From positions 1,216,001-1,280,000 of the forward strand of contig OZ241877.1 in assembly GCA_965203095.1 (NCBI GenBank): 64,000 bases of DNA, in the 5' to 3' direction. Source of the DNA: Bdellovibrionales bacterium. GTDB taxonomy: Bacteria > Bdellovibrionota > Bdellovibrionia > Bdellovibrionales > UBA1609. A program made the translations under genes and the position numbers. This document shows, piece after piece, positions 1 through 64,000 of the stretch (positions are counted from its first letter, which is position 1; each line of letters opens with the position of its first letter). A model generated the notes under the pieces. It saw only the letters and a list, made by a program, of their open reading frames with translations. It did not search any database and was not told the origin of the DNA.

Positions 1-647
1 TGTTTTTAAAAACTTATGGGGTTTTTGTTATTTTGATTTTATATGCTTTGATTAGCCGGATGTATCCACCGGTGACTCGTGCTTTGTTTTCTTTTTTTCT
101 GTTCCGCTTATCTCAATCTTTAAAGCTGTTTTGGAGTGCCGGTGGGATCACTTTGCTGAGTGGTATTTTATGCCTTATTTATCAACCCCGTTGGGCTGAT
201 TCCTTCTCTCTACAGCTCAGCTTGTTAGCCAGCCTCCTTTACAGCTTGCCCACAAATTCCATAAAAAAATGTTTTTTTATTTATGTGTTCATTCTTCCTG
301 TAGTTAATCGCTGGCAGGCTTTGCACCCTTTAACAGTGTTGCTGAATTGGACTTTAGCCCCCTTGATTGCCAGTTTGCTTTTCCCTTTGTCCTTTTTAAG
401 CCCTATGATCCCCATCCTATATCCTGTGACAGATTTTTTATGGGCCTTCCCTATTCAAGTTTTAAAAATAGCTAAACTTTTCCCTTCTGAATCGCCTTTA
501 ATGCAATGGTTTATCCCTAAGGAGTGGATCTGGCCCTATATTGGCTTTGTTTGTTTTGTGATTTTTATTTTTGGCTTTTTCCAAAAAAAACGGCAATTTC
601 ATAATGCTGAAAAGAATGGCTTAGCCAAGCCCGCTACTATCAAATAG
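1..647 (+). CDS. comEC: ComEC/Rec2-family competence membrane protein, 5' part outside the window
   Basis: Frame is open to the left edge. Multi-TM protein with ComEC-like motifs (YAL..PPVTRA, SLQLS, LLNW..P). No C-terminal MBL domain. Confidence 0.6.
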   Translation, partial: FLKTYGVFVILILYALISRMYPPVTRALFSFFLFRLSQSLKLFWSAGGITLLSGILCLIYQPRWADSFSLQLSLLASLLYSLPTNSIKKCFFIYVFILPVVNRWQALHPLTVLLNWTLAPLIASLLFPLSFLSPMIPILYPVTDFLWAFPIQVLKIAKLFPSESPLMQWFIPKEWIWPYIGFVCFVIFIFGFFQKKRQFHNAEKNGLAKPATIK

Positions 648-666
648 CCAAAAAACAGTTCTTGAG

Positions 667-760
667 TTTTTGTCCGTATTTCGTCACTTTAGGACGAACT
701 TAGCCGAAAGCCCTATAGGCTTTGGCTTTTTTTAATTTTTTTTGTCCGTATTTCGTCACT
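667..760. repeat. 22-bp direct repeat (667-688, 739-760) enclosing a hairpin
   Basis: TTTTTGTCCGTATTTCGTCACT occurs twice, 72 bp apart, with AGCCGAAAGCC-ctata-GGCTTTTGGCT and a T-run between. Confidence 0.85.
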
Positions 761-918
761 ATTGAGTTCGCTCTTTCATCAGTTTTGAAAGGCTTAAAAC
801 CCATAACCCTTTATGAATATATCAAAAACTGCTGGAAAAAAGAACCAGAAAGAGTAATATCAAATCATTATACTATAATACGAAACCTAACACAGTATAA
901 TTTATTTTGGAGATGGAC

Positions 919-2214
919 ATGATTGATCGCTACAGCCTTAAAGAAATGTCGGAAATATGGGAGCCAGAAAATCGCTTTCGTTTCATGTTGAAGGTGGAGC
1001 AAACTACAGCCTCAGTTCAAGGGGATATGGGCATTATTCCCAAGGCTTTTGCCCAAGTTATTTTAAAAAAAGCAAAATTTTCCTATAAAAACATATTAAA
1101 AAGAGAGCAAACCACCAAGCATGATGTGACTGCTTTTGTGGATGAAGTGTCTTCGCATTTGGGCCCGGCGGGGGCTTATTTTCATTATGGCCTCACTTCT
1201 TCTGATGTGTTGGATACAGCCCTCAGTTTGCAAATCAGAGAATCCGCTCAGCAGTTAAACTCTGTTATTCATCTTTTAAAAAAAGTTTTAAAAGGTTTGG
1301 CTAAAAAGCATAAAAAAGATATTTGCACTGGCAGGACCCATGGCATTCATGCCGAACCCACCACTTTTGGCTTTAAACTTTTAGGTCATTTATCAGAATT
1401 AAAAAGGGCAGAAGAAAGTTTTAAACAAGCAGTAGAAATATGCTCTGTGGGGAAGATGAGCGGTGCTGTGGGGGCTTACTCTTCTCTTCCTCCTCAAGTG
1501 GAAAGTCGAGTTTGCAAGCAACTCTATTTAAAACCGGAAACTTTAGCCACTCAGACAGTCCCCAGGGATCGCTTGGCTCGTTTGGTTTTTTCCCTATCCC
1601 TTATAGGTGCTTTTATCCAAAGGCTCTCAGTGGAGTTGAGGCATCTTCAAAGGACAGAGGTAGGGGAGGTGGAAGAGGGTTTTTACAAAGGGCAGGCTGG
1701 CTCCAGTGCCATGCCTCATAAAAAAAATCCCATTTCGGCAGAAAACTTAACAGGCATATCTCGCATTTTACGATCTTATGTCTCTCCGGCTTTAGAAAAC
1801 ATTATTTTATGGCATGAGAGGGACATTTCCCATTCCAGTGTGGAGCGGGTCATTTTGCCATCGAGCTTCATTTTGTCGCATTATGCCTTGGTCCGCCTGA
1901 CAAATTTGTTGAAAACTTTGCGAGTCAAAACAACAAAAATGAAAGAGAATTTAGAGTCTTCAAAAGGTTTAATATTCTCCTCACAAGTGCTTAATGCTTT
2001 AGTTCAAAAGTCCTGCCCTCGCAAAAAAGCTTACCCTTTAATTCAAAAAATAAGCCAGAATTTAAAAGAAGAGGGGGAGAGTTTTAAAAAAGCTCTTCAA
2101 AAACACCCTCAAATTAAAAAATACTTGAACCATGAGGAGATAGAGGAGATCTTTTCAGGTAAGGTGTTAACAGCCTTACTAAAGCATTTTGAGAAAACTA
2201 TCAGACATTTTTAA
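919..2214 (+). CDS. purB: Adenylosuccinate lyase
   Basis: MIDRY start, TKHDV, GRTHGIHAEPTTFG and signature GSSAMPHKKNP. Confidence 0.97.
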   Translation: MIDRYSLKEMSEIWEPENRFRFMLKVEQTTASVQGDMGIIPKAFAQVILKKAKFSYKNILKREQTTKHDVTAFVDEVSSHLGPAGAYFHYGLTSSDVLDTALSLQIRESAQQLNSVIHLLKKVLKGLAKKHKKDICTGRTHGIHAEPTTFGFKLLGHLSELKRAEESFKQAVEICSVGKMSGAVGAYSSLPPQVESRVCKQLYLKPETLATQTVPRDRLARLVFSLSLIGAFIQRLSVELRHLQRTEVGEVEEGFYKGQAGSSAMPHKKNPISAENLTGISRILRSYVSPALENIILWHERDISHSSVERVILPSSFILSHYALVRLTNLLKTLRVKTTKMKENLESSKGLIFSSQVLNALVQKSCPRKKAYPLIQKISQNLKEEGESFKKALQKHPQIKKYLNHEEIEEIFSGKVLTALLKHFEKTIRHF

Positions 2215-2233
2215 ATTGAGACAAGGAGAGATA

Positions 2234-2998
2234 TTGGCCACTATTCAAAAAAAGATTTTGCTTTATGAAGGCAAAGGTAAAAAAGTTTATCAAGCTGAGG
2301 ATCAGACAGACCAAGTGGTTTTATTTTTTAAGGATGATCTGACAGCTGAACAAGGGCGTCAAAAAGGATCTTTTTCTGGCAAAGGGGAGATTTGCAAAAA
2401 TGTATCCTCTTTGATTTTTCAGTATTTAAAAAAGCAGGAGTTGCCTGTTCATTGGATTAAGGATTTAAGTTCCAGGGAAATGCTTTGTTTTAAAACAGAG
2501 ATTTTGCCTTTAGAGGTTGTAGTGAGAAATCGCTTGGCTGGTAGCACAGCTAAAAGGCTGGGTTTTCCGGAGGGGAAAACCATCCTATCTCCACTTTTAG
2601 AATTTTATTATAAGAAAGATGAGCTGGATGATCCTTTTGTCAACGAAGAGCAAATCCGTTTGTTGAATCTCATCAAAGACAGTTCGATTTTGCCTGAGAT
2701 AAAAGATAAGGCGTTTTTAATTAATGAGAAATTGAAAACTTTTTTTTGGGAATCGGATTTAGAGCTGATTGATTTTAAAATGGAGTTTGGTTTATTTAAG
2801 GGAAAGCTGTTTTTATCGGACGAGATAAGCCCTGATAGCTGTCGGATTTGGGATCCAAAAACAGCCTACCGTTTGGACAAGGATCGATTCCGAAGGGATT
2901 GGGGCCGGGTAAAAGAGTCTTATAAAAACATTGAGAACCGACTTTATAAAAGATGGGGCAAAGCCCGGTTTTGTTTAAATGAGGACCTCAACAGTTAA
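2234..2998 (+). CDS. purC: SAICAR synthetase
   Basis: LLYEGKGK, EVVVRN..AGS, LIDFKMEFG, DEISPDSCRIWD. Probable TTG start at 2234 after AAGGAG. Confidence 0.95.
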   Translation: MATIQKKILLYEGKGKKVYQAEDQTDQVVLFFKDDLTAEQGRQKGSFSGKGEICKNVSSLIFQYLKKQELPVHWIKDLSSREMLCFKTEILPLEVVVRNRLAGSTAKRLGFPEGKTILSPLLEFYYKKDELDDPFVNEEQIRLLNLIKDSSILPEIKDKAFLINEKLKTFFWESDLELIDFKMEFGLFKGKLFLSDEISPDSCRIWDPKTAYRLDKDRFRRDWGRVKESYKNIENRLYKRWGKARFCLNEDLNS

Positions 2999-3015
2999 TT
3001 TTTTATGAGGGCATA

Positions 3016-3282
3016 ATGACAAAAGTGGCTATTAAGATTCAATTAAAAAAAGAGGTTTTAGATGTTAAAGGTCGTGCCATTTTAAAAATTTTGCAAAAAG
3101 AAAATCCCTTAGTTAAAGAGTGTCGCTATGGGAAATATATTGAATTGAGCTTGGATGAACCGGATCAGGAGACAGCCTTAAAAAAAGCTCGTCATATTGT
3201 TAAAAATATTTTGCATAATGATCTTATAGAGACTTTTGAGTTGGAGGTTTTAGGCGATCCTCCTAAAAAAAAGAATGTTTAA
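3016..3282 (+). CDS. purS: FGAM synthase subunit PurS
   Basis: 88 aa, LK.EVLD.KG.AI, GKYIEL, L.N.LIE.F; follows purC. Confidence 0.88.
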   Translation: MTKVAIKIQLKKEVLDVKGRAILKILQKENPLVKECRYGKYIELSLDEPDQETALKKARHIVKNILHNDLIETFELEVLGDPPKKKNV

Positions 3283-3318
3283 CTACAGGAAGACAGCCTA
3301 AAAACACTGAGGGAAACT

Positions 3319-4818
3319 ATGGATGGATTCTTAAAAGATATTTCCCACTATGCACAGGAGATACCAGAGCAAGAGTTGACTGCTGGCTTTTCCCGTTTTT
3401 GTGAAAAGATGGCCACTGTTTTTGAGGTTAAGGACTTCCTTCTCAGTTTGCATGCTTATATACCAAAAAAATTTAAAATCAGTGAGATAGCTCTTTTTTA
3501 TGAATCTCCACAGTTGGGTTTAAGAAGAGCTTATGTCAACCGTTCTCGTTTTTATGAATCTGTGGCCAAAAAACCTTGGCCTAAAATTCATCAGAGTTGT
3601 CCTGGGTCTTTGGAGTTGAGTTTTTATTTAGCAGAAGAGTTGGGCCGGCCTTTTTCTAAAAGCCTTATGATCCCCTTATTTCATTCAAAAAGATCAGAGC
3701 CCGCCCTTCTTGTGGTGGAAACAGGCCAATGGAGAAAATCTTTTCAAGCCCTAATAGAGTTTTTTGAGCTGAGAAGACCTCTTATTCACATAGCTTTTAA
3801 CAGGGTTTTGATGAACGCTTATTTTGAAAGGGTCTCTTATTTATGGAGCCAGCTTTTTGAATGTTGGGGAGAGCCTTTAGCTGTTTTGCAAAACTTCAAG
3901 GCGGTCCGTTGGAATGATTCGTTTAAAGAGGATATAACTTTACCTTTTGTTTTCCCTCATCCTCAAAAAGAAAAAAGCTGGATAGAAAAAAAAAATAAGA
4001 TCTACCAAGCCCATTATTATCCTATCTCTAAAACGGAGACATCGATTCCCACAGGGATTTTATACTGTCAGGACATGACAAAGCATTTTCGTTTAAGGGA
4101 AGAGCTTTTTCAAAGTGAAAAAATGGCCAGCCTTTGCAAGTTAGGGAAAAACATGGCCCATCAGTTAAATAATCCTTTGACAGGTATTCAATCTATGGCT
4201 CAAATTTTATTAAAAAACTCTATAATGTCCAATTTTAAAGAGGAATGGGCTGAGGTGGAAAAAGCGACCCGGAGATCCCAAAAAATTATTGAGAGTCTTT
4301 TGTCTTTTTCTCAAACAGGAGGACAATCCACAGCTTGTGATTTGAATCAAGTTGTTGCAGATACTTTGCCTTTACTAAAAAACATGACACAAGGTTTGGA
4401 AATGAAGGTGGATTTTTGCCAGCAAGATATTAAAGTTCAAGGGGATTTTGCTTTGCTGAAACAAGTGGTTTATAACTTGGTTTTAAATAGTTGTCAGGCT
4501 TTAAAACAAGATAAGCAGAAAGCTCCCCCTCGTATTCAAATCAGTATTTATCAAAATTTAAAAGACCAAGCCTGTTTAAAAATTCAAGATAATGGACCAG
4601 GGATAGCCTCACAAAATTTAAAAAAGATTTTTCAGCCTTTTTGGACAAACAAAGACAAAGGCACAGGTTGGGGATTGGGTATTGTTCAGCGATTTGTTCA
4701 AAAGTTCCATGGGGAGATTTTAGTTTCCAGCAAGGAGAAAGAGTTGACCTGTTTTACAGTTCTTCTCCCTCTCATTAAGCCCCTGAGGACCAACCCCAGT
4801 GCCCCTTCAACTTATTGA
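3319..4818 (+). CDS. Soluble sensor histidine kinase (HisKA + HATPase_c)
   Basis: SEKMASL..AHQLNNPL H-box, NLVLNS N-box, DNGPGI, IFQPF, GTGWGL. Confidence 0.9.
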   Translation: MDGFLKDISHYAQEIPEQELTAGFSRFCEKMATVFEVKDFLLSLHAYIPKKFKISEIALFYESPQLGLRRAYVNRSRFYESVAKKPWPKIHQSCPGSLELSFYLAEELGRPFSKSLMIPLFHSKRSEPALLVVETGQWRKSFQALIEFFELRRPLIHIAFNRVLMNAYFERVSYLWSQLFECWGEPLAVLQNFKAVRWNDSFKEDITLPFVFPHPQKEKSWIEKKNKIYQAHYYPISKTETSIPTGILYCQDMTKHFRLREELFQSEKMASLCKLGKNMAHQLNNPLTGIQSMAQILLKNSIMSNFKEEWAEVEKATRRSQKIIESLLSFSQTGGQSTACDLNQVVADTLPLLKNMTQGLEMKVDFCQQDIKVQGDFALLKQVVYNLVLNSCQALKQDKQKAPPRIQISIYQNLKDQACLKIQDNGPGIASQNLKKIFQPFWTNKDKGTGWGLGIVQRFVQKFHGEILVSSKEKELTCFTVLLPLIKPLRTNPSAPSTY

Positions 4819-4841
4819 AATCCCTCTTCTTTTTCAAAATA

Positions 4842-5786
4842 TTAGGTTTCTGTTTTTTCTCCCAGCAGATCTTCCATCATGTCATTGAAGTCGTCGGTAG
4901 GGCATTCTTGTGTTTTTTCTTTATTTGCTGGCAGAAGGGCCAACAGTTCAGGCAGAGGGTTAAAGCAAGTAGCCAAATCCCCAGGCATCAAACCGTCTTT
5001 GTTTTTAGAGTGAATGTCAGCTCCTTTGTCCACTAAAACTTTCACTATTTCTATATCATTGAACCATGCGGCTAAGTGTAAGGGGGTATCGCCGTCTTTA
5101 TCTGTAGCCGAAATGTTGGCTCCAGCAGATAAAAGAATTTTCACAAAATCGGAGTTAGAGTTAAAAAATGTGGCTAAATGTAGAGGGGTCATGCCATTAT
5201 CATCTTTGATCTCAATATTGGCTCCGGCAGATAAAAGAATTTTCATAAAATCAGGATCAGGGTTCATCCTGGTGGCTAAATGCAAAGGGGTTCGTCCGTC
5301 ATCATTTTTGACATTAACTTTTGCTTTAAAAGATAGCAGGGTCCCTCCAATTTTTAAAGAAAATTTGATGACAGCCAAATGTAATGCGGTATCGCCATCT
5401 TCATCTTTAACCGAAATGTCGGCTCCTGAGTCCAACAGGGTGAGAATTACATCAAAAATTTCATTACGTAAAATAGCTATGTGCAGGGGAGTATTGCCAT
5501 TTTCATCTTTGGCCTCAATATCAGCCCCTTCTGCTATAAGTGCTGAAATCACTTTGGGGTCGGGGTTTGCTGTGGCGGCTAAATGCAAAGGGGTTTGTCC
5601 GTCATTATTTTTGGCCTTCACATCAGCTCCTTCATTTAATAAATATTTTATGAGTTGCAGTTCGCCAAAATCAGCCATTAAATGTAAAGGGGTATTGCCA
5701 TTTTCATCTCTAAAGTTGATATCTGTATTGGATCCTGCTGAGAGATGACAAAAAAATAAGAATATAAAACCGGATAAAAACTGCAT
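4842..5786 (-). CDS. Secreted ankyrin-repeat protein (~7 repeats)
   Basis: Repeated G.TPLHLA..L..GA. Signal-like N-terminus from MQFLSGFIFLFF (ATG 5786). Confidence 0.93.
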   Translation of the reverse strand: MQFLSGFIFLFFCHLSAGSNTDINFRDENGNTPLHLMADFGELQLIKYLLNEGADVKAKNNDGQTPLHLAATANPDPKVISALIAEGADIEAKDENGNTPLHIAILRNEIFDVILTLLDSGADISVKDEDGDTALHLAVIKFSLKIGGTLLSFKAKVNVKNDDGRTPLHLATRMNPDPDFMKILLSAGANIEIKDDNGMTPLHLATFFNSNSDFVKILLSAGANISATDKDGDTPLHLAAWFNDIEIVKVLVDKGADIHSKNKDGLMPGDLATCFNPLPELLALLPANKEKTQECPTDDFNDMMEDLLGEKTET

Positions 5787-5872
5787 AATAACTCTATAAT
5801 ACAAAAAAGCGGATATTGCAAATTTAAATTGGAAAAGTGAAAAAATTTCCGATTTAAAGCAAGACTCCCTTA

Positions 5873-6538
5873 TCAACAGGCCAGGGGATGATGAAGAGGG
5901 ATATTCGTCATTTCTGAAATTTTTTGGCTATAATAGCTTGTTTTTTTAGGAAAAGACAGGTTTTTAACAATGCTGAGAGATCGCAAAAAAGCAAACAGAT
6001 GAAAATCATCTAAGCTCAGGTCCCCATTAAAAAAATCCTGGGAGCTATCAAAAAAAGACTCCAAAATCTGTAGTTCTTTACTCATTTCCTGAATAAGTTC
6101 AGGACTTTTGCTGAGGCAGTCTTTAAAAGGCCCGATATAAGCCTCTTTCTTTTTTTGAAAGTAATTTCTTGCCTGAAGGCTTTTAAATTCTTCTAAAGGG
6201 GCTTGGACCCATCGTGGCATGGCTAGCTCATAGCAAAGTGTGCTGTTTTTGTTCATCCATTTTGAAAGCTTGTTGTTTGTTTTTTCAGAAAGCAAAGGAT
6301 GGCCATCTTCTTGATCTATATGGGATATTATATCTAAACTCTCTGGCATAAATTGGCCATCTTCCAGCTGTAATATAGGAACCATTTTGACCCCTATCAT
6401 GGATTGAGGGGTTTTTTCATCATCGTTAGGGAGGCATACCAACTCCAACCCCACTTTTTTAAAGCCAAAAATCATACGGGCCTTCACACAGTAAGGGCAA
6501 TGATCATAAATATAAAGCTTTTTTGTGGTTTGAGCCAT
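5873..6538 (-). CDS. grxB: Glutaredoxin 2
   Basis: KLYIYDHCPYCVKARMIFG, MVPIL..DG..MPESLDII. Confidence 0.95.
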   Translation of the reverse strand: MAQTTKKLYIYDHCPYCVKARMIFGFKKVGLELVCLPNDDEKTPQSMIGVKMVPILQLEDGQFMPESLDIISHIDQEDGHPLLSEKTNNKLSKWMNKNSTLCYELAMPRWVQAPLEEFKSLQARNYFQKKKEAYIGPFKDCLSKSPELIQEMSKELQILESFFDSSQDFFNGDLSLDDFHLFAFLRSLSIVKNLSFPKKTSYYSQKISEMTNIPLHHPLAC

Positions 6539-6623
6539 TTTCGGCCTCCTATCCTTTTGTGTTCAAAAGTTTATTCTTAAGTGAGTATATAAACAATGGT
6601 TTTGGAGTTTTCAAGCTATTTTA

Positions 6624-6902
6624 GTCCCTCGTGAAAAAGCTCGTCGCTTCCGCCAATCTTGCTAAAAAGCTCCCCAAGCTTTTTAACTCTCGTGAAAACG
6701 GGAATCCAGAAAAGCCTGTTCTCGTAAAAACAGGGGTTTTCCTACAAAAGCTTGTTATACTGATTACATTTGAGATTTCCGGTCAAAACAGAGTAGAAAA
6801 GGCAGGAATTTTCAAACAAAATCAGTATAAAAAGGCAAATATTTTTTAGTTTCTTTGCCCAAAGGCCACAGCATTTCGGGACGGCAATACCTTGGACCCT
6901 CA
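6624..6902. repeat. Degenerate member of the MITE/palindrome repeat family
   Basis: GTCCCTCGTGAAAAAG end motif, CGGGAATCCAG and CCTGTTCTCGTAAAAACAGG. 6872-6902 is the reverse complement of 40806-40836. Confidence 0.7.
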
Positions 6903-6988
6903 CCACTAAATTTTGCTTGTGCGATAAAGAACAGAGATTTTTTATAGGCAATTTTTTAGTTTTTTTGCCTGATCTGGCCATTTTTTTC

Positions 6989-7016
6989 TAAAGTTTTTTA
7001 AACAAAAACCCGATAA
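6989..7016 (+). promoter_or_regulatory. Sigma28 (FliA)-like promoter of the fibre gene
   Basis: TAAAGTTT..CCCGATAA with a 16-nt spacer after TAAA, 9 nt upstream of ATG 7026. Confidence 0.55.
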
Positions 7017-7025
7017 GTCTTTACT

Positions 7026-9689
7026 ATGAAGAAAAATATATTAAAAAATACCTTGAGAGAGTCTGTTAAAATGGGAATCCAGAAAACTTTATCTTCTTTA
7101 CCTACAAAACCAACGGGAATCTTGCCCCCAGGGATCTCCGAGTCGCAGTTTCAAGGCAATTTCACCCCCCCCCCCCCCCCCGAAAAACGCTGTAAATTCA
7201 ATAGTTTAAAGCATTTTAAACACAAAAAAGCTTTTCTTTTAAATAATAAAGGCTTTTCTATTACCGGTGTGGTGGTGGCCTCCACGATTGGGGTAATAGC
7301 CATGACGGGTATGGCTAAACACATGGCCTTGATAGCCCAACAGCAACAGAAAATAAATAAGGAAAGGGAACTGAATGCTTTTTGGGAACAGTTTGGGACT
7401 GAAACTAATTGTAAGGAAACAATAAAAGGCTGGCTCAATCAGAATACCCCTCCCGCAAATTCTAAAAAAGAAAAGTTAGCTTTGGGGACTGAAGGCAATG
7501 AGATAGAAATCAAAGTTTTAAAAAAGAAAAAAAACAATGTTGTCAGCAATTTTTTTGATGTAAGCACTGCAAATAATGTTTTTAGGCGACATGGTTTTAC
7601 TCCCCGCTTTTTTGTTTTGAGATGTAATCCTGCTGACAATGGCGGGAGTTGTGATTGCAAGGCCAGCGGGACGACTTATCCCTGCAAAAAGACTTGGATG
7701 CTTATCCCTGGGGTTCAAAGGGGGATGACTTTTATTAGAGGAAGGGTTTTGAATTTAGATATTGAGTGGTCGTCTGCTCCTAATAGCACTTATACTAATT
7801 TTGATTGCACTAAGATAGGAATATCCGGCGGGAAAAACCGCTGTTATAAGGCGGAGGCTACTGGGAGCAAAAGAACCCTTGCTGGTTGTGGTAGCACACA
7901 ATCACTTGGTGGCACAGGCACAACCGCTTTTGGTAATGATGTAGCAAGGTCGGCTACTATCACTGGGGCTGAAAATTATTTTTTTGGACACTGGGCGGGG
8001 CATAGTGCCAAAGTAAGCTCCACTGGCAATTCTTTTTTTGGGGATAGAGCGGGCTTAGGAGTAGAGATAAAAGCCAGAGGGACAAACAATGGGAATGCCA
8101 ATGTTTTTGTGGGGCAGAGAGCGGGGGACAATGCCACAATAGATGGTGGCACACAAAACCATTTTTTTGGATTTCAATCGGGATATGATGCCACAGTGAG
8201 AGGGCATAGAAATCACTTTTTAGGTCCTTATTCTGGGTATAAAGTAAATATGACGTCGGGGAATAATAATACTTTTGTCGGCTCTAATGCTGGTAGAGAA
8301 ACCACAATCTCAGCCGGTGGTAATCATTTTTTTGGGGACAATGCTGGGAAAAAAGCCACAGTGAGCGGAGGGCAGAACCATTTTATTGGCGATCATGCCG
8401 GCCAATCCGCCACAGTGGCCGGGGCGAGAAATACCTTCTTAGGGAACAGTGCGGGCTGGAATGCGGATGTAAGAAGCGGGGCCGATGGCAATGTCTTTAT
8501 TGGGCAGAGTGCGGGAAAAAAAGATCATGGGACTACCACAGGCGGTTATATATCAGGGGATTTGAATGTCTTTTTAGGGCATGCCGCCGGCCGGACTGCT
8601 AAGGTGTCCGGGCATTATAATACCTTCATTGGAGCCGGTGCCGGGGACGGGCAACCTATCTCTGGCAATGGCGGGACTTATATCAAAGGGAGTAAAATAG
8701 AAATCAAAGCCAATGATGTTGTAATCAAATCGGGGGCGGGCGGTGTTAAGTGTGCTTGGAATGAATATCTTAGAGGATTTGATGGCAATGGAAAACTTTG
8801 CGGAGTGCGGGCCACTATAGGAACTTGTCCCAGTGGGCAAGTGCTTAGTGGATTTAATGCCGATGGAACTTTAAATTGTGTGGCCACTGGAGGCACAGGC
8901 TGGAAACAAACTTGTCCGGTGGGGGATGTTCTCAGAGGGTTTAACTCTGCCGGGAATAAAGTCTGTGCCCTTCAAGATAAATGCAATGCAGGTTATTATT
9001 GGAGTGGGAGTCGCTGTATAACCCGCTGTGGTAGCAGTCAGCGATGGAATCATGAAAGGGCGACATGTGTTGCTTATACCCCTCCCCCCTCCCCCCAGCA
9101 GGGGTGTAGTCCCGGCTGTTCCGCGGATTCTATTTGTAGGAGCGGAACTTGTGTCCCCCTCTCCCCCGGAGGACATGGTTCCTCCAAAGTTTATAAAAAG
9201 AATATTCGTCCTTTTAATGATATGGAAAAGGCTTTGAAGGATATTTTAGAGACTCCCCTATTCACTTATTATTTTAAGGATAAAAACAATTTTCCTAAAA
9301 AGAAAAGAATGGGAGTGATAGCGGAGGACTTGCCAAAAAACTTACAGCTTAAAGGAAAGCCTATTGCTCCGGACTGGCCCTCTATCTATGGGACATTGTG
9401 GGCCGGGATAAAAGCCCTTCATTCCAAGATAGAAAGTTTTAAAAAAGATGTGCTCTCAAAATTCAAAACTCTCAATTCCACAATAGAGGCAAAATTTAAA
9501 GCCCTCAGCAAAACAGACGATCAGTTTAAAAAAGAGCTGGCAGGAACAAATAAAGAGTTGGCCAATACTAAACAGGAACTAAAATCAGCCAATGAAAAAA
9601 TAGACAGCCTCTCAAAAGAATTAAAAGAACTAAAGTCCAGCTTTGAGAAAAAAGGACTAAACAAAATAGACAATCAGCCGATAAGATAA
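7026..9689 (+). CDS. Prepilin-like N-terminus / beta-roll + Cys-rich fibre / peptidase S74 chaperone (tail-fibre-like adhesin)
   Basis: KG|FSITGVVVASTIGVIAM at aa 75-93; many N-x-F-x-G-x-x-AG repeats; three C..G.VL.GF..G..C-type repeats; SSKVYKKNI..GVIAEDL..IKAL S74 domain followed by a coiled coil. Confidence 0.85.
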   Translation: MKKNILKNTLRESVKMGIQKTLSSLPTKPTGILPPGISESQFQGNFTPPPPPEKRCKFNSLKHFKHKKAFLLNNKGFSITGVVVASTIGVIAMTGMAKHMALIAQQQQKINKERELNAFWEQFGTETNCKETIKGWLNQNTPPANSKKEKLALGTEGNEIEIKVLKKKKNNVVSNFFDVSTANNVFRRHGFTPRFFVLRCNPADNGGSCDCKASGTTYPCKKTWMLIPGVQRGMTFIRGRVLNLDIEWSSAPNSTYTNFDCTKIGISGGKNRCYKAEATGSKRTLAGCGSTQSLGGTGTTAFGNDVARSATITGAENYFFGHWAGHSAKVSSTGNSFFGDRAGLGVEIKARGTNNGNANVFVGQRAGDNATIDGGTQNHFFGFQSGYDATVRGHRNHFLGPYSGYKVNMTSGNNNTFVGSNAGRETTISAGGNHFFGDNAGKKATVSGGQNHFIGDHAGQSATVAGARNTFLGNSAGWNADVRSGADGNVFIGQSAGKKDHGTTTGGYISGDLNVFLGHAAGRTAKVSGHYNTFIGAGAGDGQPISGNGGTYIKGSKIEIKANDVVIKSGAGGVKCAWNEYLRGFDGNGKLCGVRATIGTCPSGQVLSGFNADGTLNCVATGGTGWKQTCPVGDVLRGFNSAGNKVCALQDKCNAGYYWSGSRCITRCGSSQRWNHERATCVAYTPPPSPQQGCSPGCSADSICRSGTCVPLSPGGHGSSKVYKKNIRPFNDMEKALKDILETPLFTYYFKDKNNFPKKKRMGVIAEDLPKNLQLKGKPIAPDWPSIYGTLWAGIKALHSKIESFKKDVLSKFKTLNSTIEAKFKALSKTDDQFKKELAGTNKELANTKQELKSANEKIDSLSKELKELKSSFEKKGLNKIDNQPIR
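7165..7181 (+). repeat. C17 homopolymer within the fibre gene leader
   Basis: 17 consecutive C, read as T-PPPPP. Confidence 0.85.
9658..9684 (+). promoter_or_regulatory. Sigma28 promoter for the pentapeptide gene (duplicated at 14941-14967)
   Basis: Exact TAAA-N15-GCCGATAA, followed by SD GGAGG and ATG 9715. Confidence 0.7.
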
Positions 9690-9714
9690 ACAGGAAACCT
9701 AAAACGGAGGGACT

Positions 9715-10269
9715 ATGAAACAAATTATTTTAATCCTTTTATGGATTGCAATCCCAGCTCAGAGCATTGCAATCCCCTTTGATAAAAAAAATTTAAAATA
9801 TAAAAAATCTTTAAAAAAAAGTGATCTCCACTATAAGAAATTAAGAGGTTCACTTCATGATAAGAAACAAACAAAAAAACCAGTTGATCCAACAAAACAA
9901 GCAGAGCTTATTAAGCAAATAAGGAAAGGCAAAAAAGATTTGGCGGGAGCAGACTTGAGAGGGGCAAACTTAGTGAGAACGAACTTACAGAATACAACCT
10001 TGAATTGGGCGGACTTTGAGGGGGCGATCTTAATAAGGGCGAACTTGAGAAGAGCATACATGGAACATGCAAACTTGAGAGGGGCAAAACTGCATGGGGC
10101 GGACTTTGAGGGGGCGATCTTGACAGGGGCGGACTTTAAGGGGGCGATCTTGACAGGGGCAAAATTTAAAGGAACAAACCTAATTTTTGCTTATATAGAC
10201 TCAAAATATCGTGACATGATTATGGCCAGCGGAGCATTGAACACAGACAGGATTAACTGGTGGGATTAA
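9715..10269 (+). CDS. Secreted pentapeptide-repeat protein
   Basis: Signal peptide; A(D/N)LxG repeats. Confidence 0.92.
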   Translation: MKQIILILLWIAIPAQSIAIPFDKKNLKYKKSLKKSDLHYKKLRGSLHDKKQTKKPVDPTKQAELIKQIRKGKKDLAGADLRGANLVRTNLQNTTLNWADFEGAILIRANLRRAYMEHANLRGAKLHGADFEGAILTGADFKGAILTGAKFKGTNLIFAYIDSKYRDMIMASGALNTDRINWWD

Positions 10270-10350
10270 GCTCCGCCCTTTGTGTGAAAAATTTACAAAA
10301 GGCTTTAAAAGACTTTGTTTTCCCGGACAATCCTGCTATAAACAAACTCT

Positions 10351-10608
10351 ATGAAAATACTATTGAGCCTTATTCTTTTAATGAGCTTGCCGGCTTTTTC
10401 TGAAAACACGGAGCCAGTTGATCACACAAAACAAGCAGAATTGATTAACCAAATCAGACAAGGAAAAAAAAACTTGACAGGGGCGGACTTGAGAGGGGCT
10501 ACTTGGATAGGAGCGAACTTAGCTGGAACTTATATAAACTCAAAATATCGTGACATGATTATGGCCAGCGGAGCATTGAACACAGACAAGATTAAATGGG
10601 TGGATTAA
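10351..10608 (+). CDS. Short secreted pentapeptide-repeat protein, paralogue of 9715
   Basis: Signal peptide MKILLSLILLMSLPAFS, few repeats, C-terminus nearly identical to the 9715 protein. Confidence 0.85.
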   Translation: MKILLSLILLMSLPAFSENTEPVDHTKQAELINQIRQGKKNLTGADLRGATWIGANLAGTYINSKYRDMIMASGALNTDKIKWVD

Positions 10609-10676
10609 GCTTTTGCCCTTTGTGTGAAAAATTTACAAAATTCTATTTTTTTGGAGGATTATTATATAAGGCAAAT

Positions 10677-10838
10677 ATGAAAAATTTATTATTTATCTTT
10701 TCCTTTTATTCTTTTACCGCTGGAGCAGGTTTTTGGGACTCTTTGAATTTTTGGTCCGGTCCTGATTGGTATGCAGTGATTACAAACTTACATTTTGGAC
10801 AACCTTTTAAAATATATGCTGATAATGTAGGGAATTGA
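10677..10838 (+). CDS. Small signal-peptide ORF, possibly a remnant
   Basis: MKNLLFIFSFYSFTAGA, downstream of the same 26-bp upstream motif as 10351. Confidence 0.35.
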   Translation: MKNLLFIFSFYSFTAGAGFWDSLNFWSGPDWYAVITNLHFGQPFKIYADNVGN

Positions 10839-11032
10839 CTTTCATTATACTTGTGGTATAATAAACTCGCTATTTTACTGATAAAATTAGTCTAAAATCT
10901 GAGCTTTTAGGCAAAGAGAATAAATTCTGTCAGCAAAATACTGAAACATGGACAACCCCTTCCTTTTTTCCTATATTGAGTAGACAGTGAGTGTGCAGGC
11001 TTTTATAAAATATAGGGGTAGTAAAAAACCGG

Positions 11033-11585
11033 ATGAATGCCAAAAAAACAGTTTTAATAGTCGCAGGGCCTTCTGGGGGACATATTTACCCCGCTTTGGC
11101 TGTGGCGGAAAAGTTGAAAGATCAATTTCAAGTTCATTTGGCCCATTCCGGTTCTCTTTTAGGAAGAAGTCTTTTAAATTCTACAAAATTCCCCATCCAT
11201 GAAATTTCCATTGGTGGTTTAGCCCAAGGGCAGAGTTTTTTTAAAAAAATAAAAACAGTTTTTAACCTGCCACTGGCTTTTATTCATTCCCTAAGACTTA
11301 TCCAAAAAATAAAAACTGGTCTTGTTTTTGGAACTGGAGGATCTGTCACCGGTCCCCTTTTATTAACTGCTGTTTTAATGTTTCGTAAAACTGCTTTATG
11401 GGAAGGGAATATTTCTGCAGGATTGGCCAACCGCTGGCTAGCTCCCTTTGTCTCAAAAGTGTTTACAGTTTTTCCTGAAGTGGAGGCTTTGCCTTTAAAA
11501 AAACAACAACTCTGTGGTTATCCTTTAAGGGATCCAAAACCGGGTTTTCAAAAAAAACCACCAACTGAGGGGCAAAAGGATTTTT
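11033..11585 (+). pseudogene. murG: 3'-truncated murG copy cut by IS1634
   Basis: Identical to 16316-16868, then reads into the IS terminal repeat (stop at 11689). Confidence 0.93.
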
Positions 11586-13518
11586 CCCGACTTCCGCATT
11601 TTGTGATCAGGAATCCAGTATTATCAAGGGTTTGCGGGGAGGCTTGGGTCACTACATTCAAGACTTTAGTTTGTGATATTAGGACATAAATTTAATAGTT
11701 CGTGGGAAGGTTTTGTTAAAGGCTTTGTAGATATTCTTTTGTGTTTTGTTGATTGTAGAAGGTAGGAAGAATTTCTTTCCTGTGGATGTGTCCTCTATAT
11801 AACTGATTTGGACAAGACTTAATTCTTGTTTAATGACTTCAAAACTAAGGTTTATATTTTTAGATTTCAAAACATGCCTCACAAAAACCGTCAGACCATA
11901 AGCTATAAAACATATTAACACATGAGCCTTTATCCTTCTCGGTGTCCAATGATAGATAGGTCTCATCTTCAAATCATGTTTGTTCATACGAAAAGCAGAT
12001 TCTATTTGCCAAAGATTTTTGTATTTTTCCAATATGTTATGGGCCGTCTCTTTTTTGTTGTTTACAGCTACAGCACTAAATCCGTCCCATAAACGCTCCG
12101 CTTGTATCTTGTCTTCATTTAAAACAGCCCAACCCTTCTGTTTTAACTCCAAATACTTCTTAAGTCCGGTGTTTTTAACCAAATCCTTCACACGAACTCG
12201 ACCACCTTTCATCTTTTCTTTTATCTTGGCCAAAAGCTTCTCCCTATCCCTTCTGTCTTTATCTGCTCTTTCCCGATCATAACGGACAATGAGACGAAAA
12301 CCCTCCCACTCATATTCCCCCGTCCAGCTCCGAACCTTTCTAAAATCCCCTCTTTTAGAAAAAGCAGGAGCTTCCGACAACACCCTATCCTTCAAAGACT
12401 TCTTCATTGACTTCAGCCGGGCCCCAGCTATAAACTGAACCTTCCTTTTATCCATCTCAAAAAGATTTTTCTTGGAAAACATCCCACGATCAGCAACTAA
12501 AAACACATCCCGAATATCATAACTCTTTGATATATTATCTATCGTCTGGAGCAAAGTATTGCCCTCAAAAGTATTACCAGAAAAAAGCTCATAACCTATA
12601 GGCAAACCCCCTTTAGTCGTCATCAAAGACAAAACAACCTGTGTCTCTTTGATCTTATTGTCCTTGCTAAAACCACAACTCCTCAAATTATCCTCGATAA
12701 AACTCTCAAAATACAATGTCGTCACATCAAAAAACACAACATCAATACGCTCTTTAAACAAACTCAATGTCCTCTCGGTTAGCTTGCCTTTTAAAACCTC
12801 ACTATTCTTATAAACCTTGTCCATCATCCGATAAACACGATCCAAAGGTATGGACTGAACACCAGCAGACCTTCTGCTTATGTCCAAAACACTACCCCGC
12901 TTACTCATCGGACTTTTTAAACGATGCAAAACCATTTCCTTCAATAGTTGGCTGGCCTCTCTATGCTTATATCCCTCATTAAAACAAGACGATAAACCCA
13001 GGTCATCGTAAACCTTGCCAAATATGTCTGAAATCCCCACAACTTGACGACTCTCCTCTTTCAGACTTGGTGCATGAACCATATCCCCAGGATAAAAATC
13101 CCTCTTCTTCTCTCTCGTAGAGTCCCCCTTGGAATCCCTCTTAGAATCCTCCTCAAAAAGCGAGAACTGATCTTTTCCTTTGAGGTCCTGAATGACTTTT
13201 CTGCCGATCTTGTAAAATAAAGCAATTTTCTCTTTATCGTTTTGATGGCAATGTCCTACACAGCCAATAGTCTCTTGTCTGACTTTTTTGCCTTCTCTAC
13301 GGCTTCTGACCACACGGATGGAAACATGGCCATTGGCTTTTTTAACTTCACGAATAAACATACTGGCAGAATAAGAGAAGACAGAAGGCTTGTCAAGTAG
13401 ATAAATTAAAAATATTGCTTTATTTTTATCAAGGGCCACTACACCCCAACACAACAATAAAAAGCCCATAAACTGGGCCTTTTAAACCCTTACAACTCTA
13501 CAAAATGCGGAAGTCGGG
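11586..13518 (-). mobile_element. IS1634-family insertion sequence
   Basis: Perfect 19-bp TIR CCCGACTTCCGCATTTTGT (11586-11604 / 13500-13518). No flanking target-site duplication. Confidence 0.95.
11679..13361 (-). CDS. IS1634-family DDE transposase
   Basis: MFIREVKK start; FFDVTTLYFE, GFSKD, VADRG, YKNLWQIESAFR..K..L..RPIYH. Confidence 0.95.
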   Translation of the reverse strand: MFIREVKKANGHVSIRVVRSRREGKKVRQETIGCVGHCHQNDKEKIALFYKIGRKVIQDLKGKDQFSLFEEDSKRDSKGDSTREKKRDFYPGDMVHAPSLKEESRQVVGISDIFGKVYDDLGLSSCFNEGYKHREASQLLKEMVLHRLKSPMSKRGSVLDISRRSAGVQSIPLDRVYRMMDKVYKNSEVLKGKLTERTLSLFKERIDVVFFDVTTLYFESFIEDNLRSCGFSKDNKIKETQVVLSLMTTKGGLPIGYELFSGNTFEGNTLLQTIDNISKSYDIRDVFLVADRGMFSKKNLFEMDKRKVQFIAGARLKSMKKSLKDRVLSEAPAFSKRGDFRKVRSWTGEYEWEGFRLIVRYDRERADKDRRDREKLLAKIKEKMKGGRVRVKDLVKNTGLKKYLELKQKGWAVLNEDKIQAERLWDGFSAVAVNNKKETAHNILEKYKNLWQIESAFRMNKHDLKMRPIYHWTPRRIKAHVLICFIAYGLTVFVRHVLKSKNINLSFEVIKQELSLVQISYIEDTSTGKKFFLPSTINKTQKNIYKAFNKTFPRTIKFMS

Positions 13519-14972
13519 AGTAAATATGACGTCGGGGAATAATAATACTTTTGTCGGCTCTAATGCTGGTAGAGAAACCACAATCTCAGCCGGTGGTAAT
13601 CATTTTTTTGGGGACAATGCTGGGAAAAAAGCCACAGTGAGCGGAGGGCAGAACCATTTTATTGGCGATCATGCCGGCCAATCCGCCACAGTGGCCGGGG
13701 CGAGAAATACCTTCTTAGGGAACAGTGCGGGCTGGAATGCGGATGTAAGAAGCGGGGCCGATGGCAATGTCTTTATTGGGCAGAGTGCGGGAAAAAAAGA
13801 TCATGGGACTACCACAGGCGGTTATATATCAGGGGATTTGAATGTCTTTTTAGGGCATGCCGCCGGCCGGACTGCTAAGGTGTCCGGGCATTATAATACC
13901 TTCATTGGAGCCGGTGCCGGGGACGGGCAACCTATCTCTGGCAATGGCGGGACTTATATCAAAGGGAGTAAAATAGAAATCAAAGCCAATGATGTTGTAA
14001 TCAAATCGGGGGCGGGCGGTGTTAAGTGTGCTTGGAATGAATATCTTAGAGGATTTGATGGCAATGGAAAACTTTGCGGAGTGCGGGCCACTATAGGAAC
14101 TTGTCCCAGTGGGCAAGTGCTTAGTGGATTTAATGCCGATGGAACTTTAAATTGTGTGGCCACTGGAGGCACAGGCTGGAAACAAACTTGTCCGGTGGGG
14201 GATGTTCTCAGAGGGTTTAACTCTGCCGGGAATAAAGTCTGTGCCCTTCAAGATAAATGCAATGCAGGTTATTATTGGAGTGGGAGTCGCTGTATAACCC
14301 GCTGTGGTAGCAGTCAGCGATGGAATCATGAAAGGGCGACATGTGTTGCTTATACCCCTCCCCCCTCCCCCCTCCCCCCAGCAGGGGTGTAGTCCCGGCT
14401 GTTCCGCGGATTCTATTTGTAGGAGCGGAACTTGTGTCCCCCTCTCCCCCGGAGGACATGGTTCCTCCAAAGTTTATAAAAAGAATATTCGTCCTTTTAA
14501 TGATATGGAAAAGGCTTTGAAGGATATTTTAGAGACTCCCCTATTCACTTATTATTTTAAGGATAAAAACAATTTTCCTAAAAAGAAAAGAATGGGAGTG
14601 ATAGCGGAGGACTTGCCAAAAAACTTACAGCTTAAAGGAAAGCCTATTGCTCCGGACTGGCCCTCTATCTATGGGACATTGTGGGCCGGGATAAAAGCCC
14701 TTCATTCCAAGATAGAAAGTTTTAAAAAAGATGTGCTCTCAAAATTCAAAACTCTCAATTCCACAATAGAGGCAAAATTTAAAGCCCTCAGCAAAACAGA
14801 CGATCAGTTTAAAAAAGAGCTGGCAGGAACAAATAAAGAGTTGGCCAATACTAAACAGGAACTAAAATCAGCCAATGAAAAAATAGACAGCCTCTCAAAA
14901 GAATTAAAAGAACTAAAGTCCAGCTTTGAGAAAAAAGGACTAAACAAAATAGACAATCAGCCGATAAGATAA
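13505..14972 (+). pseudogene. 5'-truncated, frameshifted second copy of the fibre gene
   Basis: In-frame ATG lies inside the IS TIR. An extra TCCCCCC unit at 14359-14379 splits it into the 13505-14392 ORF and an S74 part ending at 14972. Confidence 0.88.
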
Positions 14973-14997
14973 ACAGGAAACCTAAAACGGAGGGACT

Positions 14998-15552
14998 ATG
15001 AAACAAATTATTTTAATCCTTTTATGGATTGCAATCCCAGCTCAGAGCATTGCAATCCCCTTTGATAAAAAAAATTTAAAATATAAAAAATCTTTAAAAA
15101 AAAGTGATCTCCACTATAAGAAATTAAGAGGTTCACTTCATGATAAGAAACAAACAAAAAAACCAGTTGATCCAACAAAACAAGCAGAGCTTATTAAGCA
15201 AATAAGGAAAGGCAAAAAAGATTTGGCGGGAGCAGACTTGAGAGGGGCAAACTTAGTGAGAACGAACTTACAGAATACAACCTTGAATTGGGCGGACTTT
15301 GAGGGGGCGATCTTAATAAGGGCGAACTTGAGAAGAGCATACATGGAACATGCAAACTTGAGAGGGGCAAAACTGCATGGGGCGGACTTTGAGGGGGCGA
15401 TCTTGACAGGGGCGGACTTTAAGGGGGCGATCTTGACAGGGGCAAAATTTAAAGGAACAAACCTAATTTTTGCTTATATAGACTCAAAATATCGTGACAT
15501 GATTATGGCCAGCGGAGCATTGAACACAGACAGGATTAACTGGTGGGATTAA
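14998..15552 (+). CDS. Pentapeptide-repeat protein (duplicate of 9715)
   Basis: Identical translation. Confidence 0.92.
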   Translation: MKQIILILLWIAIPAQSIAIPFDKKNLKYKKSLKKSDLHYKKLRGSLHDKKQTKKPVDPTKQAELIKQIRKGKKDLAGADLRGANLVRTNLQNTTLNWADFEGAILIRANLRRAYMEHANLRGAKLHGADFEGAILTGADFKGAILTGAKFKGTNLIFAYIDSKYRDMIMASGALNTDRINWWD

Positions 15553-15633
15553 GCTCCGCCCTTTGTGTGAAAAATTTACAAAAGGCTTTAAAAGACTTTG
15601 TTTTCCCGGACAATCCTGCTATAAACAAACTCT

Positions 15634-15891
15634 ATGAAAATACTATTGAGCCTTATTCTTTTAATGAGCTTGCCGGCTTTTTCTGAAAACACGGAGCCAG
15701 TTGATCACACAAAACAAGCAGAATTGATTAACCAAATCAGACAAGGAAAAAAAAACTTGACAGGGGCGGACTTGAGAGGGGCTACTTGGATAGGAGCGAA
15801 CTTAGCTGGAACTTATATAAACTCAAAATATCGTGACATGATTATGGCCAGCGGAGCATTGAACACAGACAAGATTAAATGGGTGGATTAA
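15634..15891 (+). CDS. Short pentapeptide-repeat protein (duplicate of 10351)
   Basis: Identical translation. Confidence 0.85.
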   Translation: MKILLSLILLMSLPAFSENTEPVDHTKQAELINQIRQGKKNLTGADLRGATWIGANLAGTYINSKYRDMIMASGALNTDKIKWVD

Positions 15892-16315
15892 GCTTTTGCC
15901 CTTTGTGTGAAAAATTTACAAAATTCTATTTTTTTGGAGGATTATTATATAAGGCAAATATGAAAAATTTATTATTTATCTTTTCCTTTTATTCTTTTAC
16001 CGCTGGAGCAGGTTTTTGGGACTCTTTGAATTTTTGGTCCGGTCCTGATTGGTATGCAGTGATTACAAACTTACATTTTGGACAACCTTTTAAAATATAT
16101 GCTGATAATGTAGGGAATTGACTTTCATTATACTTGTGGTATAATAAACTCGCTATTTTACTGATAAAATTAGTCTAAAATCTGAGCTTTTAGGCAAAGA
16201 GAATAAATTCTGTCAGCAAAATACTGAAACATGGACAACCCCTTCCTTTTTTCCTATATTGAGTAGACAGTGAGTGTGCAGGCTTTTATAAAATATAGGG
16301 GTAGTAAAAAACCGG

Positions 16316-17401
16316 ATGAATGCCAAAAAAACAGTTTTAATAGTCGCAGGGCCTTCTGGGGGACATATTTACCCCGCTTTGGCTGTGGCGGAAAAGTTGA
16401 AAGATCAATTTCAAGTTCATTTGGCCCATTCCGGTTCTCTTTTAGGAAGAAGTCTTTTAAATTCTACAAAATTCCCCATCCATGAAATTTCCATTGGTGG
16501 TTTAGCCCAAGGGCAGAGTTTTTTTAAAAAAATAAAAACAGTTTTTAACCTGCCACTGGCTTTTATTCATTCCCTAAGACTTATCCAAAAAATAAAAACT
16601 GGTCTTGTTTTTGGAACTGGAGGATCTGTCACCGGTCCCCTTTTATTAACTGCTGTTTTAATGTTTCGTAAAACTGCTTTATGGGAAGGGAATATTTCTG
16701 CAGGATTGGCCAACCGCTGGCTAGCTCCCTTTGTCTCAAAAGTGTTTACAGTTTTTCCTGAAGTGGAGGCTTTGCCTTTAAAAAAACAACAACTCTGTGG
16801 TTATCCTTTAAGGGATCCAAAACCGGGTTTTCAAAAAAAACCACCAACTGAGGGGCAAAAGGATTTTTTTAAGCTTTTGATCTTGGGGGGGAGCCAAGGT
16901 TCTCAGTTCATCAATCAGGTTGTCAGCCAAGCTGTGGAGGAGGAGAGCTGGAGAGAGGGTATTTTTATCTATCATCAAACAGGCAAAATGTCTTTCCCTA
17001 AAATCAACAAGAAATACAAGAGTTTGAATAGGGTTCAGGCTTTTCCCTTCAGCTCAAATATAGATAAGTATTACAAAAACAGCGATCTGATTATTTCTCG
17101 TGCCGGCTCAGGTGCTATTTGGGAGGTGGCGGAACAAGGCAAAGCCCTTGTCCTCATCCCTTTAACTGCCTCTGCCGGAGGGCATCAGCTCAAAAATGCC
17201 CTTTGGCTCTCTTCAAGAAATTGTGTTGAAATGATCAAAGAGCCGGATTTTAATGTCAAGAGCTTGAAGGATATAGTCATTCAGCTGAAACAAAATGAGA
17301 AGAGAAGAAAGCAGTTGGCTCAATTTTTAAAAACCAGGAGCCAAGGAGACGGTGCTCAGTATATTGCTAATCAGTTGGCCGGACTGGCCTCTACTGCTTG
17401 A
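16316..17401 (+). CDS. murG: Lipid II GlcNAc transferase
   Basis: AGPSGGHIYPALA, GGSQGS, ISRAGSG, HQLKNA; upstream of murC. Confidence 0.95.
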   Translation: MNAKKTVLIVAGPSGGHIYPALAVAEKLKDQFQVHLAHSGSLLGRSLLNSTKFPIHEISIGGLAQGQSFFKKIKTVFNLPLAFIHSLRLIQKIKTGLVFGTGGSVTGPLLLTAVLMFRKTALWEGNISAGLANRWLAPFVSKVFTVFPEVEALPLKKQQLCGYPLRDPKPGFQKKPPTEGQKDFFKLLILGGSQGSQFINQVVSQAVEEESWREGIFIYHQTGKMSFPKINKKYKSLNRVQAFPFSSNIDKYYKNSDLIISRAGSGAIWEVAEQGKALVLIPLTASAGGHQLKNALWLSSRNCVEMIKEPDFNVKSLKDIVIQLKQNEKRRKQLAQFLKTRSQGDGAQYIANQLAGLASTA

Positions 17402-17508
17402 GTGAGGAGGGATTTTTTGGATTTTAGAAGGCACAAAGGCTTTTTAAAAAAATGAGAAGGCTTAGGAGTTTTTTCATAAAAACTCCAATACAATTTTGGG
17501 TATGAGTC

Positions 17509-18867
17509 ATGCTGTATTTACAAAATAAAAATTTGCACTTTATAGGTATTGGCGGGATAGGCATGTGCGGTTTGGCCGAATTGCTCCATAATTCTGGCAG
17601 TTGTGTGACAGGAAGTGATTTGCAAGAAGGCCCAGAAGTTGAGCGTCTTAAAGCTTTAGGTATTCCCATTTTTATTGGTCATGCTCCTTCTCATATAAGT
17701 AAAAAAACAGATATTGTGGTTTATTCCAGTGCTGTCCGGAAAGACAATATCGAAGCTATAAAAGCTCAACAGATGGGGCTACCTTTAATCCATCGTGCAG
17801 AGGCATTGGCTGAAATGATGAGGCTTAAACAAGGGATCGTTGTGGCCGGATCTCATGGGAAAACCACCACCACTGCCTTTTTAGCCCATGTGTTTTTTGG
17901 AGCAGGGCAAAGCCCCACAGTGGTTGCGGGAGGGCGGTTGGATCTGTTTCAATCCACTGCCCATTTAGGAAAAAGCCAGTGGTTTATTGCGGAGTCGGAT
18001 GAAAGCGACGGGAGTTTTCATCACCTGTTTCCGGAATTGGTTGTGCTGACTAACATTGATGACGACCATTTAGATTTTTATGGCAGTCTTTTGGAGATGA
18101 AAAAAAGCTTTTCCAAGTTTTTGAAAAAAATCCCCTTTTACGGTTCTGTAATTGCCTGTGGGGATTGCCCTAATGTCAGAGAAGTTTTAGACAGTGGATT
18201 TACTGGTCGGTTATGGCTTTATGGTTTGTCTAAGAAAAATGACTTTATCTTAAAAAAAGAGGAGAAGGCTTATAGTATCCGCCACAAAGGGGAAAAGTGG
18301 GGAGAGTTGGATATTCCCCTCAAGGGGGAATATAATGCTTTAAACGCTTTAGGAGCTTCAGTTTGCAGTTGGGTGGCCGGTTTAAATAAAAAGGAAATTT
18401 TTAAAGGACTAAAAAGTTTTAAAGGGGTCAAAAGGCGACGCGAGTTTAAGGGGGAGCAAAATGGTTGTCTTTTTTTTGATGATTATGCCCATCATCCTAC
18501 AGAAATAAAAGCGGTTCTCCTTAGCCTTAAAGAGGAGTTTAAGGATCGTCGTATTGTGGTTTTGTTTCAACCCCATCGCTACAGCCGATTTAAAAATTGT
18601 TGGGATAGGTTTTTACAGTGTTTTCGCCTTGCGGATCGGCTTTTTGTTTTGCCGGTGTATCCTGCGGGGGAGAAGGCTTTAGCAGGCTTTGACTCTGTTC
18701 ATTTTGTCCAAAAAATATCCCAGCCTGAAGCTTGTTTTTTAACTGAAAAGGCTTGCTCCTCTTTGGCTTTAGAGCTGAGAGACAAAGATGTTTTCATTAC
18801 CCTGGGGGCAGGTTCAGTTTATCGTTATGGAGAGGAATTGTTGGCTCAGCTTAAAAAATCTTACTGA
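17509..18867 (+). CDS. murC: UDP-N-acetylmuramate--L-alanine ligase
   Basis: HFIGIGGIGMCGLA, GSHGKTTTT, AESDESDGSF, DDYAHHPTEI, FQPHRYSR. Confidence 0.97.
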   Translation: MLYLQNKNLHFIGIGGIGMCGLAELLHNSGSCVTGSDLQEGPEVERLKALGIPIFIGHAPSHISKKTDIVVYSSAVRKDNIEAIKAQQMGLPLIHRAEALAEMMRLKQGIVVAGSHGKTTTTAFLAHVFFGAGQSPTVVAGGRLDLFQSTAHLGKSQWFIAESDESDGSFHHLFPELVVLTNIDDDHLDFYGSLLEMKKSFSKFLKKIPFYGSVIACGDCPNVREVLDSGFTGRLWLYGLSKKNDFILKKEEKAYSIRHKGEKWGELDIPLKGEYNALNALGASVCSWVAGLNKKEIFKGLKSFKGVKRRREFKGEQNGCLFFDDYAHHPTEIKAVLLSLKEEFKDRRIVVLFQPHRYSRFKNCWDRFLQCFRLADRLFVLPVYPAGEKALAGFDSVHFVQKISQPEACFLTEKACSSLALELRDKDVFITLGAGSVYRYGEELLAQLKKSY

Positions 18868-19043
18868 TTTTGAGTCTTTAAGTGATTTGGGCTTAAAATC
18901 GGGAAGTCCTGCATAATTTTTATTTTTTCCCTTGTTTTTGATCTTTTTTCTCTATAGCCTATAAGCTGAAGTGCAAAAGGGCCTGAATCTGAGATGTTTG
19001 CCTGGTTTTTGCTCTTCAGTTCATTTTTATAAGGAGGACTTCC

Positions 19044-20012
19044 ATGATAAAAAATATTACTTTCTTTTTGTTGATTTTATATATCCCTATTGGTTTTTCA
19101 GAGGAAAAGCAAAATAACACAGTCATTATAAAAAATGAGGCCAACTCTACTACTCAAAGTCCAACTGTTACAGCTCCGGCTTTAGTCCCCTCTCCGGCCA
19201 AAAAACTGAGAGATGTTCGGGAAAAGCAAGAAATCAAAACAGAGGACAGAATTCTTCGAGAGTTGGAAAAACAAAGATTGTTGGACGAGCAAAAGCGAAT
19301 GGATGAACTGTTAGGGCGAAGTTCTGACCCTGCCCCTCCTATTGTTCGCCCTCAACCAACGGAAAGATGGTTTTTTGGGAACAAGGCTTTTATTTCTGTA
19401 GGAGCAGGGGCTGTTTTTTATCCTGGTGTGACCAATGTCAACTCCTCTAATGCTCCAGCCATTTTTGGTTCTTTTGGTGGCTATGGCATGGATAGCCGTT
19501 TGATTTTTGATTTGTCAGTTAGTTATTCCCGGCACTATTTAAGAACAGATAGAGAATGTTTTTTACCCACAGGGGTTGTTTCCTGTTCCTCATATAATGA
19601 ACTCCAAGATGTTAATCGGCAAGAGGTAAAGCAACCAGCCCTTTCGATGTCTGTCAAGTATTCCTTCTTGAAGGGGAAGATAAAACCTTATGCGGGCCTT
19701 TCAAGTTCAATAATTGGACGAAAATGGCGATGGATACACAAGTCAGGGAAACCAACAAAAAACTTATTTTATGGAAAGGATGTGGCAGAAAAAGAATGGT
19801 ATGTCTCTTTTGATGCCGGTTTGGCCGGTGGGGCCGATATTGTTTTAACCAAGCAGTTAGGGGTCAATGTAGAAGCTCGTTATCATTGGAACTTTTATAC
19901 AGAGAATAAGAGAACAGCTACCTATTTTCATTATCAAGTTTTAGCAGGAAAAAAGGTTTTAGATAAGATGAACTCAATGATTCTTTCAGCTAACTTGAGA
20001 TATTATTTTTAA
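19044..20012 (+). CDS. Outer-membrane beta-barrel protein with N-terminal coiled coil
   Basis: Signal peptide, KPYAG / GADI / NVEARY strands, C-terminal RYYF. Confidence 0.75.
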   Translation: MIKNITFFLLILYIPIGFSEEKQNNTVIIKNEANSTTQSPTVTAPALVPSPAKKLRDVREKQEIKTEDRILRELEKQRLLDEQKRMDELLGRSSDPAPPIVRPQPTERWFFGNKAFISVGAGAVFYPGVTNVNSSNAPAIFGSFGGYGMDSRLIFDLSVSYSRHYLRTDRECFLPTGVVSCSSYNELQDVNRQEVKQPALSMSVKYSFLKGKIKPYAGLSSSIIGRKWRWIHKSGKPTKNLFYGKDVAEKEWYVSFDAGLAGGADIVLTKQLGVNVEARYHWNFYTENKRTATYFHYQVLAGKKVLDKMNSMILSANLRYYF

Positions 20013-20019
20013 GGGCAAA

Positions 20020-20832
20020 TCAAAGGTTTTTTTTAGTAGCTTTCACCCGCTTTTTTAGCCGAGAGGATTTTCTTTTTCTCAGCTTTTTTCTTTTGCCCTT
20101 TTTTCTATAAAGAAGAAACAACCATATAAAAGCCAGCAAAAAAATGGGTAGAAAAATAACAAATAAAAGCACTTTAAATAGGCTTGGTTTTTTTTGTTTG
20201 CTCTGGTTTTTCATGTCTTCTTCTAAATCAGTTTCGCTCAAAATTTTTTCAATATAAGAAAGCATAGCTTGCCTTTGCTCCGCTGTCTGTTTCCGGATCT
20301 GATTGAGTGTTTCTGTAATGTCCTTAGTCAGACGAAGGCTTTTGATAATATGGAGAAATTCACTGGAGTAGTTTGCATAGTGCTCACTTGAGGAGTGGAG
20401 GCTCACCATCACATTAATTTTTCTCTTTTCATGTTTGCAACAGATGGCCATGGCATATCTATTGACCGATTTTTCCACAAAACCACTGTCATAAAAGCCT
20501 TCCAACCAAACATGGCGGTAGATCATTATTTGTTTGAGATGCTTTTTCGTTCCAAAATGGTGAGATGAGAGCTTATTGAGAGCAGACTGATACATATCTA
20601 AACGGACCGAAGGGTCTCCCTCAGTAGCTATAGTCAAGATGAGAGCGGGCCTGATTCCTTTAGAGAGAGAGTGATGGCAAACCCAATTTATACCAAAAAT
20701 TTTGCAAGTCCATGGATAGTTCATCTGAAAATGAACATAAGGCGTGCGAAAAATTTTTCCATGAGAAGGAAGGCTCAAAAGCCCCCCCACTAAAGGGAAG
20801 AGGAATAAAAACCATCTCAGTGAAAAAGTCAT
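20020..20832 (-). CDS. Hypothetical exported protein with C-terminal TM anchor
   Basis: Signal peptide, C-terminal hydrophobic helix and basic tail. Confidence 0.75.
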   Translation of the reverse strand: MTFSLRWFLFLFPLVGGLLSLPSHGKIFRTPYVHFQMNYPWTCKIFGINWVCHHSLSKGIRPALILTIATEGDPSVRLDMYQSALNKLSSHHFGTKKHLKQIMIYRHVWLEGFYDSGFVEKSVNRYAMAICCKHEKRKINVMVSLHSSSEHYANYSSEFLHIIKSLRLTKDITETLNQIRKQTAEQRQAMLSYIEKILSETDLEEDMKNQSKQKKPSLFKVLLFVIFLPIFLLAFIWLFLLYRKKGKRKKLRKRKSSRLKKRVKATKKNL

Positions 20833-20846
20833 AAAATGGTAAAAAT

Positions 20847-21551
20847 CTATTCTACTGCTGTTGCATTTTTTAAACTCAATTCAAAATAAGGATTCTCATC
20901 CCCTGGAGTGAAGTGAATCAAAAGCTCCTTATCCTCCTGTCCTTCTTCAAAAAATCGGACATTTGTCAAAAGCCAGCTGGGGGTTAAGGAGATAGAGCTG
21001 TTATAAAACCGGACAAAAACCCCTTGATCTGACAAAACAAAAAAGTTTCTTTCCGGATGAGCTAACATTTCTTTATGAGGTAAATAAAAAGGGCCTATCC
21101 ACTCCTCATCCTCCATTTTGCAGGGAGATTGCACAACCATCGCCCCCGGTTCGTTATTGAGAGCAAAGCCTATAGAGAAAAAAGAAAACTCCACTAAAGG
21201 ATAAATTTGGCATATAAAATTCAGCTCTTTAAGTTGAGGATCATGGACAAGAAAATTCCCTAAATAAAAGGCCAAAAGAGAATCTTCCTCAATCACTTGA
21301 TTTTTAGAAAATAGAGCTAAGCTGGCTTTTTGAGTCAACTGGTTGGTGGAAAGGTTTAAAATCTCTTTTGAAGAACCTTCACCGGCCAGTCCTCGCCACT
21401 CAGATGGCTTCCATTGCACATAAAGATTTTTATCCCAGGAGTTTAGGCCAAAAAACAGGCCCATAGCGAAAAAAAAGCCCAAAAGACCTAAAGCAATAAG
21501 GTTTTTTTTCCACCAGTTTTTTGTCCAAAAGCTTTTAAACTTTTTCATCAT
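20847..21551 (-). CDS. Hypothetical membrane-anchored protein
   Basis: Single N-terminal TM helix; co-oriented with its neighbour. Confidence 0.75.
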   Translation of the reverse strand: MMKKFKSFWTKNWWKKNLIALGLLGFFFAMGLFFGLNSWDKNLYVQWKPSEWRGLAGEGSSKEILNLSTNQLTQKASLALFSKNQVIEEDSLLAFYLGNFLVHDPQLKELNFICQIYPLVEFSFFSIGFALNNEPGAMVVQSPCKMEDEEWIGPFYLPHKEMLAHPERNFFVLSDQGVFVRFYNSSISLTPSWLLTNVRFFEEGQEDKELLIHFTPGDENPYFELSLKNATAVE

Positions 21552-21603
21552 CCTAAGACTCAGAATAACATGAAAAATCTACTATTCAAAAAAAATCTTC
21601 AAA

Positions 21604-23235
21604 TCAGGACTTCTCTAAAAGGGGATCTGCCTCAGCCTTCAATTTTTCAAACCCTCCCTCCACAAAATAGACATTGATAAAGCCTTGATCCCTTAGTTTT
21701 TGTGATATTTCCTGAGATAACTCCCCTCGATCACAAAGCAAAACTAAGGCTTTTTTAATATCCTGGCCCTTTAACCGAGAGAAAAGCTCACTAATTGTTA
21801 TTTGTTCCGCCCTTTTCATCAACTTTTCCCTTTTTAGGAGCGGATTCTGGCCCAAGTAAAAAAAACCAAAAGGAATATTTTTGTCAATCAAGCTTTTTAA
21901 TTGACTGTAGTTTAAAGAAAACAAATCTTCATCTATTTGTTTTGATTTCTTTTTTGAGCTGGTTTTTTTGCCCGCATTAGGAATGCTTTTTGGGAATCGA
22001 AAAGCCAGAAACAAAGCTATTAAAGTGAGGACCCCACCGGACAAAAAAGGACTTTCATGGGAAAAATTCTGATAGAGCCAGCCTCCCATAGCCGGACCTA
22101 TAATTCGTGTGGCTGAAGAAAGGCTTTTGCCTACTCCAAAAATACTCCCCTGCTTTTGAGATGAGCTTGTCAAACTCAAAGCTCCGCTCAAACTGGTGTT
22201 GGACAAGCTATAACCTACAGAAAATAATGTGACTCCCACAAACAAAGCCAAAAAAGCTAAAGAAAAGAGCTGGACTGTGCCGGGCAAAAAACCAGATAAA
22301 GCTATAGACAACAGCCCTGCGGACATGGATAGCAAACCCACAGAGTGGGTTCGGCTTTCCCCCCACTTGGGGATGCATTTTCTCACAAAATAGCCCTGGC
22401 TGATTGCCATCAAAAAGCCCACATAAATAAAAGAACCGTAAGCGGATTTCTGACTCCAAAAAAAATCATCTTGAACAAAAAGAATGAGTGCCGGTTCTAT
22501 TTGTGCCAGTGAGAGCCAAAGCATAAAAGACATAGTGAGAATAAGCCCTGTTTTTGGACTTCTTAGAGATTGGATTATTATGGGAACTGAGGGACGGACA
22601 AACAGAGGGTTTTTTCGCTTAAAAACTTCAAAAAAGGATTTTTTTGATTTGAGGCTTTCTCTTAAAAAGAAACAGGACATCAAAAAATTGATAAAACAAA
22701 AAAAGCTGGCTCCCATAGCCGAAAAATGAGCAGAATAAGGGGGCTGGCCCCCTAATTTTTCCCCTAAGAGGATAAATAAAAAGCCAAAAACTGGGCCTAT
22801 GGCAAAACCCGCTCCAAAAGCCATGCCAATAAGACCAATGTTTTTGGATCGATTTTGTGCTGAAGTCACATCAGCAATATAAGCTGTGGCCACAGCAGGA
22901 CGGCTGGTAAGAAGGCCAGCAATGGCCTGGGCTAAAAACATATCGGACACTTCAGTGGAAAAGGCAAAAATCGCGTAAGATAGAGCGGAACCAAAAAGCC
23001 CAATCAGAATAATAGGCTTTCTTCCAAAAGTGTCGCTCAAACGACCCCAAAAAGGGGCGAACAAGAATTGAGCTGTAGAATAACAGCTTATTAAAAGGCC
23101 AATGGTGAATCCTTCAGCCCCAAAGTCCCTACCTAAAATAGGGATGAGAGGGATAATCATCCCCCAGCTGACAATATCAAAGAAAATAACAGAAAAAATA
23201 GCCAAAAGGGCTCTTTTTTTTTGCTTTTCTCTCAA
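21604..23235 (-). CDS. TetA-like MFS transporter fused to a C-terminal rhodanese domain
   Basis: WGRLSDTFGRKP motif A, G..G...GFAIGP motif C; C-terminal LVLLCDRGELS..L...GFINVYFVEGG. Confidence 0.85.
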   Translation of the reverse strand: MREKQKKRALLAIFSVIFFDIVSWGMIIPLIPILGRDFGAEGFTIGLLISCYSTAQFLFAPFWGRLSDTFGRKPIILIGLFGSALSYAIFAFSTEVSDMFLAQAIAGLLTSRPAVATAYIADVTSAQNRSKNIGLIGMAFGAGFAIGPVFGFLFILLGEKLGGQPPYSAHFSAMGASFFCFINFLMSCFFLRESLKSKKSFFEVFKRKNPLFVRPSVPIIIQSLRSPKTGLILTMSFMLWLSLAQIEPALILFVQDDFFWSQKSAYGSFIYVGFLMAISQGYFVRKCIPKWGESRTHSVGLLSMSAGLLSIALSGFLPGTVQLFSLAFLALFVGVTLFSVGYSLSNTSLSGALSLTSSSQKQGSIFGVGKSLSSATRIIGPAMGGWLYQNFSHESPFLSGGVLTLIALFLAFRFPKSIPNAGKKTSSKKKSKQIDEDLFSLNYSQLKSLIDKNIPFGFFYLGQNPLLKREKLMKRAEQITISELFSRLKGQDIKKALVLLCDRGELSQEISQKLRDQGFINVYFVEGGFEKLKAEADPLLEKS

Positions 23236-23333
23236 TTTAACCTCTCAGTTTGCCGAATTTAAAAACAGGACGGCTTAAATAATTAAAGAGGCTTAAAGCT
23301 ATAACCTGATCTATATTGAGAAAAAAGTTAAAA

Positions 23334-24392
23334 ATGATAAAACTTAAAATTTTTCTTTTAGTTCTTTTTTGGTTTCATTTTAATGCTGTGGCTGTATCCA
23401 ATTTGCGATTTCCGGAATGGCCCTCTAAAAGCCAACCCTTAAACATTAGCTTGCAAACAGAGTTTTTCCGGACTCAAGCCAATTACACTCAGTTGGGCTT
23501 GTATGATGATTTGCCTGATGAGAGTTATTTTCAATATACAGCTATTCATCCCCGTATCACTTACTCCCCCTTGAGCTGGACCCATTTTGAATTGTTTGCC
23601 AATAGTTTTTATGCCATGAGCAAAAAGCAAAATATTCAAAGAGATGTGTTTCGCGTGGCTCTTGTGGGTGGAGGATTTGCTTTTTACAAAAATCTTAACT
23701 TTTTGACTGCCGGACTGGAGCTGAGGGGGGGAGTTCCTCTGTTAGGCAATTTTCAAACTCCCGATGAATTGATTGTGGGTGATGGGGCTTACTTTGTGGA
23801 ACCGGGGCTTTGGCTTTTGTTTCAGCCCACAAAGGTAGTTTATATTTATGGCCATACGGCTTTTCGTTATAGGATGTTTTCCCTTTCTGGCCTGCTGTGG
23901 GGCCGGTTAGGTGGGGTTTTGCAAACTCAATATATTGACGCCGGGTTGGGCTTGGATTCTTTTTACAGCCTAATCCCCGATCAATACAGCCTCCAACCGC
24001 AATTTCGTTGGGATCCCATTGAGAAAGTCAATGCAGGAAGTTATAAGTTTTACTCTGTAGATCCAGCGGTTCTTTCTTGGATAGCCTGGATGGAATTTAA
24101 ATTTCAACCTCTGTTTGCAAAAATTTATTTTAATTTGGACAGCTTGGGGAAAAATTATGCTAAAGGCTTTAGCTTTGGCCTGGTGACAACATTGAGGTTT
24201 AACACCAGATCTTCCATTGCTGACAAACGGAGAGGATCCACTTTTGATCCTGAAGATTTTGAGGCTGAAGAAGATTTAGAAAAACGCCCGGCTAAGAAGG
24301 ATAGCTCTTACTTTAAAGAGGAAGCCGATCCTTATGAAAAAAAAGGCATGAGTCAGGAGCTGAAAGAGGAGCTAAACACTTTAAGGCATTAA
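23334..24392 (+). CDS. Hypothetical exported beta-rich protein with acidic tail
   Basis: Signal peptide MIKLKIFLLVLFWFHFNAVA and aromatic amphipathic strands. Confidence 0.7.
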   Translation: MIKLKIFLLVLFWFHFNAVAVSNLRFPEWPSKSQPLNISLQTEFFRTQANYTQLGLYDDLPDESYFQYTAIHPRITYSPLSWTHFELFANSFYAMSKKQNIQRDVFRVALVGGGFAFYKNLNFLTAGLELRGGVPLLGNFQTPDELIVGDGAYFVEPGLWLLFQPTKVVYIYGHTAFRYRMFSLSGLLWGRLGGVLQTQYIDAGLGLDSFYSLIPDQYSLQPQFRWDPIEKVNAGSYKFYSVDPAVLSWIAWMEFKFQPLFAKIYFNLDSLGKNYAKGFSFGLVTTLRFNTRSSIADKRRGSTFDPEDFEAEEDLEKRPAKKDSSYFKEEADPYEKKGMSQELKEELNTLRH

Positions 24393-24664
24393 GCCATCCC
24401 TTTATAGGATTTTTATACTTGTCAAAAAAGCGGACTGAAAAATAGAGAAGATAGGACTTATTGCATTGCAACATTTTTCTATTCCAAAGGGCTTTTATAA
24501 TTTAAAGCGGAATGGAGACGAAGGGTGTTGGACCAAGCCTCAATCCAGTCTTTAGTGCATGGTTCCACTAAAAAAAGACTCACTTATGAGAAGTTTATAA
24601 GATAAAATCTTAAAACTTTGAAAAAACATTTCTGTTTTTACATTTTTGAATTAAGTTAAAGTCG

Positions 24665-27121
24665 ATGAAGTTTAAAGATTTTGCAACTGGAAAGTTTGTT
24701 AAGTCTTCTCCAGAGGAAAAGATAAGACAAGAGTATGAAAAAATCTTAGTAAATGATTATGGTTATAAAAAATTAGAATTAGATATTGAAGTTTCTATTC
24801 CAAGAGGAACAGGATATTTCCCAGATTCTGCTGATATTGTCGTATTTAATTCATCAACTAAAAGAGACCCAGCGGCTAATATATTAGGAATTGTAGAAAC
24901 TAAACGCCCTGAGAGAAAAGATGGGCTAGCTCAGCTTAAGTCATACATGACAGCAACTTCTGCCATTTGGGGGGTGTGGACAAATGGTAGTGATATTGCT
25001 TATCTTTGCAAGCCTCCTGGAACAAACTCTATTTCAAAATATTATCTAAATAATATCCCTGCAAGAAGTCAATCTCTTCAAGATGTAGGAAGAATAAAGA
25101 AACAAGGTTTAAAACCTTTCGGAAGAGAAGAACTTAAAATAGCTTTTCGTAGGATTCTTCGCACTCTTTATACGAATACCAATATCAGTCGACGGGAAAA
25201 ATTAGGTGGGGAAATGATAAAATTAATTTTTTCAAAGATTGAAGATGAAAAAACATATTTAAATCGTATTCCTGATTTTCGTTCAGAAGCAGGGGAAAAT
25301 TCAGAAGTAGTAAAAAAACGAATTGACAAACTTTTTGAAAGAGTAAAAGAAGAATTAAAAAATGATGGAGTTTTTCATTCTCACGAAAAAATTAATCTGG
25401 AAGCCAGATCAGTGGCTTGGGTGGTTGGACAATTAGAGCGTGGAAGCTTACTGAAGACTGATACAGATGTGGTTGGAGATGCTTTTGAGATTTTTGCAGA
25501 ATCTCCTTTAAAAGGGGAAAAGGGTGAGTTTTTTACACCTCGTGGAGTTATTAAACTTGCAGTAAAACTTATTGATCCAAAACCTGGAGAATCTATTTGT
25601 GATCCAGCCTGTGGATCAGGAGGATTTCTAATTTATTCCATGAAACATATATGGAATTTAATGGAAAGGGACCCTAAATGGAAAGGATCTCCAAAATTAA
25701 GTGAACATAAGCAAAGAGTAGCTTCACAATCTATATTTGGAATAGATAAAGAATCTGATTTGGTGAAAATTGCGAAAGCTTATATGGCTATTTCAGGAGA
25801 TGGGAGAAGTAATATGGTTTATGAAAATACTTTACATGAAATCACAGAATTTTCACCTTTTGCCAAACAAAAATTTATAGAAGATAATCGATTTAGAAAG
25901 TTTGATGTGATTTTAACCAATCCACCTTTTGGGACTAAAACTAAGGTTATAAAGTCTGATTCTAAAAACTTTCAACTTGGATATCAATGGAAAGAAACAA
26001 AAGAAGGGAAATTTAATAAAACTAATAAAGTATGTGAAAGAGAACCACATATTTTATTTATTGAACGTTGTCTTGATATGCTTAAAGAAAATGGAAAACT
26101 TGCTATCGTTCTTCCAGAGACTATTTTTCACGCTCCAAAAACAGATTACATTAGGAATTTCGTAAAAAGTCAAAATAGTATAGAAGCTATAATTGATTTG
26201 CCACATAATACTTTTCGGCCTCACTGTAATGCAAAGACCTGTCTCCTGATTTTAAATAAGGGAAAAAATCAAAATGACAAAGTCATTATGGCTACTCCAA
26301 AAGAAATGGGGCATAACCATCAAGGGAAAACTCTTTTCAGAAGAGGTACTGAGGAAATATGGGATGATCTGAAAGTAGTAATGAAAGAGATAAATGAGCC
26401 TGATCTAAAAGACAATCAATTCACCTTTTTAGTGCCATGGTCTAAAATCAAAGAAGCTGGAAATCTGATGCCTATTTATTATCAAAGTCTTTTCAAACCT
26501 CCTAAAATGTTAAAAGGACGATTCGGAATCAAAATAAATGATCTGTTTAATCAAAAAATCTTAGGTGCCTGGGATGGTCATGGTTCTCCTGCTTCTACAT
26601 CAAAGGGACAAGGAAAAATTCCTTATATTCGTGTAAGTGACATCGTTAATTGGGAGCTATACAGGAATCCTGTTACTGGTATTCCAGAGGAAATTTATAA
26701 AGAAATGACTCGGCATAAAACAAAACCTGAACCAAAAGATATTCTTTTTGTGCGACGAGGGAGTTATCGTATAGGAACAGTTGCTATGGTATCTCCTCAG
26801 GATAAAAAAGTGCTTTTAACAAGAGAACTACTTACTTTTAGAGTTTTGAATTTAGAAAACTCCTATGGTATCAATCCCTTTTACCTTCTTGGTTTATTAT
26901 CTTCAGAGTTTGTGCAAAATCAAATACCTTCAAAGGTTTTTATTGATACAACACTACCAAATATCGGAAGTAGGTGGAAAGACATTATTCTTCCTATTCA
27001 TAAGAATAAAAAGGAAATTGATGATTATACAGCTAAAGTTAAGTCTATTATTGATAATAAATGGAGAGCACAAAAAGAAATTCACCAAATGATAAACGAT
27101 TTTGGGAATATCGTAACCTAA
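24665..27121 (+). CDS. Fused restriction-modification enzyme (HsdR-N-like nuclease + N6 MTase + specificity domain; Type IIG-like)
   Basis: EEKIRQ..ADIV..VETK..QLKSY..WTNG; GEFFTPR, DPACGSGGFL, NPPF; C-terminal TRD-like region (PYIRVSDI). Confidence 0.88.
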   Translation: MKFKDFATGKFVKSSPEEKIRQEYEKILVNDYGYKKLELDIEVSIPRGTGYFPDSADIVVFNSSTKRDPAANILGIVETKRPERKDGLAQLKSYMTATSAIWGVWTNGSDIAYLCKPPGTNSISKYYLNNIPARSQSLQDVGRIKKQGLKPFGREELKIAFRRILRTLYTNTNISRREKLGGEMIKLIFSKIEDEKTYLNRIPDFRSEAGENSEVVKKRIDKLFERVKEELKNDGVFHSHEKINLEARSVAWVVGQLERGSLLKTDTDVVGDAFEIFAESPLKGEKGEFFTPRGVIKLAVKLIDPKPGESICDPACGSGGFLIYSMKHIWNLMERDPKWKGSPKLSEHKQRVASQSIFGIDKESDLVKIAKAYMAISGDGRSNMVYENTLHEITEFSPFAKQKFIEDNRFRKFDVILTNPPFGTKTKVIKSDSKNFQLGYQWKETKEGKFNKTNKVCEREPHILFIERCLDMLKENGKLAIVLPETIFHAPKTDYIRNFVKSQNSIEAIIDLPHNTFRPHCNAKTCLLILNKGKNQNDKVIMATPKEMGHNHQGKTLFRRGTEEIWDDLKVVMKEINEPDLKDNQFTFLVPWSKIKEAGNLMPIYYQSLFKPPKMLKGRFGIKINDLFNQKILGAWDGHGSPASTSKGQGKIPYIRVSDIVNWELYRNPVTGIPEEIYKEMTRHKTKPEPKDILFVRRGSYRIGTVAMVSPQDKKVLLTRELLTFRVLNLENSYGINPFYLLGLLSSEFVQNQIPSKVFIDTTLPNIGSRWKDIILPIHKNKKEIDDYTAKVKSIIDNKWRAQKEIHQMINDFGNIVT

Positions 27122-27448
27122 AAAAACATAATCAAATCTGAGGTTGGACAAGTTAAGCTTGAAAAGAAGATGGGCGGACTTGAGGCCAAGTTGAAGCCAT
27201 ACCGATTTCATTTTAAAATAAGGATTCAGTACAAATAGGCTATCACTGAGATGCATTTTGCATAGCTGGCTGGCCCACAGCCCGGATATATTGAATGGTT
27301 GGTCAACATAGTGACCAACTTATTGTGATTTTGTTATTAATTGTAAAAAATGCTGGTTCGGTATATAGGGCTTTTTAAAAATATACCTTAAGTAAAATCA
27401 ATACCCAGCAATATAGAGACTTTATTTTTCAATCAAAGAATAGGATTT

Positions 27449-28303
27449 TTATAAAAAAGAAGATAGACAAGGCTTGTTAGCATTGTTCAGCAGTTTAACC
27501 ACTTGGCTTTTAAATGTGGGCTGGATACCCTTTCGAGGAGTTCGACTCATCCACTCCTGCATAGCGGGATCTTTTTTATCAAGAGGAATGTCCGGCCTTC
27601 GAGAAAGATAATACTCTGGAATTTTGCCAAATTTGTTTTTTGCTTGAGGCTTTGCTCCCGCCTCTAATAGAATTTTAATGACTTGAATATTAGGATTGCT
27701 GGCTACGGCCAAATGCAAAGGGCTGTTGCCGTTTATATTTTTAGCATGAATATTTGCTCCTGCTTTTAAAAGGGCCAGTGTGACTTCTGGGTTAGGGTTA
27801 TCCTGAGCAGAATAGTGAATAGGGGTGCTTTTATGGTGGTTTAAAACATTCACATTCGCTCCAGCAGAAGTAAGAGCAGTGATCATTTTTGGATTGAGGT
27901 TATTTTGAGCTGACAAGTGCAAAGGGCTTAGCCAATGGCGGTCTTTAATATCAACATAATGATCAGCCCCTGCTTTTAAAAGAGCCAGTGTCACATCTGG
28001 GTTATTGTATCGAGCAGACAAATGCAATGGGCTTTGCCATTGGCTATTTGTAGCATAAACATCCGCACCAGCAGATAAAAGAGCAATGCTCACTTCCGGA
28101 TGAGGATTATATTGGGCCGAAACTCGCAATAGATAATTTATCGAAAAGTTATTTTTTAACGCTCCTTGTTCTATCAATTCCTGCACTTCTTTAGCAGAAC
28201 CTGTTTGCACTGTTAAAAAACCATTTTCTAAGGTTTTATCACCCCAAGACAAAGAGGCTATAAGAAGAAGGTTAACTATAATCTTCAACATTCCCATCCA
28301 CAA
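27449..28303 (-). CDS. Secreted ankyrin-repeat protein
   Basis: SPLHLSA..NP repeats and a signal peptide. Confidence 0.92.
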   Translation of the reverse strand: MWMGMLKIIVNLLLIASLSWGDKTLENGFLTVQTGSAKEVQELIEQGALKNNFSINYLLRVSAQYNPHPEVSIALLSAGADVYATNSQWQSPLHLSARYNNPDVTLALLKAGADHYVDIKDRHWLSPLHLSAQNNLNPKMITALTSAGANVNVLNHHKSTPIHYSAQDNPNPEVTLALLKAGANIHAKNINGNSPLHLAVASNPNIQVIKILLEAGAKPQAKNKFGKIPEYYLSRRPDIPLDKKDPAMQEWMSRTPRKGIQPTFKSQVVKLLNNANKPCLSSFL

Positions 28304-28312
28304 CTCAACAAA

Positions 28313-29491
28313 TCAGGATGAAGTAAAAATTCTTCGGCAGTGGGATATTACTCTTTGTGGAAAAGACTTTCTACTTTTTATTTCTTTTAAAACAGGAGGA
28401 ACTAAACCGGGAAGTTCAGGAATAGTGAGGGAATCATCTTTAAGAGCTTTTAAAACTTGAGGGTTCATTTCTTCCATAGCATAATTTATTGGAGTGCGAC
28501 CTTGAGTATCTTCAACATGTTTATCTGCTCCAGCGGATAATAAGGGAGGGATAGCTAAGGCATTATTATTTAAAATCGCGTGGTGTAAAGGGGTTCTTGA
28601 TTCATAATCCATAGCATTCAGCTTTGCCCCTGCATTCAAAAGGGCAGTGATAACCTCAAGGGGTTTAGGGTTATTCCCGGTGGCTAAGTGCAAGGCGGTT
28701 CGGCCAGCTTTATCTCGACTATGAATATTCACACCGGCTTTTATGAGAATCTGAATAATGTTGGGCAGTAAATTCTCTTCAGCAGAAATATGCAGGAGGC
28801 TTAGCTTTTCTCTATCCACAAAATTGACATTTGACCCTCCCTGGATAAGAGTTTTAACAATTGAGGCAGAAGGGTTTTGGATAATAGCCAAATATATAGG
28901 GATCCGCCCCTCATGGTCCTGAGCTTGAACATCCGCCCCTCCTTTTATAAGTGCTTGAATCACTTTCGGGAAGGGATTGCTACTGGCGGCATAATGTAGG
29001 GCAGTGTAGCCCTTTTTATCCTGAGCTTGAACATCCACCCCCCCGGCGATAAGTGTTTGAATCACTTCCGAAAAGGGATTGCTTTTAGCGGCTAAGTGTA
29101 AAGCAGTTCGGCCCTCATGGTCTTGAGCTTTGACATCCACTCCTGCGTTGATAAGTGCTTGAATCACTCCTGGGAAAGGATTGCCTTTAGCGGCTAAGTG
29201 TAAAGGGTTTTGCCCCTTATCATCTACAATATCAACCTTTGCTCCTTTATTTAACAAAGCCTTAACATGTTGTGGGGCGATAGGCCCTTTTATAGGTGAG
29301 GTATTTTTTGCCCGAAACAAATCAGGTTTAGCCTTCTTAAGCTCATCATGTTGAAGGTGGGATGTAATTTCAGTATTTAAAAAAACTGTCAACAGTGCCT
29401 CTTCAGTTTGTTTCTGAGTGGCTTGAACATTTTCCCCTCCCATTGTGTTGAGAGAGAAAACCAACAAAACTACAGCTATATATTTATTCAT
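28313..29491 (-). CDS. Secreted ankyrin-repeat protein (~8 repeats)
   Basis: G.TALHLAA..NPF repeats with 102-bp DNA periodicity; signal peptide; SD GGAG. Confidence 0.93.
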   Translation of the reverse strand: MNKYIAVVLLVFSLNTMGGENVQATQKQTEEALLTVFLNTEITSHLQHDELKKAKPDLFRAKNTSPIKGPIAPQHVKALLNKGAKVDIVDDKGQNPLHLAAKGNPFPGVIQALINAGVDVKAQDHEGRTALHLAAKSNPFSEVIQTLIAGGVDVQAQDKKGYTALHYAASSNPFPKVIQALIKGGADVQAQDHEGRIPIYLAIIQNPSASIVKTLIQGGSNVNFVDREKLSLLHISAEENLLPNIIQILIKAGVNIHSRDKAGRTALHLATGNNPKPLEVITALLNAGAKLNAMDYESRTPLHHAILNNNALAIPPLLSAGADKHVEDTQGRTPINYAMEEMNPQVLKALKDDSLTIPELPGLVPPVLKEIKSRKSFPQRVISHCRRIFTSS

Positions 29492-29599
29492 TTTTTTTCT
29501 CCTTTTTATTTATTTGCTCATTTTTTTGCCATAATTTTTTCTATTTTTCAAATTTTTTAAACAAAAGTGAAAATTTTTCCTATAGAACCGGGTTAAGCT

Positions 29600-30055
29600 T
29601 TATAATGGAGAACAAACAGATTGTGGGGAGGCAAATTTAATTACACCTTGGCCACTATGGCCTTGATAAACTTCCGGTGCCTCTATTCCGGTATCAGCGG
29701 GTTCCACACAGCGATATACTGGAGCTTTTGCCCCTCTAAAATCTTCTATAAAATACTTGCCACCCATGCAATGGCAGGTATGGGCTTTTTTACATTTGAC
29801 TGGAATATCAGGGTTTAATAACTGGCCAAATAAAGCAGAACCAGCCAATGCTTTCATCACATAATTTGCATATTCCTGACAGGTATTATAATGCCCAAGA
29901 TAAATTCCTGAATCGGGGCCTGGTTCTGCAAGTTGCCCTGGAGGTAAATCCGCCGAAGTAGCCAACTTCTCCGGAGAGGCTTGATTTTTAGGCTTGCTGT
30001 CACAAGACAAAAAAACAGATAAAATCCAAAAGATTTTTATTGTCCTTATAACCAT
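29600..30055 (-). CDS. Cys-rich putative lipoprotein
   Basis: Lipobox-like FLSC at residues 15-18; six further Cys. Confidence 0.65.
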   Translation of the reverse strand: MVIRTIKIFWILSVFLSCDSKPKNQASPEKLATSADLPPGQLAEPGPDSGIYLGHYNTCQEYANYVMKALAGSALFGQLLNPDIPVKCKKAHTCHCMGGKYFIEDFRGAKAPVYRCVEPADTGIEAPEVYQGHSGQGVIKFASPQSVCSPL

Positions 30056-30386
30056 ATAATTCTTCCTTTGTGGAAAAGTCTTAGTCAGTCTTTTCCACCC
30101 TTTGTTTGCATGGATAAGCTCTGCTGGATTTCCACCATCCGGTGGAAATGGCTTGCTTTTTCAAATCCTATTTTTACATTTTACATTAGATTCCCATTTT
30201 CCACAAGATAAATTTCAGGTCATAGTGTTCATTTTTGCCGGTATCCGGCAGATCACTTAGTTTTTTAGCTCAAAACTCAAAAAAAATTTACTCTTTAGGG
30301 ACAGTTCTTTTGCTTATTACTTAAAAGAGAATCAAAAAAACCTTTTGTGAGAACAGGCCAAAGTTAAATATGGAAAAAAGAAAAGC

Positions 30387-31817
30387 TTGCTTATGAAATT
30401 TTTTTCTTTTGTTAAAGAGGGATTCCTTTTTATCCCTGTAGAAATCCAAGTGAGTCTTTTAGCAGGACTTCCAGAAGTCAAATTTACTGGGCTTGTGGAT
30501 ATGGCCATTAAAGAGAGTGCCACCCGGCTAAAATCCGCTTTTAAAAAATCCGGTTTTAAATGGCCTTTAAGGCAACAAATGATCATCAACCTTTCTCCAG
30601 CTTATATTAAAAAAAGCAGTCCGGGGATGGATTTGGCCTTGGCCGGGGCTATTTTGTGGAAAACGGGTCAGATAGATTTTTCCCATTACAATGATACTTC
30701 TCTTTATTTTTATGGAGAGGTGGATTTGAATGCTCAAGTCCAAACACCGGAAAATTGGAAGTCTCTTCCTCTGCCAAACAAGCCCCTGATTATTGGTTCT
30801 TTAAGTGAAAGCAATTATAAAAATAAAATTTACTCTGTCAGCTCTTTAGGGGATCTGTCCAAGGGTAAGAAACTACCTGTCACACATTGGAAAAACCGTT
30901 TGAAGCCCCCGGAAACCCCGGACATTTCCTTTTCAAAATCAGCAGGAGATCTGTTAAAAATCACTGCTGTAGGTGAGCACCCCCTCCTTTTGTGTGGTCC
31001 GGCGGGATCTGGCAAAACCACTTTGGCAGAAAATCTTTATTATCTCCTCCCAGCCCCCAGCCAAAAATCCTTTGAAGAGCTGGAACGAATTTTAGGCATT
31101 GCTCAAAAATGGCGATCTTTTATTAACCCTCATCATACAACAAGCCCTTTATCTATTATTGGGGGAGGCTCCCCTCTTTTTTTAGGAGAAATCTCAAAGG
31201 CCCATGGAGGAATGCTTTTAATGGATGAATATTTAGAGTTTCATCCCAAAGTGCAGGAAGCTTTAAGAGAACCTTTAGAGAGGGGGGAAATTCGTTTGGT
31301 TCGAAAAGGGCAATGCATGCTATTTCCTGCTCGTTTTTTGCTGGTGGCGACCAGCAACCTCTGCCCTTGTGGGGACTATGAGCCTAACCAGCCGACACAA
31401 TGTGCTTATTCCCTCAGAAGATGCCAGTCTTATTTGGATCGCTTAAGTGGCCCTATGATGGATCGCTTTGATTTGTTGGCTTTTTCTAAAAATTGGAAGG
31501 GAGAAAAAACAGTTTCTTTAAAAAACCTTCAAGCAGAAGTCCAGCAGGCCATCGAGTTTCGCGAAATCAACAGGAAACAAGAAAAGCCCAACTCCCAACT
31601 GCAACTCAAATCATTAGAAGGCATGATAGGGGAGGACATAGCCCCTCTTTTGCCTCAAGATTGTTCTCATAGGAGAAAGCGAGCATTACTTCGTGTGGCT
31701 CGAACTCTCTCTGATTTAAAGCAAGAAGAAGAGATCAGTCTCCTCAGCATCCAAACCGCTTTAATTTTTACTGTTCGAAACTTTTTCTTTTTAAAAAACC
31801 GAATATTGGCTGGCTGA
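30387..31817 (+). CDS. comM: ComM/YifB Mg-chelatase-family ATPase
   Basis: GL.D.AIKES..R, INLSPA..KK, GPAGSGKT, PHHT, LMDE, NLCPCG, SGPMMDRFD. Confidence 0.9.
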   Translation: MLMKFFSFVKEGFLFIPVEIQVSLLAGLPEVKFTGLVDMAIKESATRLKSAFKKSGFKWPLRQQMIINLSPAYIKKSSPGMDLALAGAILWKTGQIDFSHYNDTSLYFYGEVDLNAQVQTPENWKSLPLPNKPLIIGSLSESNYKNKIYSVSSLGDLSKGKKLPVTHWKNRLKPPETPDISFSKSAGDLLKITAVGEHPLLLCGPAGSGKTTLAENLYYLLPAPSQKSFEELERILGIAQKWRSFINPHHTTSPLSIIGGGSPLFLGEISKAHGGMLLMDEYLEFHPKVQEALREPLERGEIRLVRKGQCMLFPARFLLVATSNLCPCGDYEPNQPTQCAYSLRRCQSYLDRLSGPMMDRFDLLAFSKNWKGEKTVSLKNLQAEVQQAIEFREINRKQEKPNSQLQLKSLEGMIGEDIAPLLPQDCSHRRKRALLRVARTLSDLKQEEEISLLSIQTALIFTVRNFFFLKNRILAG

Positions 31818-31916
31818 TTGCAAATATCCTCCCTACAAACTTTGCTAAAAAGCGTGATCTCTTTAATTTCTTCTTCTAGAAAATTGACGGCTAATTTGAA
31901 GGGGAATTAAATGGGT

Positions 31917-32126
31917 TTATTGCTGTTTGGCTAAGAGTTTATCCAGCTTTTCATTGAGCTTAGCCTGTCCCGCCTCAAGCCCCTCTATTCTTTTCTCAAG
32001 TGGGTTTATTTTAGCATTCAAAAGAAAGTTCATAAAGAGAGCAAAAAAACCTAAAATCAGAGAGAATGAACCAGCAACAGCTATCACTATAGCGACTGTT
32101 ATTTGTATTATTGTTAAAGTCTCCAT
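31917..32126 (-). CDS. Small TM + coiled-coil protein
   Basis: SD GGAG, hydrophobic N-half, LEKRIEGLE heptads. Confidence 0.7.
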   Translation of the reverse strand: METLTIIQITVAIVIAVAGSFSLILGFFALFMNFLLNAKINPLEKRIEGLEAGQAKLNEKLDKLLAKQQ

Positions 32127-32162
32127 ATTATCTCCTTGTGGTTTTGTTCATATTCTTATCCA

Positions 32163-32191
32163 TTATCGGCTCATTGCCCGGGAATGTCAAG
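32163..32191 (-). promoter_or_regulatory. Overlapping sigma70/sigma28-like promoter
   Basis: Minus strand reads TTGACA-N17-GATAAT and also TGAC-N15-GCCGATAA. Confidence 0.5.
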
Positions 32192-32229
32192 CCTTTTATT
32201 TGAAGTGTTTGAAACCCCCTGCCTAAATA

Positions 32230-32392
32230 GTCGTCCGTGAAAAACCTCTATAATTCACAGGGGATTCTTCAGTTTCTTTGCCTAAAGGTCCGTCCCATTT
32301 CGGGACGGACCTTTAGGCAAAAGTCATTGAAAAGCCTGATCTTGTAAAAGCAGGGAATGAGAAGGTCTTACTGAGGCTTTTTCACGGGCGAC
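32230..32392. mobile_element. MITE-like element with TIRs and a 6-bp target duplication
   Basis: GTCGTCCGTGAAAAA..TTTTTCACGGGCGAC, flanked by TAAATA on both sides. Internal 20-bp perfect stem at 32277-32321. Confidence 0.8.
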
Positions 32393-32454
32393 TAAATAGG
32401 CTTTTTTAGGACAAGGGATTAACTGAGGGGGTTGTTGTTGTTGATATTTAATCC

Positions 32455-33087
32455 TTAATCAAAAATATTTTCAAAAAAATGAATTATATTAAAATTGGCC
32501 ATCCCGCACATAACAGCTCCGAAAAAAGCTCCCGTTGTAAAATGAGCTACCGGAAAAGAATATCTGAGAGCACTCTCAGCCTCAAAAGGCACGAAACTAA
32601 TCATTGTAGCAAGGCTAACTCCTCCGATAATCAAAGTTGGAGTCGGGTCTTCTTTTGTAAGGTTTCCTATAAGGCAACCGATGCCTCCGCCAGCTAAAGT
32701 CGGTCCTCCTATTCCAATAATAAGGGGGATGACAGCAGTTTGAGTTCCTTCCAAAACAAAATGATCTTTTAAGTAAGAGTAGTTTTCTTTTTCTATATCA
32801 TTACAGGCCCGGAGATTATGAATAGAAATAGAAGACCTAAAATTTTCTGGAATTGATTTTGAAAAAGGAGGGAGTAAGACTTCTTGATTTTGCGAATCAG
32901 CAAAATCAATATAACAAACCGCTTGGCCGTTTTGAACAATAACGGCTTTGCTAATGACAGCTTGTTTTGGATTTAGCTGTTCCATTAGTTCTGTGTTCTG
33001 AGATTGAATAATGGGATCAGCGGAGTCGGGCAAGCTGGCAAAAGCCGGCAAGCTCATTATAAAGAAAAGGCTCAATAACAATTTCAT
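32455..33087 (-). CDS. Exported protein with Gly-rich hydrophobic C-terminal helices
   Basis: Signal peptide MKLLLSLFFIMSLPAFA; GIGG...AGGGIG..IG. Confidence 0.75.
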   Translation of the reverse strand: MKLLLSLFFIMSLPAFASLPDSADPIIQSQNTELMEQLNPKQAVISKAVIVQNGQAVCYIDFADSQNQEVLLPPFSKSIPENFRSSISIHNLRACNDIEKENYSYLKDHFVLEGTQTAVIPLIIGIGGPTLAGGGIGCLIGNLTKEDPTPTLIIGGVSLATMISFVPFEAESALRYSFPVAHFTTGAFFGAVMCGMANFNIIHFFENIFD

Positions 33088-33315
33088 TGTGTTGTTTTAT
33101 AGCAGGCTTGTCCGGGAAAGTAAAGAAAATAAAGAGTCTTTTGTAAATTTTTCACACAAAGGGCAAAGATTAGGGCTTTTATCCCATTTTCCTAAATAAT
33201 AATGGCCCGTGAAAAATTTACACTTTTTTTAAAAAAGCTGGTCAAAGCGGGTCTGATTAGATTTAATTGATTTTAAGATGTTCACTTTAATAGAGAGGGC
33301 AAGTAGCACCCTATA

Positions 33316-34668
33316 ATGAAATGGAACCTTAACAAAATGGTTTTCCTAAAATGTCACAGCTTTTGCCTGCTTTTTATGCTTTTTCCCTGGTCAACTACAG
33401 CTGGTCGGCCAGTGTCCAAATGCCAAGAGGTAATGTCGGCTCTTTGGGAAAATGGGGGAGAGAAAAAGGCACAGAAGGCTCATCTGGAATCGGCCCTTCG
33501 TCAAGATGGTTCCACTTTGAGGTCCAACCCACCTCCTTTATCAGTAAAAAAAGCCCAGAAAGCTGTATGGAGGATAGGAACTTCCTTAGCAAAAAAAGGC
33601 AGTGGAACAGCTGTTTTTATAAGTCCAAACTTGGCTCTTACTAATTTCCATGTCTTGCAGGGGCTTTCATATCTTGGTGAGGAAAACATAAAATTAACAC
33701 AAAAAAACAGCTGGCGAACTTTGCGTTTAAACAGGGTGGAGCATCTGTCCGCTCTTGAGGATCTGGCCCTTATCTCCATTACATCATCTGTTAAAAATTA
33801 TTTAACTATAAAAGAGGATGAGATAGACCCTCAAGAGATAGCCTATATCCTCGGTTATCCTAAAGGGTTATTTAAAATCTCGCGAACAAGGGGTATGTTT
33901 TTTCCTTTACAGGGTGCTTTGCAATTCCCCATTGATAATTCTGTTCTTAAAGGAATTAGCGGTGCCCCTCTTACTAACCCCCATGGGGAAATCATAGGCT
34001 TGGTTTCTGCCGGAAACAGAAATATGCTTATTGCCAGATCTAATCACCGGTTAAAAAATTTTATTGAAGAAAGAAAGCTCTCAACAGATAAAACCGATTT
34101 AGACATGAAAATTATAGCAGAAATAGAAAGAATTAAGGGTTTGGCTATTGAAGGGGATTTTTCTGCACAATACGAATTAGCCTACATATATTTCTCATAC
34201 ATTTCTCATATAGAAAAATTTGCAGAAAAAGGCAGTGTTTTAGCTCAAAATATGCTGAAGAGCTTAAAAACTGAACAGAGTCCAAGTGTTTTTTATCTCT
34301 TCATTAAGAGTTCAGCAAAAAGTGGCCATGCTTTAGCACAATATTTTTTAGGGGAAATGTATTATAATGGTGAAAAGGTGGAGAAGGATCTCAAGCAAGC
34401 CTATTTTTGGATTAAAAAATCAGCAGAGCAGGGCCATATAATAGCTCAATCCTCTTTGGGAAAAATGTATTATTGGGGAGGGGAGGGTCGAGGAGTGGAA
34501 AAGGATTTAAACCAAGCTCGTTTTTGGGCAGAAAAAGCCAGCAAACAGGGCTATGCTCCGGCACAAGATTTCTTATCTAAATTGTATTTTAGAGAGGAAG
34601 GAGAGGGGCAGGAGCTCAACCAAGCTCGTTTTCGGGCAGAAAAAGCCGGCAAACAAGGCCCATATTAA
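33316..34668 (+). CDS. Trypsin-like serine protease fused to Sel1 repeats
   Basis: GSGTAV..LTNFHV (His), DLAL (Asp), GISGAP (Ser); AQY.LG.MY..G..V.KD...A..W...SA.QG repeats. Confidence 0.9.
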   Translation: MKWNLNKMVFLKCHSFCLLFMLFPWSTTAGRPVSKCQEVMSALWENGGEKKAQKAHLESALRQDGSTLRSNPPPLSVKKAQKAVWRIGTSLAKKGSGTAVFISPNLALTNFHVLQGLSYLGEENIKLTQKNSWRTLRLNRVEHLSALEDLALISITSSVKNYLTIKEDEIDPQEIAYILGYPKGLFKISRTRGMFFPLQGALQFPIDNSVLKGISGAPLTNPHGEIIGLVSAGNRNMLIARSNHRLKNFIEERKLSTDKTDLDMKIIAEIERIKGLAIEGDFSAQYELAYIYFSYISHIEKFAEKGSVLAQNMLKSLKTEQSPSVFYLFIKSSAKSGHALAQYFLGEMYYNGEKVEKDLKQAYFWIKKSAEQGHIIAQSSLGKMYYWGGEGRGVEKDLNQARFWAEKASKQGYAPAQDFLSKLYFREEGEGQELNQARFRAEKAGKQGPY

Positions 34669-34758
34669 GGGTTGAAATTTATTGATGAGGAATATTTTTA
34701 TTACTTCTTTGTAATTTGATCTTGAATTTTTAAAATTCATCCGATATAAAAAGCATTT

Positions 34759-35904
34759 GTGAAACCTGCCGGATTGGTTTTTGAAACAGGAGAGATCTTT
34801 AAAGGTTTTTTGCTTGGTGGTTCCGCTAAAGCAGGGGAAGCTGTTTTTAATACCTCTCATGCTGGCTATGAGGAAATGGCCACAGACCCCTCTTATTACA
34901 ATCACATTTTAATTATGACGGCCCCATTGCAGGGGAATTACGGTGCCAACCCTAATTTTTGGCAATCAGAAAATATATGGATCAAAGGTTTTGTCTGTTT
35001 AAGCTTACAAAAAAGCGAACGGGACAGGGGCTGGTTAAACCAACTCAGTGCCTGCGATGTTCCTGTTTTATCCTCTGTTGATACCAGGCAGGCTGTTCTT
35101 TGTTTGAGGGATAAAGGGACAGTTTGGTCAGCTATCGTCCCACTATCTAACAACAGCCGGGAGGAGGCTTTAAGCCTTATTGAAAAAGCCAAATCCGAAC
35201 CCAAGGATTGGACACAGGCGGTTTGTGTTTCATCGCCTAAGGAGTTTAAAGGCCAACAAAAAAAAGGCCCCAAACTGGCTCTTATAGATTTTGGCTTTAA
35301 AAAAAATATTTTAACAGAATTGTTAAAGCGATCCAGTCAGATCTGTGTTTTCCCTTCAAACAGTTCCCAACTGGAGATCAGCCAATGGTCACCCGATGGC
35401 ATAGTTTTATCTAATGGGCCTGGAGATCCAAAAGATGTGCTGGAAGGGGCAAAACTCGTTAAAGAGCTTTTAGGATACCGTCCTATTTTTGGAATCTGTA
35501 TGGGCCATCAAATTTTAGCCCGTGCTATGGGAGCCAGCACTTATAGGTTGAAATTTGGCCACCGGGCCAGCAATCACCCCGTGAAGGACAAACTGCTCAA
35601 TAAAATTTATATGTCCTCTCAAAACCACGGCTACGCGGTGAAAGCGGAGTCTTTACCTAAAGATATTCAAATAAGCCACATTAACTTAAATGATGGGACA
35701 GTGGCGGGTTTTTTTTCCTCAAAAAGAAAATGTTTAGGAACTCAATTTCACCCGGAAAATCACCCTGGCCCTAAAGAGGCGGAGGAGCTTTTTGATTTTT
35801 TTATAAACAAGATGATCCTTAAAAAAACATCAGGCAGTCAGGCCAAAGCGAAAAAAACCCGAAAGTCCACTTCTGTTTCAAAAAAGAGGGAAAATGCCAC
35901 TTAA
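34759..35904 (+). CDS. carA: Carbamoyl-phosphate synthase small subunit
   Basis: [36 protein letters not shown]. Confidence 0.96.
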
Positions 35905-38900
35905 AAAAAATATAAAAAAGATCATGATTATTGGGAGTGGGCCTATTGTCATTGGGCAAGCTTGTGAGTTTGATTACTCCGGCGTTCAAGCTTGCAAAGC
36001 TTTAATGAGTTTGGGTTTAGAAGTGGTTTTAGTTAACTCCAATCCAGCAACTATTATGACAGATCCGGAAACAGCAACAAAAGTTTATATTGAGCCTTTA
36101 CAATTTGATTATGTAAAAACCATTTTAGAAAAAGAAAAGCCTGATGGCCTGATCTCCACTTTGGGCGGGCAAACGGCTTTAAACCTTTCTGTCCAACTGG
36201 CGGAAAAGGGCATTCTTCAAAAACATGGTGTCCAACTTTTAGGTGCTAATTTAAAAGTGATTAAAAAAGTAGAGGATAGAGAGCAATTTATTAAAATTCT
36301 ATCCCGTTTAAAGGCCAACTATGCCCCTAACTGTTTGATCACTAATTTAAAACAAGGCTTAAAATCAGCAGAAAAGTTAGGCTGGCCAGTGATCTTAAGG
36401 CCCAATTACACTTTGGGGGGAACAGGTGGTGGGGTGGCTTACTCTATGGAGGAATTGCGATCTTTGTTGGCTATTGCTCTTTCAGAAAGCCCCTCTTCTG
36501 AAGTGCTTATGGAAAAAAGCCTCTTAGGTTGGAAAGAGTTTGAACTGGAAGTCATGAGGGACTCTGAGGGGACCTCCGTTGTGGTTTGCTCTATTGAAAA
36601 TATTGACCCCTGTGGAGTTCATACTGGCGACAGCATAACTGTTGCCCCTCAAATCACCCTTTCGGATAGAGCCTATCAGGAAATGCGAAAAGAAGCCCTT
36701 AACATTATTGAAGAAATTGGTTTAGAGACCGGAGGGGCGAATATTCAGTTTGCTGTTCATCCGCAAACGGGCCAGAGGATGGTGATTGAGGTCAATCCCC
36801 GGGTGAGTCGCTCCTCGGCTTTGGCCAGCAAAGCTACAGGATTTCCTATTGCTAAAATATCAGCTCTTTTATCTGTGGGTTGGACTTTAGATGAAATACA
36901 AAACGACATTACCAAAGTCACCCCCTCTTGCTACGAGCCGGCTTTAGATTATATTGTGACGAAGATCCCCCGTTTTGATTTTGAAAAATATCCTGGTGCT
37001 GAGGACATTTTGCGAACACAAATGCAAAGTGTGGGGGAAGTTATGGCCATTGGCCGAAGTTTCAAAGAGTCTTTTCAAAAAGCTTTGCAATCTTTAGAAA
37101 AACCAGAAGTCAACTGTTCCCTTAACTTTGATGAAAAAAAACTCACCTATCCTAATAGCGAAAGGATCTATTACATTTTTGAATCTCTTAGAAGAGGATA
37201 CACTGTAGAGGCTTTAGGCTATCTTACTGGGATAGACCCTTGGTTTTTAGAGCAGTTTGAAAGCCTTGTTCAAACAGAAAATCAAATCCGGAAAGCAAAA
37301 GACAGGTGGGACACAAGGCTTATTTATCAAGCCAAACGGGATGGCTTTTCAGATAAACAACTGGCAAAATGGACAGACAAAACGGAAAAGGATATTTTTA
37401 AATTTCGTAAAAAGAAAGGCATTTTGCCCGCTTTTTACAAAGTGGATACTTGTGCCGGAGAATTTGAGTCAAAAACTCCTTATTATTACTCCACTTATTG
37501 GGGGAAAAGGGAATCTCACAAAAAATCCGGCAAAAAAATTATCGCCATAATAGGGAGTGGGCCTAACCGCATTGGCCAAGGTATTGAGTTTGATTACAGT
37601 TGTGTTCGTGGGGTGAAGGAGTTAAAAAGAATGGGATATGAAACAGCCCTTATCAACTCCAACCCAGAAACAGTTTCAACAGACTATGATATTTCCGATC
37701 AGCTGTTTTTTGAACCCATCACTTTAGAGCATGTTCGGGAAGTGCTGGATTTTATCAGCCCCTCTCATCTTATTGTTCAGTTAGGAGGGCAAAACCCCAT
37801 TGACTTATCCAGTGAGCTATCTAAAGAAAGTTATAAAATTGCTGGTTCTTCTGCTAAGGCTATTGATTTGGCTGAAGACAGAGGTCGTTTTGTCCGAGTT
37901 TGCTCCCATTTGGGTTTTAAAACCCCTCGCTCCGCTTTGGCAATAGATATTCAAACAGCTCTGAAGGTGGGAAAAAAGTTAGGCTACCCCTTGCTGGCTC
38001 GGCCCAGTTATGTTCTGGGAGGTCGCCGGATGGAAATTATAGAAACAGAAGAAGAACTTAAATCTTATTTTACAAAATACAGTCAATTTTTCTCCAAAAA
38101 TAAACCCTGTTTAATGGATCAATATTTGGAGAGTTTTTTAGAAGTGGATGTGGATATGGCCCGTGGAAAAGACTGGGCAATAATAGGAGGCATTGTGGAA
38201 CATATAGAAGCCGTGGGCATTCATAGCGGAGACAGCATGGGGGCACTCCCTCCGCAAAGGCTAAAGCCTGAGATATGCGAAAGGATAGAGCAGTTGAGTT
38301 TGAGTTTAGCTAAAGAGTTAAAAATTCTTGGGTTTTTAAATTTACAGCTGGCCATTCAAGAGGATGAAATTTATATGTTGGAGGCCAACCCCAGAAGTTC
38401 CAGAAGTGTTCCTTTTATCAGCAAAGCCACTGGGATTCCCCTTGTGGATTTTGGAATATGGGCTATGATGAAAAAATCCAAAAAAGAGCTTAAAAGAGAG
38501 CTTAAATCTTGGAAAAACCAAAATTATTTTTCTGTTAAGGGTGTGGTTTTCCCTTTTAAAAAAATCAAAAAAACGGATTCCATTTTAGGTCCTGAAATGA
38601 AATCCATTGGTGAGGTTATGGGTAGGGGAGAGGATTACCCTACGGCTTTGACAAAAGCTTTAATGTCCAGCGGGTTTCAGTTTCCGGCAAAAGGAGAGGT
38701 GTTTTTATCTCTAAGGGATAAGGACAAAATGCCCCTGCTTTCAGACATTCAAAAACTGGTCTCAGTAGGCTACACTCTTTCGGCAACAAAAGGGACGGCA
38801 GACTTCCTTCAAAAGCATGGCCTCAAATGCGAATATGTAAAAAAGGTTTTGCAAGGTCGCCCCCACTGTGTGGATCGCATTCTTTCCGGCAAAGTGGCTT

Positions 38901-39097
38901 TGGTTTTTAATACCACTTCTAAAAGCTCTTCTGTTCAAGCCAGTTTTAGCATTAGAAGGAGTTGTATTGACTTCAACATCCCCTGCCTGACAGAGGCCCA
39001 TGCCATTCAGGCTTTTGTAATGGCTTTAATTGGGCAGAGGGAAAGCCAACTCCCTATTTATCCTTTACAAAAATATGATTATCAGGAGGTAAAATGA
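35894..39097 (+). CDS. carB: Carbamoyl-phosphate synthase large subunit
   Basis: [17 protein letters not shown], duplicated ATP-grasp halves, MGS domain. Confidence 0.97.
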
Positions 39098-39969
39098 AAA
39101 ATGTTTTAGAGGTTAAAGATCTTAGGAAAAGCTTTAACCGGCCTTTTTTTAAAAAAGCAGAAGTTTTAAAAGGTTTAAGTTTTTCTATCCCTAAAGGTTC
39201 TGCTGTGGGCTTTCTTGGAGCTAATGGATCGGGAAAAACAACCACCTTCAAATGCCTTTTACAACTATTAAAAAAAGACAGTGGCGAGATTCATTTTTTT
39301 GGCCAGCCTTTATCTTCTGAAAGCCGATCCCGAATAGGCTTTTTGCCGGAACGGCCACAATTTTATGAAGAGCTAACAGCTCAGGAGTGCCTTCGTTTTT
39401 ACAGTTCCCTTAGTCGGCCTCTGTCCTCTTCTTTAAAATCGCGAATAGCGGAAGGTTTAAAAAAGTTAGGGCTTTATGAGTATCGGGATAAGAGGCTAAA
39501 AACTTTTTCTAAAGGAATGTTGCAAAAAGTGGGTTTACTTCAGGCCATGGTTCATGATCCTGATCTTTTAATTTTAGATGAGCCTTTTTCTGGTTTGGAT
39601 CCAGAAAGTCGGTTTACTGTTGCTGAACTTTTAGAGCAAGCTTTGCAAAAAGGCTGTTCTATTTTTTTAAGTAGTCATATTTTTCAAGATGTGGAGAGAA
39701 TTTGCAATAAATTGCTTATCCTTAAAGATGGCCGGCTTTTATTTAAAGGGGATTCCAGCCATTTGCAAGCCACCTCTCAGGGCAAAAAAAGCATTTTATT
39801 CCTTTTAAACGGCCAGCAACAGCATAAAACTGTGCCCTCTCAAGAGGCATGCCAAAAAGAGTTAAAAAGGCTTTTATCGGAAGGAGCTATCATTATTGCT
39901 ATTCATAGTCAGGGAGGAGATTTAGAGCAAAAATACAAAGACTTACTAAAAGAGGGAAAAGCAAAATGA
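39094..39969 (+). CDS. ABC ATPase, PilH-like
   Basis: [28 protein letters not shown]. Confidence 0.9.
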
Positions 39970-40727
39970 GAGCCATCCTTATTGTTTCTGCCAATACTAT
40001 TCGCAAGGGATTGAGAAAGAAGTTTTTAGCTATTCTCCTTTTGTCTTGCTTTTTGGTTTTGTGTTTGAGCCTGTTATTTGCTCAACTCAGTTTAGATGAC
40101 AAAGGCCGTTTGACAGTGGATTTTGGATTAGCAACGGTTCAACTTTTGCTTGTGTCCCTATCTGTTTTTTTTGGGGCTGGTTTTATAAGTTCGGATATGG
40201 ATAAAAAATTGTGGATGATTTTAACTCGTCCGATTCGTCCCTCTGTCTTTTTTTTAGGTCGTTATTTTGGGCTTACGGGACTTTTGTTTTTAGGATGGCT
40301 TAGCCTCTCCCTGCTCTTGGTTTTATTTTTTGTCTTTTTAAAAATCCCTATTCAGCTGATTCTTTTATACGCCCTTTTGGGCTTTTTAGTAGAGAGCCTT
40401 TTCCTTTTGGCTTTTGTTTTGTTTTTTGCCTCTTACTCTCAATCTTTTCTGGTTTCGTTTTATTGTTTATCTATTTTCATAATTGGCCATTTTTTGGAAA
40501 CCCTATTTTATTTTATTGAAAAAATGCCGGGGGGCTTAAGCCTCATTTTATCTCAAATTTTAAGCTTTTTACCCAATTTAGAAAGAATCAACTGGAAGTC
40601 TGCTGTAGTTTATCAAGATCAGATCGCTTTTTCTGATTGGGCATTATCCTCTGTCCCCATTATTTTGTGGACGGGGCTTATTTTGAGTTGGGGCCTTTTG
40701 ATTATGGAAAACAGGGAATACGGCTAA
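39966..40727 (+). CDS. ABC-2 permease, PilI-like
   Basis: About 6 TM helices, DFGLA, ILTRPI.P..F.LG. Confidence 0.85.
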   Translation: MRAILIVSANTIRKGLRKKFLAILLLSCFLVLCLSLLFAQLSLDDKGRLTVDFGLATVQLLLVSLSVFFGAGFISSDMDKKLWMILTRPIRPSVFFLGRYFGLTGLLFLGWLSLSLLLVLFFVFLKIPIQLILLYALLGFLVESLFLLAFVLFFASYSQSFLVSFYCLSIFIIGHFLETLFYFIEKMPGGLSLILSQILSFLPNLERINWKSAVVYQDQIAFSDWALSSVPIILWTGLILSWGLLIMENREYG

Positions 40728-40736
40728 CTCTACATA

Positions 40737-40889
40737 CTCCTCCGTGAAAAAGCTGGACAAAAAGCCTCGTCCTCTTTTTCCTGCTTTTGTCCAAAGGCCA
40801 TTCCATGAGGGTCCAAGGTATTGCCGTCCCGAAATGGAATGGTCCTTTGGACAAAAAAAGTTAAAAAACAAAGGTTTTTCACGGACAAC
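40737..40889. mobile_element. Second MITE-like element
   Basis: TCCGTGAAAAA..TTTTTCACGGA ends; direct repeat CTACATACTCCT at 40730-40741 and 40889-40900; long internal hairpin. Confidence 0.75.
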
Positions 40890-40944
40890 TACATACTCCT
40901 TATCGCATAAGTTTCAACCATGGCCGGAGATCCTCCATAGGTCC

Positions 40945-41751
40945 TTACAATTTTTGCTTCACAGCTTCTTGTGATTCTTCCTCCACAGCGTCGTCTTGCG
41001 ATTCCTCCTCACATTTTTCATCTATAATAGCTCCATCCCAGATTGCATGCTCTGAGTCTGTTTCCCGCAAGTCGGCCCTACACAAGTTCGCATTTTGAAA
41101 GTTTGCATATTCCAAGTCAGCTCCAAACAAAATTGCATTTTGCAATTTTGCTGATTCCAAGATTGCTGAATACAAATCAGCCTCCCACAAGTTCGCATTT
41201 TGCAAGTTCGCTTTAGTTAAGTCCGCTCCATCTAAGTCCGCAGACTGCAATTTTGCCCTCTGCAATTTTGCAAGCCTCAAGTTTGCCCCTGTCAAGTCCG
41301 CAGACTGTAATTTTGCCAATATCAAGCTCGCCTCCTGTAAGTCGGCATACTCCAAGTCCGTTCCTCTCAAGTCCGCCATATCCAATTTTGCTGATATTAA
41401 GCTCGCGAACTCCAATTCGGCATTCCGCAAGTCCGCCCCTGTCAAGTCAGCTGTATTCAAATTTGCATACTGTAATTTTGTTCCTCGCAAATCAGCATGT
41501 CGCAAGTCCGCTCCATCTAAGTTCGCTCCTCGCAAATCAGCATGTCGCAAGTCTGTATTCTGTAAGTCCTTTTTCCCTTGTTTAATTTGTTCAATCAACT
41601 CTTCTGGTTGGACGGTATCAACTGGGCTTAGCTCTGCTGGCTGGACGGGATCAACTGGCTGGACGGGATCAACTGGTTGGACGGGATCAGCTGGGATTGT
41701 TGAACCAAAAGCCGGCAAGCTTATTAAAAAAAGGCTCAATAATAATTTCAT
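40945..41751 (-). CDS. Secreted pentapeptide-repeat protein with PVDPVQ tandem repeats
   Basis: Signal peptide, 18-bp tandem repeats, ~35 pentapeptides, SD GGAGG. Confidence 0.93.
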   Translation of the reverse strand: MKLLLSLFLISLPAFGSTIPADPVQPVDPVQPVDPVQPAELSPVDTVQPEELIEQIKQGKKDLQNTDLRHADLRGANLDGADLRHADLRGTKLQYANLNTADLTGADLRNAELEFASLISAKLDMADLRGTDLEYADLQEASLILAKLQSADLTGANLRLAKLQRAKLQSADLDGADLTKANLQNANLWEADLYSAILESAKLQNAILFGADLEYANFQNANLCRADLRETDSEHAIWDGAIIDEKCEEESQDDAVEEESQEAVKQKL

Positions 41752-41882
41752 AGGTTCCTCCTAATTTTTATGTGTATGAACTGAAGATAGCACAGCCATA
41801 ATGGGGAGTCAATTAAAGGCTGTGACTATAAGCAAACAGCCCACCGGAGCGGGCTGTAAGCTATATGCAACTTCCGATATTC

Positions 41883-41909
41883 TTATCGGCTGAATGGACC
41901 AAAACTTTA
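41883..41909 (-). promoter_or_regulatory. Sigma28 promoter of the 41751 gene
   Basis: Minus strand TAAAGTTTTGGTCCATTCAGCCGATAA is an exact TAAA-N15-GCCGATAA. Confidence 0.7.
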
Positions 41910-42157
41910 ATCTTTTTTTCAAATTTTATGGAAAAAATGACTAAAATGACCCTTTTTTTTGGACAAAAGTGTTCATTTTTTGGTCTATCGGATCAGAATT
42001 TTTTTCAAAAAGCCTCAATTTCTCATTAAAAACTGGCATTTTTTGAGTTTTTTTGTTATATATTCTATAAAAGGTTCTATGGGCTTTTAGATATTTCATC
42101 CATCAAAAAACCAAAAGTCATATCTATTCTTTTAATAGAGATGAGAAAGGATAAAAA

Positions 42158-43510
42158 ATGTATTTAAAAAAACTTTTATTTATTTTCTCTTTTATTATTT
42201 GCTTCCCTCCTGTGGCTCAAGCTTACCCCTGGATGTTTTTTCGGGAAGGAAAACCACTGGAAATATTGGAGTTAGACACTCATCTTTCCTATTTTGCAAA
42301 AAATAAGGCCACAGTTTTTTCCAGTGCTAAAGCCAACTACCACCGGCCGGAATTGGATATCAATGTAGGTTGGACTTACTCTTTTTTAGAAAAAATCCAT
42401 TACTTCCGCCTGAGCGAGTTGGCTGTGGTCTTCCCTCTCATTTCTAAAAAATGGACTTTTAGCCTGGGCTTTAAAGATGTTTTATGGAGCACAGCAGACA
42501 GGTATTGGAACTATGGTTTATGGCAACCTCGCTATCTACTGGACGCTTTTCGCCCTGTTCAGATGGGTTTACCGGGGCTCCATATAAATTATAAGGGAGA
42601 CACTTCTGTTTCGCTTTTGCTCTCTTATTTTTATCTGCCAGACATTATTATTTACCCTCAACTGAAAGATAAAAAAATCAGTTCTAAAAATCCTTTTTTT
42701 GTCGGTTCTTTCGGGAAATTTGAATGGGATATTAATGAAAAAGATCTCTTCCGGTTAACAAAATTTTTTGAGCCTGTAGCGGCTTTTCAAATCAAACACT
42801 CCATAAAAAAATCTCATGTGGCCTTTTCTTATGCCTATAAGCCTGTCAATCAATTAAACTATTCCATTTTAATGCAAGGGACTAACTTGTCTGACAGCTC
42901 CGATCAACTCACCGTTAAGGATTTTAATTACTCTGTCCTGTCTCATCATCTCACTGGTTTAGAGGGGGAAATAGCTTTAGCTGAAAATCTATCCGTATTT
43001 GCCAGTTTGTTTTATGAAAAGCCACAAAACCAGCCTACTCCAGGGGATTGGGTTAGTGATGAGTTTGAATCTCATACCACGCTTTCCCTCATAGCTTATT
43101 TTCAAGAGAATTGGGGAGAGGATCTAAAAACCTTATTCACATTAGGCTGGACAAAGACGATTGAAAATCGATCTCAAAAAGCCAAAAGCAATATATGGAC
43201 AGAGGATGTGGAGAGGCTTTTTGGCAGAAGTTTTAATTGGAAGGAGGCCATCAGTGGGTCTGTAGAATATCAAAACAAAAACTGGCTGGAAGGTTTTTTA
43301 ATGAGATTTCGTGCCAACTACGCTTTGGATAATGGCTTTTATGCCTTAGCTTGGGAAAATTATTTTTATTTGACCAAACATATTAGGATGTATTTATCAG
43401 GCGATGGGATTTTTCGCTCTTCTAAAGAAAAGTCTCCTGTTGGATCTTCTTCTATTGAGGATTATAAAGGTTTGTCTCGTTTGCTTGTAGGAGCACAATA
43501 TGTTTTTTAA
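42158..43510 (+). CDS. Putative outer-membrane beta-barrel A
   Basis: Signal peptide; WS.AD.YW..GLW.P motif shared with 45857; ends GAQYVF. Confidence 0.75.
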   Translation: MYLKKLLFIFSFIICFPPVAQAYPWMFFREGKPLEILELDTHLSYFAKNKATVFSSAKANYHRPELDINVGWTYSFLEKIHYFRLSELAVVFPLISKKWTFSLGFKDVLWSTADRYWNYGLWQPRYLLDAFRPVQMGLPGLHINYKGDTSVSLLLSYFYLPDIIIYPQLKDKKISSKNPFFVGSFGKFEWDINEKDLFRLTKFFEPVAAFQIKHSIKKSHVAFSYAYKPVNQLNYSILMQGTNLSDSSDQLTVKDFNYSVLSHHLTGLEGEIALAENLSVFASLFYEKPQNQPTPGDWVSDEFESHTTLSLIAYFQENWGEDLKTLFTLGWTKTIENRSQKAKSNIWTEDVERLFGRSFNWKEAISGSVEYQNKNWLEGFLMRFRANYALDNGFYALAWENYFYLTKHIRMYLSGDGIFRSSKEKSPVGSSSIEDYKGLSRLLVGAQYVF

Positions 43511-45848
43511 AAAACTTCTTCCCTCTTTTTTTATTTTTTGCCTCCCTTTGGCTTCTTATTCTTCTACGGTGACTTTTTTTTCAGACGCCACTTGCCAGGA
43601 AGTGTCTCATAAAAGAGCTAAAAGCGATTCTGACTTTTTCGGGCAATTCACCTGTGCTAAAGATATAAAAAATTATTACCCCGCTTTAATGAAGGGCCAG
43701 TTAGATTGGCCTCAACAAAAAAGATTTTTCCGTTGTTTGCATGACGGTTTGGAGCTGATTGTTGAAAAACATATTTTTATCCATGACTCTCATCGTGATT
43801 ATTTTACAAAAAACGAAATTTTTAAAATGTTCCATTGGTATTTTAAATATGATTGCTCGCAGTCTGGCCGTATAACTGATCAGTTATTTGCCATAAAAAA
43901 ACTTCTTATTGGAGGTTCAATAGATAGATTAAAAGATAAGGAGCTGGCCGATCTTTACAAGCTGATGTATGACTATCGAGACATATACTATATCTTGCAT
44001 AGGGAAATTCCCATTTTTAAAAAAGCTCTTACAGGAGAAATAGGGAGCCTCACTATGGAGGAAACCGATCTGGCTATGGAACAGTTAAGGAAAGCTTTTA
44101 TCCTTTTAGAACGAGCTTATCTTCGTGAAAAGATTGTTTATTCTGTAGAAGATTTAAATAAATACGATCAGTATTTACAGCAATCAGGTATGATAGGGCG
44201 AAAGGAGGCACAAAGTGTCCGGCCGGCAGGTGTGCTTTTAAAAAATTTATTTGAGGGGTTATTATTTCCTGAAAAAGCTATTTATGGGGACAGCTGGCCT
44301 GTGGCTATTCGCTCTTTTTATGAAGTCTTCCGTTTGCTTTTCCATTATAAAACTCATTTCTCTGATGATATGGAATCAGTTGTTTGGACTTACAGAGTTC
44401 TTGAAGGTGCTGTTTTTTTTCTATCTGCCTTAGGGCTTGAGGGAACTCAATTTTTAGGCGACAGGAGAGGTTTCCCTTTAAGAAATTTAGACAAAATGCT
44501 TTCGGTTTTATTTTCTTTTTTTGATTCCAGTAGAAAAGGAATTGGGCAAAATAGTTTTTGGACAAAAAATCTTCAAAGTTCAGCTTTACCCTTACTTACA
44601 AGAACTTTAACTTGCTTTTCCCTATCTTTCCATAGTGAAAAAAATTGTGACAGTCACTGGGGGGAGGGGCCATCAGATCCTGTTATCACCCTGACTTTTC
44701 CTGATATGTTTTTTAAGATTTTTCCCAATCGAGTCAAAACTCAAAGAATTTCCGGGGCCACAACATTCATTAACCAAAGAAAACTTAATTTTTTAAAAAA
44801 TTGGCTTGTGGATTATAAAGATAGCCTTTGGCGGATTCATTATGGAGAGGGGTATGAGCTGGCTACTGAAAGAGGCTTTGCTCATTGGTTAAACTCTTTT
44901 TTTGGATGGGAGCCAAAAAGTGAAAGAATAGTGTTTGGCTCTTTTCATCGCCCAAAAACTCTTGACAAAATTTATCAATTATTTGGCTATCAAACTCTTT
45001 TGCCTCTTTTATTTTCCTCTTACTTGCCAAACAAATTTTTCTCACCTAATTCCAATGGAAAATTAGATTCCATTTCGTTAAAAACATGGCGAAAGATAGT
45101 TAAAGAGGTTATGCCTGCTTTGCTGATTTTTAGTGGAGGCAAAGGCTGGAAGTATTCTTTAGAGAAATCCTTTATCGATATGTTCCATTTCGCAGATTCT
45201 TTTTTGATCTCCTCTAACAGAGATGAAGAGCTGAACTCTCGTGAACTTATGGATCTCACAACATATCTTTTAGAAAGCATAAAAACTGTTCGGCTGGCGG
45301 AAAGTAAGATGCCGAACTGCCTGAGCACAAAGGGTTTAGCAATTCACTGTGTTGTTAAAAAAGTTTTAAATGATCCAGATGTGCTGTCTGTTTATCCTCG
45401 ATTTCAAAAATATCTTTTTCCCTCTCAAATAAACTCTTATAGGGAAAAGATGACAGCTGTTCTCGGAGGAGATAAAAAAGACTGGACAGAGGTTTTTAGC
45501 CTTTTGCCATTGTTTATTTTGATACAAACAATGGAGACAAATTACAATCAGATAGATACCAACCAGTCTTTTAACTTGGAGTCGCATGAACTGGCTCAAT
45601 TTGCAAAAAAATTTGAAGAGCAATTAGCTCATCAAATTCCATTTATCTTTAATAAAGAGCAAGCTCGCTCCTATTTAATGTATAGCTTTAAAACAGGAGA
45701 TATGCCATTCTTTACAGGAGACAGATGGACTCCTCTTGATTTTTCTCATTGGCATTTGAATCCAAAAAATCAAAAAGATTTTTTTATCACAGCTAATAAT
45801 TTTCATTTCCTTATCTTTGATTTTTATCAACTCTATCAAAATCTCTAA
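43500..45848 (+). CDS. Large exported helical protein with EF-hand-like loops
   Basis: Signal peptide; SSNRDEELNSRE and DTNQSFNLESHE. Confidence 0.7.
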   Translation: MFFKKLLPSFFIFCLPLASYSSTVTFFSDATCQEVSHKRAKSDSDFFGQFTCAKDIKNYYPALMKGQLDWPQQKRFFRCLHDGLELIVEKHIFIHDSHRDYFTKNEIFKMFHWYFKYDCSQSGRITDQLFAIKKLLIGGSIDRLKDKELADLYKLMYDYRDIYYILHREIPIFKKALTGEIGSLTMEETDLAMEQLRKAFILLERAYLREKIVYSVEDLNKYDQYLQQSGMIGRKEAQSVRPAGVLLKNLFEGLLFPEKAIYGDSWPVAIRSFYEVFRLLFHYKTHFSDDMESVVWTYRVLEGAVFFLSALGLEGTQFLGDRRGFPLRNLDKMLSVLFSFFDSSRKGIGQNSFWTKNLQSSALPLLTRTLTCFSLSFHSEKNCDSHWGEGPSDPVITLTFPDMFFKIFPNRVKTQRISGATTFINQRKLNFLKNWLVDYKDSLWRIHYGEGYELATERGFAHWLNSFFGWEPKSERIVFGSFHRPKTLDKIYQLFGYQTLLPLLFSSYLPNKFFSPNSNGKLDSISLKTWRKIVKEVMPALLIFSGGKGWKYSLEKSFIDMFHFADSFLISSNRDEELNSRELMDLTTYLLESIKTVRLAESKMPNCLSTKGLAIHCVVKKVLNDPDVLSVYPRFQKYLFPSQINSYREKMTAVLGGDKKDWTEVFSLLPLFILIQTMETNYNQIDTNQSFNLESHELAQFAKKFEEQLAHQIPFIFNKEQARSYLMYSFKTGDMPFFTGDRWTPLDFSHWHLNPKNQKDFFITANNFHFLIFDFYQLYQNL

Positions 45849-45856
45849 GGTTTTTT

Positions 45857-47245
45857 ATGAACAGGAAATTTATTTTCTTGCTTTTTTTAGCACTGTTTTA
45901 CCCAAAACTTTCTTTAACCAGCTCATTAGATATGGAATGGCAACATTTTATATCCCCCCCTGGCTTAAAAAACCAGTTAAAAGATTATGCTTTTTTAAAA
46001 TGGAATCAAAAAAATAATTGGCAAGCAAAACCTTTTCGCTTTAATTCGCATATTCAGGCTGAATATGCTTTAGATCGAAGTCGAATCTTTTATTTTAATG
46101 TTTCTGAATTGTATTTTGCTTATAAATATAAGATGAAAAAGCCTCTTTATTTTATCAATTCCATTGAACTGAATGTAGGGCGAAAAATCAAAATATGGAG
46201 TTTAGCTGATGAATATTGGGATTTGGGTTTATGGAATCCTTTAAACCGATGGAATCCTCTTCACCCTCAAACTGATGGGTTGGTGGGTTCTTTATTAACA
46301 TTAAAATCTCACCAGTGGTCTGTTGATTTTTTTCTGGGTGCTTTGCACTTGTCCGCTCAAGAAGCACAACTTGTTGAGGAAAATGGCGAACTCTATTCTC
46401 GGTCGCGATGGTTTTCCCCTTTGCCTAATCAAATAGACACATTAAATGTAGATATTAATTATTTTATCCGCACCCCTTTTGTTTTTGATGTTTTATTTCA
46501 ACAAAGTTATTTGTTAAGTTTTAAAACTTGGTCATCCACACCGGAGACTTATTATTGGATGAAATGGGCTTTAGCAGATAAGCCAGTCAACCATTCCTTC
46601 ACTGTGCTAAATGAAACTAACCTTTTAAGACTGGAGCAAAATGGGGATTCTTTAGGAAGTGTCAATCAAAAAATCACTACTCTTCCTGTTCGTCAGAGAA
46701 TTTTATCAGCAGAATGGGGTTTGGATTACAATAACTTTTCTGCTGTTTTTACTTTGGAAAATACTAAAATGAGAGAAGTAGAGATTAGCCCAAAAGGTTG
46801 GAGTTTTTTTAACCGTCGAGAAAATTTCACTTACTTTTCCTCTTTATTAAAATATAATTTTCGGCCTAAGAGTTTTATTCAAGTGGCCTACATTCAATCA
46901 TGGTTTAAAAATTATAACATTCAATCTAATAACGAGATAGGTAAAAAAACACCATCCATTTTACAGAGATATAAAGTTTTAAGAGGCATAGGTGTTGATT
47001 GGCAAACTGAGTTTTTATCCTCTAAGGGCCTAAAACGAGTTTTCACTTTAAACTACCGATATCATTTTTTAAATGAAGGGGCTTGGCTTTTTCTTCAGGC
47101 ATTGTATTATATTACCCCACAAATTTACAGCTCTGTGGGTGTAGATATTTTAGGTGGTAAAACAGGGGAATCTCAAAAGAATTTTCTCTTGAGTAAATAT
47201 CGGCACAATGATTTTTTTTCGTGGAGGTGGGGTTATGAATTTTAA
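45857..47245 (+). CDS. Putative outer-membrane beta-barrel B (paralogue of 42158)
   Basis: SEL..WSLADEYWDLGLWNP, KPVN; ends WGYEF. Confidence 0.75.
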   Translation: MNRKFIFLLFLALFYPKLSLTSSLDMEWQHFISPPGLKNQLKDYAFLKWNQKNNWQAKPFRFNSHIQAEYALDRSRIFYFNVSELYFAYKYKMKKPLYFINSIELNVGRKIKIWSLADEYWDLGLWNPLNRWNPLHPQTDGLVGSLLTLKSHQWSVDFFLGALHLSAQEAQLVEENGELYSRSRWFSPLPNQIDTLNVDINYFIRTPFVFDVLFQQSYLLSFKTWSSTPETYYWMKWALADKPVNHSFTVLNETNLLRLEQNGDSLGSVNQKITTLPVRQRILSAEWGLDYNNFSAVFTLENTKMREVEISPKGWSFFNRRENFTYFSSLLKYNFRPKSFIQVAYIQSWFKNYNIQSNNEIGKKTPSILQRYKVLRGIGVDWQTEFLSSKGLKRVFTLNYRYHFLNEGAWLFLQALYYITPQIYSSVGVDILGGKTGESQKNFLLSKYRHNDFFSWRWGYEF

Positions 47246-48515
47246 ATCTATATTCTTTTTTCCTCTTGTCATACTCTTACTCCCTCATTGTGGATTAAAA
47301 GTGGGGGAACCGGCCCCTTCTATTTTTAAATACAAACTGCCCCCCAGTGCGGGCTATTGTAAAGAAGTCAATTATAAATCCCTATTTGGTTCTTATTTTT
47401 TGGCAGAACAGGTGGAGGGTTCTCGCGATAGATCTCAAAACAACAAATTGGATAAAGCTTTAGAATGCCTTATTGCTAAAGTCCAGATGGCTGTGGATAC
47501 GATTGATCATGAGTATTTGGAAAAATCGGAATTGATCCATATTTTAAATCAAGATTTTATCAAAACAAAAGAGATAACACCTATTATAGATCATATTCTG
47601 AAACCGGATCGTTTCAACCATTACATTTTAATTAAAGACGCTGTGGCAGATCTCATTGAGGAAAATCCTGATAGCCCTTTTGTTCGTGGTGAAAACATGT
47701 GCCAAAAAAGAACTGTGGGAAAAGTAATTATTTCAAAACAAGAGGCATTGGCTTTTATGGATTTTTTAAAAAGATTGTCAGACTTCCTTTTAATAGTTGA
47801 TCGTAGTGCTTATGAAATTTTTGATCAATTTTTCAAAAACAAAAAAGCCAGCCCTACCTTGTTATCAAAAGAAAACTTAGGAGAATCTCATTATTTTAAC
47901 AATCATTTTATTCCTTTTTTATCTGAGTATTTTCATGATGATTTTCCGGAATATAGCCAATTTTTATCCAAAAATTTTCTTATGGAAAACTGGAAGGCGA
48001 AATCAAAAGCAAAATATAGCCCTTTTAGCCGGGTGGGACATATAAGAAAACATATCAAAACAAAAAAAATGGAGGAAGTGGGACAGCCCTTAGCGAATAT
48101 GGCCAAACTCCCTTTTTCATCCTCTGATGTTTTAACAGCTCAAAATATTAAATACATAGTGCTCAATATTTATATAATGAAAACATTTTTTTCTCTTTAT
48201 GATGTGAATAAAGATTCTGTTTTAAGCCCAGAGGAGATAAAGCCTTTGTCCTGCCTTATGACTTTTTTGCTATCTGTTTTTATATCTCCTGAGGCACAAA
48301 GTGAGTGGGGCTGGATTCAAGATCTGTATGCTCCGGAAAGCATTGTCAATTATGCATTGAAACGGCAAACACTGCCATCAGATATATCGGGATATATTGA
48401 TTATGGATTTTATTTTATTTTTTCTGACAAAGAATTAGAAGATTTATCTTATATGGATGTTTCACGCTTGATTTCTGTTCTGTTTCTGACTCTTTTTAAT
48501 GAGATAAAACTTTAG
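47235..48515 (+). CDS. Putative lipoprotein with EF-hand loop
   Basis: MNFKS..LLLPHC lipobox-like; DVNKDSVLSPEE. Confidence 0.7.
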   Translation: MNFKSIFFFPLVILLLPHCGLKVGEPAPSIFKYKLPPSAGYCKEVNYKSLFGSYFLAEQVEGSRDRSQNNKLDKALECLIAKVQMAVDTIDHEYLEKSELIHILNQDFIKTKEITPIIDHILKPDRFNHYILIKDAVADLIEENPDSPFVRGENMCQKRTVGKVIISKQEALAFMDFLKRLSDFLLIVDRSAYEIFDQFFKNKKASPTLLSKENLGESHYFNNHFIPFLSEYFHDDFPEYSQFLSKNFLMENWKAKSKAKYSPFSRVGHIRKHIKTKKMEEVGQPLANMAKLPFSSSDVLTAQNIKYIVLNIYIMKTFFSLYDVNKDSVLSPEEIKPLSCLMTFLLSVFISPEAQSEWGWIQDLYAPESIVNYALKRQTLPSDISGYIDYGFYFIFSDKELEDLSYMDVSRLISVLFLTLFNEIKL

Positions 48516-49762
48516 GTTCATGGGTATTAAAATGGCCTTTTTTACGGAGGATTAAAAATAAAGGATAGCTTTCATGCCTGTTTTTTCTTTTCTTTTTTTT
48601 GCCTCTTTCGCCTTTCCTGAAGAGGCAAGAATCCCTAAAGCCTCTTTAAGTAAATCAAACCTTCAAGTGATAGGGCAAACTCAAAAAACTCTTAGCCAGT
48701 CATTCCCGCGAAAGCGAGAATCCATTCCCATTTTATTTTTCCAAAGCCAAAAAAAAAGAGAAAAAAAGCTTTATGCTCAGGCACAAAACCCCTCTGGCAG
48801 TTCACCTTTTTTTGAAAAAAGACTTCAGCACAGGAGACAAGGGCCAGAAAACCCTCCCTCTCCCCCCTGCCATATCAACAAAAAATGTTTGAACCAGCTA
48901 CACAACAAGCTCTTAAACAAGAAGGATGAAGATAGCATACATTTTAACTGCCAATGGGCTTATAAGAACAATCACCTTTGTTGTAAAAACCCTACGGACT
49001 GTTTCCTCTCTTATGCTACAGATGAGATTAAAGAGGAGTTAGATGATAAGCTCAAGACTCTTGTTGTATCTCAAGCTTGCTCTCAGGAGGGGATTTCTTC
49101 TTTAAACTCTTTTTTGTCTGACTTTCAGGGGGATTTTTGTGAAAAGGGAGTTCGGCATTGTAAAGAGTTTTGTGAGCATACGCTTAGGGATTTTCAGCAA
49201 AGTTTTAGGGCTTGTTTTTCCATAAAAAAATCTGTTTCTATAGATGAGGCATTGAGGAGAGCCAGGCAAGATCCCTTATGTCACAGGGAAATGAGCAAAA
49301 TATCTCAAATTTATAAAGAATTGAGTTTTGATTCTTTGAGTGGTTTTTATAAAAATTTGAAATGGGAGTCTTTGTTGAGTTTTCGTGAGGCTCTTTCTTT
49401 TGAGGATTTTGTGGATTGTGAGCGGGTGAGGGAGGGGAAGGGGGATGGGAGTTTTAAAAGCTCAGCTTTTTCTATGTGTCAGATGGCCAGCGCTATAAAA
49501 TCAGGTGCGGATGTTCTTGCAGGTTCTAAGGCAAATAATCCAGAGGAGGAAAACACAGAGGAAAACTTAAATAACGAGGGATCAAAGAGTTCTGCGGGAG
49601 GAGGTTTTGTGGGCGAAGGTTATCAGCCCTCTGTTTCAAATTTTCCTCTAAACCCCTCTTTTCCTGATGAAGGAAAAGGCTTGCTGGAAGAGGACAAAAA
49701 GGATTTGAGCAAAAGAGAGCTTTCTTCCATAAAGACTCCTTCACTAAAAGAACCTTTACTTA

Positions 49763-50897
49763 TACTGGTTTGATTTAAAAAATCAAGTTTTTTTGATAAA
49801 GGTTTAGTTTTTGGCATTATGAGTTTTCCAAATCTTTTGGATGTTCTATAATATGTTTCTATGAACTCATTTTTAACTGGCAAGCAAAAAGCAGAGCTTT
49901 TAACTTTTCTTCGTTTGGAAAGGAATCGTAGGCGAGCGGATCGTATCCGGGTTATTTTGTTGCTGGATAGTGGAGAGTCTGTCACCGATATTGCGAGATT
50001 TTTATTTTTTGATGAAGGAACTATCAGAAACTGCAAAAGGCGTTATGAAGAAGGAGGTTTGTCGAGGTTGGTTTATGACGATCATAGAGGTCGCATGTCG
50101 TATTTATCTGAGGAACAACGGAAGAAACTGGTTTTGGAGTTGGAGTCAAAGGTATATCCCACAACAAAGGCAGTTGTTTTATATGTTCAAAAGACATTTG
50201 GGGTTGTTTATACTGTGAATGGAATGACGGCTTTACTTCACAAGTTAGATTTTTCATATAAGAAGCCAAAGGGTGTGCCTGGGAAGGCTGATATTGAGAA
50301 GCAGAAGGTGTTTATTCAAAGATATCGCAGGATAAAAAAGAGAGGTGATTTAGTGTATTTTGCGGATTCAACTCATCCTATGCTCAATCCTGTAATATCA
50401 TCGGGTTGGATTAAGAAGGGGGTGGAGTTTAAGGTTAAAACTAATTCAGGTCGTGAGCGGGTGAATATAAATGGTGCGATAGAGATAAATAGTTTAGATT
50501 TTGTCAGTAGAAGCTGTGAGAGGGTTAATAAAAATTCAATGCAGGAGTTATTGCGAGCTGTGAGGGCGAGACAGCCTATGAGGGATAAAAGGTTGTATTT
50601 GGTTTTAGACAATGCACCATATAACAGGGCCTTTCAGGTGAGGGATTTAGCGAAAAGTTTGGATATTACTTTGCTGTATTTGCCTCCATTTTCTCCTAAT
50701 TTGAATCCTATTGAGAGGTTTTGGAAATTTGTAAAGAAGAAGACAATGGCTAATGTGTATTTTTCAGATCTTAAAACTTTTCGTAAAGAGTTGATGCTGT
50801 TTTTAAGAGGTGTTAGAAAATACAGGGCTGAATTGTCCATGCTTATTACTGATAATTTTCATGTCATCGAAACCTGAAAATTCAAACAAGACCAGTA
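49763..50897 (+). mobile_element. IS630-family insertion sequence
   Basis: TA|TACTGGT..ACCAGTA|TA ends with TA duplication (49761-2, 50898-9). Confidence 0.92.
49861..50877 (+). CDS. IS630-family transposase
   Basis: N-terminal HTH; YFAD, VLDNAPYN, LPPFSPNLNPIERFW. Confidence 0.95.
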   Translation: MNSFLTGKQKAELLTFLRLERNRRRADRIRVILLLDSGESVTDIARFLFFDEGTIRNCKRRYEEGGLSRLVYDDHRGRMSYLSEEQRKKLVLELESKVYPTTKAVVLYVQKTFGVVYTVNGMTALLHKLDFSYKKPKGVPGKADIEKQKVFIQRYRRIKKRGDLVYFADSTHPMLNPVISSGWIKKGVEFKVKTNSGRERVNINGAIEINSLDFVSRSCERVNKNSMQELLRAVRARQPMRDKRLYLVLDNAPYNRAFQVRDLAKSLDITLLYLPPFSPNLNPIERFWKFVKKKTMANVYFSDLKTFRKELMLFLRGVRKYRAELSMLITDNFHVIET

Positions 50898-53598
50898 TAA
50901 AAGCCCAGAAAGTTCTATTTCAAAAAAAGCTTTATCTTCAAAAGCTATAGCGGGAAAAACCCAAGAAAACTCTCAATTAAATCCTCAATCTATTAACAAG
51001 GCCAAAACTTCTACTCCTCCTCAAGCCGTTAATCCACTGGGATCAGGGGCAAAAATTCCTGAAGGAGCTTATAAAGCTCCCTCTTATGAAGATTATTTAG
51101 GAGGGAGGTCCCCTTCTTCAAAAATATCTTCTTCAGAAAAGGCGTGGAGAGAATTGTTTGAAGACTCTCCCCTATCTAAAGAACCCCAAGGTTTTTTTGA
51201 AAAAACAGAGGATTTTTGGTTTCATTTTGTTGGGAAACCCCGTCAATACTTCAGTAAGTTGTGGTTTTCTAAGCTTAGGGGTGGCCCACAAGTGGTCTAT
51301 CAGATGCTGTTTCAATCGGTATCAGCCCCTCAATTAGAGCCTTTGTTTGTTCAGGAACATCAAAAGTATCTTCCTCAACCTGTTTTTAAAAGCTATGATC
51401 TTCTGAGAGGAAAACCCGCTGGTCTTTTAGTTGAAATCAAATACAAATTGCCCAAGCTTTGTCTTCAGTTGAGAGGTCCTAAAAAATGTTTCCCAAAAAG
51501 AGAGTTTAAGTTAAAATTACAGGTTAAAGAGGATAAAAATATTCCTACCTTTTGCCATTCTGTAAGTAAAGAGGAAGGGAGGCTTGTAATAGAGGCGGAT
51601 GATAAAAATGAAGAGCCTTGTTTTTTTAATAGTGAGGAGTTTTTTTCATCAAGGGATTCTCATAAGGTTCATAAAAATTCCTCTCAAGATTTTTTTGAAG
51701 GCTCAGTTTTTAAGTTGATAGAGTTTCCCACAAGATTTATAGAGCCTGTGGATTTGAAGGAGTATATTGATATTGGTGAGCTGACAAACATTAGTTATCC
51801 TTTCAATGTTTTGCTTTCTTTTTCTGGTTTTAATGATCGGGTAGTGAAGGATATTGATGGTGAAAATTCCCATGTTCCGGTTCGTATAAACATTGTGGAG
51901 TTGAAAAAGGCTTTTTTGCCAGATATGTCTATTCTTCGGTCGATGAGGAATGGGGAAAGAGCTACTCCGGGGAAGTCTATTTTAAAGCTATTTCGTGCAA
52001 GGGAGAAAGAAATCATTTTGCCCAATATGTCTGTTTTAGAAAACAGAGTATCTTGGAAGAAGGGCTTAGGGAATTGTGAGAAAAACATTAAAAATTATTT
52101 TAAAACCAGGCTCTCTTCTTCCAATGTTTTTTGCGTAAATGCTTTGGATCTTTGGTCATTGAATTTGGGTTGGACAAGGATTAAGGGGGCGGAAGGAGCA
52201 AGCGATATTGCGGGGGTTAAAAAAGGGACTGAGGAGGCTTTGAGAATCAAAAGGGCAGAGGCGGATAAGAAAAGATGCATTTTAAGTGAGGAGGAAGCCG
52301 AGATAAATGCTAAAATCCCAAACTGGGGGGAAAGCAGTAAAAATGGCTATAAAATGACAGATTTGGAAAAAGTTCAAGCCTTTGCTTCTTCAGAGGAGAT
52401 AAGAATTTTTGTGCCCACAGTGTTTCCCATTGCGGAGATCAGCTCAGAGGTTTTAAGGACTACAGTAGGTAAAGATTTTGTTATTGGGAGTTGTGATACT
52501 TATACAACAGCTCAAGAATATTCGTCTTTTCAAAAAGATTCTGTTCCCGATTTAGATTTTTGCCGGGAGATTTATGTTCATCCTAAACTTTATCATCGTT
52601 ATCAAACTTATGGTTTGTTAAATGACCTTCAACTTTTAGAGGATGAAAGATTTAAAGGCGATTTTAGCAAACTTATTGTTGTGGTTCCAAGGGATTATTT
52701 TGTCTACCATGGTATTCAAAGGGAGGGGGAGCATGAACCAGAAGTTTATGGCTGGACCCCTTTGCCTTATTTTAAACAGACGGCAGGGGGGTATTTAGCT
52801 GACCTGGGTTGGGGTTTTCTTGGAGGAATTACTTTTATTCGGGAGGATCAGTTGGATCGAGGGGTTTTAAGCCATGAGTTGGCTCATCTTTTAGGCCAGC
52901 GGAGGGATTTTTATGATCAAGAGGGAAAGCAACAGCAAAAGTGCCGCAGGTTTTCCGGGGATGAGTTGATTCCTTGTGATGGATACAAAATCCCAAGGGC
53001 TTTAGAGGTTAAATTAGATAAGGAGAACAAACAAATTTGGCAATTTATAAGAAATAGATTCAGCATTATGGACAATAAAAATGAGCCTGATATTGAAAAT
53101 GTTTTAGAAATTTTATGGATAGATCGGGAGAGCCATCAGAGAGTGTTTTCACCTTACGCTAAAGTCAGTTCTGTTCTTTACGAGATTAAAAATTTTAGAA
53201 GCCATTTACCTAAAAAGAAGATTAAACCAAAAAAGCTTTTAGTTTCTGGTTTTTACGATAAGAAGAGGAATCGGTTTTTATCTCCTCAGTTGAGGGTTTT
53301 AGAGACGGACGGGATAACTCCTTCTTTATCTAAGGACTGGGATGTGAAGGAAGTGTCTTTAGTTTCATTTCATGTAAAAAACAGGGAGGGCTCTCCTTTG
53401 CAGACGATTCGTCGTCCTGCTTTTGATGTGGAGTCCCGATTTCTTTATGAGGAGGGGAAGAGTAGAGAATGTGGTTCCAAGTCTTTTGGTTTATCGATGG
53501 TTTCAGCTATTTTTAATTTATCAAAGTTGAAGACGGAGGCAAAGGATCTCAAACTTTCGGTTTTTGGCCCGGAGGGGGAGGAAATTTTTTCCTCCTTC

Positions 53599-54405
53599 TT
53601 GCCTGAGGATTGACAAAATCCCATAAAATAGTTTATAGTTTTTTCATTATGAAGTTCTTTTTTGTTTTATATTTATTATTTTTTTCTTCAAATGCTATGG
53701 CTTGGGAATGGCTTTGGGATTGGGCGACTCGTGGCCCTCTTCGTCAGATTGTGATGTGGGGCTTTTACACCTCTGTGGATGAGAGAGAACTGAAGGAATT
53801 AGAGAACAAGGTTATAAAAGACAAATCCCCTTATTCCAGGTATTCCATATATGGAGAGAAACACTTTTATCCTTATGATTCGATGTATTGCCATGAAGAA
53901 AAGGATATTGAATTTAAGAGATATAGAATTATTGTAAGTCCAAATTTAAGAGCCCGGCTTTATGATGAGGGAGGGAATTTGTTGGAGGATGTGCCTTTAC
54001 ATACCTATTCTACTGAAGCATATATTGGTAAAGGATGGAGGGTGGTAGCTTATATTCCCTACCATCCAGAAGCTCGAAGTAGAAAAATTGTGCGATTAGT
54101 AGATGGGGATAAGGAGATAATTATTTGGGAAAGAAGGCTTCTCGATTTAGAGGAATTGGAAACTCACAATAGTTTTCTTTATAATAAAGATTTAAACTGC
54201 TACCGGATTTCTCGCTTTCAAATTCCTATATAAATTAGAGAAAAATAGCCTCTTTTTTATCAAAAAGAGCTTTCCGTTTTGGATTCCCACTCTCAAAGGC
54301 ATGACTTCTTTTTTGCCTGAGGATTGACAAAATCCCATAAAATAGACTATAGTTTTTAACATTATGAAGTTCTTTTTTATTTTTCTAATAATTATATGGG
54401 TTTAA
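53599..54405 (+). repeat. Duplicated promoter + start-codon block flanking the 53649 gene
   Basis: TTGCCTGAGGATTGACAAAATCCCATAAAATAG at 53599-53631 and 54313-54345, each followed by TATAGT..ATGAAGTTCTTTTTT. Confidence 0.85.
53649..54233 (+). CDS. Secreted hypothetical protein
   Basis: MKFFFVLYLLFFSSNAMA signal peptide after TTGACA-N18-TATAGT. Confidence 0.75.
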   Translation: MKFFFVLYLLFFSSNAMAWEWLWDWATRGPLRQIVMWGFYTSVDERELKELENKVIKDKSPYSRYSIYGEKHFYPYDSMYCHEEKDIEFKRYRIIVSPNLRARLYDEGGNLLEDVPLHTYSTEAYIGKGWRVVAYIPYHPEARSRKIVRLVDGDKEIIIWERRLLDLEELETHNSFLYNKDLNCYRISRFQIPI

Positions 54406-54466
54406 GCCTTCCATATTTAAAAGGCCATTTTTACAGAGGATTAAAAATAATAGTCTGTAAAAAACC

Positions 54467-54495
54467 TTGAATCAAGAAACAAATACAAGTATAAT
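54467..54495 (+). promoter_or_regulatory. Sigma70 promoter of maiA
   Basis: TTGAAT-N17-TATAAT, 9 nt before the ATG. Confidence 0.6.
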
Positions 54496-54504
54496 TTATA
54501 AAAA

Positions 54505-55146
54505 ATGCCTCCGATCAAACTTTACAGCTATTATCGATCCTCTTGCTCTTATCGGGTAAGGATTGGTTTGTATTTAAAAAAGCTGGAATTTAGCTATCAA
54601 GCTGTTCATCTTATAAAATCTGGAGGGGAGCAATTTAAGAGTGAGTTTCAAAAAATCAACCCTTTTGCTCAAGTCCCTGGATTGCAAGTGGGGAAAAGCT
54701 TTTTAAGCCAATCCTTACCCATCCTCCTTTACTTGGAATCACTTCAAGCAGAACCTCCATTTTTGCCAAAAGACTCATTTCAAAAAGCAAAAGTTTTGTC
54801 CTTTTGTGAAATGATCAACAGTGGGATTCAGCCTTTACAAAACCTATCAGTCTTAAACTATTTGGAAAGCCAAACTTCGCTCAATAAAAACCAATGGGCA
54901 CAGTATTGGCTGGAAAAGGGCCTCAGCCAAGTAATGCACTTTTTAAAACCTCATGCTCAATCCTTTTGCTTTGGTGATCAGGTGAGTTTGGCCGATGTTT
55001 TTCTCATTCCTCAAATTCACAGTGCCCGCCGGTTTAAAGCACAGGTCCCTCCTCTGCTTGCAAAAATTGATAAGCTCTGCCTGAAACTCCCTGCTTTTCA
55101 AAAAGCCCACCCAGACAATCAGCCGGACAGTCCAAAAAGTAGCTGA
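54505..55146 (+). CDS. maiA: Maleylacetoacetate isomerase (GST zeta)
   Basis: LYSYYRSSCSYRVRI, IQPLQNL, AHP..QPD; next to hppD and hmgA. Confidence 0.93.
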   Translation: MPPIKLYSYYRSSCSYRVRIGLYLKKLEFSYQAVHLIKSGGEQFKSEFQKINPFAQVPGLQVGKSFLSQSLPILLYLESLQAEPPFLPKDSFQKAKVLSFCEMINSGIQPLQNLSVLNYLESQTSLNKNQWAQYWLEKGLSQVMHFLKPHAQSFCFGDQVSLADVFLIPQIHSARRFKAQVPPLLAKIDKLCLKLPAFQKAHPDNQPDSPKSS

Positions 55147-55228
55147 TCCTGCCAGAATTTTACTATCTCTTTAGAAAAGTAAAAACAAGGCTTGCAAAAA
55201 TCAAAAATTTGAGTTTATATTTCTCTTG

Positions 55229-56278
55229 ATGACTAAAAAAGATTTTTCCATCCCTTTAAACGGTATAGATTTTATAGAATATGCCAGCCCTCAACCGGAC
55301 AAGTTAGAAAGGCAATTTGAGCAGTTGAATTTTATCTACCGGGCCAAACATTTAAAAAAAGATGTATTTTTATATCAACAAGGGGACTGCCAATTTGTCA
55401 TCAACAAGCAAAAAAACAGCTTTTCTGATGAATTTATGAAAAAACGAGGGGGGCCTTGTGTTTGCTCAATAGGTTTTAGGGTAAATATCCCAGCAAAAAA
55501 GGCTTTAGACATTGTTTGCTCCTTAGGGGCAAAGCCTGCGGAAAAGGATCCTTTAAGCCATAGTTTTCCTGCTATTTATGGTGTGGGGGGTTCTTTAATT
55601 TATTTTGTGGAGGATTATCAAAAAGCCAGCAATCATTGGACAAAAAACTTTTCATTCCACAATAAAGCTGTGGCACAGTCTCAACTGCTATTGATTGATC
55701 ACCTTACAAATAATGTTCCTGTAGGGAAAATGAACGAATGGTGTGATTTTTATTCCCGCCTTTTTGGTTTTACTGAAAGAAGATATTTTGACATTAAAGG
55801 GTTAAAAACAGGACTGATCTCCAAAGTAATGAAATCCCCTTGTGACAGCATAAGCATCCCCATCAATGAACCCTCCGCAGATGAATCTGGCAAAAAATCT
55901 CAAATTCAGGAATATTTAGATGAATACAAAGGTGCGGGCATTCAACATATTGCCCTTTTAACTAAAGAGATTGTTCCCACTATAAAGGATTTAAAAGCCA
56001 AAGGGGTTTGCTTTTTAGATATCCCCTCAAGCTATTATGATGTTTTAAAAGATCGCCTCCCTGTTCTTAAAGAGGATGTTCAAGATCTTAAAGCCATGCA
56101 AATTTTAGCTGATGGAGATCAAAAAACTTATCTCCTTCAAATTTTTACAAAGAATATGATTGGCCCGATTTTTTTTGAAGTGATAGAAAGGCATGGCCAT
56201 GATGGTTTTGGCGAGGGTAATTTTCAAGCCCTTTTTGACGCTATGGAAAGGGATCAGATCCAAAGGGGATATTTGTGA
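55229..56278 (+). CDS. hppD: 4-hydroxyphenylpyruvate dioxygenase
   Basis: IDHLTNNV, IPINE, QIQEYL..Y.G.GIQHIA, FFEVIER..GFGEGNF. Confidence 0.96.
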   Translation: MTKKDFSIPLNGIDFIEYASPQPDKLERQFEQLNFIYRAKHLKKDVFLYQQGDCQFVINKQKNSFSDEFMKKRGGPCVCSIGFRVNIPAKKALDIVCSLGAKPAEKDPLSHSFPAIYGVGGSLIYFVEDYQKASNHWTKNFSFHNKAVAQSQLLLIDHLTNNVPVGKMNEWCDFYSRLFGFTERRYFDIKGLKTGLISKVMKSPCDSISIPINEPSADESGKKSQIQEYLDEYKGAGIQHIALLTKEIVPTIKDLKAKGVCFLDIPSSYYDVLKDRLPVLKEDVQDLKAMQILADGDQKTYLLQIFTKNMIGPIFFEVIERHGHDGFGEGNFQALFDAMERDQIQRGYL

Positions 56279-57348
56279 AAAAATGGCGACCCCATAAAAA
56301 CATTCCTAAAGGTCACTTTGAAGAGGAGCAAGGGCAAAAGGGTTTTTACGGCCCCGTCTCTCACTTGATAAGAAAGCAACCCAGCACAAGATGGTCTCAC
56401 ATTGAGGGGCCTTTAAAACCTCGTATGTTTGACCTCAACCCCTTAAGAGAAAAAGAATGCTGGCAAAAACTCTTGCACAATGACAATTTATGCATTCATT
56501 TCTATCATCTCCAATTTTCTCCACAAACAGCTTTTCGAAGTGCTGATGGGGATCTGCTGTTTTTTTGTCATGAAGGGGAAGGGCATTTGCTCACTGAGTA
56601 TGGACTTTTAAATTACTCAGAGAGTCAATACATTTTGATCCCCAAGTGTTTTACTCATGTATTTATCCCTCAAAAAGCTTCCAGCTTTTTTGTTGTGGAA
56701 AGTTTAAAAGGTCATTTTCGCGAACCAGCAAGAGGGCTTTTAGGCCGGAACAGCCTTTATGATTCAGGCTCTCTTGTTCGCCCCGATCTGAAGGCTATGG
56801 ATCGCTATTTAAAAGAAAACAAACTGGAATTTAAAAAAATTGCTGTTTATCGCCAAGATGAAGTGACGAACTTTCATTATAAAGAAAACATTTTTGATGT
56901 GGTGGAGTGGAAAGGAGATCTTTTCCCCTTTACTTTGAGTATGGAGGACATTATGCCGGTCATGAGCCACCGGGCCCATCTCCCTCCCAGTGCCCACACC
57001 ACTTTTCTAACTGATGACTTTATTGTGTGTAGTTTTCTCCCTCGCCCTTTAGAACAAGATGAAGACGCATTAAAAGTTCCCTTTTATCATCAGAACACTG
57101 ATTACGATGAAGTGATTTTTTATCACAAGGGGGATTTTTTTAGCCGAAGTGATTTGCGTTCTGGAGTGATGAGCCTTCATCCCGCAGGCTTTCCCCATGG
57201 CCCCCACCCCAAAGCTATAGAAAACATTAAAGGCAAAACTCACACTAACGAATATGCTGTGATGATTGATTCTCGCTCAGCTTTAAAAGCAGTTAAAGAT
57301 CTCTCCTCTTTAGAATTAAGCTCTTATTGGAAGTCTTGGCAAGATTGA
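56275..57348 (+). CDS. hmgA: Homogentisate 1,2-dioxygenase
   Basis: HLPPSAHTTF, PFYHQN.DYDEV.FYH, HPAGFPHGP, EYAVMID. Confidence 0.93.
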   Translation: MKKWRPHKNIPKGHFEEEQGQKGFYGPVSHLIRKQPSTRWSHIEGPLKPRMFDLNPLREKECWQKLLHNDNLCIHFYHLQFSPQTAFRSADGDLLFFCHEGEGHLLTEYGLLNYSESQYILIPKCFTHVFIPQKASSFFVVESLKGHFREPARGLLGRNSLYDSGSLVRPDLKAMDRYLKENKLEFKKIAVYRQDEVTNFHYKENIFDVVEWKGDLFPFTLSMEDIMPVMSHRAHLPPSAHTTFLTDDFIVCSFLPRPLEQDEDALKVPFYHQNTDYDEVIFYHKGDFFSRSDLRSGVMSLHPAGFPHGPHPKAIENIKGKTHTNEYAVMIDSRSALKAVKDLSSLELSSYWKSWQD

Positions 57349-57350
57349 GA

Positions 57351-58235
57351 TCAAACCTTTTCCACTGATAATAGAGATAGAAAAATCCACAAAGCATAAG
57401 CCATCATCAAATGTGTTATTTTCATCCATAAAGGGGATAAAGAGATCAAAGTGGCAAAGCCAAACAAAGCCACTGTGAGAATAAAAACTAAAGTGACCTG
57501 AGGCTTTGGCCATCGTTTAAAAAATAAAGAGGACTCTGCTTTTGCAGAAAATGCCCATACACTAAAAGTTATTATAAACAAAACAGCCAGTAAAGGGTGT
57601 AGTGGCCTCAGCTGGATACTGATATGAGCTGAAGGCAAAAAATCTAAAACCAAAGCTTGCCAAAGGGATACAGTGGGAAAAAGCTGTCCGGCTAAAGAGG
57701 CAATGTTTCCGGTTAAAGCGATTAAGGGGAAAAACAAAACAAAAAACAGCATTGGCTTTTTTACTTTTAAACCTTCCCACAAACTGACTCGCCAACATAG
57801 TGTTAGAGCTGAGGTCAAAAACAAACTGTTAACCGAGTGAAAGGCCAAAATCCCCACTCTGGTTTTATCTAAGTTTAAGCCCACAAAGCCTCCCATCACT
57901 AACAAGGCCCCTATAAGAGCCTCAATAAGAATGAGAGCAAAACTTAGCATTGAGAGTTTTCTCACAATATGATTTCTATGATAAATTTTTAAGGCCGAAA
58001 GCCACAAGACAAAAACAAAAATAAGGGATAGACCCGAACTCAACCGATGGGTCCACTCAATAAAACTAACTGAATCTTCTGGAAAAATTTTTTGCCGGCA
58101 AAGGGGCCAACTCGCCCCACAACCATCTCCGGAAAGGCTGAGCCTCACCCAAGTCCCCCAAAAAATAGTTATTAGTGTCCAAAAAAGTGTGAACAGACTG
58201 TAAGATTTAAAAAAATTCTTTTTATTTTCAATCAC
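57351..58235 (-). CDS. ctaA: COX15/CtaA heme A synthase family
   Basis: SGDGCGASWPLC, IEWTHR, about 8 TM helices with conserved His. Confidence 0.85.
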   Translation of the reverse strand: MIENKKNFFKSYSLFTLFWTLITIFWGTWVRLSLSGDGCGASWPLCRQKIFPEDSVSFIEWTHRLSSGLSLIFVFVLWLSALKIYHRNHIVRKLSMLSFALILIEALIGALLVMGGFVGLNLDKTRVGILAFHSVNSLFLTSALTLCWRVSLWEGLKVKKPMLFFVLFFPLIALTGNIASLAGQLFPTVSLWQALVLDFLPSAHISIQLRPLHPLLAVLFIITFSVWAFSAKAESSLFFKRWPKPQVTLVFILTVALFGFATLISLSPLWMKITHLMMAYALWIFLSLLSVEKV

Positions 58236-59626
58236 ATTTGCCGTGCTCTTTTATGAAGGGCTAAACAGGCTTCTCGCAAAGCTTCGTTCAATGTGGGATG
58301 AGCGTGAAAACTCCTGGCCAGATCCTCAGCACTGGCTTGAAATTCCATAGCCACAACCGCCTCAGCAATCAGATCTCCTGCATGAGGCCCTAAGATATGA
58401 ACCCCTAAAATTTTATCCGTTGTTTTGTGAGCCAGAACTTTAACAAAGCCCTCTGTTTGCCCTATAGAATGTGCCCGGCCGTTGGCCAAAAAAGGAAATG
58501 TGCCACTCAAGTAGGGGATTTTCCCTTCGGAAAGCTCTTGCTCTGTTTTCCCCACACTGGCCGACTCTGGCCAAGTGTAGATCACACTGGGAATGGTCTC
58601 ATAGTTGACATGACTCCATTTGGTAGTAATAAACTCGGCCACAGCTACAGCTTCTTCCTCTGCTTTATGAGCCAGCTGAGGGCCGGGGATAAGATCACCT
58701 ATGGCAAAAATGTTAGGGACAGTGGTTTGAAAGTGTTTATTTACCTCCACTTGCCCTAAGGAGTTGAGCGGAATGTTTACATTTTTTAAGCCCAAGTTTT
58801 CAGTAAAAGGTTTTCTTCCCACACAAACTAAAACTTTGTTGCTTTTTAGGCTTTGATCTTCTCCCTTTTCATTTGTGAATTGAACTTCTGCCTGTTTGTT
58901 TTTAGTATGAACTGAGGTCACTTTGGATTTTAAATAAAATTTTAAACCCTGTTTTTTTAAAAGGGCTAAAAGTTTATCCCGAATATCTTTATCCATAGAA
59001 CCAGCTATGTTGGGGCTGGCCTCTATCACGGTGACTTCACTGCCTAAGCGATTCCAAACAGAACCTAACTCCAAACCAATATAACCACCTCCAATCACAA
59101 TGAGTTTTTTTGGGACAGTGGAAAAGCTTAAAGCCTCTGTGGAGGAAAGCACAGTTTCGCCATCCCATTTTGCAAAAGAGGGCTGAAAGGTAGAACTTCC
59201 TGTAGCCAGCAAAATGTTTTTCCCAGTGATGATTTCTTTTTTACTTCCTGAAACCACTTCCACATCTGTTGAAGATTTGAGCCGGCCCCAAGACTTATAA
59301 GTTGTGATTTTATTTTTTTTAAGCAGAAATTTTATGCCTTCAGTGAGTTGGGAGACCACCTTGTTTTTCCGTTTCATCATTGTAGGTAAATCTAACTGAA
59401 TGTTTTTGCAAACAATGCCATGCTCTTTAAGGGATTGCTTAGCGAACGCATAGTGCTCACTGGATTCCAACAGGGCCTTTGATGGGATGCAACCTATGTT
59501 CAGGCAAGTCCCTCCAAAGCTTTTGGATTTTTCCACAACAGCTGTTTTCAAGCCTAACTGACTCGCTCGGATAGCTCCAATATAGCCCCCTGGGCCGGAA
59601 CCTATTACAATCAAATCAAATTTCAT
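58232..59626 (-). CDS. lpdA: Dihydrolipoamide dehydrogenase
   Basis: GSGPGGY, GGTCLNIGCIPSK, HAHPTLNE. Confidence 0.96.
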   Translation of the reverse strand: MKFDLIVIGSGPGGYIGAIRASQLGLKTAVVEKSKSFGGTCLNIGCIPSKALLESSEHYAFAKQSLKEHGIVCKNIQLDLPTMMKRKNKVVSQLTEGIKFLLKKNKITTYKSWGRLKSSTDVEVVSGSKKEIITGKNILLATGSSTFQPSFAKWDGETVLSSTEALSFSTVPKKLIVIGGGYIGLELGSVWNRLGSEVTVIEASPNIAGSMDKDIRDKLLALLKKQGLKFYLKSKVTSVHTKNKQAEVQFTNEKGEDQSLKSNKVLVCVGRKPFTENLGLKNVNIPLNSLGQVEVNKHFQTTVPNIFAIGDLIPGPQLAHKAEEEAVAVAEFITTKWSHVNYETIPSVIYTWPESASVGKTEQELSEGKIPYLSGTFPFLANGRAHSIGQTEGFVKVLAHKTTDKILGVHILGPHAGDLIAEAVVAMEFQASAEDLARSFHAHPTLNEALREACLALHKRARQM

Positions 59627-59742
59627 ATATACCTCCTGATTTTATAGAGCGGGATCTCCTTGTAAAATTTATCCCCACAACATTGTCTTGTCCAAAGTTA
59701 GAACCAACAGGTTATTTTTATCTCAACAATAGCCTTTATTTT

Positions 59743-61011
59743 TTAAACATCCACTAAAAGCCGGGCCGGTTCTTCTAAAACTTCCTTGACCTTAACTAAA
59801 AAACCCACAGCCTCCTTCCCATCTACAATCCTGTGATCGTAAGATAAAGCGACATACATCATTTGGCTAATCTCCACCTGGCCTTTCCGGGCCACAGGGC
59901 GAGGTTCAATTTTATGCATTCCCAAAATACCACTTTGCGGAGGATTTAAAATAGGGGTGGATAGAAGGGAACCAAACACCCCTCCATTACTGATAGTGAA
60001 AGTCCCCCCTAAGAGATCAGAGGGGCTGAGTTTACGGGAGAGGGCTTTATCCCTAAGCTTGATAATTCTTTTTTCTATATCCGCAAGGCTTAAACTTTCT
60101 GCTTGAAAAATTACGGGGACAACTAAACCCGCCCCTGCACTAACAGCAACGCCAATATGTTGATGATCGTTAAATACAATGTCCTCTCCGTCGATAAAGG
60201 CATTAAGGCGAGGGCATTCTTTAAGCCCGGCCACAACAGCCTTAACAAAAAAACTCATAAAACCCAATTTACATCCATGTTTTTTGACAAAACTCTCTTG
60301 ATAGTTTTTTCTGATCTCAATAATGCGAGACATATCCACTTCGTTAAAAGTGCTTAAAGTGGCTGTGGTATGTTGTGAATGCACTAACCTTTGGGCTGTT
60401 GTTTTGCGAAGCCTTGTCATGGCCTCCCTTCTTTGGCCTTCCCTAAGGGAGGGGCTTTTCTCTATTAAGGGGGTAGTAGGGGGAGGTTGAATCAAAGTTT
60501 CTTTTTCATTCAAAACTTTTAAAATGTCCGCTTTAGTTAATCTTCCTCCTTTACCCGTTCCCTGTAAATTTGAAGGTTTGAGTTTATGGCTTTCCACTAA
60601 CCGGCGGACGGCAGGGCTTAATGCCTCTTTTGCCACTTGAGGGGCAGGGGATGATGGCATTTTATTATTTTTTAGATCCGACACGGGTTGTTCCATCGGG
60701 CGAATATTAGAACTTATTATATGTTTTTCTGGATCTGCAGTATTTTTTTTTATTGGAGTGTTTTCCTTAGAAACAGAATGGGTATCTATAAAACCAATCA
60801 CTTCTCCTATGGAAACGGATTTTCCCTGGCTCTGGACAATGTTGAGCTGGCCACTGCCGGGGGCGGGAATTTCCATAGAGGCTTTGTCCGTCCCTAAAAT
60901 GGCTACGATATCCCCTTTTTTGACCGGATCGCCTGTGCTCCGCTCCCAGCTTTCAATATCAGCTGAACTGACGGACTCTCCAACAGAGGGGACTTTGATT
61001 TCTAACTTCAT
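59743..61011 (-). CDS. sucB: 2-oxoglutarate dehydrogenase E2
   Basis: VPSVGESV lipoyl domain (TDKA), [28 protein letters not shown]. Confidence 0.95.
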
Positions 61012-61156
61012 TGGTTCATGGCATTTTAAAGGCTTATTTTCTCACATTGTCAATATAAATTACTCCTGTTTATGGATTAAATTAAAATTCATATAAGTTA
61101 GGTTAAAACTTTGATTTTTTATGGACAAGTCTTTTTGTATGGGTTAAAAAACCCTC

Positions 61157-61798
61157 ATGAAACTTTTTTTAGACACCGCTTTTATAGAGGAAATTCAGCA
61201 AGCGGATCAACAAGGGGGCTTAGATGGTGTCACTACCAATCCCTCTTTAGTGGCTCAAACAGGGAAAAAGCATGAAGTGCTTATCAAAGAGATTTGCGAG
61301 TTTTTAAAGGATCGGCCGGTTTCAGCAGAGGTGCTTTCTGTCACAGAGGAGGCTATGTATTCTGAAGCCCAGCAATTATCTCAAATTCACCCTCAAGTTG
61401 TGGTAAAAATTCCTTTAACTTCAGAGGGCCTAAAAGTGGTGAAGAGGTTGAGTCGGGAAGGCATATCTACCAATGTCACTTTGTGTTTTAGCCCCAATCA
61501 AGCTCTTTTAGCGGCTAAAGCGGGAGCCACTTTTATCTCTGTTTTTGTGGGCCGTTTAGATGATATAGGTCATGACGGCTGTAAAATCGCTACAGATTGC
61601 CATAAAATTTTACAAAATTATCAATTCCCCTCACAAATACTTTCAGCCAGTATCCGCCATCCCAAGCACATTGCCCAACTGAGCCGGAAAGGCTTGCCCC
61701 TTTGCACGGCACCCTATAAGGTATTTAAGCAACTGCTCCAACACCCTTTAACAGGAACAGGGTTAGAAAAGTTTTTAGCTGATGCCAAAAAGACTTAA
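61157..61798 (+). CDS. tal: Transaldolase (short MipB/TalC type)
   Basis: LDTA, GVTTNPSL, VVKIP. SAEV Glu and FVGR Phe favour transaldolase over FSA. Confidence 0.85.
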   Translation: MKLFLDTAFIEEIQQADQQGGLDGVTTNPSLVAQTGKKHEVLIKEICEFLKDRPVSAEVLSVTEEAMYSEAQQLSQIHPQVVVKIPLTSEGLKVVKRLSREGISTNVTLCFSPNQALLAAKAGATFISVFVGRLDDIGHDGCKIATDCHKILQNYQFPSQILSASIRHPKHIAQLSRKGLPLCTAPYKVFKQLLQHPLTGTGLEKFLADAKKT

Positions 61799-63345
61799 GC
61801 TCCCTCTTTTTTATCCAAGCCATACTCTTTACTTTTTAAGACAACAGAAGTCCGGCTGGCCCCTAACTGTTTTGCCACTTGGCTTTTATTCCAATTGTTT
61901 TTTCTCAAAGATTCTAAAAGGATTCGCTTTTCAACAGAACGAAGAGCATCTTTAAGATTTTTTTGCTGACCTAATTGAAGAGCTTGGTTTAAGGAGTATG
62001 AAAAATTTCTAATATGAGGAGAGAGATCTCGATCAGTCACAATCATTTGATCTTTGGGGATTAAAGACATGATTTTTTCAATTTCGCTTTTCAATTCCCG
62101 GACATTTCCCGGCCAAGAATAATTGTAAAAAGAAGTCATAGCTTTAGAAGAGAACTGTGTTTTTTTTAAAGGGTTTTTCATTTTCATAAAGTGCTGGATG
62201 AGCAAGGGGATGTCTTCTTTTCTCTGTTTCAAAGGAGGGACTTTTATAGTTAAAGCACTGAGATGCAAGTAAAGCCCTTTATTGAATCTTCCCTCTTTAA
62301 CCAAAGTGGACAAATGGCTACTTGTCCCGATAATAATTTTCACATTAGATTTTTTTGGTTTTGTGTCTCCTTCAACAAAAAACATTCCTTTTTTTAAAAA
62401 ATGTAAAAGTTTTTCTTGAAACTCTAAACTAGTATTTTCAATACCATTGAGGAATAAGGCCCCTCCGTTGATTTTTTCTACTAAAGGAACAGGTCTTTTC
62501 CGCCTTTTTTGCTTTTTTTTGGGAAAAATCTTAGGGTTATATCCAAAAAATTCCATCTCTAAAAGTTTTCCATTAAAAGTGGAAAAGTTTTGCAAATGAA
62601 AAGGTTTTTTTGCCCTCGGAGATTGGGCATGAATGATTTTAGCAAGTAGACTTTTTCCCACTCCATTAGCTCCCATAATTAAGAGTCCAGATGGCCAATC
62701 ATTTTTTAGTTTTTTGAGAAGGCTAAAAATATACTGCATGGATGGGGATTGCCCTAACATTAGGCCATAGCGAGGGCGAGCATTGGTATGGTTTAGCTTT
62801 TCGATCAGACGAGCCTGCCTTGTTTTTTCCTGAAGTAAGATAAAAAACTCCTCTGCCAATATTTTTAGCATTTTTTGAACATAAACCTCATCCGTTGAAG
62901 AAAGTTTTTTTAAATTATTTATTTTTTGTTTGATTGCTGTTTTTGACAAACCTAAGTATAAAAGGGATTGGAAAAGCCTCTCTCCTTTTTGTGGAGCAAA
63001 TCCTGTAGCCACTAAAAAAGCCTCTAAAGGAGCATTCCTTAATAACAAAGGGACAACAAAAAGGTTGAGACCTGTTTGTTTCCAAGGTAGCAACTTGGCC
63101 CCTTGCCTTGGGTTTGTTTTTCTGCTTGTGGCAATATTTAAAGAACCAAGAAAATGATTTTTAAATAGAGAGGATTTTAAAAGACTTTGGACTATGGGAT
63201 TATTCAGTTGCTGAATATTGTCATAAAAAAACCTTTTGTTGTTTTTAACAACAACCAAAATATCTATACCCCACCAGTCTCTAAGAAGATATTTGAATCT
63301 CTTAAAGATATGAAAATCGCGAAACTGATTATAAATGTCTAACAT
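61795..63345 (-). CDS. NtrC/Fis-family regulator with degenerate sigma54-activator domain
   Basis: GANGVGKS, PPLKQRKEDI, YSWPGNVRELK and a Fis HTH; GAFTGA loop and Walker B are altered. Confidence 0.88.
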   Translation of the reverse strand: MLDIYNQFRDFHIFKRFKYLLRDWWGIDILVVVKNNKRFFYDNIQQLNNPIVQSLLKSSLFKNHFLGSLNIATSRKTNPRQGAKLLPWKQTGLNLFVVPLLLRNAPLEAFLVATGFAPQKGERLFQSLLYLGLSKTAIKQKINNLKKLSSTDEVYVQKMLKILAEEFFILLQEKTRQARLIEKLNHTNARPRYGLMLGQSPSMQYIFSLLKKLKNDWPSGLLIMGANGVGKSLLAKIIHAQSPRAKKPFHLQNFSTFNGKLLEMEFFGYNPKIFPKKKQKRRKRPVPLVEKINGGALFLNGIENTSLEFQEKLLHFLKKGMFFVEGDTKPKKSNVKIIIGTSSHLSTLVKEGRFNKGLYLHLSALTIKVPPLKQRKEDIPLLIQHFMKMKNPLKKTQFSSKAMTSFYNYSWPGNVRELKSEIEKIMSLIPKDQMIVTDRDLSPHIRNFSYSLNQALQLGQQKNLKDALRSVEKRILLESLRKNNWNKSQVAKQLGASRTSVVLKSKEYGLDKKEGA

Positions 63346-63381
63346 AAGAGCTTTTTCCTTTTTAAAGAACCTCTATAAGAT

Positions 63382-63408
63382 TTATCGTAAAAAAAGAGGA
63401 ATATCTTA
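63382..63408 (-). promoter_or_regulatory. Sigma28-like promoter of the regulator
   Basis: Minus strand TAAG-N15-TACGATAA. Confidence 0.4.
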
Positions 63409-63498
63409 AGTAAAATTCACAAAAATATATGTTATAGAGTGAAAATATAGGTTTTTTTAAAAAATTAGCTGGTTTTGCTTATTAAACAGGACTAAAGT

Positions 63499-63690
63499 AA
63501 TCGCCCGTGAAAAAGGCTACATTTGACAGATCGCATAAGCAAAAGTCCATCTTGGCTGTAGCGAACACATACAATTCCCGCGAAACAAGTCATTCCCGCG
63601 AAAGCGGGAATCCATAAAATCCAGTTTTTGTGAAAACAGGGGGTCTTCCTGTAAAGCAAGGTTTCTGGATTCCTGCTTTCGCAGGAGCCA
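63499..63690. repeat. MITE/palindrome family member with a dRS3/RPE-like ATTCCC-N8-GGGAAT unit
   Basis: TCGCCCGTGAAAAA end; GTCATTCCCGCGAAAGCGGGAATCCA at 63589-63614; inverted variant at 63666-63686. Confidence 0.8.
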
Positions 63691-63888
63691 AAAAAATTAG
63701 GGGACTTTTTGGCAAATTAGCCGGGGGCAAGCTTTAAATCCACCCTCACTATCCAGCTCTTTACAAACCTTAATCCTCTTTTCTGAGTGAAATCAGATTA
63801 TAAAAAGCAAAGCCTAAAGTTGATTTTATAGATAAAATTTAAAGTTTAATATTGAAATATTTAAAATTGAATTTTAAAATTTACCATT

Positions 63889-64000
63889 ATGTGGATTGAG
63901 AGAGAAATCTCAAAAAAAATTTTAAATTTGCGAAAAGCAAAAAAAGTTATTCTGCTTACAGGCCCCAGGCAAACAGGAAAGTCCAGTTTGTTTAAAAGGC
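63889..64000 (+). CDS. AAA_14/DUF4143-type ATPase, 5' fragment
   Basis: Hand translation MWIEREISKKILNLRKAKKVILLTGPRQTGKSSLFKR; runs off the window. Confidence 0.8.
   Translation, partial: MWIEREISKKILNLRKAKKVILLTGPRQTGKSSLFKR

Follow-up and report, generated by a model that had tools for sequence, protein, structure and literature searches.

The 64,000-nucleotide window analysed here comes from a member of the order Bdellovibrionales with a 1.8-Mb genome that is 90% complete. On its forward strand, an ATG-initiated ORF (7026..9689; 887 aa) encodes a modular protein combining a pilin-like N-terminus, a fibre and a C-terminal S74 domain. The ORF begins with a basic, predicted cytoplasmic leader of 76 residues (7026..7253; 15 K+R vs. 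3 D+E) whose 5' part differs among paralogues and contains, in degenerate form, a dispersed palindromic repeat. The leader ends at Gly76, and the sequence that spans its end, G76|F77-SITGVVVASTIGVIAM, confirms the original prediction of a basic stretch followed by a class III-like cleavage site with Gly at +5 (aa 81). The class III-like segment that follows (α1N; 7254..7316) is the most hydrophobic of the whole protein in a hydropathy scan. It opens a pilin module (aa 77-260; 7254..7805) to which structure models and a language-model match assign a ~50-residue N-terminal helix and a Cys-rich α/β head (cysteines at 129, 200, 209, 211 and 220, with 261, 273 and 288 following in the neck). The neck (aa 261-305; 7806..7940) is conserved in the paralogue alignment and makes the first trimer-core contacts in the trimer model described below.

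Beyond the neck, 12 N-x-F-x-G-x-x-[AS]G repeats (aa 317-540; 7974..8645) make up a predicted trimeric β-roll stalk. (The search pattern N-x-[FY]-[FILV]-G-x-x-[ASV]-G is matched 12 times, with 18-20 residues from one match to the next, twice 24-25, and at most once in any of 1000 shuffles, with a mean of 0.005.) A pattern scan finds three further repeats of the type C-x-x-x-[EQD]-[YV]-L-x-G-F-x-x-x-G-x-x-x-C (aa 576-647, starting at 576, 601 and 630; 8751..8966). They are followed by a Cys-rich tip that paralogue comparison identifies as hypervariable (aa 651-718; 8976..9179) and whose coding sequence includes a short repeat, C-rich and 7 nt long, at ~9079-9096. An S74 intramolecular chaperone/autoprotease (PF13884; aa 719-771; 9180..9338), with a predicted S719 + K724 dyad, and the chaperone's C-terminal coiled coil (aa 793-878; 9402..9659), seen as coiled-coil-type profile matches, complete the protein. 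All parts of the layout first proposed (Cys-containing domain, repeat array, Cys repeats, S74 and coiled coil) are recovered.

Directly 3' of the fibre gene lie two small genes for pentapeptide-repeat proteins whose N-termini are hydrophobic (9715..10608, forward strand); a pentapeptide gene is also found 3' of each other full paralogue (4/4). An IS DDE transposase gene (11679..13469, reverse strand) separates the copies of a 3.35-kb duplication (8243-11585 = 13519-16868, 99.8% identity). The second copy carries a 5'-truncated duplicate of the fibre gene (13519..14972, forward strand; from aa ~407); one additional 7-nt repeat in its tip region shifts the reading frame. No phage genes are found nearby, which rules out a prophage origin.

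The prepilin-like N-terminus

An HMM search for N_methyl, suggested originally as a check, gives a divided answer. This copy misses the Pfam cut-off: the whole-protein scan returns no match, a six-frame search of the genome reaches 15.6 bits vs. 21.2 (E 0.04), and the only NCBIfam match is PRK10557, at 14-18 bits vs. a cut-off of 120. Its relatives, in contrast, can pass. N_methyl is found at E ≤ 0.05 in 31/41 family members, and the Pfam cut-offs for N_methyl and S74 are both passed by 3/27 representatives and by 6/47 fibres of this and a sister genus. The class III site is present in 8/8 cases in the genus itself, outside the source genome, and in 38/41 S74 ORFs of the sister genus. Judged by sequence, every intact S74 gene checked in the two genera is pilin-headed.

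The residue at +5 distinguishes the two genera. Glu5 is frequent in type IV pilins and not obligatory, and subunits lacking it cap the tips of type IV filaments (T4F; PMC10191384). It is missing throughout the genus of the source genome, where Gly or Ser replaces it (Gly at +5 in 23 of 24 motif-bearing representatives), and is kept in 36/41 S74 ORFs of the sister genus (36 of the 38 that have the site). The predicted replacement of Glu5 by Gly is therefore true of this protein as a feature of its own genus only; on these comparisons, the loss is genus-specific and not inherent to the design.

Could the pilin-like helix be a mere inner-membrane anchor, cleaved or not, holding a trimer that remains periplasmic or is released, with no filament involved? 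Loss of Glu5 in a whole genus can be read in this way, as can leaders that are long (76 and 119 aa), three relatives that begin G|S instead of G|F, and the consideration that a preformed trimer would have to pass the secretin. What makes such an anchor unlikely is the near-invariance of G|F and Gly at +5 across 41 diverged heads, together with the retention of Glu5 in the sister genus, the precedent of Glu5-less tip subunits, and the hypervariability of the tip, which argues for surface exposure.

A plain Sec signal peptide is ruled out, since the helix starts 76 residues in, behind the conserved G|F. The initial formulation, that the fibre is carried on a pilus instead of being Sec-exported, is imprecise, because prepilins also traverse the membrane via SRP/Sec (PMC10191384). 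The proper contrast is between prepilin peptidase plus pilus extrusion and a cleaved ordinary signal peptide.

The N-terminal domain resembles Bdellovibrionota minor-pilin clusters of the PilV type (language-model match 0.94, 183-185 features in common). An alignment-based monomer model (pLDDT 79.6; 36 for the single-sequence version) has a helix at 3-50 and a β head. In a VIA fold search, the top Z of 3.6 is to the S. sanguinis minor pilin PilA (rmsd 4.3, 108 aligned residues) and is not above that of unrelated matches; Z to pilins ranges over 2.7-3.6 (GspK, 2.7). Foldseek vs. the PDB gives no match at E ≤ 0.001. (CofB and TcpB are not among the 50 VIA matches listed, which excludes nothing.) The same pilin head also exists by itself or joined to different C-terminal parts, among them a collagen stalk.

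The S74 domain and the trimer model

The S74 assignment, in turn, passes its HMM check (PF13884, 31.3 bits vs. a cut-off of 22). A PHROG search adds a weak tail-fibre match for this domain (E 4e-4) and no match for stalk plus tip; PDB sequence searches that took S74, the stalk of repeats or the alignment A2 as query return nothing relevant. S719 and K724 do not vary in 18 aligned relatives. The motif is S-S-x-x-x-K, with Ser in place of the Asp of the S-D-x-x-x-K quoted for the MAT fibres discussed below. Phage tail fibres and tailspikes (K1F endosialidase, the T5 L-shaped fibre) have a C-terminal intramolecular chaperone. The S74 domain is common to these and to the product of ORF 7026-9689, which differs in its chromosomal setting away from phage genes and in its pilin base. 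The domain is best read here as a trimerisation chaperone rather than as a displayed protease; self-cleavage at S719/K724 would follow MAT and phage precedent.

Modelling of the trimer alone, also suggested at the outset, covered the pilin module, neck and part of the stalk: a homotrimer of aa 77-405 scores 0.79 vs. 0.00 for the best control, on a scale that was calibrated with dimers (pass mark reached by 20/30 solved pairs and 1/23 single chains) and on which repeat trimers may pass through likeness to solved fibres. Contact agreement is at least 89% and pLDDT at least 72. In the model, the chains are joined both along the repeats and through their pilin helices, with aa 92-110 forming a three-chain contact.

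Paralogues and a candidate switch

The source genome has five paralogues. Their mean identity is 11% in the tip vs. 92-95% for α1, neck (93%) and S74 (95%), which in sequence terms makes them a mosaic family, with swapped tips on a conserved base. The S74 domains are 91-100% identical among the five, and might mix chains of different paralogues into a pilus-borne heterotrimer; alternatively, fibre chains might join core tip pilins. Gene arrangement in the sister genus is compatible with mixing: in one genome, three S74 pilin genes follow one another in tandem and their frames overlap, and another has 14 within ~65 kb. A heterotrimer is nevertheless a long shot, since the stalks of the paralogues are of unequal length, so that register would break, several genomes of the own genus have a single copy only, and the homotrimer models well.

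A C17 tract (7165..7181, forward strand) lies within the leader and is in frame in this copy. No in-frame ATG, GTG or TTG occurs between the tract and Phe77, so that tract length decides translation; a bypass start after the tract is likewise missing in four intact paralogues. Each of the five paralogue leaders has a poly-C tract, two in frame and three out of frame as assembled (assemblies can misstate the length of a homopolymer), and these leaders account for 5 of the 9 C/G runs of at least 11 in the genome. A leader remnant with the same poly-C is found upstream of a TadG-like gene. Most sister-genus S74 fibres are without long tracts, and a metagenome pattern scan for the tract flank gave 0 matches. 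Five relatives carry 88 poly-C tracts between them. Contigs from four sequencing runs (one study, at most two samples) neither resolve the tract lengths nor bridge the duplication. The pattern in these leaders suggests that the tract is likely a phase-variation switch. Neisseria pilC1/pilC2 provide a parallel: a pilus-associated adhesin there has a homopolymer in its 5' coding region that switches the frame, and with it translation (PMC5320596). That tract is poly-G instead of poly-C; here the gene itself is the pilin, there are five loci, and the switch is a candidate one.

Candidate export machinery

The host genome encodes PilD, PilB/PilT/PilC, PilM and a PilQ-type secretin. It also has GspD/E/F/G/J/K of a T2SS, as well as Tad-type ATPases, secretins and a TadV-like peptidase, and the same protein, processed in the same way, might instead serve one of these machines, as an extra tip subunit of a T2SS pseudopilus or on a Tad pilus. 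The PilD of B. bacteriovorus also processes Tad pilin (bioRxiv 10.64898/2026.07.08.737194), and the leader remnant next to a TadG-like gene and the Z of 2.7 for GspK can be added on this side. Another machine is improbable on the evidence of the head, which matches PilV-type clusters and is nearer the host's non-T2SS minor pilins than GspG/J: a sister-genus head profile first finds two pilins of a cluster at 1.613-1.619 Mb (E 9e-7 and 6e-5) and, below them, GspG (5e-3) and GspJ (0.03). Pilins of 296, 320 and 764 aa are encoded in this host cluster. Some sister-genus S74 fibres, moreover, adjoin PilA-like pilin genes.

Counting against a pilus-borne fibre, no full paralogue adjoins pilus genes in the source genome, the family's own N-terminal profile has no match among host core pilins at E<0.5, and pairwise profile probabilities are 20%, 32% and 0.1% only. 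PilY1 (PF05567) is found neither in the source genome nor in 121 genomes of the order, in a larger search that also gave no control match and does not establish absence; flagellin is not found in the 90% complete genome.

Known pilin and fibre architectures

The original prediction left room for the architecture having been described already, and in part it has. IPR012902 (N_methyl)-IPR030392 (Peptidase S74) is among the 15 architectures found most often in the modular pilins of Raynaud et al. (2021; PMC8179133), with 37 proteins in Dataset S1 (29, plus 4, 3 and 1 with IPR008640 between both domains). That paper assigns 'peptidase activity' to the S74 module, with none of these proteins taken up for study, and no dedicated study of the architecture was found in the literature. 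The combination is not categorically new. A class III N-terminus and a C-terminal S74 are shared with the catalogued proteins; here S74 comes after a long repeat stalk and a variable tip, and the leader has its poly-C tract. ORF 7026-9689 lacks Glu5, and the InterPro motif would miss it. What is added is pilin heads on all intact S74 genes checked in two genera, swapped tips and poly-C leader tracts. The predicted hybrid of pilin, fibre and S74 is supported in part: relatives pass both cut-offs, the sister genus keeps Glu5, the minor-pilin match and the pilin-like and trimer models agree with it, and the host has PilD and T4F genes.

CofB (ETEC CFA/III) and TcpB (V. cholerae TCP) are trimeric tip minor pilins in which, likewise, a pilin module is joined to C-terminal domains that trimerise (PMC8179133 and PMC10191384). 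They belong to type IVb systems, with no S74 and no long stalk, and CofB is an adapter for a secreted adhesin.

The MAT (mosaic adhesive trimer) fibres, whose S74 subgroup comprises B. bacteriovorus Bd3182 and others (Caulton et al. 2024; PMC10769870), occur in the same order and share multiple copies, a conserved base, a variable tip, a C-terminal S74 and a predicted trimer. They differ at the N-terminus, where a signal peptide and a conserved ~130-aa β-rich domain take the place of the pilin module. ORF 7026-9689 lacks this domain and is not a MAT member. An N-domain query, taken as MAT-like on the strength of a Sec-type start, S74 and a weak match to 8ojn/8onb/8onc (E 0.003), has no match in the source genome and finds 0/9 own-genus genomes, 0/8 of the sister genus and 35/74 of the other genomes of the family. 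How MAT fibres are anchored at the surface is left open in PMC10769870, which raises a possible link to type IV pili.

A proposed pilus-borne trimeric fibre

The product of ORF 7026-9689 is probably, though far from assuredly, a minor type IV pilin of modular build, three copies of which make up an adhesive fibre at the tip of the host type IVa pilus. With the poly-C tract in frame, prepilin would be made and inserted into the inner membrane, its basic leader inside, and cleaved by PilD at G76|F77, as motif, relatives and the host PilD suggest. The S74 domain and its coiled coil would then, in the periplasm, place three chains in register (the domain is identified, the trimer modelled) and the repeat stalk would zip up; the S719/K724 dyad may then release the chaperone and expose the variable tip, as MAT and phage precedent suggests. 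The three pilin helices would bundle and prime or cap the filament (compare the CofB and TcpB trimers), PilB-driven assembly would push the fibre through PilQ, and the tip might bind prey or an animal host surface. Five tract-switched paralogues with exchanged tips would constitute a variable repertoire in the role that MAT fibres have in B. bacteriovorus.

A broader reading is possible without being probable: that in two Bdellovibrionales genera with reduced genomes the entire S74 repertoire has passed from a Sec-signal MAT base to a pilin base, with a preformed, self-trimmed phage-type trimer as primer and tip of the type IVa pilus and, in this species, five poly-C loci with exchanged tips choosing the cap, for phase-variable recognition of prey or host. 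A pilus-borne trimeric fibre, if real, would give a catalogued and unexplained pilin architecture a mechanism, imply that type IVa pili can carry a long homotrimer cap, and provide the genetic link, left open by the MAT paper, between pili and MAT-type fibres as the prey-contact systems of Bdellovibrio-like bacteria.

Wider occurrence

Of 5.8 billion proteins searched with a profile, 117 matched, mostly repeat-array fibres. A pattern search finds the class III motif in none of the 114 further proteins among these, so that the stalk, as a general module, does not speak for a pilin. In an order-wide search with A2, 173/251 genomes match; the model includes repeats and S74, and the figure is not a count of fusions. 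Whole-protein matches in the ESM Atlas (0.81-0.85) that combine N_methyl with S74 are found in Melainabacteria, as leads only.

Architecture of the fibre protein

The ORF at 7026-9689 (+) codes for an 887-aa protein that is a real, conserved and modular pilin-fibre-S74 protein; with moderate confidence, we predict that it forms a homotrimer which trims itself and serves as an adhesin at the tip of a type IVa pilus. The sequence features named in the original prediction are all present: a basic 76-aa leader ending at G76|F77, a class III-like site with Gly at +5 in a segment more hydrophobic than any other in the protein, 12 repeats of the form N-x-[FY]-[FILV]-G-x-x-[ASV]-G at aa 317-540 (none of 1000 shuffled sequences had more than one), a set of three Cys repeats (aa 576-647), the S74 domain, and a coiled coil C-terminal to it. 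The Peptidase_S74 assignment holds against the HMM (PF13884 at aa 719-771, 31.3 bits, cut-off 22), and S719 and K724 are unchanged across an alignment of 18 relatives. The N_methyl assignment holds for some relatives; the motif of this copy, at 15.6 bits, falls short of the Pfam threshold of 21.2.

Four lines of evidence favour a pilin N-terminus for the protein; the structure search is weak. A search of 1.84 billion proteins with the N-terminal domain returned 27 non-self representatives. The class III pattern is present in 24 of these, 23 of which have Gly at +5, and three representatives pass both the N_methyl and S74 cut-offs. In an alignment of 41 heads of the family, 31 match N_methyl at E<=0.05. 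The same head is also found alone or joined to other C-terminal parts, as expected of a carrier module. All eight S74 matches in the genus outside the host genome have a class III site, with Gly at +5 in five of them and Ser in three. In the sister genus, all 36 PF13884 matches (10 of 15 genomes) and five more S74-like ORFs make up a set of 41; a class III site is found in 38, with Glu5 in 36, and the remaining three are fragments. A sister-genus tandem array of about 65 kb (L128-L131, G256:C7:821000-887000) holds 14 S74 genes, 13 with Glu5 class III sites; the leaders of these are built of short repeats and reach a length of about 290 aa.

Residues 70-270 match Bdellovibrionota PilV-type minor-pilin clusters (0.94), and the predicted structure of aa 77-302 (pLDDT 79.6) has a helix at residues 3-50 and a beta head. 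The best structural match to this model is S. sanguinis PilA (Z 3.6, rmsd 4.3, 108 aligned); MshA (Z 2.9), FimA (2.8) and GspK (2.7) follow, with unrelated structures interspersed, and a Foldseek search with the model gave no match. (ESM Atlas clusters combining N_methyl and S74 are commonest in Candidatus Melainabacteria, and one also has YadA_head; at scores <0.9 these are a lead only.)

Trimer model and relation to known fibres

Modelling of the fibre trimer alone, proposed as a check, points to a trimer for the part modelled: the homotrimer of aa 77-405 scores 0.79 and the highest-scoring of three controls 0.00, on a measure calibrated on dimers (20 of 30 solved pairs reach its mark, as does 1 of 23 single chains). 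Contact agreement is at least 89% and pLDDT at least 72. Contacts are made once per repeat over aa 272-401 and also along aa 92-110, so that in the model the pilin helices of all three chains bundle together, the geometry that a pilus cap would need. The stalk portion may pass because it resembles fibres of solved structure. In one relative, S74 is preceded by a collagen stalk, which likewise implies three chains.

The available text of Caulton et al. 2024 (PMC10769870) describes 21 mosaic adhesive trimer (MAT) fibres of Bdellovibrio bacteriovorus, 13 of them with S74, and a signal peptide and a 130-aa domain in every one; the word 'pilin' is absent from its main text and two text-searchable supplements. 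The protein analysed here would work like a MAT fibre, yet is not a MAT member; likewise it would work like CofB, yet does not belong to the CofB family. According to the accessible sections of Pelicic 2023 (PMC10191384), prepilins use SRP/Sec and the subunit that caps tip complexes lacks Glu5.

The co-occurrence of the two domains stands, in that 3 of the 27 representatives and 6 of 47 S74 ORFs of the two genera pass both cut-offs in Pfam scans; as a new architecture it does not, since N_methyl-S74 is already catalogued (Raynaud et al. 2021, PMC8179133), but unstudied. A literature search, covering mainly open-access papers, turned up no work on a pilin-S74 protein, and no pilin-fused fibre appears in the available parts of a 2026 review (PMC13689555) or of a Tad preprint. 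What is added here is lineage-wide use, swapped tips and leader tracts.

Paralogues and lineage-wide use

Of the six S74 matches of the host genome, five are full-length paralogues and the sixth is the truncated duplicate found in the window. On average, the five paralogues share an identity of 92% in the N-terminal helix, 93% in the neck (aa 261-305), 95% in S74, 57% in the repeats and 11% in the tip (aa 651-718). One MAT-like N-domain query, from a fibre of another family (Sec-type start, weak match to 8ojn/8onb/8onc), has matches in 35 of 74 other family genomes and none in nine own-genus and eight sister-genus genomes. From this one query, and with kin that are not independent, both lineages seem to rely on pilin-based fibres in the place that MATs have in relatives.

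Poly-C tracts as a candidate switch

All five paralogues have a poly-C tract in the leader, in frame in two (C17 in 7026-9689, and C14) and out of frame in others (C18 and C22); in the fifth (C18), a T-run additionally shifts the frame at the cleavage site, and a search found no upstream ATG. In the four intact paralogues, the stretch from tract to Phe contains no in-frame start. Only nine C/G runs of >=11 exist in the host genome, five of them in fibre leaders. A sixth (C18) lies in a fibre-leader remnant ahead of a TadG-like gene of 821 aa (L159:1291-3753; G000:C1:1412290-1414752), and a C21 tract (G000:C1:1606315-1606335) is at the 5' end of a gene, unrelated to fibres, for a probably exported protein.

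Five relatives have 88 such runs; 13 of 30 examined lie 9-63 codons ahead of the class III site of a pilin-like ORF (control: 30 of 5000 random positions in the host genome). An in-frame start precedes the tract in five of the 13, and a possible start that could bypass a switch follows it in eight. Most sister-genus S74 fibres are without a long tract. Many other large modular pilins at L101-L124 (G007, G008, G200, G239), several with Cys-rich C-terminal parts, have C12-C31 leader tracts in mixed frame states, a candidate wider contingency system. The design parallels Neisseria pilC, as described in the available text of PMC5320596, and the leader tracts, known here from assembled sequence, are a candidate phase switch; homopolymer assembly error could alter which paralogues count as on.

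Candidate carrier

The host encodes a prepilin peptidase and a second, shorter TadV-like one, seven T2SSE-family ATPase matches, four secretins, PilC/GspF platforms, PilM, GspG/J/K and a five-pilin cluster at 1.613-1.619 Mb; PilY1 was not found in a search of the genome. The cluster includes a run of three large minor pilins (320, 296 and 764 aa; L148:7060-11168, G000:C1:1613059-1617167). The second lacks Glu5, the third matches vWA weakly, and the three together recall the PilABC tip of S. sanguinis; the gene content of the cluster suggests a type IVa tip set. A sister-genus head profile, to whose scores the hydrophobic helix adds, ranks the 296- and 764-aa pilins first in the host (E 9e-7, 6e-5); GspG (5e-3) and GspJ (0.03) rank below them. 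The own-family head profile does not reach these two cluster pilins, and pairwise profile probabilities between fibre head and host pilins are low. Some sister-genus fibre genes adjoin PilA-like pilin genes; none does in the host genome. A type IVa pilus is, by prediction, most likely the carrier.

Duplication, neighbouring repeats and host genome

A 3.35-kb direct duplication (8243-11585 and 13519-16868, 99.8%) flanks a DDE-transposase IS at about 11586-13518, of which the host genome has four full copies. The fibre gene is intact in the first copy and truncated in the second, and the reverse holds for murG; the contigs of four runs did not span the duplication. A C-rich 7-nt unit in the tip (9079-9096) has one extra copy in the duplicate (14353-14377), which shifts the frame ahead of S74; the longer form is also present in a contig of one run, and the unit is a possible second slippage site.

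At least one small pentapeptide-repeat gene follows every full paralogue and one leader remnant (9715-10608; L155-L158, L160); these genes, with hydrophobic N-termini, are candidates for a partner, a cargo or a hitch-hiking repeat family. A dispersed palindrome, ATTCCC-N8-GGGAAT (about 6690-6715 and 7068-7088; 54 occurrences in the main contig), forms part of the variable leaders and is presumably like Neisseria dRS3 and Rickettsia palindromic elements.

The host genome (1.80 Mb, 38% GC, 90% complete) resembles, in size and ankyrin genes, the reduced sponge-associated Bdellovibrionota described in the available portion of PMC9944714. Several ankyrin-repeat genes, one more pentapeptide-repeat gene and a second transposase-like ORF (4842-5876, 27449-29491, 40945-41751, 49861-50877) are typical of host-associated genomes.
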